Assembly (NCBI GenBank): GCA_038142505.1
Contig: JAYQKD010000001.1
Location: 139,418 to 203,417 of the forward strand
DNA: 64,000 bases
Direction of reading: 5' to 3'
Source of the DNA: Gammaproteobacteria bacterium
GTDB lineage: Bacteria > Pseudomonadota > Gammaproteobacteria > Magnimaribacterales > D2472
Part shown: in pieces, positions 1-64,000 of the stretch
Layout of the letters: every line of letters begins with the position of its first letter
How positions within the stretch are numbered: position 1 is the stretch's first letter
Notes under the pieces: model-generated
The model's database searches: none
The model's input: the letters and a program-made list of their open reading frames with translations, nothing else
Told to the model about the DNA's origin: nothing
Translations under genes and position numbers: made by a program

Positions 1-152
1 ATAGCACTACCTAAATTAAAGACATATACTTTAATAAATTCTAGGAAACTTTCTGAGAAAAAACTTACATAGTATAGAAGAGAGCCAACTACAAAACCCA
101 AAAACATTCCAAGTAAAATATTTCTTGTTAAATTTTTGGGAGTTTCAATCAT
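1..152 (-). CDS. Dicarboxylate/amino acid:cation symporter (DAACS family), N-terminus only, runs off window
   Basis: Manual translation [28 protein letters not shown]...; the ATG overlaps the rubredoxin stop. Confidence 0.6.
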
Positions 153-328
153 TCTATCTCAATCATATCAAAATCTTCTTTTCCAACACCACACTCTGGA
201 CATAACCAATCTTCAGGCACGTCTTCCCATCTTGTCCCAGGCTCTATTCCATCTTCTGGCCAGCCCAAAGCTTCATCATATATTAGACCACAAACAATAC
301 ATTCATACTTTTTTAATTTCATATCCAT
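149..328 (-). CDS. rubA: Rubredoxin (59 aa), not in ORF track
   Basis: Manual translation [59 protein letters not shown]; two CxxCG motifs. Confidence 0.95.
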
Positions 329-391
329 ATTTTTTAATTTTACTTTGATTAAAAGTGTGGGCGTTATAATATCAGATTTATCGAGTAATTA

Positions 392-891
392 ATGAAGCTA
401 AAGAAAATATCATCTTGGAAAAATTTTGAATCTATTGAATCAAAAATATCAAAAAATGAAATACGTTCGTGGTTGCTTGAAAATGGCCCCATAACCAAAA
501 GAATAAAAAAAAATGGATCATTTAAACTTCATCTTATTCAAGATGAATTATCTTTTATAGAACAAGAAGATAAAGACTTTATCGACTGTACATCTAATGA
601 AATAAAATTAAGAGAAGTTATTCTTTTTTGCAATGATGAGCCAATAGTTTTTGCTCAAACAATAATCCCTGTTGAAACAATTTCAAAAGGATTAAAGCAA
701 TTAGGAAATCTTGGAAATAAACCCTTGGTGATATTCTCTTTGAGAAAGATATTTTTACTAAAGATAAGGTTCTTTATGCCCTCTTTGAAAAAAACTCACG
801 TTTATATTGGGGAAGAAAAGCAAAATATATTGTTAAAGGTTATAAATTCTCGGTTATGGAAGTTTTTTTAATTGATGCGAAAGATGGATAA
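392..891 (+). CDS. ubiC: Chorismate pyruvate-lyase (one frameshift near 725)
   Basis: WLLENGPIT, REVILF, FAQTIIP, LGNKPL motifs; directly upstream of ubiA. Confidence 0.85.
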
Positions 892-1735
892 ATTTAAAAG
901 CTATATAAAGCTTGCTCGACTTGATAAACCAGTTGGTATATATCTTTTGTTATGGCCATCACTATTGGTCTTATGCTTGGAATATTAGAATCAAGTCTTT
1001 TTGAACTTAAGAGTTTTCTGATAGTTTTAATTGGTTCGATTTTAGTAAGATCTTGTGGCTGTGTGATTAATGATATTAGTGATTATAAGTTTGATAAATT
1101 AGTCTCAAGAACAAAAGATAGGCCAATTGCCTCTGGTGAAATTAGTCTAAAAGAAGCTTGGATATTTTTTTTCATAACAGCATCTTTTTGTTTGAGTCTT
1201 TTGATATTTGTTCCAAAAATAACTTTATATATTTCAATGATTATTGCGGTTTTTATCATAATATATCCTCTAACAAAAAGATTTTTAAAAGCACCTCAAT
1301 TTTTTTTGGGCATAACCTTTGGATCTGGAACTTGATATCTTATCAGTCTTGTATCAACAAATTTCTCCTTATCAATATTGCTTCTATTTTTAGGAACAGT
1401 TTTATGGATCATTAGTTTTGATACTATCTATGCCCTAGAAGATATAGAAGATGACCGAATTATTGGAATTAATTCAACACCAATATTATGGGGAGATAAG
1501 GCGATTTTTATTAGTAAAATTTTTCATATATTATTTTATTTTTCTCTTTTGTTAATATTTTTTATAAATCAATTTTCCCTTTTCTTTTTAGCAATATTAT
1601 TAATTATTGTTGTGTATTTATTTTTACCAAAATAGTCTTGTTAATCAGGGGAAATACTTAAAATCATTCAAAATGAATAATTGGGTTGGCATGATAGCTT
1701 CGATTGGCTTTGTAATCGAAATTTTTCTGATCTAG
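884..1735 (+). CDS. ubiA: 4-hydroxybenzoate octaprenyltransferase (frameshifted)
   Basis: ARLDKPVGIYLLLWP, GCVINDISDYKFD...RTKDRPIASG, FDTIYALED motifs across frames. Confidence 0.92.
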
Positions 1736-1745
1736 GCATCTTGAA

Positions 1746-2881
1746 ATGAAAAGCAAATTTATTGAAAGCTTATCTGAAATTTCATCTGTTGATTTCAATC
1801 AGATCATTGATGAAAAAGATAAGCCTTTCATGTCATATGAATATCTCTATGCATTGGAACAAAGTAAATCTGTTCACGCAAATAATGGCTGGCAATCATT
1901 TCACTTAACTCTGGCTGAAAAGGAAGATCTTTCAGGCTTTATTCCGATATACAAAAAAAACAATAGTCATGGAGAATTTGTTTTTGATCATCAATGGTCT
2001 TATGCCCTAAGAAGAGCAAATAGAGATTATTATCCAAAATTACTTAGTGCTATTCCTTTTACCCCATGTGAAACAAGAAAATTTATATCCCCTGAGTCAA
2101 TAGATGTTCAGAATTTTATTGATCCCATTGTTAATCACATGCAGAAACATAATATTGAAACATGGCACATTCTTTTTCCTGACAAAAATCTCTCTAAAAC
2201 TCTTATTGAAAATAATTTTATAGAGAGAAGTGGGTATAGATTTGTCTGGAATAACAAAGAATATGAAAACTTTAATGATTTTCTTAAAATTTTTACTTCA
2301 AGACAAAGAAAAAATATTAAATCTGAAAGAAAGAAAATCCAAAATCTAGGAATAGAATTTTCAATAAAAGATAGTACCAATATGACGATTGAAGATTGGC
2401 AAATTTTTTATGAATTTTATAAATCTACTTATCATGAACGTATGCAAGCACCGTATTTAAATTTTGAATTTTTTAACTTAGTCCACGAATATAGGTCTAT
2501 TCTTAATCCTGTTATTTTTTTTGCTGAGATTAATCAAGAGAAAATTGCTGGATCTTTATGCTTTCAAAGTGAAAATACTTTTATGGAAGACATTGGGGCT
2601 CATCAATAAATATTGATAGCTTGCATTTCGAATGTTGTTATTATCAAGGGATTGAATACTGCATAAAAAATGGGATTAGCTTTTTTGATCCTGGCGTTCA
2701 AGGAGAACATAAAATTAGGAGGGGTTTTGAGCCAATGCCAACTAATTCATATCATTATGTTTTAAAAGAAGATTTTAGAAATGCCATTAAATCTTTTTGC
2801 AAAGAAGAAAAAATAAACATAAAAAAATATTTAGCAGCTTGCAGTGAATATACACCTATAAAAAAAGAATATAGAATTTAG
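1746..2881 (+). CDS. GNAT/FemAB-like acyltransferase (DUF482 family), frameshifted
   Basis: SHGEFVFDHQW, YYPKLLSAIPFTP, LHFECCYYQGIEYCI, QGEHKIRRGFEP. Confidence 0.85.
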
Positions 2882-2883
2882 GT

Positions 2884-3332
2884 ATGTTAAAAACATTGCC
2901 TGCAACTTCTCATCATCTGACAGTGTGTGAAGCAAATTTTATTAGGCTTAAAAAATTATTAAATAATTATTCTGTCAGATGAAGTCTTTTTATGAATCTA
3001 TTAATCCAAATCAATCTTCTCTAAAAATTAATTTTCTTGTATTAAGTAAAACCAAACACACAATAATTCTTGAAGCTAAACAGAGTGGAGATAAAAAAAA
3101 TATTCACAGTAACTTTGTGCTAAGGATTCAAATCAGCTTAGATGCAAAACTAGCAGAAGTTTTATCTTATCAAGGTGAAAAACCTCTTCCTTTTTTTATG
3201 AATCAATCAAAAAGACAATCATTTGATGAGAAACTTCAGCAAAATAAATTCTTAACAGAATGGTTAGAAAGTATTTTTGTCTCAGGTATTTCAGGTAAGG
3301 AGCAAATTATTAGTTTATTAAATAATGACTAA
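2884..3332 (+). CDS. DUF1249 / YqiB-like protein (frameshifted)
   Basis: CEANFIRLKKL N-terminus, DAKLAEV, DEKLQQNKFLTEWL; adjacent to yqiA-like gene. Confidence 0.75.
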
Positions 3333-3900
3333 CACTATTCTTTATTTTCACGGATTTAAATCTTCTAGTGATTCTGGTAAAGCTCAGGAGTTTAAAAAAT
3401 TTATAGAAAATAAGACATCTCAAACAAAGATTATAATTCCTGATCTTGGAAGATGATTTTCAAAAAGCCAATAAACAAATAAAAAATCTTATAAATAAAA
3501 ATAGTCCAAATATTTTTTTATGGGAAGCTCATTGGAGGTTACTATGCCCTTTATTTTGCAGCAACTTTATAAAAACAAAATCAGTATTAATTAACCCAGC
3601 TATACCTCCATTGAAGGATTTTGAGATTCATCTTGGCAAAAATGAAAATTACGCTACTGGAAATAAATTTACTATTTCAAAAGATGATATTTCTTATGTT
3701 AGAAGTCTTCATCATAAGAAAATTTTAGAACCGAAAAATAATTTAATACTATTAGAATCTGGTGATGAAATTCTCAACTATGTTGAATCTTCTAGTTATT
3801 TCAGAGGTTCTTATATAGATATATTTTATGGTGGGAATCACTCATATACATCTATTAAAGAAAAATTTATCAAAAATAAAACATTTTTTTGATATAAAAT
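3325..3900 (+). CDS. YqiA/YcfP family alpha/beta esterase (frameshifted; end approximate)
   Basis: ILYFHGFKSS, GSSLGGYYA (alternate frame), VLINPA, GDEIL, GGNHS. Confidence 0.8.
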
Positions 3901-3903
3901 AAT

Positions 3904-3951
3904 TGCATTAAATTAATGCAATATCATATATAAATGCACTAAAATAGAGCA
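3904..3951. promoter_or_regulatory. Two tandem NtrC-type binding sites
   Basis: TGCATTAAATTAATGCA (3904-3920) and TGCACTAAAATAGAGCA (3935-3951) resemble the 17-bp TGCAC-N7-GTGCA consensus; upstream of GS and ntrBC. Confidence 0.8.
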
Positions 3952-3990
3952 CAAATAGTTCAAATATTGTGCATATAGCTCAAATAATAA

Positions 3991-4006
3991 TGGCATGTAA
4001 ATTGCT
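3991..4006 (+). promoter_or_regulatory. Sigma-54 (-24/-12) promoter
   Basis: TGGCATGTAAATTGCT with GG-N10-GC spacing, 40 nt upstream of the GS ATG. Confidence 0.85.
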
Positions 4007-4045
4007 TTATTAATAATGCTAAATAAAATTTTATTAGGAGAAATA

Positions 4046-5028
4046 ATGGCAGAATATAAAACTTATGAATACATATGGTTAGATGGTTACCAGCCTGAAG
4101 CCAATATGAGAAGTAAGGTGAAGGCTACTGAAGCTGATACACCTCCAGATTGGTCATTTGATGGATCATCTACACAACAAGCAGAGGGTGGTAGCTCTGA
4201 TTGTTTACTTTTACCTGTTCAGACTTATGCTAACCCAAATGGACATGATATCGTCATGACTGAAGTTCAAGCAGCTGACCACACTACTCACCCATCTAAT
4301 TACAGAGCAGCAGCCGCTGAGGTTGTTAGTGATGAATGGTGGTTTGGTTTTGAACAAGAATTCTTTTTTACAGACCCTGAAACAGGCGAGCCTCTTGGAT
4401 GGGAAAATGGAACACCAAAAGAACAAGGAGAATACTATTGCGGTGTTGGTGCAGGTAATGTTGTTGGAAGAGAAATCTCTGATGCGCACCTTCAAGCATG
4501 TCTTGATCTTGGCATTACTCTTACAGGTACAAATGCTGAGGTTGCTCTTGGTCAATGGGAATACCAGTGTTTTGGTAAAGGCATAAAAGCAGCTGACGAT
4601 TTATGGGGGTTAGTAGATATTTACTATTTAAAATTGCTGAAGAATTTGGTGTTGGTGTAAATATCCATCCAAAACCTAAAACAGGTGATTGGAATGGTTC
4701 TGGCATGCATACAAACTTTTCAAATGAAGCGATGAGAACTGGTGGCTCTGAAGAGCTATTCAACTCATATTGTGACAAGCTTGGTGAAGTTCATGAAGAA
4801 GGTATCGCGTCTTATGGATCAGATAATGATATGAGGCTTACTGGATTACATGAAACTCAAAGCATTGATAAATTCTCATATGGTGTTAGTGACAGGGGTG
4901 CAAGTATAAGAATTCCTGTTTATACCGTTGAGCATGACTGGAATGGTTATTTAGAAGACAGAAGGCCTGCTTCTAATGCTGATCCTTATAAAATTTTGGC
5001 ACACATTGTGGGAACATTAACCAAATAA
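4046..5028 (+). CDS. glnII: Glutamine synthetase type II (one frameshift near 4610)
   Basis: EYIWLDG, WSFDGSST, WFGFEQE, YYCGVG, GDWNGSGMHTNFS, YLEDRRPASNADPY; about 327 aa; GGAG RBS. Confidence 0.9.
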
Positions 5029-5041
5029 TCCCACTAAAAAT

Positions 5042-5067
5042 ATCGACTCCTTGCAAAAGGAGTCGAT
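5042..5067. terminator. Hairpin between GS and ntrB (partial terminator or stability element)
   Basis: ATCGACTCCTT-GCAA-AAGGAGTCGAT, perfect 11-bp stem; no strong U tract. Confidence 0.6.
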
Positions 5068-5074
5068 TCACTGA

Positions 5075-6160
5075 ATGAATAATCCTGAAAAATTTAATCA
5101 AAACATATTAAATCAAATCACCTCAGAGATTGTTGTTCTTGATAAAGATTTAAAAGTTATTTGGATTAATGATTCAGCAATTACAAATAACTGGAAAATA
5201 TCTGACGAACATTCAAATATAAATTCTCAATTTTCATTTCAAACTAATGCTGAATTAAAGCAATTAATAGATGATTGTCTTGATACTGGAAATACAATCA
5301 TCAAAAGAGATTTCAAATTAGAAAGAGACAATGAAAAATATAGAATTGTAGATTTGACGGTAAATTGGTCTGAATCAGATCAATTGCTAATTTTAGAAGT
5401 TTTGTGCGTCGACAATTTACATAAAATTATTGATTCATCAAAAGTTTTTTCAACTCAAAAAATTGCGGCAAACTTAGCTAGAACTCTAGCGCATGAAGTC
5501 AAAAACCCATTATCTGGGATAAAAGGTAGTGCACAAATCCTAATGAATAAGCTTAATGATGATTTTTCAAAAAAATTTCTAGATATCATTATCAATGAAA
5601 CAGAAAGATTGAATAATATTGTTACAAAAATACTCACACCTCCAAAAAAACCAAAACTGGAATTATTTAACATTCATTCAGCACTTGAAAAAGTATTTGC
5701 TTTATCGCAAGCCGATGAATATGAAGATTTAAAGATTCAAAGAGACTATGATCCAAGCATACCTGAGGTTTATGGAGATGAAGATCTTTTTATACAAGCC
5801 ATTCTTAATATTTTTAAAAATGCTCAACAAGCATTAACTTTAACTGAAGAGCCTCTAATAACTATTAAATCAAGAGTTACATATAGTCAGCCTATTAATG
5901 GTGTTATTCATTCAACTCTGTGTGAAGTAAGTATTATTGATAATGGGCCAGGAATTCCACAGGACATTCAAGAGCAAATTTTCTTTCCTATGGTTTCATC
6001 AAAAGAAAGTGGGTCTGGGCTTGGTTTATCTATCTCTCAAGATATTATTAGAATTCATGGAGGAGCGATATCTTTCAAAAGTGAGTCGAGTGGAACAACT
6101 TTCTCAATCTTAGTTCCTATTAATATTGAATCTATAAGCGAGGAAGTAAAAAGTGCATAA
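5075..6160 (+). CDS. ntrB: Nitrogen regulation sensor histidine kinase NtrB
   Basis: LAHEVKNPLSGIKGSAQ H-box, RDYDPSIPE, DNGPGIP, GSGLGL. Confidence 0.93.
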   Translation: MNNPEKFNQNILNQITSEIVVLDKDLKVIWINDSAITNNWKISDEHSNINSQFSFQTNAELKQLIDDCLDTGNTIIKRDFKLERDNEKYRIVDLTVNWSESDQLLILEVLCVDNLHKIIDSSKVFSTQKIAANLARTLAHEVKNPLSGIKGSAQILMNKLNDDFSKKFLDIIINETERLNNIVTKILTPPKKPKLELFNIHSALEKVFALSQADEYEDLKIQRDYDPSIPEVYGDEDLFIQAILNIFKNAQQALTLTEEPLITIKSRVTYSQPINGVIHSTLCEVSIIDNGPGIPQDIQEQIFFPMVSSKESGSGLGLSISQDIIRIHGGAISFKSESSGTTFSILVPINIESISEEVKSA

Positions 6161-7529
6161 AATTTGGGTATCTGATGATGACAATGCAATAAGGATAATC
6201 TTAGAAGAAAGTCTTAGTTCTTCAGGCTTTGATGTTAAAACTTTTTCATCTGGTGATGATGTGGTGAATGAATTGAAGAATGATAAACCTGATTTAATTC
6301 TTACAGATGTCCAGATGCCAGGCATGCTTGGTTATGATTTACTAAAGCATATTAATGATAATTACGAAGATATCCCAGTCATAATTATGACTGCATTTAC
6401 TGATATGCAAGCCGCAGTTGATTCATACGGTGGGGGTGCATTTGAATATATGCCAAAGCCGTTTGATCTTGATGATGCTATTCAGATTATAAACAGAGCT
6501 CTTGAAGATAAGCCAAAGACCAAAGGACTTAAGTCAAAACCTAAAACAGATATTATTGGAGAATCAGCTTCTATGCAGGCTGTTTTTAGGGCGATAGGCA
6601 AGCTATCAACAACAACAGCAACCGTTTTAGTTCAAGGTGAATCAGGAACTGGTAAAGAACTAATTGCAAAATCACTTCATAAAAATAGTCCAAGACATGA
6701 CATGCCATTTATTGCTCTTAATATGGCAGATATCCCAAAAGAACTTGTAGAATCTGAGCTTTTTGGTCATGAAAAAGGAGCTTTTACTGGAGCCGTTGAT
6801 AGACGCATAGGTAGATTTGAGCAAGCAAATGGTGGAACACTTTTTCTTGATGAAATTGGTGATATGCCATTGGACTCTCAGACTAGGCTCTTGAGAGTAT
6901 TGTCTAATAAAGAATTTTATAGAGTTGGTGGAGATAAACCAATAAAAGTAGATGTTCGAATTATTGCAGCCACTCATCAAAATCTTAATAACTTGGTTTC
7001 TCAAAAATCATTTAGAGAAGATTTATTTTATAGATTAAATGTTATAAAAATTAATGTTCCTCCTTTAAGAGATAGAAAGGAAGATATAGATGTTTTGACC
7101 AAATATTTCTTAAAAAATCATTCAGATTCTTTAGGTGAAGATTTAAGGGTCTTATCAAAAGAAGTTATGGATGCCATAACAAAGTATGACTGGCCCGGCA
7201 ATGTCAGGCAGTTAGAAAATACATGTTATTGGTTAGCTTTAATGACACCAACTCAAAATGTAAAAGTTGAAGACTTGCCTGAAGAAATTAAAGATCATGA
7301 AGTTGCTGAGGTTCCATCTTCTTCTTGGGAAGAAGGTTTTAATAATTGGGTTACAAATGTTGCAACTTCTATAGACAAAGATCTGCTAGATATTGTGAAT
7401 CCAAAAATAGAAAAAATTATAGTTAAGGCAGCCTTAGAAAAAAGTAATGGTAAAAAAAATGAGGCGGCTATTCTCTTGGGTCTTGGGAGAAATACTCTAG
7501 CAAAAAAAATGAAAGAACTTGGAATCTAA
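6153..7529 (+). CDS. ntrC: Nitrogen regulation response regulator NtrC
   Basis: Receiver domain, [15 protein letters not shown]-terminal [11 protein letters not shown]. Confidence 0.95.
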
Positions 7530-7937
7530 ATCAGAGGCAGATTATCCATTCTCCAATTATTAATTCCCCCAGATAAAATTAAAGTATCCTTATGTCCTAA
7601 ATTTTGAAGCTTTTCGCCAGCATTTGCTGACTGGCTACCTGTTTCGCAGATTAAAACTAGAGACATTCCTTCATTTTGTTTTATTTCATGAGCTCTATCA
7701 TCAAGATTTGCAAAAGGAATATTGGTAGAGCCCGTAATATGACCATCATCAAAATCAGCAGCAGGTCTTAAATCAATAAGTTTTACCTTTATCCTGGTTT
7801 GTTAAATTTATTAAATCTTGTGCAGTAATTTTCTTACCGCCCTTTTTAGCACTAGATCTTATTAATAAAACTATAGCTACAAGAAGTGGAGCAGAATAAT
7901 AATAATGTTCAATTAGAAATAAAATAAACCTATCCAT
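7526..7937 (-). CDS. Rhodanese-like domain protein (YibN-like), frameshifted; not in ORF track
   Basis: Manual translation: N-terminal [39 protein letters not shown]; divergent from gpm. Confidence 0.8.
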
Positions 7938-7984
7938 GCGTGTATTATCTATTAAAATGGCATAAAAGTATTACAAAATTAAAA

Positions 7985-8617
7985 ATGAAATCTAGAAATT
8001 TAATATTGGTAAGGCATGGTCAAAGCGAATGGAATGCAAAAAATCTTTTTACAGGATGGAAGGATCCAGGGCTTACTGATCAGGGGGTTTCAGAGGCAAA
8101 GAATGCCGGAAAATTAATCTTAGAACAAAAAATTGAATTTGATGTTATGTATACCTCTATGCTTTCAAGAGCTCAAAAGACTGGGGATATTATTCTTGGA
8201 ATTTTAAATCATAAAGAAATACCAATAATAAAAAATGAAGCTCTAAACGAAAGACATTATGGAAGTCTAGCGGGATTAAATAAAGATGATGCCAGGAAAA
8301 AATGGGGAGATGAACAAGTTCATATATGGAGAAGGTCATTTGACATGCCGCCTCCTGATGGAGAAAGTCTCAAAGATACAGCTGATAGAGTGCTTCCATA
8401 TTTTGAAACTGAAATTATGCCAAAGGTTATAAGTGGTTCAAGCATATTGATTGCAGCTCATGGAAATTCTCTTAGAGCTTTAATAATGAAACTAGATTCT
8501 ATTTCATCAGAAGATATTGTTAAACTTGAAATTCCTACCGGAGCTCCAATTCAATATGAATTCACTTCAGACGGCATTGTGGATAAAAAAACAAATCTTT
8601 ATGAAAAACAATTGTGA
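7985..8617 (+). CDS. gpmA: 2,3-bisphosphoglycerate-dependent phosphoglycerate mutase
   Basis: LVRHGQSEWN, LNERHYG, AAHGNSLR. Confidence 0.95.
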   Translation: MKSRNLILVRHGQSEWNAKNLFTGWKDPGLTDQGVSEAKNAGKLILEQKIEFDVMYTSMLSRAQKTGDIILGILNHKEIPIIKNEALNERHYGSLAGLNKDDARKKWGDEQVHIWRRSFDMPPPDGESLKDTADRVLPYFETEIMPKVISGSSILIAAHGNSLRALIMKLDSISSEDIVKLEIPTGAPIQYEFTSDGIVDKKTNLYEKQL

Positions 8618-9624
8618 TCAAGATTCTCAATTATCAAAACAAATAGTTCAGTGGTATTTAAAAAACGGTAGAAGCGATCTTCCATGGAGAAAAAATGTAA
8701 CTGCTTATAGAGTTTGGATTTCAGAAATCATGTTACAACAAACCCAAGTAAAAACTGTAATTCCTTTCTTTAAAAAATTTATAAGTAAATACCCTAACCT
8801 CAAATCACTTTCTTCAGCTAATGAGGAAGAAATCTTAGCTTTGTGGACCGGGTTAGGATTTTATAGAAGAGCAATTAATATATACAAGGCAAAAGAAATT
8901 ATCTTAAGTGATTTTAAAAACAGATTTCCAAAATCATTTGATGATATTGTCAGGCTTCCTGGAATTGGCGAATCAACAGCTGGAGCAATAATGTCTTTAG
9001 CATATCAAATTCCATACCCCATACTGGATGCTAATGTGAAGAGAGTTATTTCAAGATATGAATCAGTTGGAAATGATTCAACGCATAAATCAAATAAAAA
9101 GTTATGGGCTTTATCTAATAAACATACTCCAAGAAAAAATATTTTTTCATACACCCAAGGAATAATGGATTTAGGTGCAACGATTTGTCATAACTCAAAA
9201 CCAAATTGTGATATATGTCCTTTGCAAGATGATTGTAAAAGCGCCTTCAAAGTCATAACAAGTAAGAAAGAAACAAAAAAACAAAACCCAACCAAAAAAA
9301 TAAATTTTGTACTAGCAAGAAGTAACGATTCATTTTTATTATTTAAAAAATTAGAAGAATCATTTTGGGAGGGTTTATGGACACCGCTTGAATTAGAATC
9401 CGAACCATCCCCCCTTGCCATGGAAAGATGATATTAAAACTATAGAAGAGATTAATATCAAACATAAGCTATCTCATCTCAATTTAGATATAAAAGTAAA
9501 TATTTATGAATACAAAAAGATCTTTAAATTAAAAACTAATAAAAAATATAAATGGGTTAATAAAAGTAATATTGATAAATTCGGTATGCCAAAGCCCATT
9601 AAGTCTATAATAGAAAAATCATGA
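8601..9624 (+). CDS. mutY: A/G-specific adenine glycosylase (frameshift near 9415)
   Basis: WISEIMLQQTQV, HhH LPGIG, C-x6-C-x2-C-x5-C Fe-S motif; followed by yggX. Confidence 0.92.
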
Positions 9625-9890
9625 GTAAGAAAGTTTTTTGTAAAAAATATCAAAAAGAAATGATCGCCTTGCCTGTGCCTCCCATGCCTGGACCAAAAGG
9701 AGTAGAGATACAAAACAGTGTTTCTCAAGAAGCTTGGGATAAATGGAAGTCTCATCAAACAACTTTAATAAATGAAAAACACTTAGACATGTCTGATCCT
9801 GAGAATAGAAAGTGGTTAATTGAACAAATGGATAAATTTTTTAACAATGAAGATTATGAAAAAGCGTCTGGTTTCAAGGCGTTAGATTAA
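9621..9890 (+). CDS. yggX: Fe(II)-trafficking / oxidative damage protection protein
   Basis: VFCKKY, SQEAWDKWKSHQTTLINE; canonical position after mutY. Confidence 0.92.
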   Translation: MSKKVFCKKYQKEMIALPVPPMPGPKGVEIQNSVSQEAWDKWKSHQTTLINEKHLDMSDPENRKWLIEQMDKFFNNEDYEKASGFKALD

Positions 9891-10006
9891 AGAATATAAG
9901 CATCTAAAAAGACAATACAAATAACCCTATACCTATCTTAAAATTTTTATTTTTTTCTAATAAAAATTCTAATTTACAAAATAAAAAATTAGAGTTAAAT
10001 TTAAGC

Positions 10007-12611
10007 ATGACTGAAAATACAAACTCAAAATTTCCATCAGAAGCAGATGTAGTCATCGTTGGTGTAGGCGGCATTGTTGGCTCAATGATTGCATATTGGC
10101 TATCTGAATTGGGACAAAAAAATATAGTAGGATTAGAAAAATCCAGCGTAATACCATCAGATATTGCATCAACGGCTCATGCTTCTGATTTTGTGTATAA
10201 CACTACTCATGACAAATTAGGCTGTTGGACAACAGCATTTAGTCGAAAATTTTATGAAGATAATGGCTTTTTCTTAAAGAAAGGTGGCTTAGAAATTTGC
10301 CGAAAAGGTGACGATGCTAGATGGGAAGAATTAAAAAGAAAGGTAGGCTCTGGAAAGGCGTTTGGAACCAATGTAAGACTTATTTCAGCATCTGAAGCTA
10401 AAGAAAAATTTCCATTGTTAGATGAAGAATCTCTAATGGGAGCAATGTGGGATCCTGATGCAGGATTAGTAATTCCTAGATCTCAAGATGTTGTGAGTTT
10501 TGCTGTTGAGAACATGCAAAAGATAAAGGTGCCTTAAAAACATTTACGGACACACCAGCCATAGATTTTGAAGTTGAGAATAGCCGTGTTACTGGAGTCA
10601 AAACTGATAAAGGATTTATAAAAGCAGATAAAGTCGTAATTTGCTCAGGCATATGGGGACCTTTGATGGGTAAAAAAGCTGGGGTTCCAGTTCCATTAAT
10701 GCCGTTAGAGCATCCCTTATTATTTTTTGGACCACTTCCAGAAGCTCAAGGCGCTGAAGATTTTCTTGTATACCCTCTTCTTCGCGATCAGGGCAACTCA
10801 GCATACGTTAGAGATACTGGAAGACTTCATGGCGGAATGCTTGAGTGGGGTTTCTATGAAGACAAAGAACCGCGTCTAGTTGATCCTGAAGATATAGGCA
10901 ATCCAGAAAAAACAATGGGCTCAGATTCGATGCGATATCTAGATTTAGAAGAAATAGCTGAACCTCTAGAAAAAGCTTTTGAAACAACTCCAATTTTAAA
11001 TGAGCTCGGTTGGGATGAAAGAAGTTCATTTAATGGATGTTGTCTGTTACTACCGATGCTGGATCTCTTATAGGAGAAAGTCCTGAGGTAAGAGGATTTT
11101 GGTTATGTGAAGCCGTTTGGGTCAAAGATGGTCCTGGATGTGCAAGATTATGCGCAGAACTGATGGTAAATGGTAAAACGCAAGTTGATATGCATTCATT
11201 TGATATTGCACGACTATACCCAGAGCAAAAAGAAAAAGAATTTGTTAAATCTAGAGCTTTTGAAAACTCTCAGACTATTTACACTCCTGCTGTTCATCCT
11301 AGAGAACCTTATATCTCTGAAAGAGAAAAGTTTGTAAGCCCTTTTTATGAAAGAGAAAAAGAGCTTGGTGGATATTTTGATAATGAAGTGGCTCGCTGGG
11401 AACGAGCATTTGCATATGAAAGCAATAGAGAAAAACTTCAAGATTATTTAAAAGATATTCCAGTTAGAGAAAATGAATGGGATAGTCGTCATGTGCCCTA
11501 TGAGCTTGCAAATGCTGAGCATCTTGCCATGAGTGATTCTGTTGGAATGATAAACCTTTCTCATTTTCCAATCATGGATATTGAAGGTCCAGATGCAGAA
11601 AAAATGCTCGAATATCTTTCAGTATCAAAAGTCGGTGGCAATACTCCTATTGGAAAAGTTATATATACAAATTTTCTTGATGAAGATGGTGGCGTGCATG
11701 CTGATTTAACTATCTCAAGACTTGGTGATACTAAGTATAGGGTTGTAACTGGTGGTGCTGATGGAAACAGAGATTGGGTTACATTGCGTAATTATAGGGA
11801 CGATAATAATCTTGATGCTGAAATCACAATTAGAACTCATGATATAGCAACTCTTGGTTTGTGGGGTCCAAAAGCTGAAGAAGCATTAGGTAATTTTGTT
11901 GATGCAGATGAAATTAGCTTAGAAAATTTTCCATTTGTAACAGCAAAAAATTTAACCCTTAATTTATCGGGCGGAAAAACTATTGATGTCTGGGCTGCAA
12001 GAATATCCTATGTGGGTGAAAGCGGTTGGGAAATTTACCTCAACAATAATAGCGACGAAGGCTTAGCATTATATGATTCATTGCTTGAAGTTGGAGTAAT
12101 TCCTGTTGGAATAGAAACCTATGCTAACAGCAGACGTCTTGAAAAAAGTTTTAGGCTTCAAGGCGCTGATCTAGAAACTGAATACAATGCATGTGAAGCA
12201 GCTATTCAAAGACCTCTTGTTAAAGAAGCTGATTTTCACGGTAAGGCCGCTCATTTAAAACATAGAGAAGAAGATCCTTGTGCAATTTTGTGTACTATGA
12301 CTGTTGATGATCTCAATGTATCGGGAGTTCCTAGATATCCTGTTGGAATTTCTCCAATCATTGATCCAACTACTGGAGAAGTCCCGGTGGATAGTAAAGG
12401 AAGGAGATCATACACTACTGGAATGTCTTATTGCCCTTCTATAAAAGAATTTGTTGTCATGGGTTATTTGCCTGCTGAACTTGCAAAAGAAGGTCAAAAG
12501 CTAGCCATAGAATACTTTAATGAAGATGGTGATGGTGTTTATCCTATTACGGTTAAAATAGTTGGCAAAGGGTCGCTTTATGATCCAGAAAATAAAAAGG
12601 TTCGAAGCTAA
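10007..12611 (+). CDS. Dimethylglycine/sarcosine dehydrogenase-like FAD oxidoreductase with GcvT (folate-binding) domain, split by two frameshifts
   Basis: N-terminal VVIVGVGGIVG FAD motif; ISYVGESGWE, SRRLEKSFR, YDPENKKVRS GcvT motifs. Confidence 0.85.
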
Positions 12612-12676
12612 TTAATTAAAAATTTAATCTTAATGACATTGGATGGAATCTTTTCTATAATCCTCTTTCATTTATT

Positions 12677-12749
12677 GCCCAGATAGCTCAGTTGGTAGAG
12701 CAAAGGACTGAAAATCCTTGTGTCGGTGGTTCGATCCCACCTCTGGGCA
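12677..12749 (+). tRNA. tRNA-Phe (GAA)
   Basis: GCCCAGA acceptor pairs with TCTGGGC; D arm AGCTCAGTTGGTAGAGC; anticodon loop CTGAAAA; T arm GGTTCGATCC. Confidence 0.97.
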
Positions 12750-12859
12750 CCTTTGCTGCTTTGAATTAAATCAGTTTGATGCTAGATTAACGAAATTGAA
12801 TTATCTAGGTCATTTACATGATATTGGACCATTAAGATAACCAAAAGTATTTCTTCTTT

Positions 12860-13054
12860 AAAGTTGATGGATTTATTGCAGCTGTAGGCACTACACTCCC
12901 CAAAATTAAACAGGCGTTTAATTGCCCTAAAAGAGTATAACAAAGATATCAAAATAGGCATTGCAGATCCAAGTGGAGCTGCTTTATATAATTATTATGC
13001 AAATGGGGAACTAAAAGCTGAGGGATCTTCATCTTAACAGAAGGAATCGGACAA
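12860..13054 (+). pseudogene. Internal fragment of cysteine synthase (CysK-like)
   Basis: Across frames KVDGFIAAVG...LKEYNKDIKIGIADPSGAALYNYYANGELKAEGSS.TEGIGQ; no N- or C-terminus found. Confidence 0.7.
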
Positions 13055-13418
13055 AACGTATTGTAAAAACCTTGAAAAACTTGAAGTAGATTTCCCCTTT
13101 CATTTAGATGATTGGAATCGCTTGATGTTATGTTTAAGCTAATAATAGAAAAATTTTCCATCTGGCAATTCAATTGCTTCTTGTTTTTTAATAAATTTTA
13201 TTATTCCTCCAACTATTCCTTTTTGTGGTCCAGGTTTGTCCAGAGATATAAAAGATTCAAAATACTTGATAGAATCATAAACTGCCATGAAGAACGCCGT
13301 CATCAGAAATATTATTTATTTGAACTTCAACAATGCCCATTGAAGATTGAGTTAAATATTAATCAGAAATATAGAACAAAATAAAACTTCATTTGAATAA
13401 ATGACACATGAAGAAAAT

Positions 13419-13600
13419 TGTTCAAAATTAAGATTGAAAAAATAATAAATCCAAATACAATTTTGAACACTGTCTAAAACATGCATGGATCGAGTCATCA
13501 CTGAAAACTTTATAAAAAAGACTTTCTTAAAAGAATAATTCTTTGTATGAGCAAATATTTAACTTTTTGAATTTTGAACAATAATTTTATGTTCAAAATT
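13419..13600. repeat. Four copies of 11-mer TGTTCAAAATT forming two inverted pairs
   Basis: 13419-13429 fwd, 13459-13469 rev, 13570-13580 rev, 13590-13600 fwd. Confidence 0.8.
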
Positions 13601-13636
13601 TAAATTATTTAAATTATTTTAATTTTATTGAAAAGC

Positions 13637-13701
13637 TGGACTGACTGAAAACTTTCAAGGGGAGCTTGAAATATCTTTATAGATATACTCCAGTCAGTCC
13701 A
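13637..13701. other. Three-way-junction structure (candidate ncRNA element or complex terminator)
   Basis: P1 TGGACTGACTG/CAGTCAGTCCA; P2 TTTCAAG-GGGAG-CTTGAAA; P3 TATCT-TTAT-AGATA. Confidence 0.6.
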
Positions 13702-13716
13702 AATCTGATGCTTAAA

Positions 13717-13926
13717 TTAACGACCAACCTTCCATTTATATGGAGTGTTGCCAGTAATTTTGAAGTACAGTACTAGATTGATTACGTGTACTACTAGCAA
13801 AATTGTGGCAATTAAAATTGCCCAGCCAATGTTTGTATGAAGGCTTAATATTCCAGAGAAATATAAAGATACTCCTGCAAAGAGAGTCCAAATAAACATT
13901 GCTAAAAATCCTAAATAATTTTTCAT
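13717..13926 (-). CDS. Small two-TM hypothetical protein
   Basis: 69 aa hydrophobic ORF; ATG overlaps the ferredoxin TGA. Confidence 0.7.
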   Translation of the reverse strand: MKNYLGFLAMFIWTLFAGVSLYFSGILSLHTNIGWAILIATILLVVHVINLVLYFKITGNTPYKWKVGR

Positions 13927-14247
13927 AATTGTTTTCCTTGATTTAGTAGTTCTACTGAAACCTTAATATCTGTTTTAGCAGTTGATTGGCAAGCTAGTAC
14001 ATAACCAGATATTTACATCCACAGGATCTAATACATAATTAAAATCAATCTCTGGCCTTATCTTGCCTTCAATAATTTTACATTTGCATTTTCCACAACT
14101 ACCAACTTGGCATTTATGTGGCCAAGCAAGACCAGATCTAAGTGCTCCAGCCAAAAGAGTCTCACCTTTTGAAATATTTATTTCCTCATTACTTGGAAAA
14201 ACATTCACAGAGAAACTCTTTTTTTTGTTAAACAGCCCCTTAAACAT
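13923..14247 (-). CDS. [2Fe-2S] ferredoxin (frameshift near 14010)
   Basis: CQVGSCGKC and, in corrected frame, GYVLACQS; resembles the N-terminal domain of XylA-type electron transfer proteins. Confidence 0.88.
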
Positions 14248-14250
14248 AGT

Positions 14251-15361
14251 CTAATAAGCCTTTTGAATTTCGCTATTAGGGTAATATTCTTCAATTATTT
14301 TCTTTTCGCCCTCAGTAGCATAGTTTTTATCCCAGTTATCAAGATGTTTTTGAACAAACTTTCTGAATAATCCTGGTATGAGAGTTAAAACAAATAAAGA
14401 AAAATATCCGATACCATAATTTGGTCCCTTTACGTCATCTAGTTCCCAAAAATATGTTTCACCTCTAACATGATGATCACACTGTCTACCAATTTCTATA
14501 AAGAACCAGCTTGTGAATAAATTATCATTATCCCAAGAGTGTCTATGTTCAAAGGCTTTCCGTATTCTCTAATTGAGTCCATAATGACCCATAAAATTGA
14601 GAGCTTCTAAAAGAAAGTTAGATATTATCCAAACAATTAATAAAGCTAAAATTCCTATCAATCCCCCACTCCAAACAAAAAGAATAATTGAAGGAAGGCT
14701 ATATAAATAACCTAATAACCATTTATTTTGTAATGAGAAAAATCCTTTATTTAGCTTCTTTAATTTCTCTGCTTCTAGATCAAATGAGAACTTTGATTGT
14801 CCAGCATGAGATAGCCAAGCATGAGCATAAACATTTCTTCCTCTTGGCGCTGTTGCCGGATCGTCTTGATGTCCAAGATCAAGGTGATGATTATATACAT
14901 GAGCATAAGTAAAGTGAGATGCTCCACTAAGTGCCATAATAGCTCTAGAGACTTTTAAAGCCCTCTTTCTTATTGTGAGAAAGTTCATGACCATAAATAA
15001 TGCCTAGACCAGCCCATAAACCACATGACAAAGTTGAACCAATAATTTCATTAATTCCTAAATTTCCTATATATACAAATTGATATAAATTATTTGCTAG
15101 TGCTAATTGAAGAACAATGAATATAGGTAACATCAGATACATAACAGAATATTGAAATGTTTTAATTCCATAAGAATTTCCATCATCATCAAAATCTGCT
15201 CTTAGATGAATATCTTTAGTTAAAGTATCAAGAATAGTATTCAAACCAAATAAGAAAACTCCTATCCATGAGTAAATACCACCAATATATAGTCCGATAA
15301 TAGTTGCAACTGTCATCACAGGTACAATTAAATAACGAACATTTACATACAGCTTTTTCAT
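14251..15361 (-). CDS. Membrane di-iron monooxygenase of the AlkB/XylM family (two frameshifts)
   Basis: His boxes HELSH, HVYNHH, NFMGHYGL, DHHVRG; XylM-like termini RYLIVPV and WDKNYATEGE. Confidence 0.88.
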
Positions 15362-15506
15362 AGAAAAACTCCATTCGTTAATGTTAAATCCTGGGAATAA
15401 CTTCCGTTTTAGCGCCTTCTTTTGTGTCGCGGCAATAGGATCAAATCACGACAACGCTATTTAATGAAAAAAAATGAGTTTTGTAAACAGCAAATTAAAA
15501 AAATAT

Positions 15507-16861
15507 CTACTTTTTTAGTCTAATAGGTATTTCTTGAATTGCATGAACAAAATTATTTGGTGCAACTTTCCAATCTCCAGTTAATTGATAATCTGGAAAT
15601 CTAGATAAAAATTGTGAGAAAAAATTCTCTTAATTGCATTAAAGCAACAGGCTTGCCCAAACAGGTATGTCTTCCAATACCAAAAGCAAGATGTTTATCA
15701 GCATTCTTCTCAAGATATTAAATTCATCTGGTGATTTCAAAAATTTCAGGGTCTCTGTTTGCAGCTCCATACCATAATGCAATTTTTTCAAAGGGCCTAT
15801 TTTTGTTCGCCTATAATGGTTTCCTCAAGAGAAGTTCTTCTCATATGAATTACAGGAGAAACATATCTAACAGTCTCATTTATTAATCCTGAGACCCTTT
15901 CAAAATCATCTAAAACTAATTGTTTTTGCTCAGGATTTTCATGAAGTAATTTAATACCACCACTCATAGTATTTCTTGTAGTATCGTTTCCAGCAAAAAC
16001 TATTAAAAGCCATGAGCCATCAAGAAATTCTTGTGATAAATCTTCTCCCTCAATCTTTGCATTTGCAATTGCACTAAGTAAATCATTCTCAGGTTTATCT
16101 TTCTTTTTATTGAGGATAAATCTTCCATAATCAAACATTTCATCAATCATATTATTAAACATCTCAACAAGAGCAGGATCTGGAGTTGTATCAGTTATAC
16201 CTTCCTCATTTTGTTTTATTTGCTCAAGAGTAAAATATTGAGCTAACTCTAAAAATTCCATCCACTCTATGAGTTTTTGTCTATCTGATTCTGGAATTCC
16301 TAAGATTTCAGATAGAGTATAGATTGGAAGTTGTTGCGATATCTCTTTAACTAAATTAAATTCATTTAACTTTTCTGCTTCATCTAATAACTGACTAACT
16401 TTTAATAGAAACTTTTTTTGTAATTCATCTATATATCCCGGCTTGAAAAAAGGCATATGCTCTTTTCTTAAATTTAAATGCATCTCACCATCAAGATTAA
16501 GCATATGATCAATAGTAGATTTAAATAATTTTGGGTGTCTATTTTCTTCTGAGCCAAGTGTTAATAAATTACCAGTTGAATACTGTGATGAAAAAATCTT
16601 TGGATTCATTGATACCATCTTTATATCTTCATATCTTGTAAGAACCCAATAACCTGGCTCAGGATCACTCAACATTGGTGGATGAAAAAATACTGGGGCA
16701 TTTTTCTCTAAGCTCTTTATATAAATCAAAGGGTTGGCCTTTTGTAAAAGATCTAAATCATTTAAAAAATTTGATGGATTATGTACAAACTTTTTTTCAA
16801 AGCTTGGGATATTAATTTTATTATTTAAAACTTTAGATGAGAGAACAAAACTTTTAGACAT
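15507..16861 (-). CDS. Cytochrome P450 (frameshifted in the C-terminal part)
   Basis: AGNDTT I-helix, ETVR (ExxR), heme motif HLAFGIGRHTCLG read manually near 15660-15695. Confidence 0.92.
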
Positions 16862-16959
16862 TATGTAAATAGTTTACTATTTTTATCATTCATATTGTTT
16901 TAAATTTTTCAATCTATATTTCTGTTAAAATTAAATAATCATAAAAATATTTTCTAGTT

Positions 16960-18165
16960 TGTTAAAGGATATTGCGATTCTAAATTTAAAGAAATAAAAG
17001 ATATTCTTAGTGCTTCTATTGAGAGTGGTTATGAAATAGGTGCTTCTGTTGCGGTTTCATATAACAAAGAAATGGTTGTAGACCTTCATGGCGGCTTTCA
17101 AAGATGAATCTAAAAAAAAGCCTGGGATAAAAATACTATAGTTAATACTTATTCGGTCACAAAGGCATTACAGCAATTTGCATTGCTATGCTAATCGATA
17201 GAGGCCAACTTGATGTTAATAAAAAAGTGTCTGAGTATTGGCCTGAGTACGGCTGTAATGGCAAAGAGAATACCAAAGTTATAGATTTTTTATGTCATAG
17301 AGCTTGCAATTTTGGTTTTCAGAATGGAATCCCTTCAGACAGTTGGCAAAACTGGAATCATATGCAGACATTCTTGCAAAACAAGAGCCATTTGCAGAAC
17401 CAGGATCAATGCAAGGCTATCATGCAATAACTTTTGGATGGCTTGTGGGTGAAATATTAGAAGGATTGATGGACGTGATGTTGGAACTTATTTCAAAGAG
17501 GAGATTGCTGAGCCATTAAATATAAATTTTAAAATTGGTTTATCAGAAGAGGATTTTGTTAATTGTGCTGATATGCAAGTTCTTGAAGATTTTAGTGATA
17601 GCAGCCCTCCTTTTGAAAAAATTAAATATGTTCCAGGTATCATGCTGCCTGAAAAATTAAGAAACTTAAAAAATCTATGGAAACAGGCCATTTTAAAATA
17701 GCTTTTCAAAAAAGAGCTGGTGATAACAAAGAATATGTTAATACTTCAGATTGGCGTATGGCACAAATTCCATCAGCAAATGGCCACGGAACATCTGAGG
17801 GTCTTGCAAAATTATATGGAATTTTAAGTTCAGATTGCATAGAAAATGGAAATAAAATTATAAATCCTGAGACCCTTAAATATTGCATTCAACCCTATTC
17901 ATCAGGTCCTGACACAGTCTTATTTGGCTCTGACATTACTTTTGGTCTTGGATTTGAATTAGCGAGTGAGATGCTTTTAAAAGGAAGTTTTTCACCAAGA
18001 TTTATGGGATCAATGTTTGGTCATGCTGGTATTGGTGGAGCAGTAGCATTTGGAGATGTTGAGAAAGGGATAGGTTTCTCTTTTTTATGCAACAAAATGC
18101 ATGATACAAAAAATTTATATAAGACTGCTAATCAATTAATTGATGCGCTTTATTCAAAAATTTAG
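16960..18165 (+). CDS. Serine hydrolase, beta-lactamase/esterase family (several frameshifts; start approximate)
   Basis: SVTK (SxxK), YWPEYG, GYHAITFGWLVGE, IPSANG, FGHAGIGG. Confidence 0.82.
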
Positions 18166-18896
18166 TTTTACTGTTAGTAAATCTCTGTCTTTGCCAAGAC
18201 AAAATTGAAAAAGGAATTGTAAAAAAATATATTAATGCCAAGACATTTAATGTGTGCCAAGGGAAATTAATCATACTTAAAACAAGTCCAGAAAACAGCA
18301 TTAAAAAACGAGTTTAGATTTGATAAAAAATCCCTTCCTTTGATTGAAAAAGTCGGTATTTTACTTACCAATAAACCACTTATAAGAATAATATATCCTG
18401 CAACAAAATTAAGATTTTCATATGCCCAATCATAACCAATATATACATGGGTCAATGGAAGCATAATTAATATGGCGCCAGCTGGAGTAGGAATACCAGT
18501 AAAGAAATCTATTCTCTGAGAGTCATTATTTTTTGATTTTTCATGAAGAACATTAAAAAGTGCCAATCTAAGACAAGAAAATACAATAAAGATTAGGGCA
18601 GCAAAAGCACCCATGCTATTTTGATCAAATATTGCCATATACATTAATAAGCCAGGAGCAATGCCAAAACTTAAAAAGTCTGATAAAGAGTCTAGTTGAA
18701 ATCCAAGATCTGATTCACTATCTAAATGTCTTGCAAGCATGCCATCTAGAGCATCACATATGGCAGCAAATAGAATACAGATTACTGCTAAATTAAACTC
18801 TCCTTCAATTGCAAATCTCATAGAACTTAATCCAAAGCTCAAGCCCGATAATGTTATTAAGTTGGGTAACAGCGATCTTAAATTAATTTTTTTCAT
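18166..18896 (-). CDS. pssA: CDP-diacylglycerol--serine O-phosphatidyltransferase (3' frameshift; end approximate)
   Basis: DALDGMLAR...G..LDSLSD CDP-alcohol motif, RLALFN, FTGIPTPAG; downstream of psd. Confidence 0.9.
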
Positions 18897-18900
18897 AAAT

Positions 18901-19167
18901 TTAGCTCAATGTTGCAAGTAAGCTTTCTCCAGCAATAACTTTATCACCAACTTTACAATTTACAGCAGCCGATAAAGGCATATAAATATCCACCCTAGAA
19001 CCAAACCTAATTAAACCGAATCTCTCACCTTGTTCAAGATTTTGATTAGGTGATACAAAACTAACAATCCTTCTAGCAATTAATCCAGCAATTTGAACTA
19101 CTACTAATTTGGACCCATTTGTATTAGTAATTATAGTACTGCTCCTTTCATTTTTTTGGCTAGCTTT
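18901..19167 (-). CDS. psd: Phosphatidylserine decarboxylase, C-terminal part only
   Basis: Manual translation KASQKNER...VVQIAGLIARRIV...GERFGLIRFGSRVDIY; 5' part absent. Confidence 0.85.
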   Translation of the reverse strand, partial: KASQKNERSSTIITNTNGSKLVVVQIAGLIARRIVSFVSPNQNLEQGERFGLIRFGSRVDIYMPLSAAVNCKVGDKVIAGESLLATLS

Positions 19168-20024
19168 AACCCAAATGGAAAGCCAGCTGCTTTTTTCTTC
19201 ATGGAGGTCCTGGCGGTGGAGGCAGCACTGCTGTAAGAAGATTCTTTAATCCAGAAAAAAATATCATATTGTAATCTTTGACCAAAGAGGTTGTGGAAGG
19301 AGCAAGCCTCATGGATGTCTTGAAAAAAATACTACATGGGACCTTGTTGATGATATAGAAGCGATTAAAAACATGCTTGGATTTGAAAAATGGCTTGTTT
19401 TTGGAGGCTCTTGGGGTAGCACATTATCTCTTGCATACTCTCAAACTATCCAACATCAGTTAGCGAAATGGTCCTAAGAGGAATTTTATGCTCAGAAAAA
19501 AAGAGCTAGATTGGTTCTATCAAGAGGGAGCTAGCAAAATTTTTCCAGAAGCTTGGGAAAAATTTTTAGAACCAATTGATGAAAACCAACGAGATGATTT
19601 AATGTCCGCATACCATAAGATTTTTAAAAGTGATAATGAAGAGAAAAAACTAGCTGCAGCAATAGCTTGGTCTAGGTGGGAGGGCTCAACCAGCAGTTTA
19701 AGTTATAACCCAGATATGGCTGATAGCTTTTCTAATCCTCATTTTGCATTAGCTTTTGCTCTTATTGAAAATCATTATTTTGTAAATAAAGGTTTTCTAG
19801 AACATGAGAATCAACTAATTGAATCTGGAATAGATATCATAAGAAATATTCCTACTACAATTGTTCAAGGTAGATATGACATTGTTTGTCCAATGACAAC
19901 TGCATGGGAGCTTTCTAAGAATTGGCCTGAAGCTAAATTAATTGTAGCGCCCTCCTCTGGACATACTGCTTTTGAAAAAGAGATAACCCATGAACTTATA
20001 AAAGCAACAAATGGATATGCATAG
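19168..20024 (+). CDS. pip: Proline iminopeptidase, N-terminus missing, frameshifted
   Basis: NPNGKP, HGGPGGG, DQRGCGRS, FGGSWGSTL, QGRYDIVCP, GHTAFE. Confidence 0.9.
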
Positions 20025-20514
20025 AATTAAAAATGTCAGCTTTATAGGTATGGCTGGTTGCGGAAAATCAACCATTGGAAAAGCATTATCAAAAATTTAG
20101 GAATTAATTTTATTGATACTGACTTATTAATCGAAAGAAAAATTTAAAGCCTCTCTTGAACAAATAAAAAAAGATAACGGATATAAATTTGTTAGGAATG
20201 CTGAAGAAGAAGTAATACTAAGTCTTGATAAAGATATAAAAATTATCTCTACTGGAGGTAGCGCAGTCTATTCTGAAAAATCGATGTTTCATTTAAGCTC
20301 TTTTTCTAAAATTATTTATATTAATACGCCTCTTGAAGAAATAAAAAACAGAATTGGTCAAGGTCAACAAAGAGGATTAGCTGCTCCTGAGGGTTTAAGT
20401 ATTGATGATATTTATCAAGAAAGAGAACCTCTTTATAAGAAATGGGCAGATATTACATTGGATGGTAAAGACTCAGTAGAAAATTTATTATCAAGTATTC
20501 TCAGTTTTATTTGA
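20017..20514 (+). CDS. Shikimate kinase-like P-loop kinase (frameshifted)
   Basis: IGMAGCGKSTIGK, FIDTD, ISTGGSAV, EREPLY. Confidence 0.8.
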
Positions 20515-21188
20515 TGGAAAAAATTAGAACATTGATTGTTGGAGCCTCTGGTCTTGTTGGGGGTGAAGTTCTTAATGTGTCTCAAAAGAAAATCAAGAGA
20601 TTTTTTTATTATCAAGAAGAACTCATAGGCATTGTCCAAGAAAACTGTAGTGAAATTATTTCAGATTTTGATGACATAGATAATATAGACTTTCCAAAAG
20701 TTGATCATGTTTATATATCGATTGGAAAAAAATTAGGTTCAAGTGAGCTTATGTATATTAGAAAATCTGATAGAAATGATTTTATCAAGATAGATTGTGA
20801 ATATGTTTTAAATATAGCCAAAAAATCTTTTGAAAATGGTGCAAAATCAATAGCGATAGTATCTGCAATAGGAGCAGATAAAAACTCAAAAAACTTATAT
20901 CTCAAAACAAAGGGCAATATGGAAAATCTTGTTAATGAAATAGGATTTACAAAAACTATCTTTGCTCAACCAAGTCATTTGCTAGGTCAAAGAGTTGATG
21001 AAGAATTTAAACTTGATGTTTCATTAATAGAGCTAGGAGGTAAAATTTTTGATCCATTTATGCTTGGTCCATTATCAGATTTAAGATTTATAGATGCAAA
21101 ATATGTTGCCAAAGCGATGGTGCAAAAAATGAATGATAATTCAGAGGGTTTATCTATTCTAAAATATAAAGATTTCGTTAATGCCTAA
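20514..21188 (+). CDS. NAD(P)-binding oxidoreductase (YraR/TIP30-like)
   Basis: GASGLVG, VSAIGAD, YLKTKG, QPSHLLG. Confidence 0.8.
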   Translation: MEKIRTLIVGASGLVGGEVLNVSQKKIKRFFYYQEELIGIVQENCSEIISDFDDIDNIDFPKVDHVYISIGKKLGSSELMYIRKSDRNDFIKIDCEYVLNIAKKSFENGAKSIAIVSAIGADKNSKNLYLKTKGNMENLVNEIGFTKTIFAQPSHLLGQRVDEEFKLDVSLIELGGKIFDPFMLGPLSDLRFIDAKYVAKAMVQKMNDNSEGLSILKYKDFVNA

Positions 21189-21435
21189 AGAATTTCTCTA
21201 TTTGTCCTGAGCATTTTACGAATAGCATGTGCAGAGTTTAATAACCAAAAAGCTGAAGCAAAGAAAAAGTAATATAAACCAGCATATAGTTGAACTATCA
21301 TTGCAAGAATACTCCCCATTGCGACTGCAATAAGCCCTAACAATCTCTTATTATACTTTTTTGAGACAATAAGAGGCGCGGCTATCAATGTGCCAAAAAC
21401 TACGCTAATAATTTGAATAATTTCAAGGATAGTCA
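21185..21435 (-). CDS. Small membrane hypothetical protein
   Basis: ORF with three hydrophobic segments. Confidence 0.55.
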
Positions 21436-21574
21436 TACTGATAGACAAAAAGAATTATGCCTATGAGTATAAATATCGGAGCATTATGAATATTTTTTTT
21501 TAAAAGTAAATATTTTTTTGAACTTTTTTGTAAATAATTTACTCTATTAATCTGAATAAAATTTTTGGAGAAAT

Positions 21575-21952
21575 ATGAAGAAAATAACTGCTTTAATAAT
21601 TGCTTTTTCAATGTTCGGATCTTTATATGCTGATGATCATAAAAAAGAAAAAAGAGAACATCCAAATAAGCTTATGAGTGCAAAAGAATGTATGGAAACA
21701 AAAGATGGTATTGGATGGTTGCTTGAATCTGCTGATTCTATATTTAATGACATTGAGCAAAATGGGATGAAAAAAGATAAATCATGGAACGATAAAAAAT
21801 GGGCTGAAGCTATTGCACTATCTACTTTAGCTTCTAATTATTCAACTGTTTATGATGTATGGTGTAAAGATATGATTAATCATAGAATGAAGATGAGAAT
21901 GCATGGCTCTCATAAAGATTATATGAAGGAGAAGAAAAAGAAAAAGGATTAG
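21575..21952 (+). CDS. Secreted hypothetical protein
   Basis: GGAG RBS, signal peptide, two Cys, basic His/Met-rich tail. Confidence 0.7.
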   Translation: MKKITALIIAFSMFGSLYADDHKKEKREHPNKLMSAKECMETKDGIGWLLESADSIFNDIEQNGMKKDKSWNDKKWAEAIALSTLASNYSTVYDVWCKDMINHRMKMRMHGSHKDYMKEKKKKKD

Positions 21953-21955
21953 GCT

Positions 21956-22180
21956 CTAAAATTTTCCTCTTTGAAATCTCATTCTTATTGAAAAAACTCT
22001 TACAAGGGCAACTAAAGTAAGAATAGATTGAGTAAACAACGAAATCGTTAGCGGATTTGACCATTGCCAACTATCAATTGTTAACCACAATAAAAATGTT
22101 TGAAGTGGAAAATTAATTACGGCCCCCATCAATACTACGATGACAGCTTCTCTAAAAGCTACTTTTTCTGTCTTATTCAT
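21956..22180 (-). CDS. Small two-TM hypothetical protein
   Basis: 74 aa ORF with AAGG RBS, co-oriented with the ybjQ-like gene. Confidence 0.6.
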   Translation of the reverse strand: MNKTEKVAFREAVIVVLMGAVINFPLQTFLLWLTIDSWQWSNPLTISLFTQSILTLVALVRVFSIRMRFQRGKF

Positions 22181-22189
22181 TTTTTTTCC

Positions 22190-22547
22190 TTATTTTTTTA
22201 TTTTTACGCCTGTTCCGTATGCCAAAATTTCAGATGCTCCTTGAGTTATAGTCGAGGTTTGAAACCTAAAACAGACAACAGCATTTGCTCCCTTTTGCCT
22301 TGGCATCATCTAACATTCTTTGATATGCCTGATCTCTTGAGGTTTGAAGTAATTTAGAATATCCAACTAGCTCACCTCCAACTAAATTTTTTAAATTAGC
22401 AAAAATATCAGACCCTACATTTCTAGACCTAACAGTGCTGCCTTGAACTATGCCAACATAATCAACAATTTCAGCTCCATCTATATCATTAGTTGATACA
22501 ACTAAAAAATCTTTATGAAATATGTTCTTGTTTAAATCTTCTGTCAT
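22190..22547 (-). CDS. YbjQ/UPF0145 family protein (frameshifted)
   Basis: RSRNVGSDIFANLKNLVGGEL, C-terminal EILAYGTGVK. Confidence 0.88.
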
Positions 22548-22583
22548 GACTTTTTTCCTTAAATAGTTTAATTTATAAATATA

Positions 22584-22917
22584 ATGCAGAAATTAATTGA
22601 AGCAAAGTTTTCTATAGGAAATGTGGTTAAACATAAGTTTTTAAACTTCAGAGGTGTAATTTTTGATTTAGATCCAGAGTTTAATAATACTGAAGAATGG
22701 TATCAAGCAATACCAGAACAAATTAGACCAATAAAAGAACAGCCTTTTTATCATTTATTTGCTGAAAATAAAGAAATTTTTTATATAGCATATGTTTCAG
22801 AACAAAAACTTATTATTAGATAAATCTAAAAAGCCTTGCAATCATCCTGGTATTAAAGAGATATTTGAAAAATTTGATGGTGTGAACTATCACCCCCACA
22901 CTAAAGCAAAAAATTAA
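22584..22917 (+). CDS. hspQ: Heat shock protein HspQ (YccV-like), frameshifted
   Basis: KFSIGNVVKH, RGVIFDLDPEF, QPFYHL, AYVSEQ. Confidence 0.88.
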
Positions 22918-22918
22918 A

Positions 22919-24121
22919 TTAACCTTGGTTGTGAGCTATTTGAGCAGCAGTTACAAAAACTTCCATTGCGATTTCTAACTCTTTCTCACTAATAAATGTT
23001 GGAGCTATTCTAAGGGTATTATTTTTAGGATCTTTGCCATAGGGATGAGTGGCTCCTGCAGGAGTCAAAAGCACTCCAGCCTCTTTACACAACTCAACAA
23101 TTTTTGAAGCAATGGGTTTTTGTGATTTGAAAGTTATAAAATAGCCACCAGTTGGTTGAGAATACTCACCCACATCTTTATCAAGTTTTTCTAATGCTTT
23201 ATAGGCTATCTCAAATTTAGGCCTTATTAAATCAGCATGCTTTTTCATATGATCTTTAACAGCACTTAAATCTTTAAAAAATTTTGTATGTCTTTTTTGA
23301 TTTACTTTATCAGGACAGATAACCATCGAGCCTCTTATTCGCTTAATTAAATCTAAGTTATCACTTGCAGCTGCCATAAATGATAAACCACCACCGCCAA
23401 AAGTAACTTTAGAAAAAGATGTTACAACTACTGTTTGATTGGTTGTGCTATTTTGTTCTGCTAATTTCCAAACAGCTGTTTGATCTTTTGTGGGAAGGAA
23501 ATCATGAACTAAGTAGGCATGATCAAAGAGAAAAAGAAAATCTTCAGAATAATGTCTACCAATTTTAAAAAGTTCATTTATATTTTCATCGCTATAAACT
23601 TCACCAGATGGGTTTGAGTGCCGTGGCACACAAATTATTCCAAGCACATTTGAGTTGGTTTGAAGTGCATCTGATAGCACATCAAGATCAACACCATCCT
23701 CTACCAAGGGCACTGTTATCATTTCTATTCCAAAATCTTCTAACATTCTAAAATGTCTATCAAATCCAGGGACAGGGCAGATAAATTTTGGAGCTTCAAT
23801 GTCCTTCCATGGCACCGGTTTAGCAAATAGATATTTTGAAAGAATCATCTGATAAGTAAGCATTAAGCTAGATTGCTCGCCTGTAATAACATTATCAACA
23901 GGGGCCGATAGAAGATCTGAGCCAAGAATTCTAGCATCTTGGATACCAAAAGGCTCTCCATAATTTCTTAAGTCTACATCGCCATCAAAAGGCTCAACAT
24001 TCATGCTTAACAACTCATTAGCCAAATCAAGCTGATATGCGTCAGGTTTTCCTCTGGTGATATCAATTGAAAGACCTTGGGCCTTGATTTGTTCAAAATA
24101 AGTTAAAATGTTCTCTGACAT
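22919..24121 (-). CDS. PLP-dependent class I/II aminotransferase (aspartate aminotransferase-like)
   Basis: DITRGKP, CPVPGFDRHF, HSNPSG, SFSKVTF, LRIAPT. Confidence 0.85.
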   Translation of the reverse strand: MSENILTYFEQIKAQGLSIDITRGKPDAYQLDLANELLSMNVEPFDGDVDLRNYGEPFGIQDARILGSDLLSAPVDNVITGEQSSLMLTYQMILSKYLFAKPVPWKDIEAPKFICPVPGFDRHFRMLEDFGIEMITVPLVEDGVDLDVLSDALQTNSNVLGIICVPRHSNPSGEVYSDENINELFKIGRHYSEDFLFLFDHAYLVHDFLPTKDQTAVWKLAEQNSTTNQTVVVTSFSKVTFGGGGLSFMAAASDNLDLIKRIRGSMVICPDKVNQKRHTKFFKDLSAVKDHMKKHADLIRPKFEIAYKALEKLDKDVGEYSQPTGGYFITFKSQKPIASKIVELCKEAGVLLTPAGATHPYGKDPKNNTLRIAPTFISEKELEIAMEVFVTAAQIAHNQG

Positions 24122-24194
24122 AGGGCTTATTTTATAGGATTAAATCGTTAGTGGTATATATTATAAGAAGATTTAAAACTTTCTTGGACTAAAA

Positions 24195-25091
24195 ATGAAT
24201 TTGTGGGTGATTACAATCATATTAATAATAATAATTTCATTATTAATCACTATTATTTACTTACAGATTCAAAATAGCGTAAATAAAGACAAGGGTCAGG
24301 AGTCAATTAAAGAACTAGATAGGGCTTTAGTAAAACAAGAAGATACCTTATTAGATTTAACAAAAGACATACAATCATTTCATGATCCTTTAAATAAATT
24401 AAGAAGGTATTTATCTGGGGGAACGCTTGCAGGAAAATTTGGTGAATGGTCACTTGAATCAATAATGCAAGATATCTTTAATCCAAATCAATATGTAAAG
24501 AATGCAGAAGTAATCAAAGGTTCTGGGAAGAGAGTTGAATTTGTTTTAAAAATGCCTGAGGGGCTTTTGCTCCCTATTGATGCCAAATTTCCATCAGGAC
24601 TTTACGACACTTATCTTGATGCAATTGATCAAACAGATGAAAGACTAATTAAAAAATCTATAGATGATATAAAAAGACATGTGGTAAAGGACGCATCTGA
24701 TATTCAAGAAAAATATGTTCAATCAGGTGTAACTGTGGATCTTGGGATTATGTATATACCAAGTGAGTCTTTGATGCAGTTAATTGATTCTATTGAAAAT
24801 CTTAGAGAGTCTATTTTTAGAGATTCAAGAGTTCTAATAATGGGGCCAAACTCTCTAGCGGCATATTTAATTAGTGTTCATATGGGTTTTAGAACTCTTG
24901 CTCTCAATAACAGGGCTGGAGAAATCATGGAAGAATTTGGCAAGTTAAAAAAAGAATTTGAAAAATTTGGAAGTTCAACTGAAGAATTATTAAAAAAAGC
25001 AGATGCGATGCTCAAAGCAGTAAATGAACATGCTACGCGAGAGAGACAAATGAATAAAGCTATTAAAAATATGGATCAGTTAGACAATTAA
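24195..25091 (+). CDS. rmuC: DNA recombination protein RmuC
   Basis: N-terminal TM, GKFGEWSLE, LPIDAKFP, MYIPSE. Confidence 0.9.
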   Translation: MNLWVITIILIIIISLLITIIYLQIQNSVNKDKGQESIKELDRALVKQEDTLLDLTKDIQSFHDPLNKLRRYLSGGTLAGKFGEWSLESIMQDIFNPNQYVKNAEVIKGSGKRVEFVLKMPEGLLLPIDAKFPSGLYDTYLDAIDQTDERLIKKSIDDIKRHVVKDASDIQEKYVQSGVTVDLGIMYIPSESLMQLIDSIENLRESIFRDSRVLIMGPNSLAAYLISVHMGFRTLALNNRAGEIMEEFGKLKKEFEKFGSSTEELLKKADAMLKAVNEHATRERQMNKAIKNMDQLDN

Positions 25092-25926
25092 AAATAAAAT
25101 CGTCTCCACATATTTAAGCCAAAAAACAAAGCACAAATCCATAAAATAACTTCAGGAATATTTGGATTGCTGTTATATCCAAAAAATCCTTTCAAGAAAA
25201 CACCAATAGATCCTTTATCATGAAAGGATGATAAATCTTCTGTCCTTCTCATTTGTTTGAGGTTGCAAAATATCCCAAGGTCTATAAATTTCTGTTTTTT
25301 CAATCTGTTCTGATTTTACTAAATACTCTTCAACCTCATGGGTTCCATAGGCAACCATCCCAGCCGATAGGAAAACTAATAATAAAGTTGTGTATTTAAA
25401 AACATATCTTAAATTTATTTTCCTACCCTGAAGAACAATTAAATACCCTATTAAAATTGCAAGAACTGCTCCTGTTATAAATCCTAAATATGAAAAAGAT
25501 CCAGTAATAGAAAAACTTGAAATTAAAAATACTGCTGTTTCAAAACCTTCTCTTAGAATTGCAAAAAAAACCACTAAAAATACACCCCATGAGGAAAGCT
25601 TAATTGCATTTAAAGTTTTACCTTCAAGCTCTTTTCTATCACTAACATGTTTTGATAACCAAAATATTACATACCAAATCAAGATAGCTGTTAAATAAAG
25701 GAAAATGCCCTCAAACAAAGCTGCTGTAGAGTCATTTCCAAGAGATTCCTTTGGCAGCTAGAACAAAATAACCAACTAAAATACTTGCAATAATTGCTGC
25801 TAAAACACCTAACCACAGTTTATATAAATGGCTTAATTGATTTGATTTCTCTAAAATCAAATAAATAATTCCAACAACAAGAGATGCTTCTAAAACTTCT
25901 CTAAATACAATAATAAATTCGCTCAT
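25088..25926 (-). CDS. FTR1/EfeU family iron permease (two frameshifts)
   Basis: Two RExxE motifs (FREVLEA, LREGFET); upstream Fur-like box. Confidence 0.88.
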
Positions 25927-25949
25927 GTCATATGTCCTTAAGGAGTTTT

Positions 25950-25974
25950 CTAAATGAGAATGATTCTTATTTAG
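25950..25974. promoter_or_regulatory. Fur box
   Basis: CTAAATGAGAAT-G-ATTCTTATTTAG near-perfect palindrome with a 7-1-7 TGATAAT-like core, about 25 nt upstream of the FTR1 start. Confidence 0.8.
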
Positions 25975-26061
25975 ATTGTAACTAAATTTTCAACTAAATA
26001 AAAAGCAGAGTTTTTAATATTATTTTGTCGCTTTTATTTAGTTTTGTTGAGACAATGTATT

Positions 26062-27297
26062 ATGAAAAAAATTGCTGTAATTGGTGCCGGTATCGCTGGT
26101 ACTACTACGGCCTACGCTCTTTTAAAAAAAGGTCATAGCGTAACTATTATTGATTCTCGAAGATATCCTGCAATGGCAACAAGTTATGCTAATGGAGGAC
26201 AGTTAAGTGCAAGTAACGCAGAAACATGGAATACAACTAAAAATGTTGTGAGTGGAATTAAATGGATGTTTACTCCGGATGCTCCACTATTATTTAACCC
26301 ATCACCTGAAATTCAAAAATATAAGTGGATGTTGGGATTTCTTTGGGCAACTTTAAAAGGTGAGCATAAAAAAAATACTCTTGAAACAATTGATATTGCA
26401 AAAAAAGCTAGAGAAATATATTTCAAAATAGCTGATGAAGAAGGAATAGAGTTTGAGTTACTAAAAAAAGGTATTTTAAGATTTTATGATAATGAAAAAG
26501 AATTTAAATTAGATAAAGAAAAGGTTTCATGGCTCGATCAAGAGGGAATGGAGTGGGATATATTAACCACTGATGAAGTTAAAGAAATAGAACCAGCTTT
26601 TGAAAATAATAAAAATTATGAAAAAATTCTTGGCGGAATATATACCAAATCTGATGCAAGTGGTGATATTCATAAGTTTTGTACAAATCTAGAAAAAGTT
26701 CTTGTAGAAAAGTACTCAGCAAATCTTCAACTTAAAACAACTGTTGAATATATAACCAGACAAAAAGATAAGCTGGTGCTAACAATGAGACACGAAAATG
26801 AAATAATCAATGGTGACTTTGATAATGTCGTCATTTGTGCTGGGGTAAATACACAAAACTTTGCAAATATGCTTGGTGATAAAATGAATATATATCCAGT
26901 TAAAGGTTATAGCGTCACAATTGATCTTAAAGACGAAATATCTAAACAATGTGCTCCAACAGTATCATTAATTGATCAGCCAGTAAAAATTGTTGCTAGT
27001 AGACTGGGTGATAGATTTAGGGTTGCTGGCACAGCAGAACTTGCTGGAGTAAATACTGATATCAGACAAGACAGAATTAAGCCTCTACTAAAATGGGTTG
27101 AAAAATATTTTCCAAATGTCAGTACTGAAACTTATACACCATGGGCGGGACTAAGACCCATGACTCCAAACATGATGCCAATTACAAGAGAAAGTAAAAT
27201 GAAAGGAGTTTATTATCATGCAGGCCACGGTCATCTTGGCTGGACGTTAAGTGCACAAACAGCACAAATTGTTGCAGATAAAATAGATTCCAATTAA
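26062..27297 (+). CDS. dadA: D-amino acid dehydrogenase family FAD oxidoreductase
   Basis: GAGIAG, TSYANGGQLS, YPVKGYS, WAGLRP, GHGHLGWT. Confidence 0.85.
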   Translation: MKKIAVIGAGIAGTTTAYALLKKGHSVTIIDSRRYPAMATSYANGGQLSASNAETWNTTKNVVSGIKWMFTPDAPLLFNPSPEIQKYKWMLGFLWATLKGEHKKNTLETIDIAKKAREIYFKIADEEGIEFELLKKGILRFYDNEKEFKLDKEKVSWLDQEGMEWDILTTDEVKEIEPAFENNKNYEKILGGIYTKSDASGDIHKFCTNLEKVLVEKYSANLQLKTTVEYITRQKDKLVLTMRHENEIINGDFDNVVICAGVNTQNFANMLGDKMNIYPVKGYSVTIDLKDEISKQCAPTVSLIDQPVKIVASRLGDRFRVAGTAELAGVNTDIRQDRIKPLLKWVEKYFPNVSTETYTPWAGLRPMTPNMMPITRESKMKGVYYHAGHGHLGWTLSAQTAQIVADKIDSN

Positions 27298-27954
27298 GGC
27301 AAATCAATAATTTCCCAAGACCTTTTCTTGCACTCCTCCCTCAATTTATTATCAGGATTTACAGCTATTGGTTTATTAGCAGCTAAAAGTAATGGGAAAT
27401 CATTCATTGAATCAGAATAAAATGTAACATTTTTAAAATCATCAAAATTATTATTGAGCATCCATTCTTTAACTTTTTGAAGTTTGCCCTCCCCTAAAGC
27501 TGGTATACCTTTAACCTTTCCAGAATAAACCCATCAATTACCTCAACCTCTGTTGCAACAATATTTTCAAAGCCTAACCTCTTGGCTATAGGATTGACTA
27601 TTACAGAATTTGTAGCAGAGGCGAGCAACATAACATCGTTATTATGGTGGTGATTATGCAATAACCTTAATGCATATATATTAATCATTGGCTCTATAAC
27701 TGAAGACAAAATTTAGTCATGAGATTTTCAACATAATCTGGTGTTTTTCCTTTTATTGTTGAAAGAGCAAACTCAGCCCACTCATCATAGTCTAAATTCC
27801 CCTCATAATATTTATCATAAAAATATTGATTTTTTTTCTCATATTCATCTTTATCAACATAATCAATTTCAATCAAAAAATTGATCCATGAATAATCAGA
27901 ATCTCCATTAAGAATGGTATTATCTAAATCAAATATTGCTAAATTTCTTTTCAT
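27294..27954 (-). CDS. HAD-IB family phosphatase (SerB-like / histidinol-phosphatase-like), frameshifted
   Basis: FDLDNT, ASATN, YSDSMNDFPLL. Confidence 0.85.
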
Positions 27955-27972
27955 AAAATAATAGTTAATATA

Positions 27973-28461
27973 ATGATAAATGAACCTGGATATAGATTAA
28001 ACGTTGGTCTTATTGTTATCAATGATAAAGGCAAATTGTTGCTATGCAAAAGAAAAAAAATTGATAGTTGGCAATTTCCACAAGGAGGTATAGATTTTGG
28101 TGAAAGTCCTTTAAAAGCTGCAAAAAGAGAATTATATGAAGAAGTTGGAATTAAAAAGAATGATGTAAAGTTAATATCTTCAACAAATGAATGGTTTAAA
28201 TATGATGTTCCTCATGAAAAAAGAAAAAATCATTTTTTAAAAAAAAGATTTAAAGGCCAAAAGCAAAAATGGTTTTTATTTAGAATAATGAACGATGTAA
28301 AAATTCATTTTGAAAATGATCCAGATAATGAATTTATTGATTTCAAATGGGTTCCTTATTGGTATCCTTTGTATGCTATTGTTGAATTTAAAAAAGAGGT
28401 ATATCGCTCAGCTCTTAATGCATTGAGAAATAATTTTTGTAAAGAAATAAATAATGATTGA
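27973..28461 (+). CDS. rppH: RNA pyrophosphohydrolase
   Basis: YRLNVG, WQFPQGG Nudix box RELYEEVG, GQKQKWF. Confidence 0.93.
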   Translation: MINEPGYRLNVGLIVINDKGKLLLCKRKKIDSWQFPQGGIDFGESPLKAAKRELYEEVGIKKNDVKLISSTNEWFKYDVPHEKRKNHFLKKRFKGQKQKWFLFRIMNDVKIHFENDPDNEFIDFKWVPYWYPLYAIVEFKKEVYRSALNALRNNFCKEINND

Positions 28462-29245
28462 AGCGCTAATATTGTTTGCAACTTTAGGTATTTTTGCTGG
28501 ACTTATTGCTGGAATGTTTGGTGTTGGTGGTGGAATTATTACAGTGCCTGTTTTGGTTGCCTGCTTTATTCAATATGGTTTTGAAGATGCAATAATGATT
28601 CACATGGCTGTTGGTACTTCACTTGGCTGTATTGTATTTACTGGAATTTCTTCAGCATATGCTCACAATAAAAAAAATGCTATAAATTATAATTTTTTTA
28701 AACCAATAGCTTTAGGAATAGTAATTGGAGCATTTCTTGGAGCTTTATTTGCAGTCCAGCTTAATGGAAATATTCTTAAAATTATTATAGGTATCTTTGC
28801 TCTTTTTGTTGCAATTCAAATGGGTATCAATAAGGAGATAGAGTTCAAAGAAAGAACTAAAAAAAATAAAGAGCCCTACTTTGTTGGAACTGGGATTGGA
28901 TTCTCTCATCTATTCTAGGTATTGGTGGAGGAATTTTTTCTGTGCCCTACTTAAAAGCTTCTGGATTAACTATGACATCAAGTATTGGAACTTCTGCTGC
29001 ATGTGGAATTCCAATAGCCATCTTTGGTGCATTGGGCTATATAATTTCAGGCATTAATAATTCACTTTTGCCGCCTTTTAACATTGGGCTACATATATTT
29101 ACCAGCTCTAATTGGTATAAGTTTAACAAGTATAATTGCTGCAAAATATGGGGCTCATATTGCTCATCACGTATCTGAAAAAATATTGAAGAGAATGATG
29201 GCAAGCATGATGTTGCTAATATCTTTTTATATGGTTTTTTCATGA
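28454..29245 (+). CDS. TauE/SafE family membrane protein (frameshifted)
   Basis: GMFGVGGGIITVP, AVGTSL, GIGGG, IGTSAACG. Confidence 0.85.
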
Positions 29246-30039
29246 TTATAGAATTATCAGAATTTTTTAATAATCCTTCGTTGATCGAAATTGGTCCATT
29301 AAAAATACAATACTATGCTGTGACATGGTTACTATCTGCCGTCTTTATATATCTTTTTTTAAAATCGAATCAAATAATGATTGAGCTTGGATTAAATCAT
29401 GAAAAAGTTAATGATTTGGTTTTTCTTTATGGTTTATTTATTGGTGCTATGTGTGGAGGAAGAGTTGGTTATATGCTTTTCTATGGAACAGAGCAACTAA
29501 TTAATAATCCAATATCATTATTTTATATTTGGCAAGGAGGTTTGAGTTTTCATGGAGGTTTAGCTGGAGTGGTTGTAAGTTTCTTAGTATTTGCTAAAAA
29601 AAATAATCTAAGTTTTTTAAGGCTTATGGATGGAGCAGCTCTATCGATGCCTATAGGTCTTGGTCTTGTAAGAATTGGTAATTTTCTTAATGGTGAATTA
29701 TATGGAAAAGAAACAAATGGTGATTGGGGTTTTGTTTTTCCTGCAGATCCTTTTGGACTCTTAAGACATCCGTCACAGTTATATGAAAGTTTTGGAGAAG
29801 GTCTTGTATTGTTTTTTTTATTGTACTGGATAAATAAGGTTACTAAAATTCATGGAGTTGTTTGCTCAAGCTTTTTAATTTTTTATGGATTAATAAGATT
29901 TTCTATTGAATTCTTCAGGCAACCAGATTCTCATATCGGATATATCTTTTTAGACTCATTAAGTATGGGGCAGATTCTTTGTGTTCCTATGATAGTAATT
30001 GGATTTATAATGTTATTTTATTCAAGGAAAAATGCATGA
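29242..30039 (+). CDS. lgt: Prolipoprotein diacylglyceryl transferase
   Basis: [36 protein letters not shown]. Confidence 0.95.
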
Positions 30040-30902
30040 AAGCTTATTTAGATCTGCTGCAATATATTTTAGATAATGGTGAAAAAAAAAGAGATGATAG
30101 AACCAAAACAGGAACTATTTCATCTTTTGGTCATCAACTATCATTTGATCTTGAAAAAGGTTTTCCTGCAGTAACAACAAAATCTCTTGCATGGAAAGGA
30201 GTGGTATCAGAGCTGATATGGTTTTTAGAAGGATCGAGCGACGAAAGAAGGCTAGCTAAAATAAGATTTGGCAAAAATAGAGAAGAGCTTACTGATTTAA
30301 AAAATATTCAACTATTTGGACAGATAATGCTGATAATCAAGGTAAAGATTTAGGATATGAAAATAATGAATTAAGAAAAGGAGCTTGGGCCAGTATATGG
30401 TGTCCAATGGAGAGATTGGGACGGCATTGATCAGATTAAAGATTTAATGAATAACCTCAAGAATAATCCTGATAGCAGAAGACATATTTTATCAGCATGG
30501 AATGTTGGGAAAATTGATAAGATGGCGTTGCCCCCATGTCATGTAATGTCGCAATTTTATATCAGCAATGGAACCATAAGCTGTCACATGTATCAAAGAA
30601 GTGCAGACATGTTTCTTGGTGTTCCATTTAATATCGCAAGTTACTCGCTTTTATTAAGTATATTTGGAGAAATATTAAATCTTAGGCCCAAAAAATTTGT
30701 TCATTCATTTGGAGATGCACACATATATTTAAACTCTGTAGATCAAGTCAAAGAACAAATATCAAGGAAACCATTTGATGCACCCAAATTAATTATGCCA
30801 ACACTTAATTCGCTCGAAGATTTATCATCCTGTTCTATAGATGACTTTAAACTCGAGGGTTATGAGCATCATCCTGCTATAAAAGCAAAAATGGCTGTAT
30901 AA
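30036..30902 (+). CDS. thyA: Thymidylate synthase (frameshifted), T4-like sequence type
   Basis: [43 protein letters not shown]. Confidence 0.95.
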
Positions 30903-30904
30903 AA

Positions 30905-31410
30905 ATGAAAATTATTTCGCATCTCGTTGCCGTATCAAATGACCTTGTAATTGGAGTGGACAATGATTTGCCATGGAATTTAAAAGATGACCTTGCCCAT
31001 TTTAAAAAATATACACTCAATAAAATAATTATCATGGGAAGGAAGACATTTGAATCAATTGGAAGACCCCTTCCCAATAGAATAAATTATGTAATATCTA
31101 GAACATTAAAGAAATAGATGGTGCTCATGTATTTGATAATTTAGAAGATGCCATGTTGGCTGCAGAAAAACATAATCATGAGATGGGTGTAGTTAATGAG
31201 ATAGTAATTATTGGTGGTGGTTATTTGTTTAAAGAAACCTTACCTGTTATGAATAAACTAGTTATTACAAAAGTAGACTGCAATGTTTTAGGAGATATTT
31301 ACTATCCAAAGGTTGAAATGGAAAACTGGAAACTAGTAAATTCTGATTCATATACAAAAAACTCAGACAACGACTATGATTTTACGATAGAAGAATACGA
31401 GAAGTTATGA
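30905..31410 (+). CDS. folA: Dihydrofolate reductase (one frameshift)
   Basis: [34 protein letters not shown]. Confidence 0.93.
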
Positions 31411-32850
31411 TTGGCTTTGAATATAGTCTCTTCTTAGAGCTAAATTCTTAACTCTAATTTCTTCATTTTCTGTATATTTAATCCAGTTATTGGCTGTAGT
31501 TTTAACTTTCTTGTCTTTATCTCTAGCAGCAATTCTAAATTCTTTTTTTGCATCTTCAAATTTTTGCAGTTCAAAATAAGCTTGACCAAGCGTTAGATGA
31601 ACTTGAGAAATCTTATCTATTTTTCCTTTCTTTAAACCTTTTTTAATAGAATCAACTGCCTTATCAAGTTTATCTTCAGCAAGATATAAATTTCCTAAAA
31701 GCACATACGATTTACCATCTTTAGATAATTTAGCAGCTTGTTCTAAAACAGGTATCGCTTTATCTATCTCTTGAGCCATTCTCCAAGAATCAGCAAGGAG
31801 CTTAAGATTCTTTTCATTATCTCTTACCACAGGTCCGGTCTTTTCAACCTTTACTTCTTCTCCAGTTGTTTTATCTTTAACTGTTTCTGTATACGTAGTA
31901 ATTTTATTCTGACCTGAAACCAAAACTTGTGCTGCCCAATAAGGATTCTGATTAAGCAGTAACAATTGAGCTAGAGCTAAGTATTCTGACTCTTTATCTA
32001 AAAAATCTTTTGCATGAGCAGCTTTTAATGTAATCATATAGTCTTTTTCTCTACCAAGTTGACCATAAGTTCCACCAAGCTGAACAAAATATAACTTTTT
32101 GGGATATAAATTGACCAAGATTTCATATATATCTAGTTGTTGAAGTAAAGCCTTTCTCTCACCTATTTCTTTTTTTAGCTCACTAATACATGCAGCAAGA
32201 AGAACATACCAATTTTCTTTTGGTTTGTACCCCTCTTCTTCTGACATTGAAATTGCATTCTTCATTGAGGACATTGCTTTCCTAAAATTGCCTTGTTGAA
32301 AATATGCTTGTCCTAAAAGAGACCAAGATTGAGCAGTTACAGTTTCAACTTGATCCATCCATTGAAGAATTAACTCAATTCCTTTTGCATAATTTTCTTG
32401 AACTAAATTTAATTGAGCTAATGTAAAAAGCGCTGCATTTCTAATTGGCAAAGTTACTTCTGGTTCATTAATAACATTTTCATATGCCTGCATTGCTTGT
32501 TTATATTTTCCATCAGAAAAATAAACATAGCCCCAAGAATTCCACATTACAGATCTGTCATAACTTTTAAGATTTTCTTGATCATTTCTGAGCTCTGTTA
32601 AGAATTTCTATAACTGTTTCCATGTCTGGAGCAGGCTCACCTTTTTCATCTACAACTTCAAGAGCTTCATAAACTTTAGCCATTTTTTTTGCAGTTTTGC
32701 TTTGTAATGCTCTTGCTTTTTTATATTTTGTTTGAGTTTTTGGTTTGTCGCTTGATTGAGCTTCTATTTGTGTTGATGGATATGAAAATGCAAATGCTAG
32801 CAAAGCAAATGCATATATTACTTTATGATTTATTTAAAAAAATTATTCAT
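31405..32850 (-). CDS. TPR protein of the TonB2/TtpC operon (frameshifted)
   Basis: Signal peptide plus multiple TPR-like repeats; last gene of the tonB operon. Confidence 0.82.
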
Positions 32851-33544
32851 CATCTGCCATTATAAATGTAAATCTATGAAAAACACCCTCAACAGGAGTT
32901 GCCTTTCCATCAACAATTTTAGGTTTATATTTTAATTTTAAGAGCAGCTCTTGCAGATGCGCTATTAAATAAAGTACATGGTCTCATTTCTTCTTGAGGT
33001 CCTTGAGGATCTCCACAATAACCTTCAAAGGCTTTTGCATTTTCAACAGTACCTGATTCAGTAATTGTAAATGAAACTATTGCAAAGCCTTCTGTACCTC
33101 TTTCTTGAGCTCTTCTAGGATAAATTGGTTGAACTTTAAATAAGTGGAATATATTCACCATCTCTAAAGAAAGATCCACCAGCCTTAAAATTTGCTTTTG
33201 GTTTAGCAATTGAAACATCTATACCTGTTAAAGGCTGAAGATCTAACTCAGGTTGAGCAATATCTTCTGGTTGTTCTTCTGGTTTCTCAGGCTTTTCAAC
33301 CTCTGTAATAAAAGTATCAATTTGTCTTTCAGGCATTACAACATCAGCTAACTTAACAGATGTATCCTCTTTCATGCCACTATCTCCAAGTGAAATTAAT
33401 ATAACCATTACAAAAAATAATGCTGTTGTTATAAGAACTGATAAACCAATACCAGCTACATATTTATTTGCATCAAATGCTTTATTGTATAAAGCTTGAA
33501 TAGGCTTTAATGCAGATTTTATAGCTGTTGTAAACTTGATCCAT
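32843..33544 (-). CDS. tonB: Energy transducer TonB (frameshifted)
   Basis: TM anchor, E/P-rich linker, QPIYPRRAQERGTEG C-domain. Confidence 0.88.
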
Positions 33545-33550
33545 ATTAAA

Positions 33551-33962
33551 TTATTTTGGTTCAGATGCTAATGATATTGCGCTTACTCCAGCTTCTCTTG
33601 CTCCATCCATAACCTGGATGATAGTATCTGCCATTGCTTTTTCATCAGCCTGAATAACAACCGAACCTTGTGGATTATCTGCCAATAAGTTTAACAACAT
33701 TTGCTTTTACTTGACGCACATCAATTCTTCTTCCATCCATCCATACTTCTCCAGTAGGACCAACAGCAATCAAAATAGCAGCATTTTCTTGAGTTTCAGC
33801 TGTATCAGAATCTGGTCTATTAATTTCAAGCCCGGGTTCTTTGATGAAGTTAGCAGTTACAATGAAAAATATAAGCATGATGAAAACCACATCAAGCATA
33901 GGCGTTAAATTAATTTCATCATTTTCTTCTTGAACTGCGCTTGTTATTGCATTTCTTCTCAT
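33551..33962 (-). CDS. exbD: ExbD/TolR biopolymer transport protein (frameshifted)
   Basis: EINLTPMLDVVFIMLIFFIVT. Confidence 0.93.
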
Positions 33963-33974
33963 AATAACCCTCTT

Positions 33975-34508
33975 CTAATCTATTTCTCTTTTAATAATAT
34001 CGTTAAGTTCAGATTCATGTCTTTTACTGGTACTTGTTAAATAAATTGCTGCAAACGAACCAGATAAAGCAGTAACCATACCGGCCATAGTTGGAAGTGT
34101 AGCTTTAGAAACTCCTCCAGCCATAGCTCTAGCATCACCACCACCATTAAATGCCATAACTTGGAATACCTCAATCATTCCAGTTACAGTTCCTAAGCAA
34201 GCCCAATAATGGAGCCAAAACAATACATGTTTGAATGATGCTTATATTTTTATTTATTTCCATCTTGGCTTGAGACATCATCTTCTCTCTTATTTGAAGA
34301 GCATACCAAGATTTTTTATCTTTTCTAGAATTCCATTTTTCAGCAAGACCAGCAACATATTCTTGATGTGCATGAGAAAGATACCATATTCTCTCAAAAT
34401 CATACCCCACATAAAAAATACAAGAATTGCTATTAACCAAAGCACATTTCCGCCTTGCTCCATAAAGTCTCTTATGGATGACAAGGCTTCTGTGATTGCA
34501 AATAGCAT
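33975..34508 (-). CDS. exbB: MotA/TolQ/ExbB proton channel protein (frameshifted)
   Basis: APLLGLLGTVTGMI, MAGGVSKATLPT. Confidence 0.88.
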
Positions 34509-34518
34509 AAACTATTAC

Positions 34519-35904
34519 CTACTTCTCAGCTTTTTCAGCAAGAATACCAGTGCTCTGTTCTTCAAGAATGCTTATGATTCCTCTAGCTGAAGACTGTGTA
34601 AAAGAATGAAGTAAACTTGTTGGAATAGCTACCAATAAACCTAATACAGTTGTAACAAGAGCTTGTGAAATACCACCAGCCATAAGCTTAGGATCTCCTG
34701 TTCCATACAAAGTAATCATTTGGAAGGTCACAATCATACCTGTAACAGTTCCTAAAAGACCTGCTAAAGGTGCAATGACTGAAATAATCTTTATAAATCC
34801 AATACCTTGTTCAATTGCTGGTCTTTCTGCCATTATTGCTTCAGCAAGCTTTAACTCTAATGTATCAATATCTTTATCAAAGTTATCTTTACCAACTTTT
34901 AGGACTCTTCCAAGTGGATTTGCTGAATCAGCTGCATCTTGACCAGCCTGTTTTCTAACTGCAGTTCCAATCATGTACAGACTATATAATTTATAGAATG
35001 CAAATAAGAACAGCAATAATACCAACAGCAATAATTGCATAACCAACTTCTCTACCCTGTTGAGCTCTTTCCATTAAAGATGGAGTTTGTATCAGATTGG
35101 CCAGCAAGCTGCCACCAGTAGGTCCTGTTGGGTCTACACCAAACTTAACTTGATCACCAGCTTCTGCATCACCTATTTTGCTTGCTGTTTTAGTATATCT
35201 GCCTGCAGGCTGTCTAGGTAAAAAAGCATACTGTCCTTTTGAAGTTGCATATTCTAAGTATTTACCATCACAAACAGCATTAAATAAGACCAACTCTAGT
35301 AACATTACATTCAGAAGTTTCACCATCTACATCTATTACATCTGTTGTAAATGATACAACCTGACCACTAGCCACCATTTCTCTTTGAAGTTCATACCAA
35401 AGTCCTTCAATCTCTCTAATAGTTGGAAGTTCAGTTGTCTCTGACATTTTGCCTGTTAATGCATTTAAGAATTTAACTCTATCTTGACCATATTCAGCAC
35501 CTGTTAAGTGAGCCTGAAAATTGAACAGCTGCTTCTCCTGCTGAACTTTGAAGATGTCCAAATAGCTCAACCAATGAGCCCAACTCTTTTTGATAAGCTT
35601 CTTCTTTAACTCTTAAAATTTCTTCGTTCTTTTTATATTCAGCCTCAAGCGTATCAGCAATTTTTTCTTGTCTTGCTAACTCTCTTTTTTCAGCTGCTAA
35701 AATAGAAGCCTGCTTATTTTTATTAGACATAAATTCTGCTTCTCTCTGAGAATTTGCAGCTTGTTCTTGAGTTTTACCTTCTTTAACTAATGCTAAAAGA
35801 GCTTCAACTGTAGATACTTCAACTACCTCTTCTGAATTTTCTTGAGAAGAAATAAAGCCACTAAATAATATTAATAATGCTGGAATTATATAAAGTTTTT
35901 TCAT
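34519..35904 (-). CDS. Large MotA/TolQ/ExbB-family protein (TtpC-like), three frameshifts
   Basis: Periplasmic coiled coil, VDPT, C-terminal APLAGLLGTVTGMI...DPKLMAGGISQAL. Confidence 0.85.
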
Positions 35905-36653
35905 TACACCTCTCCTTTAACAACTGGCATCATTAACATATCTGTAGGAGCTAATTTTTTAGCCATTCTAATACCATCTCTGATTGGTTTTCTGTATGAA
36001 CCAGGAAGTTCATCCCATGTTCCTGTAGTATTGTTCCATCTGCCACTAGATTGCTCATCTTTAGTTTGATAGAACATGCCAATTCTTCCAATAACTAAAA
36101 TATTAACAACAGTTCCATCTTCAAGTGTACTTTCATAGGTATCAATTTTTCTACCGTATTCAGCCTCAATGTTATAGGCTTCTAATACCTGTCTAACTTG
36201 CTCAGAAGCTGTAACTTTAGGTTTAGCTAAAGAAGATCTAACTAAGTCAATTCTGTTTTGTCTTTCTTCAATCCTGAAGGGAGTATCAAGAGAGATAAAA
36301 GATTCTAAACTTTCAAGCATTCTTTGAGCTAAAGGAGGTATTTGTCTTTGCATAACAACAACCTGAACAAGTTGATCATCTAGCTTGTCCATTAACTCCA
36401 ATTGAGCAGCGATTTGAATTCTTTTTTGTTCGTTATAAAGCTTTAAACCTTCAACTTGTTTAGAAACAGCCTTGTATTCATTAATAATCTTATCTGTTTG
36501 TCTTTCTGTTGTATCAATTCTGTCTTGAGATTTTGCTGATAGCATTTGATTATCTCTTCCAACTTCGAGAACACTTTCCATATCAGAGGATGAAAGCATT
36601 CCAGAAATGGAGACGATTATGCACAGCTGCACTATATTAAATTTATTTTTCAT
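35904..36653 (-). CDS. DUF3450 protein (TtpB-like)
   Basis: LDTPFRIEERQNR, VLEAYNIEAEYGR, GRIGMFYQT; first gene of the TonB2-type operon. Confidence 0.85.
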   Translation of the reverse strand: MKNKFNIVQLCIIVSISGMLSSSDMESVLEVGRDNQMLSAKSQDRIDTTERQTDKIINEYKAVSKQVEGLKLYNEQKRIQIAAQLELMDKLDDQLVQVVVMQRQIPPLAQRMLESLESFISLDTPFRIEERQNRIDLVRSSLAKPKVTASEQVRQVLEAYNIEAEYGRKIDTYESTLEDGTVVNILVIGRIGMFYQTKDEQSSGRWNNTTGTWDELPGSYRKPIRDGIRMAKKLAPTDMLMMPVVKGEV

Positions 36654-36729
36654 AAATATCTCCCTAAAAGTCTTCAACATATTACCAGTCATAGACCAAT
36701 AATTAAACTTTTTTTGTAAAGCATTTTTA

Positions 36730-37608
36730 TCAAAGTTTTGTAAATTCTTTTTTTAACCTTTTAAAATTCAACCACAATACAGGTGTACTAGATTTATATT
36801 TTTTATAATTTTCATCATGTCCCCATTTTATATCAGCCCTAGCTTCTAACATTCTTACGCCACTTACATATACAAGAAGAATATATGTAAATATTGGTGA
36901 TATAAGAGTTAAGTATTGCCACCCATCTAAAGAGGAAAATGACATAACAGCAATGCCTGCCCAAAGAACTATTTCACCAAAATAATTTGGGTGTCTTGAT
37001 TTGGCCCATAACCCTGTAGTAATGAATTTATCCCTATTTTCAGGAAAAGATCTAAATTTAGATTTCTGATTATCTGCAACAATTTCAGTACTAAAACCAA
37101 GTACAAATAAACCTAACCCAAAATAGAACAATGCGTTAACAACTACTCCGCTATCTGATGAGATTGCTGTTAAAGCGCACATTGAACATAAAGAAACCCA
37201 TAGTCCTTGCAATGTCCATGTCATAAAAAATTGAGTTGCTGAGGGCTTTATGGTTCTAAATCTTTTATCTTCCCCATCTTTATGTATTCGCATAAACAAA
37301 AAACTGCCTAGTCTTAGGGCCCATAAGGAAATCAGCAAAACAATAACTGTATTTGCTAAATTGGCATTAGCAAAATCACCAGAAGCTAAAATCAATGCAC
37401 ACCAAGTTACAGATAGATAGGTAAGACTTCCTGTTAAATCATAAAATTTTTCTGTCTGGAAAACATATGCAGGAATATATGCCACCCACTGAATTAAAAA
37501 TGCCAAAATTACCACTCTTAAAACATTCTCGATACCTGTTGCTGCTGCAATTGAAATCGCAATAAAAAATACAACCAATGATATTAATAAATTAATTAAT
37601 GCTTTCAT
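36730..37608 (-). CDS. DUF1295 / steroid 5-alpha-reductase-like membrane protein
   Basis: EKFYDLTGS, DGEDKRF, GLWAKSRHPNYFGE. Confidence 0.85.
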   Translation of the reverse strand: MKALINLLISLVVFFIAISIAAATGIENVLRVVILAFLIQWVAYIPAYVFQTEKFYDLTGSLTYLSVTWCALILASGDFANANLANTVIVLLISLWALRLGSFLFMRIHKDGEDKRFRTIKPSATQFFMTWTLQGLWVSLCSMCALTAISSDSGVVVNALFYFGLGLFVLGFSTEIVADNQKSKFRSFPENRDKFITTGLWAKSRHPNYFGEIVLWAGIAVMSFSSLDGWQYLTLISPIFTYILLVYVSGVRMLEARADIKWGHDENYKKYKSSTPVLWLNFKRLKKEFTKL

Positions 37609-39426
37609 CATTCACTCCATCCACAAATTCTGTTTTCATTTTGAGCATCAAGCCACTCCTTGAGTGGCTCATAGTAATTCACAATAGAGCTACCACTTAG
37701 TTTTCTTGTGCCCGTTAAATTTTCAAACGCATCTTGCCATGGGGCACTTTGCCCCATTGCCATAGTTGAGATAATTTTTTCTCCAGCATATTCGTTGCCA
37801 TAAATAGAACATTCATGCAAAGGTCCATCAAAACCCATCCCGTTGCATAATGATTCATGAAACTGATATTGCATTATCCTCGCTAAATAATATCTAGTAT
37901 ATGGCGTATTTCCTGGTATGTGATATTTAGCTCCGGGATCAAAATATTCCTCTGACCTGTTTGATGGAGGTTTAATTCCTTGATACGACTCTCTTAAATC
38001 CCACCATGATTGATTTAATTCATCTTGTCCGGTTTCACCATTAAAGACTCCTGCTCTCCACTTATCTAGCATTAAAGCCCAGGGAACAACAACAACACCC
38101 TCTAGAGCTTGCTTCATTAATAAACCAATGGCATCTTCCTTCACTTCTTCTGCCTCTACCTCAGATATAAAACCAATATTTTTAAGGTAATCAGGAGTAA
38201 TTGACAATGTTAAAAGGTCGCCAAATGCTTCATGAAAACCATCATTGGCTCCTCCCTGAAATAAAGTTGGTAAATGGTTGTATGCTTGATAATAAAAGAT
38301 ATGGCCTAACTCATGATGAATAGTTATAAAGTCTTCTTCATTCTTTTCTATACACATTTTAATTCTAAGATCATTCTTTGCTGGATCTAGGTTCCAAGCT
38401 GAAGCATGACATACAACAGACCTATCTTGAGGTTTGACAAATAATGACCTTTCCCAAAAAGTGCTCGGCAGTGGCTCAAATCCCATTGATAAAAAGAAAT
38501 CCTCTGCATACTCAACCATTTCAATTTCAGAAATGTTTTTTTCTTCAATTATTTTAGTAACATCAACAGAGCTTGTTTCTATGCTGCTTGGGTAAACAAG
38601 ATCATATATATTTGACCACGATTGTCCCCACATGTTGCCAAGAAGATGAACTGGAAGTGATTCATCTAAAGATACTATTTCATCGCCATAATATTCATTT
38701 AGTTCGCCCCTTACGTGGCAATGTAATGCATCATATAAAGGCTTAACCTCATCCCAAACTCTATCAATTTCTTCTAAAAACTCTTCAGCAGGCATATCAT
38801 ATTTACTAAACCATAAATCGCTTAATCCATCGTAACCAAGCTCTTCAGATCCTTGATTACCAATTTCAACCATTCTCATATAAAGAGGTCTCATTGGTTT
38901 TCCTATTTCATGCCATCCTTGCCATGCGCGAAGAAGTTCATCAGGATCTCTTGAGTTATCAATAATTTGTTCAAAAGCCTCTAAATCGAAGCATTCGCCA
39001 TCTTCAAAACAATACTCACCTGCTCCATACATTGCTTCAAGTTTTGTTGAAATAGAAGATAAGCTCTCCTGCCAACTCATCATTAAATGGTGGAGGCATT
39101 ACGAAACTGCTTTTTAAAAGCTCTAGTTGTCTTCTCTGAGAAGGAGAAGTTTCTAAATCATTAAATAAAGCAGCTTTTTTTGAATCTTCAAGAGATTTTA
39201 ATGTATATCTTTTACCATAATCAGCAACAATATTTTGAGAATCAAAGGTTATAAAGTTTGATCCAATCCAATATGCAGAACTAACTACAGGACCCTCTTT
39301 AAGATTGCTTTCTTCTACCTCATCTAAAAACAATTTTAAATCAGCTTCTGATACAGATTGTTCGCTAGTTTGACTGCAAGAAGTTACAATTGCACTAATG
39401 GCAACTAAAGTAAAAAATTTTTTCAT
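37608..39426 (-). CDS. M2 family metallopeptidase (ACE-like peptidyl-dipeptidase), lipoprotein; one frameshift
   Basis: HHELGH, GANDGFHEA, HLLGNMW, FDPGAKYH; lipobox VTSC. Confidence 0.92.
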
Positions 39427-39474
39427 AGTTTTCCCCGATAACAACTAATAAAATAACATAAAAATATAAATGAT

Positions 39475-40038
39475 ATGAAGATTTCAACTAACCAATTTAA
39501 AAATGGTACAAAGCTTTTAATAGATAATGCTCCTTGTTCGATTATTGAGCATGAATTCCATAAACCGGGTAAAGGTCAAGCTGTCATGCGAGTAAAATAT
39601 AAGAATCTTCTTACCGGAAATACAAACGATAAAACATTTAAATCTGGTGAATCTGCAGAAGCAGCAGATGTAAATCATAAAGATATGGAATTTCTATACA
39701 CAGATGGTGAAACTTGGCATTTTATGGATCCAAATAGTTATGAACAGATTGAGGTAGGAGCAAATGAGATTGGAGATGCAAAAAAATGGCTTGTTGGCCA
39801 AGAAACATGCGAAATTATTCTTTGGGATGAAAAACCAATTCAAGTAGACCCCCCTGTAAATGTAGAATTAAAAATTTTGAAATCAGAACCTGGCGTCAAG
39901 GGTGATACTGTCTCAGGTGCTACTAAACCTGCAGAGCTTGAGACTGGTGTTGTAATTCAAGTACCTCTTTTTGTTAATGAGGGTGAGATTGTAAAAGTTG
40001 ATACTAGAGATGAAAGCTATCTTGGAAGAGCCAAATAA
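39475..40038 (+). CDS. efp: Elongation factor P
   Basis: KPGKGQA, PGVKGDT, VPLFV, VDTR. Confidence 0.96.
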   Translation: MKISTNQFKNGTKLLIDNAPCSIIEHEFHKPGKGQAVMRVKYKNLLTGNTNDKTFKSGESAEAADVNHKDMEFLYTDGETWHFMDPNSYEQIEVGANEIGDAKKWLVGQETCEIILWDEKPIQVDPPVNVELKILKSEPGVKGDTVSGATKPAELETGVVIQVPLFVNEGEIVKVDTRDESYLGRAK

Positions 40039-41780
40039 TGATAGACACATTAAATGAAGAAATAAGTAAATTTTTGTCTTCATTTTTAGATGCTGAAGAT
40101 GAAAAATTAAGTCTAATAGAAAAAAAATGCTCATCTACTATTACTGATGATTTAGATAAGGGCCATATAACCTCGAATGTTTGCATGATAGCTGGAAGCA
40201 TTTTAAAAAAGAATCCAAAAGAAATAGCTGATGCTTTGGTTGAATGGTTAAAAAAAACAGATAACTTCCACGAGATTGAATCTGCTGGTCCCGGATTTAT
40301 AAATGTTACTCTTAAAAGATCAGATTTTGTTGCCACGGTTGATAAAATTAATAAGGACTCAAAAAAATTTGGTGAATCGGATTATGGGAAAGATAAATCA
40401 ATTCAAATTGAGTTCGTTTCAGCAAACCCAACGGGCCCTTTGCATGTTGGACATGGAAGAGGAGCTGCTTACGGAGATGCAATAGGCAGAATTCTCTCAT
40501 CCTCTGGCTATAAAGTTCAGAAAGAATACTATATCAATGATGCTGGAAGACAAATGGATATTCTTACAGCTAGTGTATTTGTAAGAATCTTTGAGAGTGA
40601 GTTAGATAATTTTTTTCCAAGAAATGCATATAAGGGGTCATATATTTCTGAAATTGCTATGGCATTCAGAGATAAAAATAATTGCAACCTAAATACTGAT
40701 GGGCATGCTCTTATAAAAGACTTGCCTAAAGATGAAGAAAAAGAAATAGATGAATTAATACTTAGAATAAAAAATACCTATGAAGCATGGCCTAAAATAA
40801 AATCTTTTGCTTTAGACGAGGTTTTAAAAACTATAAAAGAAGATCTTGAGAGTTTTAATGTATCTTTTGACAATTGGTATAGCGAATCCAGTCTCGGGAG
40901 TTTAGATGATAAAAATTCTAAAATTAAAAAAGCCATAGATACGCTTATTACAAGTAAACTTGCTTACGAAGATAACGGCGCCATCTGGTTAGACACTAGC
41001 AAAAGTGGTGATGATAAAAATAGAGTTTTAATAAGAGATGATGGAAGAGCAACTTATTTTGCGTCCGATGTTGCTTACCATAAAGATAAGATAGATAGAG
41101 GCTTTGATAAATTAATAAATGTTTGGGGAGCTGATCATCACGGCTATATAAAAAGAATTGAAGCATCAATTGAAGGTCTTGGCTTTGATAAAGAAAAATT
41201 AGATGTCCAACTTGTGCAGTTTGCAAATCTCTTCAAGGATGGAAGTAAAGTAAAAATGTCCACAAGATCTGGTGATTTCTTTTCTTTGGCTGACCTAATT
41301 AGCGAAATTGGTACTGACGCCTCCAGATTTTATTATCTTTCAAAACAAGCAGATCAGCATTTAGATTTTGATTTAGATCTAGCTAAGGCAGATAGCAAAG
41401 AAAATATTTTCTACTACATACAATATGCTCATGCACGAATATGTTCATTATTAAGAAAATATGCTGATAGCCATGGCTCAATGCCAGAAAATGCAAGCGC
41501 AATAAGCGGTGGCTCTTATTATAATTGTGATGAATTGATTCATGAAATGAGCAAATACCCCCATGTAGTTTTGAGAGCATCTATATCTCTTCAGCCTCAT
41601 TTAATTATTTACTACTTAAAAGACTTTGCTCATAGCTTCCACAGTTTTTACAACGATAATCAAGTTTTAACAGAATCTAAAGAAAATATAGATTCAATAG
41701 TTTTTTGTTTAAATGCAGCCAAAATAGTTATTGCTAACGGGCTCAAACTTTTAGGGATAGAGCCAATAGAAAAAATGTAA
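40038..41780 (+). CDS. argS: Arginine--tRNA ligase
   Basis: SANPTGPLHVGH, WGADHHGY, KMSTRSG, YIQYAHAR. Confidence 0.96.
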   Translation: MIDTLNEEISKFLSSFLDAEDEKLSLIEKKCSSTITDDLDKGHITSNVCMIAGSILKKNPKEIADALVEWLKKTDNFHEIESAGPGFINVTLKRSDFVATVDKINKDSKKFGESDYGKDKSIQIEFVSANPTGPLHVGHGRGAAYGDAIGRILSSSGYKVQKEYYINDAGRQMDILTASVFVRIFESELDNFFPRNAYKGSYISEIAMAFRDKNNCNLNTDGHALIKDLPKDEEKEIDELILRIKNTYEAWPKIKSFALDEVLKTIKEDLESFNVSFDNWYSESSLGSLDDKNSKIKKAIDTLITSKLAYEDNGAIWLDTSKSGDDKNRVLIRDDGRATYFASDVAYHKDKIDRGFDKLINVWGADHHGYIKRIEASIEGLGFDKEKLDVQLVQFANLFKDGSKVKMSTRSGDFFSLADLISEIGTDASRFYYLSKQADQHLDFDLDLAKADSKENIFYYIQYAHARICSLLRKYADSHGSMPENASAISGGSYYNCDELIHEMSKYPHVVLRASISLQPHLIIYYLKDFAHSFHSFYNDNQVLTESKENIDSIVFCLNAAKIVIANGLKLLGIEPIEKM

Positions 41781-41785
41781 ATGGC

Positions 41786-42319
41786 ATGAAAGACTACGCT
41801 AATAGAAATAAATCTAGAAAAAGAAACATCACAAGAAAAAAAACTGTATTTAGATCTAAAAAAGATAACAGTCCTCTTATATCAAAAAACATAATTTCTG
41901 GAATTATATTATTAGCATTAGCTCTAGGAGCTGTTTCATTACTATATTTTGATACAGACGTTTCTAGCATTAAACCAAGAGAAAGTTCTAATAAAATTAA
42001 AATAGATTTTCCGACATCTCTTACTAAAAATTCCGTTCTTATAGAAACAGAATCAGAAGAAAATTTCCTTTCCTGCGAGTACTTTGTTCAAATTGGGGCA
42101 TATGGCAATAAAAAATATGCTTATGAAGCAAAAGATATCCTAAATGAAATTGAGCTCATTACTATTAATGAAATATATAGCAGCTCGAAACCTGGCAAGC
42201 TATTGCATAGCGTTATAACTGGTCCCTATGAAAACAGATCAGCTGCAAATAACATAAAAGAAAAAATTACAAACAGGGGTTTTGATCCACAATTGAGAAC
42301 CTTATGCGAAAAGAATTAG
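41786..42319 (+). CDS. SPOR-domain cell division protein (FtsN-like)
   Basis: MKDYA start, TM, YFVQIGAY...TGPY SPOR domain; follows argS. Confidence 0.75.
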   Translation: MKDYANRNKSRKRNITRKKTVFRSKKDNSPLISKNIISGIILLALALGAVSLLYFDTDVSSIKPRESSNKIKIDFPTSLTKNSVLIETESEENFLSCEYFVQIGAYGNKKYAYEAKDILNEIELITINEIYSSSKPGKLLHSVITGPYENRSAANNIKEKITNRGFDPQLRTLCEKN

Positions 42320-42975
42320 AAACAAATATTAATTCTCTTGAACTCAAGATTGCTAAAGCAAGTAAAACTGTATCTAAAAACCTGGGTGACATTTTCTTAA
42401 TTGCGGTATCAAAGAAAAAAAACATTGAGCATATTAGAACAGCCCAAAATTTAGGCATAAATAATTTTGGAGAAAATTATGCACAAGAACTTGAAGAAAA
42501 AGCCAATAATATTGATGGGAATGTATGCTGGCATTTTATAGGACCTCTTCAATCTAATAAGGCAAAAATTATTGCTAAATATGCTGACTGGATACACACA
42601 ATTGATAGAAAAAAAATAGCAGACAAAATAAATGAAGAGTGTAAAAAGATTAATAAAATTATAAATGCCTGCATTCAGGTTAATATTTCAAATGAGTCAA
42701 CAAAATCAGGAATTAATCCTGAAAACCTTATGATTTTTGCTAAATATGTTGATTCTATGGAAAATATTAATTTAAAAGGCATAATGGTTCTCCCAAGTTT
42801 GGGTGAAAATAATAAAAAACAGATGCAAGACTCAAAATTGCTTCATGAAGAGCTGGTATCAGTTTTTCCTCATGCAGAATACTTGTCGATGGGAACAACA
42901 AATGATTTTGAGACAGCGATTGTATCTGGCTCTAATATGATTAGAGTTGGTGAGTTAATTTTTGGCAAAAGGTAA
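42304..42975 (+). CDS. yggS: PLP homeostasis protein
   Basis: AVSK, FGENYAQE, WHFIGPLQSNK, LSMG, IRVG. Confidence 0.93.
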   Translation: MRKELETNINSLELKIAKASKTVSKNLGDIFLIAVSKKKNIEHIRTAQNLGINNFGENYAQELEEKANNIDGNVCWHFIGPLQSNKAKIIAKYADWIHTIDRKKIADKINEECKKINKIINACIQVNISNESTKSGINPENLMIFAKYVDSMENINLKGIMVLPSLGENNKKQMQDSKLLHEELVSVFPHAEYLSMGTTNDFETAIVSGSNMIRVGELIFGKR

Positions 42976-43766
42976 TGAAAAAAATAGTTTTTTATGGATC
43001 AGGAAATATATCTCAAGCTCTAATATCGGGTTTAATATCGGCTGGATACAAGAAAAATCTTATAGAGTTTATTGATAGAAATAAAATAAACTCAAGGAAA
43101 ACTAAAAAACTCGGAGCAACAAAAACTAATCTCAAAACTATTGATACAAAATCAATTATTTTTTTGGGGGTCAAACCAAAAGATGCCATGAATGCATATG
43201 CTGAAATATGTGCAGTAGTAAAAAAACCAAAAATTGTATCCCTGGTTGCTGGCATAAAATCAAATAAATACTTATCTGAATCTAAAGATGTTGAACTTAT
43301 CAGAGCCATGCCAAACACCTCATCTAAATTTAATAAAGGTATAACCGCCATCTGTAATTGCAATGCAAATAAAACAACTTTTAATCAAGTATCCTCAATA
43401 TTTAAAAAAGTGGGCACTACTATAGATATTACCAAAGAGAATAAAATTGATGATTTTACTGGACTAATTGGTAGCGGTCCTGCCTACTTCTTCTATCTTT
43501 TAAAAGTATATGAAAAAAGAATCTTAAAACTCTGCGATGGGGATAAATCAAAAAAAGATACTATTATTTGTAATTTATTGGAAGGGGTTTCATATTCAAT
43601 TAATGATAATAGTAATCTTGATGAGCTAATTGCCTCAGTTGCTTCAAAAAAAGGAACAACCGAAGCTGGTTTAAAAAGTTTTAAATCATCAAAATTATCT
43701 CAAAATTTTGAAAAAGGGATAGCCGCAGCAATCAAGCGAGCTAAAGATATATCAGTTGAGTTCTAA
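42975..43766 (+). CDS. proC: Pyrroline-5-carboxylate reductase
   Basis: RAMPN, GSGPAY, VASKKGTT; after yggS. Confidence 0.92.
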   Translation: MKKIVFYGSGNISQALISGLISAGYKKNLIEFIDRNKINSRKTKKLGATKTNLKTIDTKSIIFLGVKPKDAMNAYAEICAVVKKPKIVSLVAGIKSNKYLSESKDVELIRAMPNTSSKFNKGITAICNCNANKTTFNQVSSIFKKVGTTIDITKENKIDDFTGLIGSGPAYFFYLLKVYEKRILKLCDGDKSKKDTIICNLLEGVSYSINDNSNLDELIASVASKKGTTEAGLKSFKSSKLSQNFEKGIAAAIKRAKDISVEF

Positions 43767-43768
43767 AA

Positions 43769-44281
43769 ATGAATGAATTATTAAGTCTAGGTTTAGGAGT
43801 TTTAAGTTATGCATTCATTTTGCTTTTTATTTTTAATTTACTGAAAATTGATTACTACAATCCAATAGTTAAGGGTTTTGTAAATATCTATAAGCCTATA
43901 TCTAAAGTATCCATTTTTTCAAATCAGCTTTATACGATATTTATTATTGCTGCTCTTCTTAGGTTTTCTAACTTTTATATTCTGTACTCATCTCAATATG
44001 ACGTATATATCCTCGGCTTAATATCATTAATTGAGGTTTTAAATACTTCACTTACAATTTTTTTCTTTTCAGTTATTGGGGCAGTTATTCTTAGCTGGGT
44101 AGCTCCTAATAGCCCTCACCCAATGCTGCAAATCATTGAAGAAATTTCTTCAAAACTTCTTGCACCAATTAGAAAATTTATACCTTCTGCTGGCGGGCTT
44201 GATTTTTCTCCAATATTTGCCTTAATCCTAATAAGGCAGTTAGAGATATTGCTAGCTAGTATAATTAGATCAATTATATGA
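43769..44281 (+). CDS. yggT: YggT family membrane protein
   Basis: DYYNP, ILSWV, PIRKFIP..GGLDFSP. Confidence 0.88.
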   Translation: MNELLSLGLGVLSYAFILLFIFNLLKIDYYNPIVKGFVNIYKPISKVSIFSNQLYTIFIIAALLRFSNFYILYSSQYDVYILGLISLIEVLNTSLTIFFFSVIGAVILSWVAPNSPHPMLQIIEEISSKLLAPIRKFIPSAGGLDFSPIFALILIRQLEILLASIIRSII

Positions 44282-45375
44282 AAACGAAAACTGAACTAAT
44301 TAAATTTAATCAAGGCTTAGATCTAGAGTCTGGAGCAAGACTAAATACATTTGATCTAATGGTTGAGACATATGGTGAACTGAATAAAGATAAAGATAAT
44401 GCAATCTTGGTATGTCATGCATTTTCAGGAAATCACCATGCTGCAGGCAAATCATCTGATAACGAAGCTTTGGGTTGGTGGGATGAAGTTATTGGTCCAG
44501 GAAAAGCAATTGACACCGATAAATTTTTTGTTGTTTGTTCTAATAATTTAGGCGGTTGCTCTGGTTCATCTGGACCACTTAGTCTTAATCCTGAAACTAA
44601 TGAATTATATGGGAAAGATTTTCCATTAGTCTCAGTAACCGACTGGGTAAACTCGCAAAAACTTTTATCTGATTATTTAGGTATTTCTAAATGGCATATG
44701 GTTGCAGGCGGAAGTCTTGGTGGTATGCAGGCTCTTCAATGGGCTATTTCATATCCCAATAAACTTAAAAAAGCAGGTATATTTGCAACAGCAACAAAAT
44801 CTAGTACTCAAAACATAGCTATGAACGAAGTTGGAAGAGAGGCTATAAGAAAAGATAAGAATTTTATGGAGGGTGATTATCTTAATCATAATGTAAAACC
44901 AAAAAGTGGGCTAAAGACAGCACGAATGCTTGGTCACATAACATATTCTTCTGAAGATATTATGGATCAAAAATTTGGTAGAAAATTTCAAGATATAAAG
45001 TCGAAAATAGAAGGAACAGTTGATTATGAGGTTGAAAATTATCTTCAATATAAAGGTGAAAAGTTTTCTGATACATTTGATGCAAATAGTTATATTTTAA
45101 TGACCAAAGCCATGGATGGTTACGATGCTTCCTATTCTACTAATGGTAGTCTTGAGGATGTTATGAAAAAGATTCAAGCTAAGTTATTAGTAGTTGGTTT
45201 TGATAGTGATTGGCTGTATCCACCTAAAAGAAGTAAAGAAATTCAATTAGCTGCAATGAATGTTGATATTGAGTGTTCATGCGTAATACTAAAAGGCGAG
45301 CAAGGTCATGATAGTTTTTTATTTGCATCTGACAGATACGTTAAAATCATTAAAGGGTTTTTAGATTCAAAATGA
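44278..45375 (+). CDS. metX: Homoserine O-acyltransferase
   Basis: CHAFSGNHH, GGSLGGMQ, DWLYPP, GHDSFL. Confidence 0.93.
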   Translation: MKTKTELIKFNQGLDLESGARLNTFDLMVETYGELNKDKDNAILVCHAFSGNHHAAGKSSDNEALGWWDEVIGPGKAIDTDKFFVVCSNNLGGCSGSSGPLSLNPETNELYGKDFPLVSVTDWVNSQKLLSDYLGISKWHMVAGGSLGGMQALQWAISYPNKLKKAGIFATATKSSTQNIAMNEVGREAIRKDKNFMEGDYLNHNVKPKSGLKTARMLGHITYSSEDIMDQKFGRKFQDIKSKIEGTVDYEVENYLQYKGEKFSDTFDANSYILMTKAMDGYDASYSTNGSLEDVMKKIQAKLLVVGFDSDWLYPPKRSKEIQLAAMNVDIECSCVILKGEQGHDSFLFASDRYVKIIKGFLDSK

Positions 45376-45966
45376 ATACTTCGCTCATACACATCATAAA
45401 AAAATGGATTCCAGAAAAAAGCAAAGTTATTGATTTTGGTTGTGGCGATGGATCTTTATTAAAAGATTTAATTGATGAAAAGAAAATACGAGGCTATGGC
45501 GTAGAAATTGATCATAATAAAATTCAAGAATGTATTTGATAAAGGTATATCTGTTATAGAAAAAGATATAGACGAAGGCATTCAAGACTTTGAGTCATGC
45601 AATTTTGATGTTGCTGTAATGGCAAGCTCAATTCAGTGCCTTAAAGAACCACACTTGGCTTTAAGAAAAATGCTTAAGCTATCAAAACAATGCATTGTTA
45701 CTCTCCCAAATTTAGGTTTTTGGAAGTGTAGACTTGATTTAGCCCAAGGCAGAATGCCGGTTACACCTAATCTTCCATCAAGCTGGTATGAAACCAAAAA
45801 CTTACATCTTTGTACAATCAAAGATTTTGAAACACTGTGTTTTGAAGAAGGTTTTGTTATTAACGAAAAGTTTTTTCTTAATGATAAAGGCGCTAAGAGC
45901 GCTATGGCTTCAACATTTCCAAATACTTTTGCCTCCGAGGGAATTTATCTAATTGCTAAAAAATAA
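45372..45966 (+). CDS. metW: Methionine biosynthesis protein MetW (frameshifted)
   Basis: DFGCGDG, PNLGFW, GRMPVT, WYETKNLHLCTIKDFE. Confidence 0.9.
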
Positions 45967-46549
45967 TAAAGTTCTTCTTGCTTCGTCTAATCAAGGAAAA
46001 ATAAGGGAATTCAAAAAAATTTTTAAGGGCTTTGATTTTATATCTCAAGAAGATTTAGGAATTGATGATGCTGTTGAGGACGGAATTTCTTTTTTTGAAA
46101 ATGCATTAAAAAAAGCTAGACATGGTTCAAATAAATCAGGACTCTTAACAATTGCTGATGATTCTGGATTGGTTGTGCCAGGATTAGATTATGAACCAGG
46201 AATCTATTCAGCAAGATATGCAGGTGAAGGAGCCTCAGATAAAGATAATAGAGATAAAATTATTGATCAATTAAACAAAAAAAATGTCTCATCTCTTGAG
46301 GCCTTTTATATATGTGTCCTAGTCGGTGTTCGCTCAGATTTAGATCCCATCCCTCTTTACTCTGTTGGTGAAATTCATGGAAGAATATCAACAAAAAGTT
46401 CAGGTGATGGTGGTTTTGGCTATGACAAAATTTTTTATCCAAATGGATATGATGTATCTATGGCATCTATTGATCCTGAAGAAAAAAATAAAATAAGTCA
46501 TAGAGCCGTTGCTGCAAGATCATTCATTAAAGAACTTGAAAAACTTTAA
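45953..46549 (+). CDS. rdgB: dITP/XTP pyrophosphatase
   Basis: SSNQGK, ADDSGL, PGIYSARY, GFGYD, SHRA. Confidence 0.93.
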   Translation: MLKNNKVLLASSNQGKIREFKKIFKGFDFISQEDLGIDDAVEDGISFFENALKKARHGSNKSGLLTIADDSGLVVPGLDYEPGIYSARYAGEGASDKDNRDKIIDQLNKKNVSSLEAFYICVLVGVRSDLDPIPLYSVGEIHGRISTKSSGDGGFGYDKIFYPNGYDVSMASIDPEEKNKISHRAVAARSFIKELEKL

Positions 46550-47670
46550 TCCAAATAAAGTACCTATATCGCTTTATATTCATCTGCCCTGGTGCGAGAA
46601 AAGATGTCCCTACTGTGACTTCAATATCAATACAAATAAATTAGATGGAGATGAAGAAAGGCTATTGGTTGCTCTTAATCAGGATTTAAAAGACTCAATG
46701 AAATATATTCAAAAAAGAAAATTCTGCTCTATTTATTTTGGGGGAGGAACCCCATCATTGGTATCTTCAAAGATAATAAAAAAAATTATCAAAAATTTAA
46801 AAGATATGGGCCTTTTAAAAAAAGAATGTGAAATTAGCTTTGAATTAAATCCAAAAGAGGTCACTTACTCTTATATAGAAGAAATTATTGCTGCTGGGGT
46901 TAATAGAGTTTCAATAGGTATACAAAGTTTTGATCAAGAAGTGTTAGGTAGCTTAGAAAGAAACCATAGTGCTAATGATAGTTATCAAGCAATTAAAATT
47001 GCTTCTGAGTTTAAAAACATCAATATTTCAATTGATTTAATTTATGGAATTATGAACCAATCAATTGCTTCTCTAAAAAAAGATATTGAAATATTCTGCA
47101 AAAATAAAATTGATCACTTATCTCTGTACCAACTAACAATTGAACCCAATACAATTTTTTATAAAAAAGAATTAAATATTCCATCTGATAAGACCATAGA
47201 GACAATGGAATTGGCTGCAAAAGATATTCTCAATAGAAATAATATTTTTCAGTATGAGGTTTCATCATGGTCCAAAAATAACAAAGTAAGTAAACATAAT
47301 ATGAATTATTGGCTATACGGTGATTATCTCGGTATAGGTCCAGGTGCCCACAGTAAAATTACAACAAAAAATTCAATAACAAGGAATGATTAAATTAAAA
47401 AAAGTTGAATCTTATATCAATAATCCGTCAAAGATAACAAAGGTTAAAATAGATGACTCATCATATGATCTTGATCTTGCAATGAATGTCTTGAGAGTTA
47501 AAAACGGCACTTCATTTAAAGATCTTGAAAAAAGAGGCGTTTATATACCCGATACTTTTAAAGAAAAATTATTTATGGGTTATAAAAAGGGTTTAATAGA
47601 AAAAAATTTAATTAAGGCAACCGATCAAGGATATAAGTTTCTGAACGATACCGTAAATAATTTTAACTAG
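46536..47670 (+). CDS. hemW: Radical SAM heme chaperone (one frameshift)
   Basis: YIHLPWCEKRCPYCDFN, GGGTPS, HNMNYW, GPGAH. Confidence 0.9.
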
Positions 47671-48311
47671 CTTTTCTTTAGCGAAAATGGATAAATTTTT
47701 CTACCCTCTTCTACAGCCCTTTGCTGGAACTTAGTTAACATTATGTTTTCATAGGGGGATGAGCTTAAAACTTTGAAATCTAAATTTTGACTAATAGATT
47801 CATCGATTGATTCAGCATAATTCTCCCAATCTGTTGATATAAAAAGGTGACCATCTGAATTTAAAACTTTATAAATTGAATCTAAAAATTCTGAGTTTAT
47901 CATTCGTCTTTTATGGTGTTTTAACTTGGGCCATGGGTCGGGACATATTATTAAAACTTCATCAAAAATTGATTCATTAATTTCTTCTATTAATAATCTT
48001 ATATCCCCTGTCACTAATCTAATATTAGCAAGCTCATTATCATTAATTGCTCCAAGAACCTGCCCAATTCCAGCCATATACACTTCTGAACCTATATATA
48101 AATTTTGAGGATTTTCTTTAGCTAAGTTGATAAGATTCTCTCCGTTACCAAAGCCTATTTCTAAAATAACTCTTTTAAAGTTACTTTTCTCGAGAAGTAT
48201 CTGAGCATGAGAGGTTACAAGATATTTATGTAAAGAATTTAGGTTATCTTCTTGGCTTTTAGTTATACGCCCTTTTCTTTGAACAAAAGATGGGAGAAAT
48301 TTGTTGCGCAT
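47667..48311 (-). CDS. trmB: tRNA (guanine-N7)-methyltransferase
   Basis: EIGFGNG, PDPWPKLKHHKRR, TDWENYA. Confidence 0.94.
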   Translation of the reverse strand: MRNKFLPSFVQRKGRITKSQEDNLNSLHKYLVTSHAQILLEKSNFKRVILEIGFGNGENLINLAKENPQNLYIGSEVYMAGIGQVLGAINDNELANIRLVTGDIRLLIEEINESIFDEVLIICPDPWPKLKHHKRRMINSEFLDSIYKVLNSDGHLFISTDWENYAESIDESISQNLDFKVLSSSPYENIMLTKFQQRAVEEGRKIYPFSLKKS

Positions 48312-48338
48312 TTATAAATGGAATATCAATGAATCGAA

Positions 48339-49199
48339 TTAAGCAGCACTTACCATTATGGCTTTTAATTTTTTTAATGCTCCATTTTCGATTTGCCTAA
48401 TTCTTTCTGCAGAAACATCATACTCTTCAGCTAACTCATGTAATGTTGCTTTATCGTCTGCTAAGTATCTTCTTTGAAGAATGTCTTTGCTTCTATCATC
48501 TAACATTTTAAGGGCTTCAACTAATTCACTTTGATTCATATCATCAGCTTCAGCATTTGCAACAATAACCTCAGGATCATATGTCTTATCTTCAATATAT
48601 TGCGAAGGTGACATCATTTCATCATCATCACCAGAGGGAACTGGAGTATCAAATGAAGCATCATTAGATGAAAGCCTGTTTTCCATATGAAGCACGTCCT
48701 TTACTTCTACATTGAGATCTTTGGCAATATTTTCTGCTTCTTCTTTAGTAAGCCATTCAAGACTCTTTTTCTTGCCTCTAAGGTTGAAAAATAACTTTCT
48801 TTGAGCTTTCGTTGTGGCTATTTTTACAAGCCTCCAGTTTTTCAGTATGTACTCATGAATTTCAGCTTTAATCCAGTGAACTGCAAAAGAAACAACTTTC
48901 ACCCCTCTATGAGGATCATATTTATCAACTGCTTTCATTAGTCCAACATTACCTTCTTGAATAATGTCAGCCAAAGGAAGGCCGTAACCCTGATATGATC
49001 TTGCAATATGAACAACGAATCTTAGATGATGAATAACTAACTGTCTTGCAGCATCTAGATCGTCTTCTTCATATAGTTTAAGCGCTAATTCCTGCTCTTC
49101 TTCTTTAGACAATATAGGAATTGAATGCACAGAAGCTAAATAGGACTCAATATCCTTGCCAGGACTATTTAACTGAGATGGTTGTAACTGTGTTCCCAT
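48339..49199 (-). CDS. rpoH: RNA polymerase sigma-32
   Basis: RpoH box VKIATTKAQRKLFFNLR, VSAERIRQ. Confidence 0.95.
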   Translation of the reverse strand: MGTQLQPSQLNSPGKDIESYLASVHSIPILSKEEEQELALKLYEEDDLDAARQLVIHHLRFVVHIARSYQGYGLPLADIIQEGNVGLMKAVDKYDPHRGVKVVSFAVHWIKAEIHEYILKNWRLVKIATTKAQRKLFFNLRGKKKSLEWLTKEEAENIAKDLNVEVKDVLHMENRLSSNDASFDTPVPSGDDDEMMSPSQYIEDKTYDPEVIVANAEADDMNQSELVEALKMLDDRSKDILQRRYLADDKATLHELAEEYDVSAERIRQIENGALKKLKAIMVSAA

Positions 49200-49257
49200 A
49201 CTTAATATAAATTTTATTTATAATTAATTATATTATTAATTAATGTTATACACAAAA

Positions 49258-50070
49258 TTATACCAATTTTTTATAAAACTCGCTCAAAATAGGCAAATAT
49301 TGGTCTTTTATGGCTTTATTTCTAAATGCTGCAAAAGCTGGATTTAAGATGCTTTCCTCTTTTGAGTATTTTAGATCTTCAGCATTTGCCATTTGAGAGA
49401 TACTTCCGCCACATGAATTTAATATAGCGTGCCCAGCTGCTATATCCCATTCTGATGTGGGTCCAAATCTTGGATATATATCAGCCTTATTATCTGCGAG
49501 TGCGCATAATTTCAATGAGCTACCCTTTTCTATTATTTCATAAGAAACGTTTAAACTATTGAGATAATCAAGAAACATTTTGTCTTTATCTGTTTGATGG
49601 CTTTTACTCATTACTATTCTTAAACTATCTGGTATCGTTTCTTCATTGCTAGAAATATTAAATTTAGATCCAAGCCATGTCTTGTCTGATGCTGGGGCAC
49701 ATATGATTCCAAAAATAGAATCGGTATTTTCAATAAGAGCAATATTAACGGTAAAGTCTTTAGACTTGTTTAGAAATTCCCTTGTGCCATCTAAAGGGTC
49801 GACTAACCAATAAGGAGTTTTAGGTATATCTGATTCTTTTTTATAAGTTTCTTCTGAAACTATCGGAACTTTTGGGGTAATTTCTTTAAGCGCATCAATA
49901 ATAATTTTATTTGCATTGTTGTCAGCCTCTGTGACAGGAGAACCATCAAATTTTATTTCGCTTTCAAAATCATCTTTTTTGTAAACCTCCATAATTGCAT
50001 TACCTGCATCTTGGACAATTTTTTTTAGAGGCTCGTTAAGATTTCGTATGAACTCTGCATCAACTTGCAT
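49258..50070 (-). CDS. cysQ: 3'(2'),5'-bisphosphate nucleotidase
   Basis: SPVTEAD, WLVDPLDGTREF, YPRFGPTSEWDIAAG. Confidence 0.93.
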   Translation of the reverse strand: MQVDAEFIRNLNEPLKKIVQDAGNAIMEVYKKDDFESEIKFDGSPVTEADNNANKIIIDALKEITPKVPIVSEETYKKESDIPKTPYWLVDPLDGTREFLNKSKDFTVNIALIENTDSIFGIICAPASDKTWLGSKFNISSNEETIPDSLRIVMSKSHQTDKDKMFLDYLNSLNVSYEIIEKGSSLKLCALADNKADIYPRFGPTSEWDIAAGHAILNSCGGSISQMANAEDLKYSKEESILNPAFAAFRNKAIKDQYLPILSEFYKKLV

Positions 50071-50074
50071 AATG

Positions 50075-50932
50075 CTAATTTGTTTTATCTTTAAGCTCTA
50101 GTGCTTTTAGCCTCATCTGCATAAGCTCATCTTCTGTGTCGGGATATTCATTGTTATATATTGAAGCCTCCCATCTTCCATACATCGGGTTAGTGATCAT
50201 GAACCATTTTGAACCCCACATATGGTCATAGGTCTCAGCCAGATTTTTTCTTGAATCTAATTCAAGCGTTGTTTCATCTAGTGGTAAAAAATCACCTAGT
50301 TGATCACCAATAAGCAATAAAATTCTATAGTCTTTTGCAACTAACTCTCGTCTTGAAACCTTGTCTGAGGTCCAACCATTCTCATTCTTCATTAATAAAA
50401 CATCTCTATCAGTATCTAGAGGAAGTCCAAGTTTTTGAATGTTATTACGGGTTGCATCTTCTGCTACTGCAATCCTATTTGTTACATAAAAAATTTTTAC
50501 ACCCTTGCTTTGTGCATATTCTAAAAAGTCTGATACTCCAGCAACAGCATCAGAGGATTCTTCAAGCATCCATTCAAGCCATCCTATGGGATAGGATTGA
50601 CCATTAATAATAGATCTGGCTTGAAAAGGAATATTATTTAAAACTGTTTCATCGATATCTAAAATTATTGCAGGCGGTTTGTTTTTAAAATTTTCTTTCT
50701 GTTCTATTGCAGCAGTCCAGTTAAGATCATTTAGTGCTCTATCAAGAGCTGACTTTGCATTCACGTATGTTTGTATATTGCTCGCCTCATATTCTGCTGA
50801 AGACTGAGCATATAAAACTGAGAGCATTGATTGAGCTTGAAGAGAATTATCTAATTCTTTTTCTTTTGCATTTATATTATCAATAAATGTGCAAAGGATA
50901 AGACATAAATATATTAGATTCCGTGATTTCAT
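50075..50932 (-). CDS. Class C acid phosphatase / 5'-nucleotidase, e(P4) family
   Basis: DIDETVL, YVTNR, GDQLGDF, NPMYG. Confidence 0.88.
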   Translation of the reverse strand: MKSRNLIYLCLILCTFIDNINAKEKELDNSLQAQSMLSVLYAQSSAEYEASNIQTYVNAKSALDRALNDLNWTAAIEQKENFKNKPPAIILDIDETVLNNIPFQARSIINGQSYPIGWLEWMLEESSDAVAGVSDFLEYAQSKGVKIFYVTNRIAVAEDATRNNIQKLGLPLDTDRDVLLMKNENGWTSDKVSRRELVAKDYRILLLIGDQLGDFLPLDETTLELDSRKNLAETYDHMWGSKWFMITNPMYGRWEASIYNNEYPDTEDELMQMRLKALELKDKTN

Positions 50933-50982
50933 AGATTAAGAGCATTATAATGCCAATAATTAAATTTAAGTTACAAAAACCT

Positions 50983-51144
50983 ATGAATAGTGAACTATTA
51001 GAAAATCTTAATAAACTAAAGAAAATGCTTGTGTTGTTAAGTGAAGAGAGAAAAGTTGTAATGTCTCATCATAAGACATTTGAGCATGTAGAAAAGATGC
51101 GCAACATTGTTAATGAATCAATAGAACTTGCTGAAAATGAGTAA
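50983..51144 (+). CDS. Small hypothetical protein
   Basis: Helical ORF filling the gap and overlapping the start of the next gene. Confidence 0.5.
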   Translation: MNSELLENLNKLKKMLVLLSEERKVVMSHHKTFEHVEKMRNIVNESIELAENE

Positions 51145-51994
51145 ATATTCTTGTTTTGAGGTTCAGATTAACGATGGCATTGCTCATCTTATTATGAACA
51201 GACCTGATCAATTAAACTCGATGACAAGAATCTTTTGGAAAGAGCTACCAGAGATAATTAAAGATATTGATAAAAAGTCTGATGCAAGAGTTTTAATATT
51301 ATCTGGTCAAGGTAAACATTTTAGTGCCGGTATGGATTTTGCTAACTTTGCACCTCCAAAAAAATCTGAAAAAGAAATTGATCCAGCAAGAAAAAGAGAA
51401 GCTTTTTATCATGAAGTCCTAGAACTACAGGATACTTTTACAGCACTTGAAGAATGCAGAATGCCAACCATAGCCGCTATTCAGGGTGGATGCATTGGCG
51501 GTGCCATTGATATGGCAGCGGCATGTGATATGAGATATTGCTCTGAAAATGCTTTCTTTAAAATTGCAGAAGTTGATATAGGTATTGCAGCTGATGTTGG
51601 CACACTTCAAAGACTGCCATCTTTAATTCCTTTAGCTGTTTTAAGAGAACTTGCATACACAGGAAGAAAATGTGACTCTGCAGAAGCTAAATCTCTTGGT
51701 CTCGTTAATGAAGTTTACTCATCTGTAGATAATATGATGGAAGAGGTACAGAAAATAGCTCAAACAATTGCGAGCAAATCTCCTCTTGTTACCAGAGTAA
51801 TTAAAAAACAAATTAACTATGCAAGAGATAATTCAGTAAGAGATTCCTTGGAATATCATGCCATGTGGAATGCCAGCTTAATTAGTCATAAAGATACAGA
51901 AACTGCACTAACAGCATTTATGAATAAATCTGAAGGTGAGTTTGATGACCTCGAAGAGCTAAAATCTTTTTGGGAAAAAGAAGGGTTAATTTAA
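51137..51994 (+). CDS. Enoyl-CoA hydratase/isomerase (crotonase) family
   Basis: HFSAGMD, GGCIGGA, EVDIGIAADVGTLQRL (dienoyl-CoA isomerase-like). Confidence 0.9.
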   Translation: MSKYSCFEVQINDGIAHLIMNRPDQLNSMTRIFWKELPEIIKDIDKKSDARVLILSGQGKHFSAGMDFANFAPPKKSEKEIDPARKREAFYHEVLELQDTFTALEECRMPTIAAIQGGCIGGAIDMAAACDMRYCSENAFFKIAEVDIGIAADVGTLQRLPSLIPLAVLRELAYTGRKCDSAEAKSLGLVNEVYSSVDNMMEEVQKIAQTIASKSPLVTRVIKKQINYARDNSVRDSLEYHAMWNASLISHKDTETALTAFMNKSEGEFDDLEELKSFWEKEGLI

Positions 51995-52758
51995 TCTCTT
52001 AAAAATACTGGCTCTGTAGCCGTTGATTCAGCTTTAGAGTAATAATAGCCATCTGAGTTGAAACCAGAGAGCTCCTCAAAATCTTTTACGTTGTTTTCAA
52101 TAATCCACCTAGCCATAAGGCCTCTGGCTTTTTTCGCATAAAAACTAATAATTTTGTATTTCCCATTTTTACAATCTTTAAATACAGGCGAGACAACATT
52201 TACATAGTCTGGCATTTTGCCCAGAACGCTAAAATATTCTTTAGAAGCTAAATTAATTAAAAGATCAGATTTTTGAGACTCCAAATCATTCAATACATTT
52301 TCTTGAATTGAGTTACCCCAAAATTCATATAAGTTTTTACCTTTACTTGTTTCTAGCTTTGTCCCCATTTCTAGTCTGTAAGGCTTAATAACATCCATAG
52401 GTCTTAATATTCCATATAATCCTGATAGGATTCTTAAATGCTTTTGAGCAAATTTAATTTGCTTAGCATTAAGGGTTTCAGCATCAAGCCCTTGATAAAC
52501 ATCACCTTTAAAAACTAACAATGAAGGCTTGCTATCTTCTGATAAAGTTTTAGATGCCTTCCATGATTGATATCGATCAAAATTTAAAGCTGCCAACTTA
52601 TCACTTAACCCCATAAGACTGGCAATGTCTTTTGGCTCCTTATCTTTGAGTGTCTTTATAAGACTTGAAGATTGGCTTAGAAACTGGGGTGCAGTATGAT
52701 TGCTTTTAGAATCAACTTCATAATCCAAAGTTTTTGCTGGTGAAAGTACAATTAACAT
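51991..52758 (-). CDS. yaaA: Peroxide stress protein YaaA
   Basis: LSPAKTLD, LSGLYG, PYRLEMG, NLASKEY, KKARG. Confidence 0.93.
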   Translation of the reverse strand: MLIVLSPAKTLDYEVDSKSNHTAPQFLSQSSSLIKTLKDKEPKDIASLMGLSDKLAALNFDRYQSWKASKTLSEDSKPSLLVFKGDVYQGLDAETLNAKQIKFAQKHLRILSGLYGILRPMDVIKPYRLEMGTKLETSKGKNLYEFWGNSIQENVLNDLESQKSDLLINLASKEYFSVLGKMPDYVNVVSPVFKDCKNGKYKIISFYAKKARGLMARWIIENNVKDFEELSGFNSDGYYYSKAESTATEPVFLRD

Positions 52759-52794
52759 GATAAATATTCTAACTAAATCTGAGTCAGACATCTA

Positions 52795-53268
52795 ATGAAA
52801 GTTCTAGAAAAGTATATAAATTTTGTAGGTGAAAAAATATCCTACCTGATACCAGTCATGGTTGTCTTGATGATTTTTGTAATAGTTAGTAGGTATTTTT
52901 TTGGGATTGGAAGAACTGATATCCAAGAAATGGTTATGTATTTTCATGCTCTAGTGTTTCTTGGTTGTGCGGGTTATGCAATGAACCATGATGAACATGT
53001 TAGGGTGGATATCTTCTATAGAAATGCATCTCAAAAATATAAAAAGAACATTAATTTTATCTTTGGTTTAGTATTTTTGTTGCCTCTTATAGCCATTACA
53101 TTTTTTTATTCTATTGAAACAATCGAGGCTTCTTGGAAAATGAGTGAGGCATCTACAGAGGCTGGTGGTTTGGCATATGTATACATTCAAAAAACATTAA
53201 TGATTCTGTTTCCACTAACACTTTTAGCAGCGTTAATTAATCAATTTATAAAAACAAAATGGAAATAA
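52795..53268 (+). CDS. dctQ: TRAP transporter small permease
   Basis: Four TM, HVRVDIFY. Confidence 0.88.
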   Translation: MKVLEKYINFVGEKISYLIPVMVVLMIFVIVSRYFFGIGRTDIQEMVMYFHALVFLGCAGYAMNHDEHVRVDIFYRNASQKYKKNINFIFGLVFLLPLIAITFFYSIETIEASWKMSEASTEAGGLAYVYIQKTLMILFPLTLLAALINQFIKTKWK

Positions 53269-54535
53269 TTCCTTTATTACTTTTAGTTTTAATATGTCTA
53301 GCTCTTTTGTTTGGATATCCGGTTGCATTCACACTTTCTGGGGTCTCTATTCTCTTTGCTCTAATCTGTATACCGTTTGGAATATTTGATGAATCAATTT
53401 TAAAAAGTATTCCTCTAAGAATATTTGGGATTATGAATAATGTGACTCTTCTTGCAGTTCCCTTATTTATATTTATGGGGACTGTTCTTGAAAGGTCAGG
53501 TATTGCTGCAAAAATGTTAGAAAATATGGCTTTGGCATTTAAGAATATTAGAGGCGGTCTTAGCATTTCAATAATTACTGTGGGTGCTTTATTAGCAGCA
53601 AGCACAGGTATTGTTGGCGCAACAGTTGTAACAATGGGTCTTATGTCTCTTCCAATAATGATTCAACAAGGATATAAAAAAGATTTCTCATCAGGCCTGG
53701 TTGCATCAACTGGAACCTTAGGACAGATCATTCCTCCTTCAATTGCATTAGTGCTTTTGGGTGATGTTATGTCTAATGCATATCAAAGAGCTCAAAACAA
53801 CATGGGTATTTTTTCTCAACAAACTGTTACTGTTGGAGATTTGTTTATTGGCGCCATAGTTCCTGGAATTATGATTTGTCTTGGGTATCTAATTTATACA
53901 ATCTATCAAAACTATAAAAATCCAAATATCTTGTTTGAGCCAGAAGCAAATTCAGCATCATTCAAAGATATTCTTAAGACTCTTGCCTTGCCACTACTTT
54001 TAATTATTTTGGTTTTAGGTTCTATTATTGCTGGAATAGCGACACCAACAGAGGCATCTGCTATTGGAGCTGCTGGTGCACTTTTAATAGTTCTTATCAA
54101 CGGCAAGTTATCTTTAGGACTTTATAAAAGAAACTAGTCAGAAAACTGCAATAGTATCAACAATGATCTTCACAATATTAATTGGTGCTTCTATTTTTTC
54201 ATTAATTTTTAGAGGAGTTGGCGGAGATAATTTAATTGATTTGGTGTTTGGCTCTCTCCCTGGCGGGCCATATACAGCATTAATTTTTGTTTTAATTTTT
54301 GTTTTCTTGCTTGGATTTATTTTAGATTTTATTGAAATTTGCTACGTAATTGTTCCTTTGGTCGCCCCACCTCTTTTGATGATGGGTTTTGATCCAGTCT
54401 GGTTAGCAATTCTTATTGCAATTAATCTACAAACTTCTTTCTTAACACCTCCCTTTGGCTTTTCATTGTTTTATTTAAGGGGTGTTGCAGATGAATCTAT
54501 ACAGACATCAGAAATTTATAGAGGAGTTATTCCAG
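53259..54535 (+). CDS. dctM: TRAP transporter large permease; frameshift near 54120; C-terminus truncated at a junction near 54535
   Basis: GTLGQIIPPS, ATPTEA, NLQTSFLTPPFG, IYRGVIP, then non-homologous sequence. Confidence 0.9.
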
Positions 54536-54937
54536 CTCAAAATGCTAAAATATTCTCCAAGCCTATTGGTTCTTTGCTCATTAAACCAATATATTAGTTT
54601 GTCGTTTTGCTCAAAAATAAATAGATCACGCTCATGTTTTGAGCATTGATTTGCTTTCTTGATACTAAAACTCCAACCAGTCCAATTTTCAAAAGAAGAT
54701 TTCAATTCTTTTGGGATTTCCTTGCAGTTTATTAGTGCTTTTTTCATTGATTCATGAAATTTATTATGGCTCCTTTCAAATTCTTTGCTTAAAGGATATT
54801 GATAAATAAAAAGATAGATAACCTGTCTGTCAGATGTCTTGAACTGCATCTATATCTAAATATGCTTAAACTGTGACCTCTAACATCTCAATCTTTTTTA
54901 ATGTTCCGTCAAGATAAGTAATATTTGGATAATTCAT
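54535..54937 (-). CDS. Hypothetical protein, frameshifted, cut at the junction
   Basis: ORF 54508-54849 plus upstream MNYPNITYLDG start. Confidence 0.4.
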
Positions 54938-55499
54938 CTTAGCTCCGTTTTCCTGGAATTGATATTTTGAAAAAAATATTTAGTATTTTTTTATTAAAAT
55001 TGATTATTGTTTTATTTTTTATAATGATGAGTTTCTTTTTAAGACTAAAGATAAATTTAGTCTCTTCTTTGAAGCCTTTTGTATTAATTTTTCTGCCTGT
55101 CTTATTGTAAATAATCTTTCATAGAGTTCTATTTCGTGAAGTTCATCAAGCTCAATAAAAATTTTTTCAAACTCTCTGGTAAATTAGATAGAAAATTTTT
55201 TATTGGTAATAACTTGTTTAGAAAAAAATGTTCATAATATTATCAAGCGTAGAAATAAATTTTTTATTTGTATTATTTTTTTGATCATTTTGAGCTCGAT
55301 AAAAAAGGCATAAACTCAAAATAAGCATGTATTGTCAAAAAAATTATTACTAAAAAAAACAAGCATAAAGTTAAATAAGAGGACCACTTAAGAAAAAAAT
55401 TCCAATTTTTTTTCTTTTTTGTATCTCAATTTCTAGTTGTATATTTTTTTTATTCAACACGCTATTTAATATGGCTATGTCACCATCCTGTATTTCTTA

Positions 55500-57130
55500 A
55501 ATTCTTCTCTATTCATAATCATTTTTTTCTTATTATCTCCATCTAGAATTTTTGTAATGTATTCTTTTTAGTTTGAAGTTTATCTCTTTGGTCTCTATCT
55601 GAGACTCTAACTCTTTTTCTCAATTATTTTTTCTAAAATTGATTTATCAAAATTTTCAAAGTTGTTTGTTCCATCTTTTTTGTAGATTTTTCAAAATCAT
55701 CTTGTTGTTTGAGCACCAATTCATGACTTGAAGCATTCTTTAGATGTTCATATTCTCTTTCTTTAGAAGCCTTTTGACTTTTAGCTCCTTTACCCTAAAA
55801 CTTTCCTCTATCCTATCCTTCCTTTTTTCTTTTGCTACTTTAAGCAATGTATTTGTAGTTTGTACAAAATGTGAACATGTTTCTTTTAAGAGATATAAAA
55901 CTTTTAACAGGTATTCTCGATAAGTAATGCGATCAGATTCGGATTTCAGTGACTTTTCAATTAGCACACTGATGGCAAACAGGAACACAGGCATTAATGA
56001 CAAACCTATGGCACTTAACCCAATAAAAACTTTAATAAAAGATTTAATCTGATCCTCGTTAATGTTTGAGGCCTCTTTTTGAAACCATAAGATGCTAAGT
56101 TTAAAAGAAGTTTCCGGTTTTTAACTCTGAAATCTCCTGATATACTATTACTCTCGCGCAGTCTATGTATATTATTTTTATCCTGTTCAATGGCTTTGTT
56201 CATTTTCAATTTGAAACGTATATTTTTGAACAAGATCGTTATCAAGATTTTTGCATCAATTAATATTAACTGTTCTTTTAGACAATGGGGCAAGCAGTTG
56301 GAGTTCGTAGTTATATTTTTTTTTTTTATTTCTGAACCTATGTATTTTTTTTTTCTTTCTCAAAGTTGAAAGCTTTGAATAGTGTCTGGTTTCAAGCTCT
56401 TTTATGGATATGTCGTAACGTTCTCTTAGCATTTTTGCCTCATTTACTTCTTGGAATTTTCATTTCTTAAATATCCGCTTGATAAAATCTTTTGTGTTCA
56501 TTGATAGCATTGTCTATAGATTGAAATGACCAAATTTTTGATATTATTCTCAATAGCATTTTTTTCTAAAAAATTATTTTTTGATATTACTGTATCTCTA
56601 ATATTTTTAAGTGAAATAATTTCATCCTGAAGGTTTTTTGCAAGCTCTTTGTTGGATTCTAATAATTGAGAGTCAGAAATATAATTTTTAAAATTACTAA
56701 TATTATCTTTCCTGGTTTTAATTTGCTTTTCAGTAGTGGCGATAGTTGCTTCATTATCTTTTATATCATCATAGAGCTCAATCTAAATTTGATTCTTTTG
56801 TCTTGATGCGTATCAATGTCAGAAGTAAAGAAGCTAATAAGAATATGCTGGTAACGCTATACCAGATTTTAATCAACGATCTCAGAAATTGCAACTACCA
56901 ACATATAGATCATTTTGAGTATTTCAGATTTTTTTAGACTCACTATCATGCATTCTAGTAACCATCCTTGCACTCTCAGATGTTTATATAATTTAATTGT
57001 TATATTTTGACCACTGTTGAATCTCATGGTCAGTGGTTCCAATCTTTTTTGATTTTAAAAATAAAAAAGAAAAAATAAACATTACAAAAAATATAATTAT
57101 TAGAGTAGTTACATTTATTTGAGTAATTAA
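55500..57130 (-). CDS. One or more fragmented membrane-anchored coiled-coil hypothetical proteins (boundaries uncertain)
   Basis: ORF pieces 55740-56003 and 56015-56293; K/E-rich helical stretches and hydrophobic segments. Confidence 0.35.
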
Positions 57131-57141
57131 ATTATCAAAAA

Positions 57142-57990
57142 TCATAATATTGCGAACTTATGATTATCTTGATGAATTTTTGCTAAAAGCGCATCATTAG
57201 AATCTAATATTCCTGCCACAGATCCACTTATAAGCTTAATATCTTGTTGCTCAACTAACTCTTTAATAGTTTCTATCTCAGCTATGTCTTCCTGCATAGC
57301 AACTGCCTCTTCTTCCGTTAAGTCCAAATCATGGCCAGCTAAATTAACATCAATTTCAACGCTTCTGATCTTAAATAGTTGCTCTCTAAGATGCGACTCT
57401 TGAGCAAGCACATGCTTAATCTTGTCTAATGTTTTTTCGAGTTGCCTTTTTTCGTTTTCAGCTAAATTCTCTTTGTTAGCAATTAGGCGTTTAAGCTCAA
57501 CCATGTCTATATTTAATTTATCGATATCTTGCACATCTCTTTCTAACGATGAAAGCAGTTTGTTGAATTTTTTTATTGTCTACTATTATCAAAATTAGTC
57601 AGTGACTCTAGTTTTTTAACTCTTGAGAATTTTTTTCTATCTCAAGCTTTTTAGAGCAGTTTTGAATCCAATGCAGCCCACTCTTGTAATTTATTATTAC
57701 CTTGATCTTTTAAAAAATTAATTTTAAAGATGCTATTTAATAAACGATTCTTATCCTTTCAGCTCATAAGTCTTTGTTTTGGAATCTCGAAGTTTCTGCT
57801 CCCATTCTTTTTTTATTTTATGAACTACAAGATCAGGGAGCATTTTCACCAGAAAGGGTTGTAGTATCTTCAACCAGTTTGGATACCTTCGTTGAATGCA
57901 GTTCACTGTTAGGTACTATTATTTTTATTTTTATTGATAAGCCGCCCTATAAGCTTTTCAAATTAATAATTAATAAAATTGATGCACATC
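57142..57990 (-). CDS. Coiled-coil hypothetical protein (fragmented; 5' end approximate)
   Basis: Heptad-like 130-aa ORF 57142-57534 and upstream pieces such as LVKMLPDLVVHKIKKEWEQKLRD. Confidence 0.5.
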
Positions 57991-58142
57991 ATTAGCAATA
58001 TATTTGTGTTGACAATATATTCTTTAAAAAAGTTTATTTTGTTAAAAAATATAAAATATGCTACTAATATAGCATATATATGCACTAGAATTCATAATAT
58101 GTTAAATAAATGATTTAAAAGCAGCTAAATATAAGTTAAAAT

Positions 58143-59473
58143 ATGGTTAATGATAATCAGACAAATTTAGAAATTAAAATTATACGCGCGATTGCAGCTC
58201 GAAGAGGGCATATTGAATTAGCAAAAATACAACTTTGAATAATTATAATTTTGAGAAGTTAGAGGGAAAAAATCCCAGCCGAAATTTATCATTCCTCTAT
58301 TTTAATTTGCTGCAAGCACATAAAGATATCTTTAATAAAAGATCCAAGGAATTGAATGATTTTAAGGATAAAAGAATAAAAGCACTGATTTCAATAATAG
58401 CTGATAATGATTTTTGGGATAAAGTGTACACGCCAATTGTAAAAGACCTTGATAATCTAAATAAAAAAATGATTTTATTATTAATTCATCATATATATCC
58501 AAAAAAAAAATTGCGAAAGAGAAAAATCAATTATCTTCAGATTAATATATTTTTATATATGGGGGTAATCCATATAGCTATGAAATTCTAGGAATAAAAA
58601 AAAGTGAAGATGACATTGTTGTTTTACAAAAAATAAAAAAAACGTTCTTTTTGAGATTGGTATTCTAAATAATAAAATTGCAGATGCTGCTTTTTATATT
58701 AATTATATTGGAAAAAAGTGATAATTTTTTTATTACGTCCGATCTTTTTGAAATATTTATCTGATCTCCTAATTGAATGCTTCGACTTGCTTGACTCTCT
58801 ATGTAAATTATATAGTGGCAATGAATTGATGCTTGATGAAGATATTATAAATTTTGGTGACAAAGAGCTTTTCAATGAACGAATTAATTAGGGATTTTGG
58901 ATTTTACAAAGGCTTGGTTGTCCAATTGGATCGAACTCATTTATATTTGAAGAAAGAATTTCTAATATTAAATATGAAGCAGTGCTTTATGACAAATTTG
59001 AGCTTAATTCTATAGATAAAGCTCCCAATACTGTATTAGATGAAAAGTCAGATAGTTGGCTTAACTTTAAAGATAAAACAGATCCTTCAATAAAAATAAT
59101 TGGAATATGGAGCTGGTACAAATATTATAAATTATCCATATCAGCATAAATATTCATATGAATTATCTGTATTAACACACATCAAAAAACTTACTATTTA
59201 TGAAGATAAAATAGACAAATTAATTATTGGTAATGATTAAAGAAACGGGTTCTGGCAATGTTGGAAGAAGAGCTGCATTACAAAGCGCTGAGGAGATAAA
59301 AAAATCTTTAATCAATGTTGAAACTTTTTCTTGTTGCTGGGCTGGGGAGCGGAACCGGAAATGGAGCATTACCAATAATTGCATCAATAGCTAGAGATTT
59401 AGGAATATTAACTTATGCATTGCAACAACTCGTTTAAATTTGAAGGCAACAAAAAGGTTAACCAACAAAGATT
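58143..59473 (+). CDS. N-terminally extended FtsZ/tubulin-like GTPase (frameshifted, C-terminus cut at junction)
   Basis: From 59090 across frames: [78 protein letters not shown]. Confidence 0.75.
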
Positions 59474-60380
59474 CCATAGGTCCTGAAACAACTTCTAAAA
59501 ATCCTTTTTTTAATCCAATCTCTCTATAGGCTTCAAATTCCTCTGGAGTTACCCATCTTTCAATGGGTAGATGATTCAAGGTTGGTCTTAAATATTGTCC
59601 AATGGTAAGAATATCTACTTTATTAGCTATTAGATCATCCATTGTTTGCTCTATCTCTTCATCTGTTTCACCAAGACCAAGAATAAGGCTAGTTTTTGTT
59701 AGGACCTTTGGGTTAATTTTTTTTGATTCTGCTAAAACATCAAGAGTTTGTTGATAACCAGCTCTAATATCTCTGACAGGATGGGTGAGCCTTTCAACAG
59801 TTTCTATATTTTGTGCAAAAACTTCTAACCCACAGTTAACAATGGTATCTATCGAAGATGATAGACCCTTGAAGTCTGGTGTTAGAGCTTCAACTGCAGT
59901 CCCAGGATTAAGGTCTTTTATAAGCTTTACTGTATCTGCAAAATGTTTTGCACCTCCATCAGGCAAATCATCTCTATTAACAGATGTTAAAACTACATAT
60001 TTTAATTTCATTATTTGAACAGCTTTAGCAGTGTTTAATGGTTCGTCAATGTCTAGCCAGCCTTTAGGATTGCCAGTATCTACTGAACAAAATTTACAAG
60101 CTCTTGTACAAACTGAGCCCATTAACATAAATGTTGCCGTTCCTGCCGACCAGCATTCAGAGATATTTGGACAATGAGCTTCTTCACAAACTGTATTCAA
60201 TCTCTTTTCGCTTACCTGATTTTTTATCTTATGGAAATTTGGATTAAATTGAGCTTTAACCTTAAGCCATTCAGGTTTTTTTAGATTAGGAATATGAGAG
60301 TATTGATTACCCTTTTGGCCATTCTTTACAGCTTTAACCCCGTCTCTATTGATGATTTTTTTTGTTGGAATAATTTCCAT
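59474..60380 (-). CDS. lipA: Lipoyl synthase, C-terminus truncated
   Basis: [12 protein letters not shown] and CTRACKFC; ends EVVSGPM without the conserved VRSSY. Confidence 0.93.
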
Positions 60381-60382
60381 AT

Positions 60383-60987
60383 CTAAAATATAGGCTCTAA
60401 AAGTTCAATTGCAAGGCTCTCAACATCTTTAATTGAAACATCATTCTCATAGTCTTTTATCTGTGCTACCTCAAGCCCCTCATAACCACATGGGATTAAT
60501 TAGAGCTAAATGGAGTTAAGTCCATATCTACATTTATGCTTATGCCATGATAAGTTTTACCTTTTGAAATCCTAAGGCCTATTGAAGCAATTTTCTTATT
60601 ATCTACATAAACTCCTGGCGCTCCATCAACAAAATTAGAATCTATTGAGTAATGTTCTAATAGAGATTTTGTGAACTCTTGAAGGGTTTTCACTAAAGTT
60701 TTAGGCCCTAGGCTAGACTTTTTTATATCGAGCAAAAAGTATATTACTAATTGGCCAGGGCCATGATAAGTAACTTCTCCGCCTCTATCTGACTGAAAAA
60801 CAGGAATGTCTCCAGCATTTAAAATATGTTTTTGATCAGCTGCAGTTCCTAAGGTAAAAATTGGTGGATGTTCTAAAAACCATATTTCATTTTTAAAATC
60901 TTCATTACTAATATGAGACTTCATCATATGAAGAGTGTCACCGTATTCGCAACGACCTAATGATTTAAAGCTTAAACTTTCAGACAC
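60383..60987 (-). CDS. lipB: Octanoyltransferase (3' frameshift)
   Basis: [37 protein letters not shown]. Confidence 0.93.
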
Positions 60988-62080
60988 TATTTATTTCTAG
61001 CTTCAATGAATGAGTCTTCAGAAATCTTATGATATTCAGTAACATTATTTTTAAATTCAATATATGAATCATAAACCTTGCCAATTACCTCATCTTCTTC
61101 AGCTAGATCACTTAATATTTCATTTGAAATAGCTCTAAATTCCTCGATAACATCATCTGGCAATTTTCTTAGCTCAACGCCATGAACCTCAATCAGCTCA
61201 GTTAGAGCTTGATTGTTTCTTGCTAAATACTCATCTAGAGTATCTTGATTTACTGCTTTGGTTGCTGTCTCGATATATTACTTGAAGATGTTTTGGCAGA
61301 CTGTTCCAAGCATCCATATTAATTAATAGCTCTAGCATCGGTCCTGGTTCATGCCAGCCAGGATAATAGTAATATTTTGCAGCTTGATGAAAACCAAAAG
61401 TAAGATCATTGTAAGGCCCAACCCACTCTGTAGCATCAATTACACCTGTTTGAAGTGCTGTAAATAATTCGCCTCCGGGAAGAGTAACTGGAATTCCACC
61501 TGCTTCTTTTAAAACTTCTCCTCCGATTCCTGGAATACGCATTTTAAGTCCTTTGACATCCTCTAATGAATTGATTTCTTTGTTAAACCAACCAAACATT
61601 TGGGTTCCAGTGTTTCCAGCAGGAATAGGATAAATGTTAAAAGGCTCGTATATTTCTCTCCATAACTCTAAACCACCGCCTCTGTTTACCCATGCATTAA
61701 TCTCATCTGCTGTTAATCCAAAAGGAACACTAGTAAAAAACTGTGCAGCAGGAACTTTTCCCTTCCAAAAATATCCTCCACTATGGCCCATTTGATGTGA
61801 TCCACTTGAGACGGCATCAAAAACTCCAAAAGCAGGAACCTGTTCGCCTGCACCATATACAGTTATCTGCATTTGGCCATTGCTCATCTCTTCAACCAAA
61901 TCAGCTATTCTCTCAGGCGCCATGCCGAGACCTGGATAATTTTTTGGCCAAGATGTAACAAGCCGCCACTTATAGGTCTTATACTCTTCAGTATTTGCAG
62001 AGCTTAGATGATTCTTGTCCACCAGAACAACCAGAAATTATTCCAATCAAAAAAACAAACGTTAAAATTTTTTTCATCAT
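60987..62080 (-). CDS. dctP: TRAP substrate-binding protein (TakP-like), frameshifted
   Basis: WRLVTSWP, YFWKGK, GNTGTQMFGWF, GLKMRIPG, EWVGP, YYYPGWHEP. Confidence 0.9.
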
Positions 62081-64000
62081 AGTTTCTCTAAATTTGCATA
62101 AGCCATAACTAGCCACTTTGTTCCTGCTTGGTCAAAATTAATCTGAACTCTGGCAGCCTCACCTGAGCCTTCATAATTTAGAACCACGCCCTCACCAAAA
62201 GATTTATGCATAACTCTTTGTCCAAGTGAAATTCCAATCTCATCCTCAAACTCAAGCTTGGTTTCTTTAAAGTCTTTTCTATTATAAGGTATGTGAGTCT
62301 GTGCTCTAGGTCTAATCTCGTTGATAAGATCTTTGGGAATTTCTTTAATAAATCTTGATGGTGGATTAAAAGTATCAGAGCCGTGCAATCTTCTTGACTC
62401 TGCATGGGTTATATAAAGTTTTTCCATAGCTCTAGTAATACCAACATAACAAAGCCTTCTCTCTTCTTGAAGCTGGCCTGGGTTTTCCATTGATCGTCCA
62501 TGAGGAAATAAGGTCTCTTCAAGACCAGTCATTAAAACCAATTTAAACTCTAATCCCTTTGCTGAATGAAGAGTCATAAGTTGAGCAGCATCATCATGCT
62601 CTGATGCCTGTCTGTCACCAGAATCAAGTGAAATCATATCTAAATATTGCTCTGCAATTTCAATATTTGTTTTTTCTTCTCTAATACTTTGCTCTAAATT
62701 TGTAGTTGCAGAAACCAACTCCTCTAAATTTTCTACCCTTGTTTTGCCTTTTTCTCCAGGCTCTTTTGCATGATAGGCAACTAATCCTGAAGTTTTAATT
62801 ATTTCTTCCATTAAGTCTGAAAGAGTATTCTCTTCTATAAATTCTTTACATCGGGCAATAAATTCTAAATAAGATTTTAAACCGGTTCCACCTCTTCCAG
62901 ATATTGCTCCCTCATCAATTAATTTAGCTGATGCTTTTATATATGAAATATTATATTTAGTGGCCGTAGAACGAATCTTTGCTAAAGTTTTTTCTCCAAC
63001 GCCTCTTGTAGGATTTGATATTGATCTCTCAAATGCAGGATTATCAGAGTTATTAAAAATAATTTTTAGATAAGCAATAGCATTTTTGATTTCCATTCTT
63101 TCATAGAACCTTTGGCCGCCATATATTCTGTAGGGGATGCTTGATCTAAGCAGAGCCTCTTCAAGCGCTCTTGATTGAGCATTAGATCTATACAAGACAG
63201 CAGCATCAGAATACATTTCTCCTTTGCTCATCCAATCTTTTAAAATATCAGCAACAAATCTAGCCTCATCTTGTTCATTGTATGCCTGATATAAAATGAT
63301 TTGTTCTCCTTCAAGCTTGTCGGTCCAAAGATTTTTACCAAGCCTATCAGTGTTGTTTTCAATTAAAGCGTTTGCCGCGCCTAAAATAATATTTGTAGAT
63401 CTGTAATTTTGTTCTAATCTTATGATCTCTGCTGTATCAAAAGTTTTTGTGAATGATTCTACATTTTCAACTTTAGCACCTCGCCATCCATAAATGGATT
63501 GGTCATCATCTCCGACTGCTGTTATTGATGCTTTTTCTGAAGCTATCTCAAGAAGCCAGTTATATTGAATAGTGTTGGTATCTTGAAACTCGTCTACTAA
63601 TATTGATTTAAATCTAGAGTGAAAGAAAGCCTTTACAGATTCATTATCACGAATTACCTCATAAGATCTCAGTAGTAGTTCACCAAAATCAACAAGATTA
63701 TCTCTCAAGCATGTTTTCTCATATTCTTTGTATATCTTGTTAATATTTTCTTTAAAATAATCACCTTTATCATCTACAGATTCGCTTCTAAAGCCTTCAT
63801 CTTTCCATGCATTTATCTGCCACTGACTTTGGCGTGATGGCCATACAGATTCATCTAAACCAGCCTCTTTGGAAATTCTTTTGATAATTCTTAATTGATC
63901 ATCTGCATCTAGAATTGTAAAACCACTACTTAAGCCTGCTTCTTTATGAAACCTCTTGAGCATTCTGTGAGCAAGCCCATGAAAAGTACCAACCCATCCA
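62077..64000 (-). CDS. uvrD: DNA helicase II, N-terminus off window
   Basis: GTFHG, VDEFQD, VGDDDQSIY, QNYRS, MTLHSAKGLEF, EERRLCYVGITRA. Confidence 0.95.
   Translation of the reverse strand, partial: GWVGTFHGLAHRMLKRFHKEAGLSSGFTILDADDQLRIIKRISKEAGLDESVWPSRQSQWQINAWKDEGFRSESVDDKGDYFKENINKIYKEYEKTCLRDNLVDFGELLLRSYEVIRDNESVKAFFHSRFKSILVDEFQDTNTIQYNWLLEIASEKASITAVGDDDQSIYGWRGAKVENVESFTKTFDTAEIIRLEQNYRSTNIILGAANALIENNTDRLGKNLWTDKLEGEQIILYQAYNEQDEARFVADILKDWMSKGEMYSDAAVLYRSNAQSRALEEALLRSSIPYRIYGGQRFYERMEIKNAIAYLKIIFNNSDNPAFERSISNPTRGVGEKTLAKIRSTATKYNISYIKASAKLIDEGAISGRGGTGLKSYLEFIARCKEFIEENTLSDLMEEIIKTSGLVAYHAKEPGEKGKTRVENLEELVSATTNLEQSIREEKTNIEIAEQYLDMISLDSGDRQASEHDDAAQLMTLHSAKGLEFKLVLMTGLEETLFPHGRSMENPGQLQEERRLCYVGITRAMEKLYITHAESRRLHGSDTFNPPSRFIKEIPKDLINEIRPRAQTHIPYNRKDFKETKLEFEDEIGISLGQRVMHKSFGEGVVLNYEGSGEAARVQINFDQAGTKWLVMAYANLEKL

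Follow-up and report, generated by a model that had tools for sequence, protein, structure and literature searches.

The 64,000-nt stretch of gammaproteobacterial DNA analysed here (the window) carries, at 58143-59473, a succession of FtsZ-like motifs interrupted by frame changes, and the question is whether this is a second, unusually long FtsZ or something that only resembles one. To our knowledge, few bacterial proteins are as strongly conserved as FtsZ, which is normally single-copy with a short N-terminus. A preliminary description of the locus proposed a second FtsZ-family protein with extra N-terminal sequence and an altered GTP loop, in an accessory context.

We find that 58143-59473 is colinear with residues 1-474 of P0001, an intact 687-residue protein encoded by a single ORF in an independent public assembly; the alignment comprises 14 ungapped tblastn pieces in shifting frames that are 47-100% identical to P0001. 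The first residue of P0001, M1, is matched by the window ATG at 58143, which bears out the proposal that coding reaches back to this codon. Read directly, the window gives IKIIGI at 59088, in a frame that is open from 58893 as had been claimed, then GAGTN one frame over and ICINT near 59160, while the T4 loop at exactly 59336-59365 is followed by ARDLGILT and by FKFEGNKK at 59438-59461; all of the FtsZ motifs are present in the order and at the positions first proposed. By sequence comparison, this likeness exceeds chance: the host's own FtsZ, used as a tblastn query against the window, finds 20/33 identical residues (E 2e-10), and Pfam Tubulin matches 59216-59434 with 26.9 bits (E 2.6e-6), a score under the 33-bit cut-off because four stops lie inside the match. 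The case held up against the proposal, namely a separate start before 59090, a normal loop and the ordinary FtsZ of a contaminant, did not materialise. The indels fared differently as features: the motifs are indeed readable across them, but errors of assembly are their most likely origin, and the copy itself is cut short. The cut falls at 59473 (residue ~474-480 of the 687), from which point the assembly continues directly with the 3′ end of lipA, encoded on the opposite strand. An alternative genetic code or introns are rejected, since neighbouring motifs are separated by shifts of frame and not by in-frame stops, and a decayed duplicate of the host's own ftsZ is ruled out by a DNA identity of just 75% over 122 nt, the sole similarity of the island segment within the genome. 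Judged by its sequence, 58143-59473 represents a real FtsZ paralogue gene encoding ~690 residues, present here in a noisy and truncated copy and referred to below as the long FtsZ.

Table 1. Coordinates of the long FtsZ copy, the surrounding island and the flanking genes in the window
Feature	Position	Strand	Details and evidence
Predicted long FtsZ paralogue gene, 5′ 70%	58143..59473	+	~687 residues whole; residues 1 to ~474-480 here; ~13 frame changes
N-terminal domain part (P0001 residues 1 to ~342)	58143..59087	+	Alignments A2/A3
FtsZ GTPase domain, first ~135 residues, T1 loop GIGGAGTN to FKFEGNK	59088..59473	+	tblastn, Pfam
Altered tubulin signature (T4) loop, replaces AGMGGGTGTG	59336..59365	+	Direct reading; P0001 same
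Assembled island segment (4939 nt; GC 27.9%)	54535..59473		blastn vs G020
Neighbour gene, 285-aa protein, signal peptide and coiled coil, frame-shifted	57166..57970	-	Homologues P0030, P0031
lipA, intact but for last 18 codons (VRSSYRAERALEKNNAGL), missing in assembly	59474..60380	-	20 relatives
TRAP-type large permease gene (dctM-like), last 19 codons missing in assembly	53259..54534	+	Alignment to G020

P0001 consists of a ~340-residue N-domain, an FtsZ GTPase domain, a probable FtsZ C-terminal domain, a linker and a tail peptide, LDVPTFLRKQVD. In P0001 a single ORF encodes both the FtsZ part and the extra N-terminal sequence suspected from the window, an architecture shared by 7 of the 28 representatives of the N-domain family, which carry a fused Tubulin/FtsZ domain. 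Tubulin (PF00091) scores 96.3 bits over residues 344-499 of P0001 (cut-off 33), and residues 342-654 align to the solved FtsZ 2vaw_A with an E-value of 3e-44. TIGR00065 covers residues 335-655 (model positions 11-333 of 353) with 198.6 bits, under its equivalog cut-off of 295.2 bits, and PF12327 (FtsZ_C) reaches 20.8 bits against a cut-off of 27.

Three functional elements of the FtsZ fold are of particular interest. The canonical signature loop is GGGTG(T/S)G; in both the window and P0001 we find GSGTGNG, with two changes, so that the altered GTP loop first noticed in the window stands, and its presence in P0001 means that it is not a sequencing error. The T4 loops of the relatives P0002, P0003 and P0006 are the canonical GGGTGTG. 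The two substitutions, G to S and T to N, could weaken GTP binding. The T7 (synergy) loop, NxDxxD, is needed for GTPase activity in the polymer and is present in P0001, where SLINIDLEDLK aligns to GHINVDFADVK of the host FtsZ; this region is absent from the window copy. The conserved C-terminal peptide of FtsZ binds FtsA/ZipA, and the host genome carries both ftsA and zipA. P0001 ends in YLDVPTFLRKQVD, compared with FLDVPTFMRKQVD in the host's own FtsZ; the tails of the long FtsZs close in RKQVD, the type of the own family, whereas R(R/K)QAD is usual in the remaining class members listed. Together, zipA and the tail motif point to a gammaproteobacterial host, and the group resembles a SAR86-type clade. 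P0001 keeps the tail, so that the long FtsZ, at first proposed to be non-divisome, may well engage the divisome.

That this would be a second FtsZ is borne out by an intact canonical ftsZ on contig C3 (369 aa; Tubulin 165.2 bits and FtsZ_C 93 bits, both over their cut-offs), which is placed between mraZ and rsmH; the long FtsZ lies outside the division/cell-wall cluster. Identity to the host's own FtsZ is 44% for P0002 and 32% for P0001. In a tree of 45 rows obtained with a quick method, with FtsZ loci L086 and L087 of family f3 left out, all eight long FtsZs share one side of a branch with six own-family FtsZs (SH-aLRT 98). The branch of P0001 is very long (6.31), which makes its position uncertain; the placement of P0009, P0010, P0015 and P0017 is likewise unsure from long branches. 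With this reservation for P0001, the nearest FtsZ kin of the long FtsZ appear to be the FtsZs of the same bacterial family, and its core probably branched off recently from the FtsZ of the host family.

The N-domain is rare and distinctive. Its family numbers 28 representatives in 1.84 billion proteins, a profile search of 266 genomes from the order finds it in 2, and its members share the motifs IADDxFW, EKSIIxRxIYxLxGxNPY, LWGGSxKAFxNE and WLxxK (alignments A2/A3). It likewise exists as a stand-alone protein and in fusions with different modules, e.g., a PDZ domain in P0028. The N-domain has no match in Pfam, NCBIfam, PHROG or PADLOC; Pfam searches of 30 members at E ≤ 10 give no N-domain family and no HTH family, and the ESM Atlas holds no usable match to residues 1-335. 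An AlphaFold2 model (pLDDT 82.6, pTM 0.84) predicts a helical bundle and a small three-helix/two-strand unit. Foldseek with the whole N-domain against the PDB finds no match at E ≤ 0.001 (best, 0.42), and a VIA wide search with the whole model gives helical-bundle rows of Z ≤ 7.1, rated unspecific by VIA. Within the whole model, residues 232-286 superpose on a MerR regulator (Z 5.7, 2.2 Å over 53 residues) and on a transposon excisionase (Z 5.3, 54/57 residues). A model of this sub-domain (pLDDT 73; secondary structure E4-6 H7-14 H18-26 E38-40 H41-50) has as its top rows mostly MerR-type, excisionase, RacA and pSK1 Par DNA-binding domains, in weak matches with VIA Z ≤ 4.3 and a Foldseek TM of 0.54 at E of at least 1. 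Residues ~232-286 are, on these predicted structures, a possible MerR/excisionase-type winged helix.

The accessory context proposed for the gene proves to be an island that varies among strains and is flanked by dctM and lipA. Divergently transcribed from the long FtsZ is the 285-residue neighbour, 93% identical to P0030 and 88% to P0031, the longest contig of the P0031 cluster being 6700 nt, equal to that listed for P0001; neighbour residues 16-283 map to 57166-57922, and the upper end at 57970 is estimated. On one side of the island, the lipA frame continues into the FtsZ remnant as far as 59391, with lipA homology ending at 59474; LipA of 20/20 relatives terminates ...VSGPMVRSSYRAERALEKNNAG(L), and the conserved RSSY motif of LipA is located in the missing 18-codon tail. 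On the other side, a 34-letter piece in island contigs of two runs falls at 54468-54501 and hints that the dctM end of the island strain differs from that of the window. A tRNA-targeted island is rejected, the sole tRNA of the window being at 12677 and none adjoining lipA in the loci of five relatives. A phage origin is likewise rejected, as scans of viral contigs with P0001 and P0002 found no relative, as is a defence system, PADLOC giving no match on nine proteins. A scan of genome contigs with P0001 returned 39 pattern matches, 0 of them confirmed.

We judge it probable, with modest confidence, that the locus as a whole is best explained by a long FtsZ that is real and intact in life, island-borne, polymerising and tail-docked, with an N-domain that couples filaments to something else. 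The FtsZ core would bind GTP and polymerise, alone or mixed with housekeeping FtsZ, and the tail would dock the long FtsZ on host FtsA/ZipA at the membrane. The N-domain would couple these filaments to another partner, most likely DNA via the putative winged helix at residues ~232-286. In this way the long FtsZ could tune division or steer it elsewhere, or it could set where DNA lies with respect to the Z ring.

The gene could instead be real and act apart from division, either as the DNA-partition motor of a mobile element, a counterpart of TubR-TubZ, or as a division-blocking effector in conflict or defence; we regard this as unlikely. The variable island location and ORFan company are what such an element would lead one to expect, the N-domain occurs alone and in other fusions such as that with PDZ, its weak likeness to centromere-binding and excisionase winged helices includes pSK1 Par, and an excerpt from Kaur et al. 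is quoted in support. The content of the island argues otherwise. At E ≤ 0.01, PHROG and PADLOC searches of the island proteins give nothing beyond two weak unnamed PHROGs for small island frames, with none for P0001 (a further PHROG matches a G169 frame); no integrase, relaxase or replication gene is found in the window island or the G169 island; and the viral-contig scans give no relative of P0001 or P0002. Tubulin_2 (PF13809, TubZ-like) matches just 2 of 30 members, with a best E of 0.0036, under its cut-off, and the conserved host-type tail points to FtsA/ZipA and not to a TubR-like adaptor.

Quite unlikely is a chimeric misassembly, in which a 4.9-kb segment of a rarer organism was spliced in and the genome itself has no long FtsZ. 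Contigs of four public runs cover 54535-59454 with 0-4 substitutions and 12-86 gaps per piece among the matches listed; the four runs belong to one study, possibly the window's own source, and are thus not independent of the window. Among these listed matches, the contigs of the segment diverge from the window on both sides, extending 651 nt ahead of 54535 (two runs) and 755 nt beyond 59454 (two runs; ~654 nt are needed to complete the 687-residue gene), depth is 5-24 over the island compared with ~140-940 in the flanks, and abundant contigs have normal dctM and lipA ends that hang loose at 54534 and 59474, all in favour of a chimera. The loss of 18-19 codons from each flanking gene at the joints and the absence of the segment from the lipA loci of 20 genus relatives (0/20) fit it too, and no contig joins the island to lipA or dctM among the matches listed (32 of 1452 pieces). 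However, in G169, from another genus, a 4.27-kb island that encodes a 376-residue stand-alone N-domain homologue (E 9.7e-35) sits precisely between full-length copies of lipA and dctM, and a random chimera would not land at the identical site. Across genus loci the distance between lipA and dctM spans 9 nt to more than 1.4 kb, and the junction is variable in about half of them; the FtsZ part and tail are of the type of the host's own bacterial family; two chimeric joints in register would be required; and the final 34 letters of the island contig fall on dctM in two runs among the matches listed. In the closest relative, G020, 121 nt stand in place of the island. We conclude that the dctM/lipA junction is an island hotspot and that the island is real.

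A true pseudogene, i.e., a long FtsZ that really decayed and was truncated by a deletion that also took the lipA and dctM ends, is very unlikely, for although the ~13 frame changes in 1.3 kb are far above the 2 gap openings per kb of the core against G020, and the cut at residue ~474-480 and a lipA without its last 18 codons would suit it, near-identical contigs among the matches listed hold the missing letters and pass the cut, the one extra nucleotide of dctM near 54116-54119 is absent from most short-read contigs (among the matches listed), indel noise is genome-wide in this assembly, and losing the end of lipA would be costly for a 1-Mb free-living genome.

The long FtsZ as a real, intact gene is most readily reconciled with the broken reading frame through the assembly itself. 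The run contigs are 3-8% longer than the window over 54535-59454 among the matches listed, and at 58854-58905 they hold 99 letters compared with 50 in the window, where P0001 is ~19 residues longer. Frames that stay free of stops for 150 aa or more account for 77% of the genome compared with 93% of the syntenic G020 stretch; the whole genome assembly is indel-noisy. The frame changes and the cut at 59473 are most likely artefacts that arose from low coverage of the island and a consensus prone to deletions, and we infer that the gene is whole in the living strain from the contig extents and from P0001, a relative with differing sequence. The practical lesson is that, where coverage of an island is low and the assembly is prone to indels, a live gene can pass for a pseudogene and neighbouring core genes can be clipped.

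The long FtsZ gene is apparently undescribed, and literature searches returned no described link between the N-domain and FtsZ filaments. It would represent a second FtsZ that gained a 340-residue domain and changed its nucleotide loop but kept its anchor-recruiting tail; extra genes are costly in a streamlined genome of ~1 Mb, yet the long FtsZ is there, in a variable island. The N-domain is found alone and, also in other lineages, fused to more divergent FtsZ-like cores, some of them very divergent, which points to a functional link with FtsZ filaments. A more specific proposal, improbable but worth stating, is a one-chain coupler of DNA to filaments, in which a DNA-binding winged helix is fused to a polymerising FtsZ that docks on FtsA/ZipA. 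If true, some strains of a streamlined marine bacterium could link a DNA site to the Z ring or separate the two, and this would be a new way of timing or placing division, or of segregating DNA, carried on a swappable island.

Comparison with known systems places these features in context. The sub-domain model superposes on RacA (TM 0.54), on pSK1 Par (Z 3.8, 50/53 residues) and on a MerR regulator (Z 4.3, 2.1 Å over 50 residues), and excisionases also superpose; in contrast to the MerR and excisionase winged helices it has no HTH sequence match, and the scores are in a range where a common small fold can match by chance. With TubZ/TubR and PhuZ, the long FtsZ shares a tubulin-superfamily GTPase on accessory DNA and a possible DNA-binding winged helix. 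In TubZRC, the winged-helix DNA binder is a separate protein, TubR; the long FtsZ differs in being, by sequence, an FtsZ proper, in having the adaptor-like part in cis and in keeping an FtsA/ZipA-type tail. FtsZl-1 and FtsZl-2 likewise represent additional members of the FtsZ superfamily, encoded in accessory operons away from the division cluster; Makarova and Koonin reportedly described them in 2010 as deep, very divergent branches, FtsZl-1 being without the FtsZ C-terminal domain. Set against that description, the core of the long FtsZ appears to be a recent host-family offshoot with both a probable C-terminal domain and a tail. The closest comparison is with the housekeeping FtsZ of gammaproteobacteria (TIGR00065; P. 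aeruginosa 2vaw), with which the full core aligns over residues 342-654, T1 GGAGTN and T7 NIDLED are kept, and the tail, LDVPTFLRKQVD, is nearly the same as LDVPTFMRKQVD of the host. Unlike housekeeping FtsZ, the long FtsZ adds the ~340-residue N-domain, has GSGTGNG as its T4 loop, scores under the TIGR00065 and FtsZ_C cut-offs, and resides in a variable island, not in the dcw cluster.

The long ftsZ, encoding a second FtsZ with an N-terminal domain (N-domain) of about 340 residues, must be read across frames in the window. FtsZ motifs are present where a preliminary description had placed them, in changing frames: IKIIGI at 59088 with GAGTN one frame over, a T4-loop motif exactly at 59336-59365, ARDLGILT after the ICINT-region motif, and FKFEGNKK at 59438-59461. 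The IKIIGI frame is open back to 58893, and an ATG is present at 58143. The host's own FtsZ aligns here with 20 identical residues out of 33 (E = 2e-10), and the Pfam Tubulin profile scores 26.9 bits with four stops within the match. At 59473 the assembly passes into lipA, and it is this, rather than an end of the gene, that stops the FtsZ-like reading.

With a 40-residue open piece (59315-59434) as the query among longer proteins, we retrieved a single match, P0001, a 687-residue protein that is 91% identical to the query; its gene lies on a contig of 6.7 kb that was assembled independently from a public run. Its N-terminus corresponds to the window reading from the ATG, and the window is colinear with it to residue 474 in 14 ungapped pieces (47-100% identity) joined by about 13 frame switches. 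P0001 scores 96.3 bits for Tubulin (residues 344-499), 20.8 bits for FtsZ_C, below the cut-off, and 198.6 bits for TIGR00065 over residues 335-655, below the 295.2-bit equivalog cut-off; residues 342-654 align to a solved FtsZ (E = 3e-44), and sequence comparison finds no solved chain for the first 340 residues. The protein shares the GSGTGNG loop with the window, has the T7 loop NIDLED and the C-terminal tail YLDVPTFLRKQVD, and is 32% identical to the host FtsZ. This intact relative bears out the earlier proposal of one open reading frame from the ATG, with some 300 extra N-terminal residues and an altered loop.

That the long FtsZ is a second copy is confirmed by an intact canonical ftsZ on another contig of the genome (925 kb, 11 contigs, rated 65% complete), which encodes 369 residues (Tubulin, 165 bits; FtsZ_C, 93 bits) ending in FLDVPTFMRKQVD; the window itself is G000:C1:139418-203417. 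The canonical gene has mraZ and rsmH as its neighbours at the start of the division cluster, and ftsA follows about 13 kb further on; the usual order is ftsQ-ftsA-ftsZ, at the end of the cluster.

The N-domain has no match in Pfam, NCBIfam, PHROG or PADLOC. A HMMER profile of three N-domains, searched against 1.84 billion representatives, matches 28 proteins at E ≤ 0.001; 11 of these reach E ≤ 1e-10, and 5 reach E ≤ 1e-30. In seven of the 28 (P0001, P0003, P0006, P0009, P0010, P0015 and P0017) a Tubulin/FtsZ domain follows C-terminally, some of these cores being very divergent (27-35 bits); the rest are stand-alone, at 115-580 residues, or carry other parts, e.g., a PDZ domain in P0028. P0002 (667 residues) has an N-domain 31% identical to that of P0001 and a canonical GGGTGTG loop. 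Its identity to the host FtsZ is 44%, and far higher within the GTPase domain. P0009, P0010, P0015 and P0017, from other lineages, score 27-75 bits for Tubulin with degenerate signature loops such as GLGGHTSD; these could be GTPases that are inactive or have become specialised. We built a quick tree from 45 FtsZ cores, of which 8 are long FtsZs, 6 come from the host's family, 2 from its order outside that family and 29 from the class. All long FtsZs share one side of a branch (SH-aLRT 98) with the FtsZs of the host's family, and P0002, P0003 and P0006 form a clade (SH-aLRT 100) next to these own-family FtsZs; the exact places of P0001 and the divergent forms are unsure because their branches are very long. 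The tail end RKQVD is common to P0001, P0002, P0003 and the own-family FtsZ, and R(R/K)QAD closes most of the other class sequences listed.

An AlphaFold2 model of the N-domain from a 30-row alignment is all-helical (pLDDT 82.6, pTM 0.84), and Foldseek finds nothing for it at E ≤ 0.001. In a wide structural search with the model, residues 75-232 give unspecific helical-bundle rows only (Z ≤ 7.1). Residues 232-286, which contain the best family motif, LWGGSxKAFxNE...WL, superpose on a MerR regulator (Z 5.7, 2.2 Å over 53 residues) and a transposon excisionase (Z 5.3, 54 of 57 residues). Modelled alone, this sub-domain of a related gene in G169, a genome of another genus of the same family, adopts a strand, helix, turn, helix, strand, helix order (pLDDT 73), and MerR-type, excisionase, RacA and pSK1 Par DNA-binding domains make up most of its top rows, at weak scores (TM 0.54, Foldseek E ≥ 1, Z ≤ 4.3). 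These models offer a lead that the N-domain may contain a DNA-binding winged helix, for which we consider the chances roughly even.

In the long FtsZ, an FtsZ core that is complete by alignment and derives from the host's family, with a tail of the anchor-binding type, is fused to a new domain; the gene is an accessory one at a variable site. We infer, as the most likely way of working, that it would bind GTP and polymerise, alone or with the housekeeping FtsZ, and that FtsA or ZipA, both of which the host carries, would hold it at the membrane. The N-domain would link these filaments with DNA or with some other partner, and such coupling would alter the place or time of division, or position a DNA site. 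A protein of this build acting in partition or conflict, apart from the divisome, seems to us unlikely.

The segment carrying the gene is 4939 nt long (27.9% GC), compared with 121 nt at the same place in G020, the closest relative and our reference, whose flanks are 92-96% identical in DNA. At the left joint a TRAP permease gene (dctM-like) is without its last 19 codons, and at the right joint lipA, on the opposite strand, is without its last 18, VRSSYRAERALEKNNAGL, which are present in 20 of 20 relatives examined. Nothing like the segment occurs at the relatives' lipA loci (25 loci, 21 genomes, 1.5-kb flanks). Among 266 genomes of the order, an N-domain profile built from P0001 and P0002 matches the genome studied and G169 only, in the latter as a 376-residue stand-alone gene within a 4.27-kb island exactly between complete lipA and dctM genes. 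Five of the ORFs of that island (all except the 74-residue one) were scanned without a Pfam or PADLOC match, and no integrase or transposase match was seen in it. In the genus lipA loci (L016-L040), the final codons of lipA and dctM are 9-12 nt apart in ten loci and 220-1009 nt apart in five, and seven loci have no dctM inside 1.45 kb of lipA; the dctM/lipA junction is a variable spot. A chimeric assembly, with the segment joined to the host at random, is distinctly unlikely because the junction is variable and, in the independent assembly of G169, holds a related gene.

One relative, G008, has a second, broken lipA copy beside a dctM fragment; the pieces of this copy are 60-90% identical, and one reading of it contains 12 stops. 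Elsewhere in the window, two further stretches are without a counterpart at the same place in G020, one of them starting directly after a tRNA-Phe gene.

For the gene neighbouring the long ftsZ, assemblies of public runs contain two intact relatives, P0030 (93% identical) and P0031 (88%). Each has 285 residues and combines a signal peptide with a long coiled-coil region; the longest contig of the P0031 cluster, 6700 nt, equals the length listed for P0001. The remainder of the segment, 54535-57140, holds only broken frames without family matches.

Coordinates of the features discussed (window positions unless a genome and contig are named)
Feature	Position	Orientation	Remarks
Long ftsZ	58143-59473		
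Island	54535-59473		between dctM and lipA
Neighbour of long ftsZ	~57166-57970	minus, divergent from long ftsZ	frame-shifted; mapped via intact relatives
Indel noise, dctM	54116-54119		
Indel noise, lipB	~60492-60506		
Indel noise	45508-47393		
Indel noise	7940-9431		
tRNA-Phe	12677-12751		
Stretch after tRNA-Phe	12755-15491		
Second such stretch	24088-25088		
Canonical ftsZ locus	G000:C3:130952-135058		L001/L054
ftsA	G000:C3:146293-147396		
G169 island	G169:C1:23384-27657		L052/L046; six ORFs: 242, 74, 117, 376, 135, 162 aa
Broken lipA copy	G008:C3:178237-179146		L037, L039, L040

Contigs of the four best-matching public runs were compared with 53500-60500; these runs belong to one study that may be the window's own source, and are not independent of it. 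Summed contig depth is about 140-940 in the flanks and 5-24 in the segment, where the contig pieces differ from the window by 0-4 substitutions and 12-86 gaps each and are 3-8% longer. At 58854-58905, exactly where the window is without about 19 residues of P0001, the contigs have 99 letters and the window 50. In two runs the contig reaching 59454 extends 755 nt further (about 654 nt would finish a 687-codon gene), and in two runs the contig starting at 54535 has 651 extra letters leftward; in abundant contigs the normal ends of dctM and lipA appear as loose ends at 54534 and 59474. Most short-read contigs do not have the additional base that breaks dctM. Stop-free frames of 150 residues or more cover 67% of the window, 77% of the genome and 93% of the syntenic G020 stretch, and many genes are split into two or three overlapping ORFs; the completeness rating may be due in part to indel noise. 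We take the segment to be a strain-specific island of low coverage in a deletion-prone consensus, and we think that the island edges dropped out in assembly and took the ends of dctM, lipA and the long ftsZ with them. The long ftsZ would then be open in this very strain, and a true pseudogene, its frames broken in the cell as they are in the window, is very improbable.

Text searches of the literature returned no described FtsZ with such an N-terminal domain and no second FtsZ described in such bacteria; the nearest mention is that of Kaur et al. 2020 (PMC7159879). By sequence, the long FtsZ is an FtsZ proper and not a TubZ or PhuZ. Nor is it one of the FtsZl families as these have been described. 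It departs from the housekeeping FtsZ on three tests: the signature loop, the equivalog score and the location of the gene.
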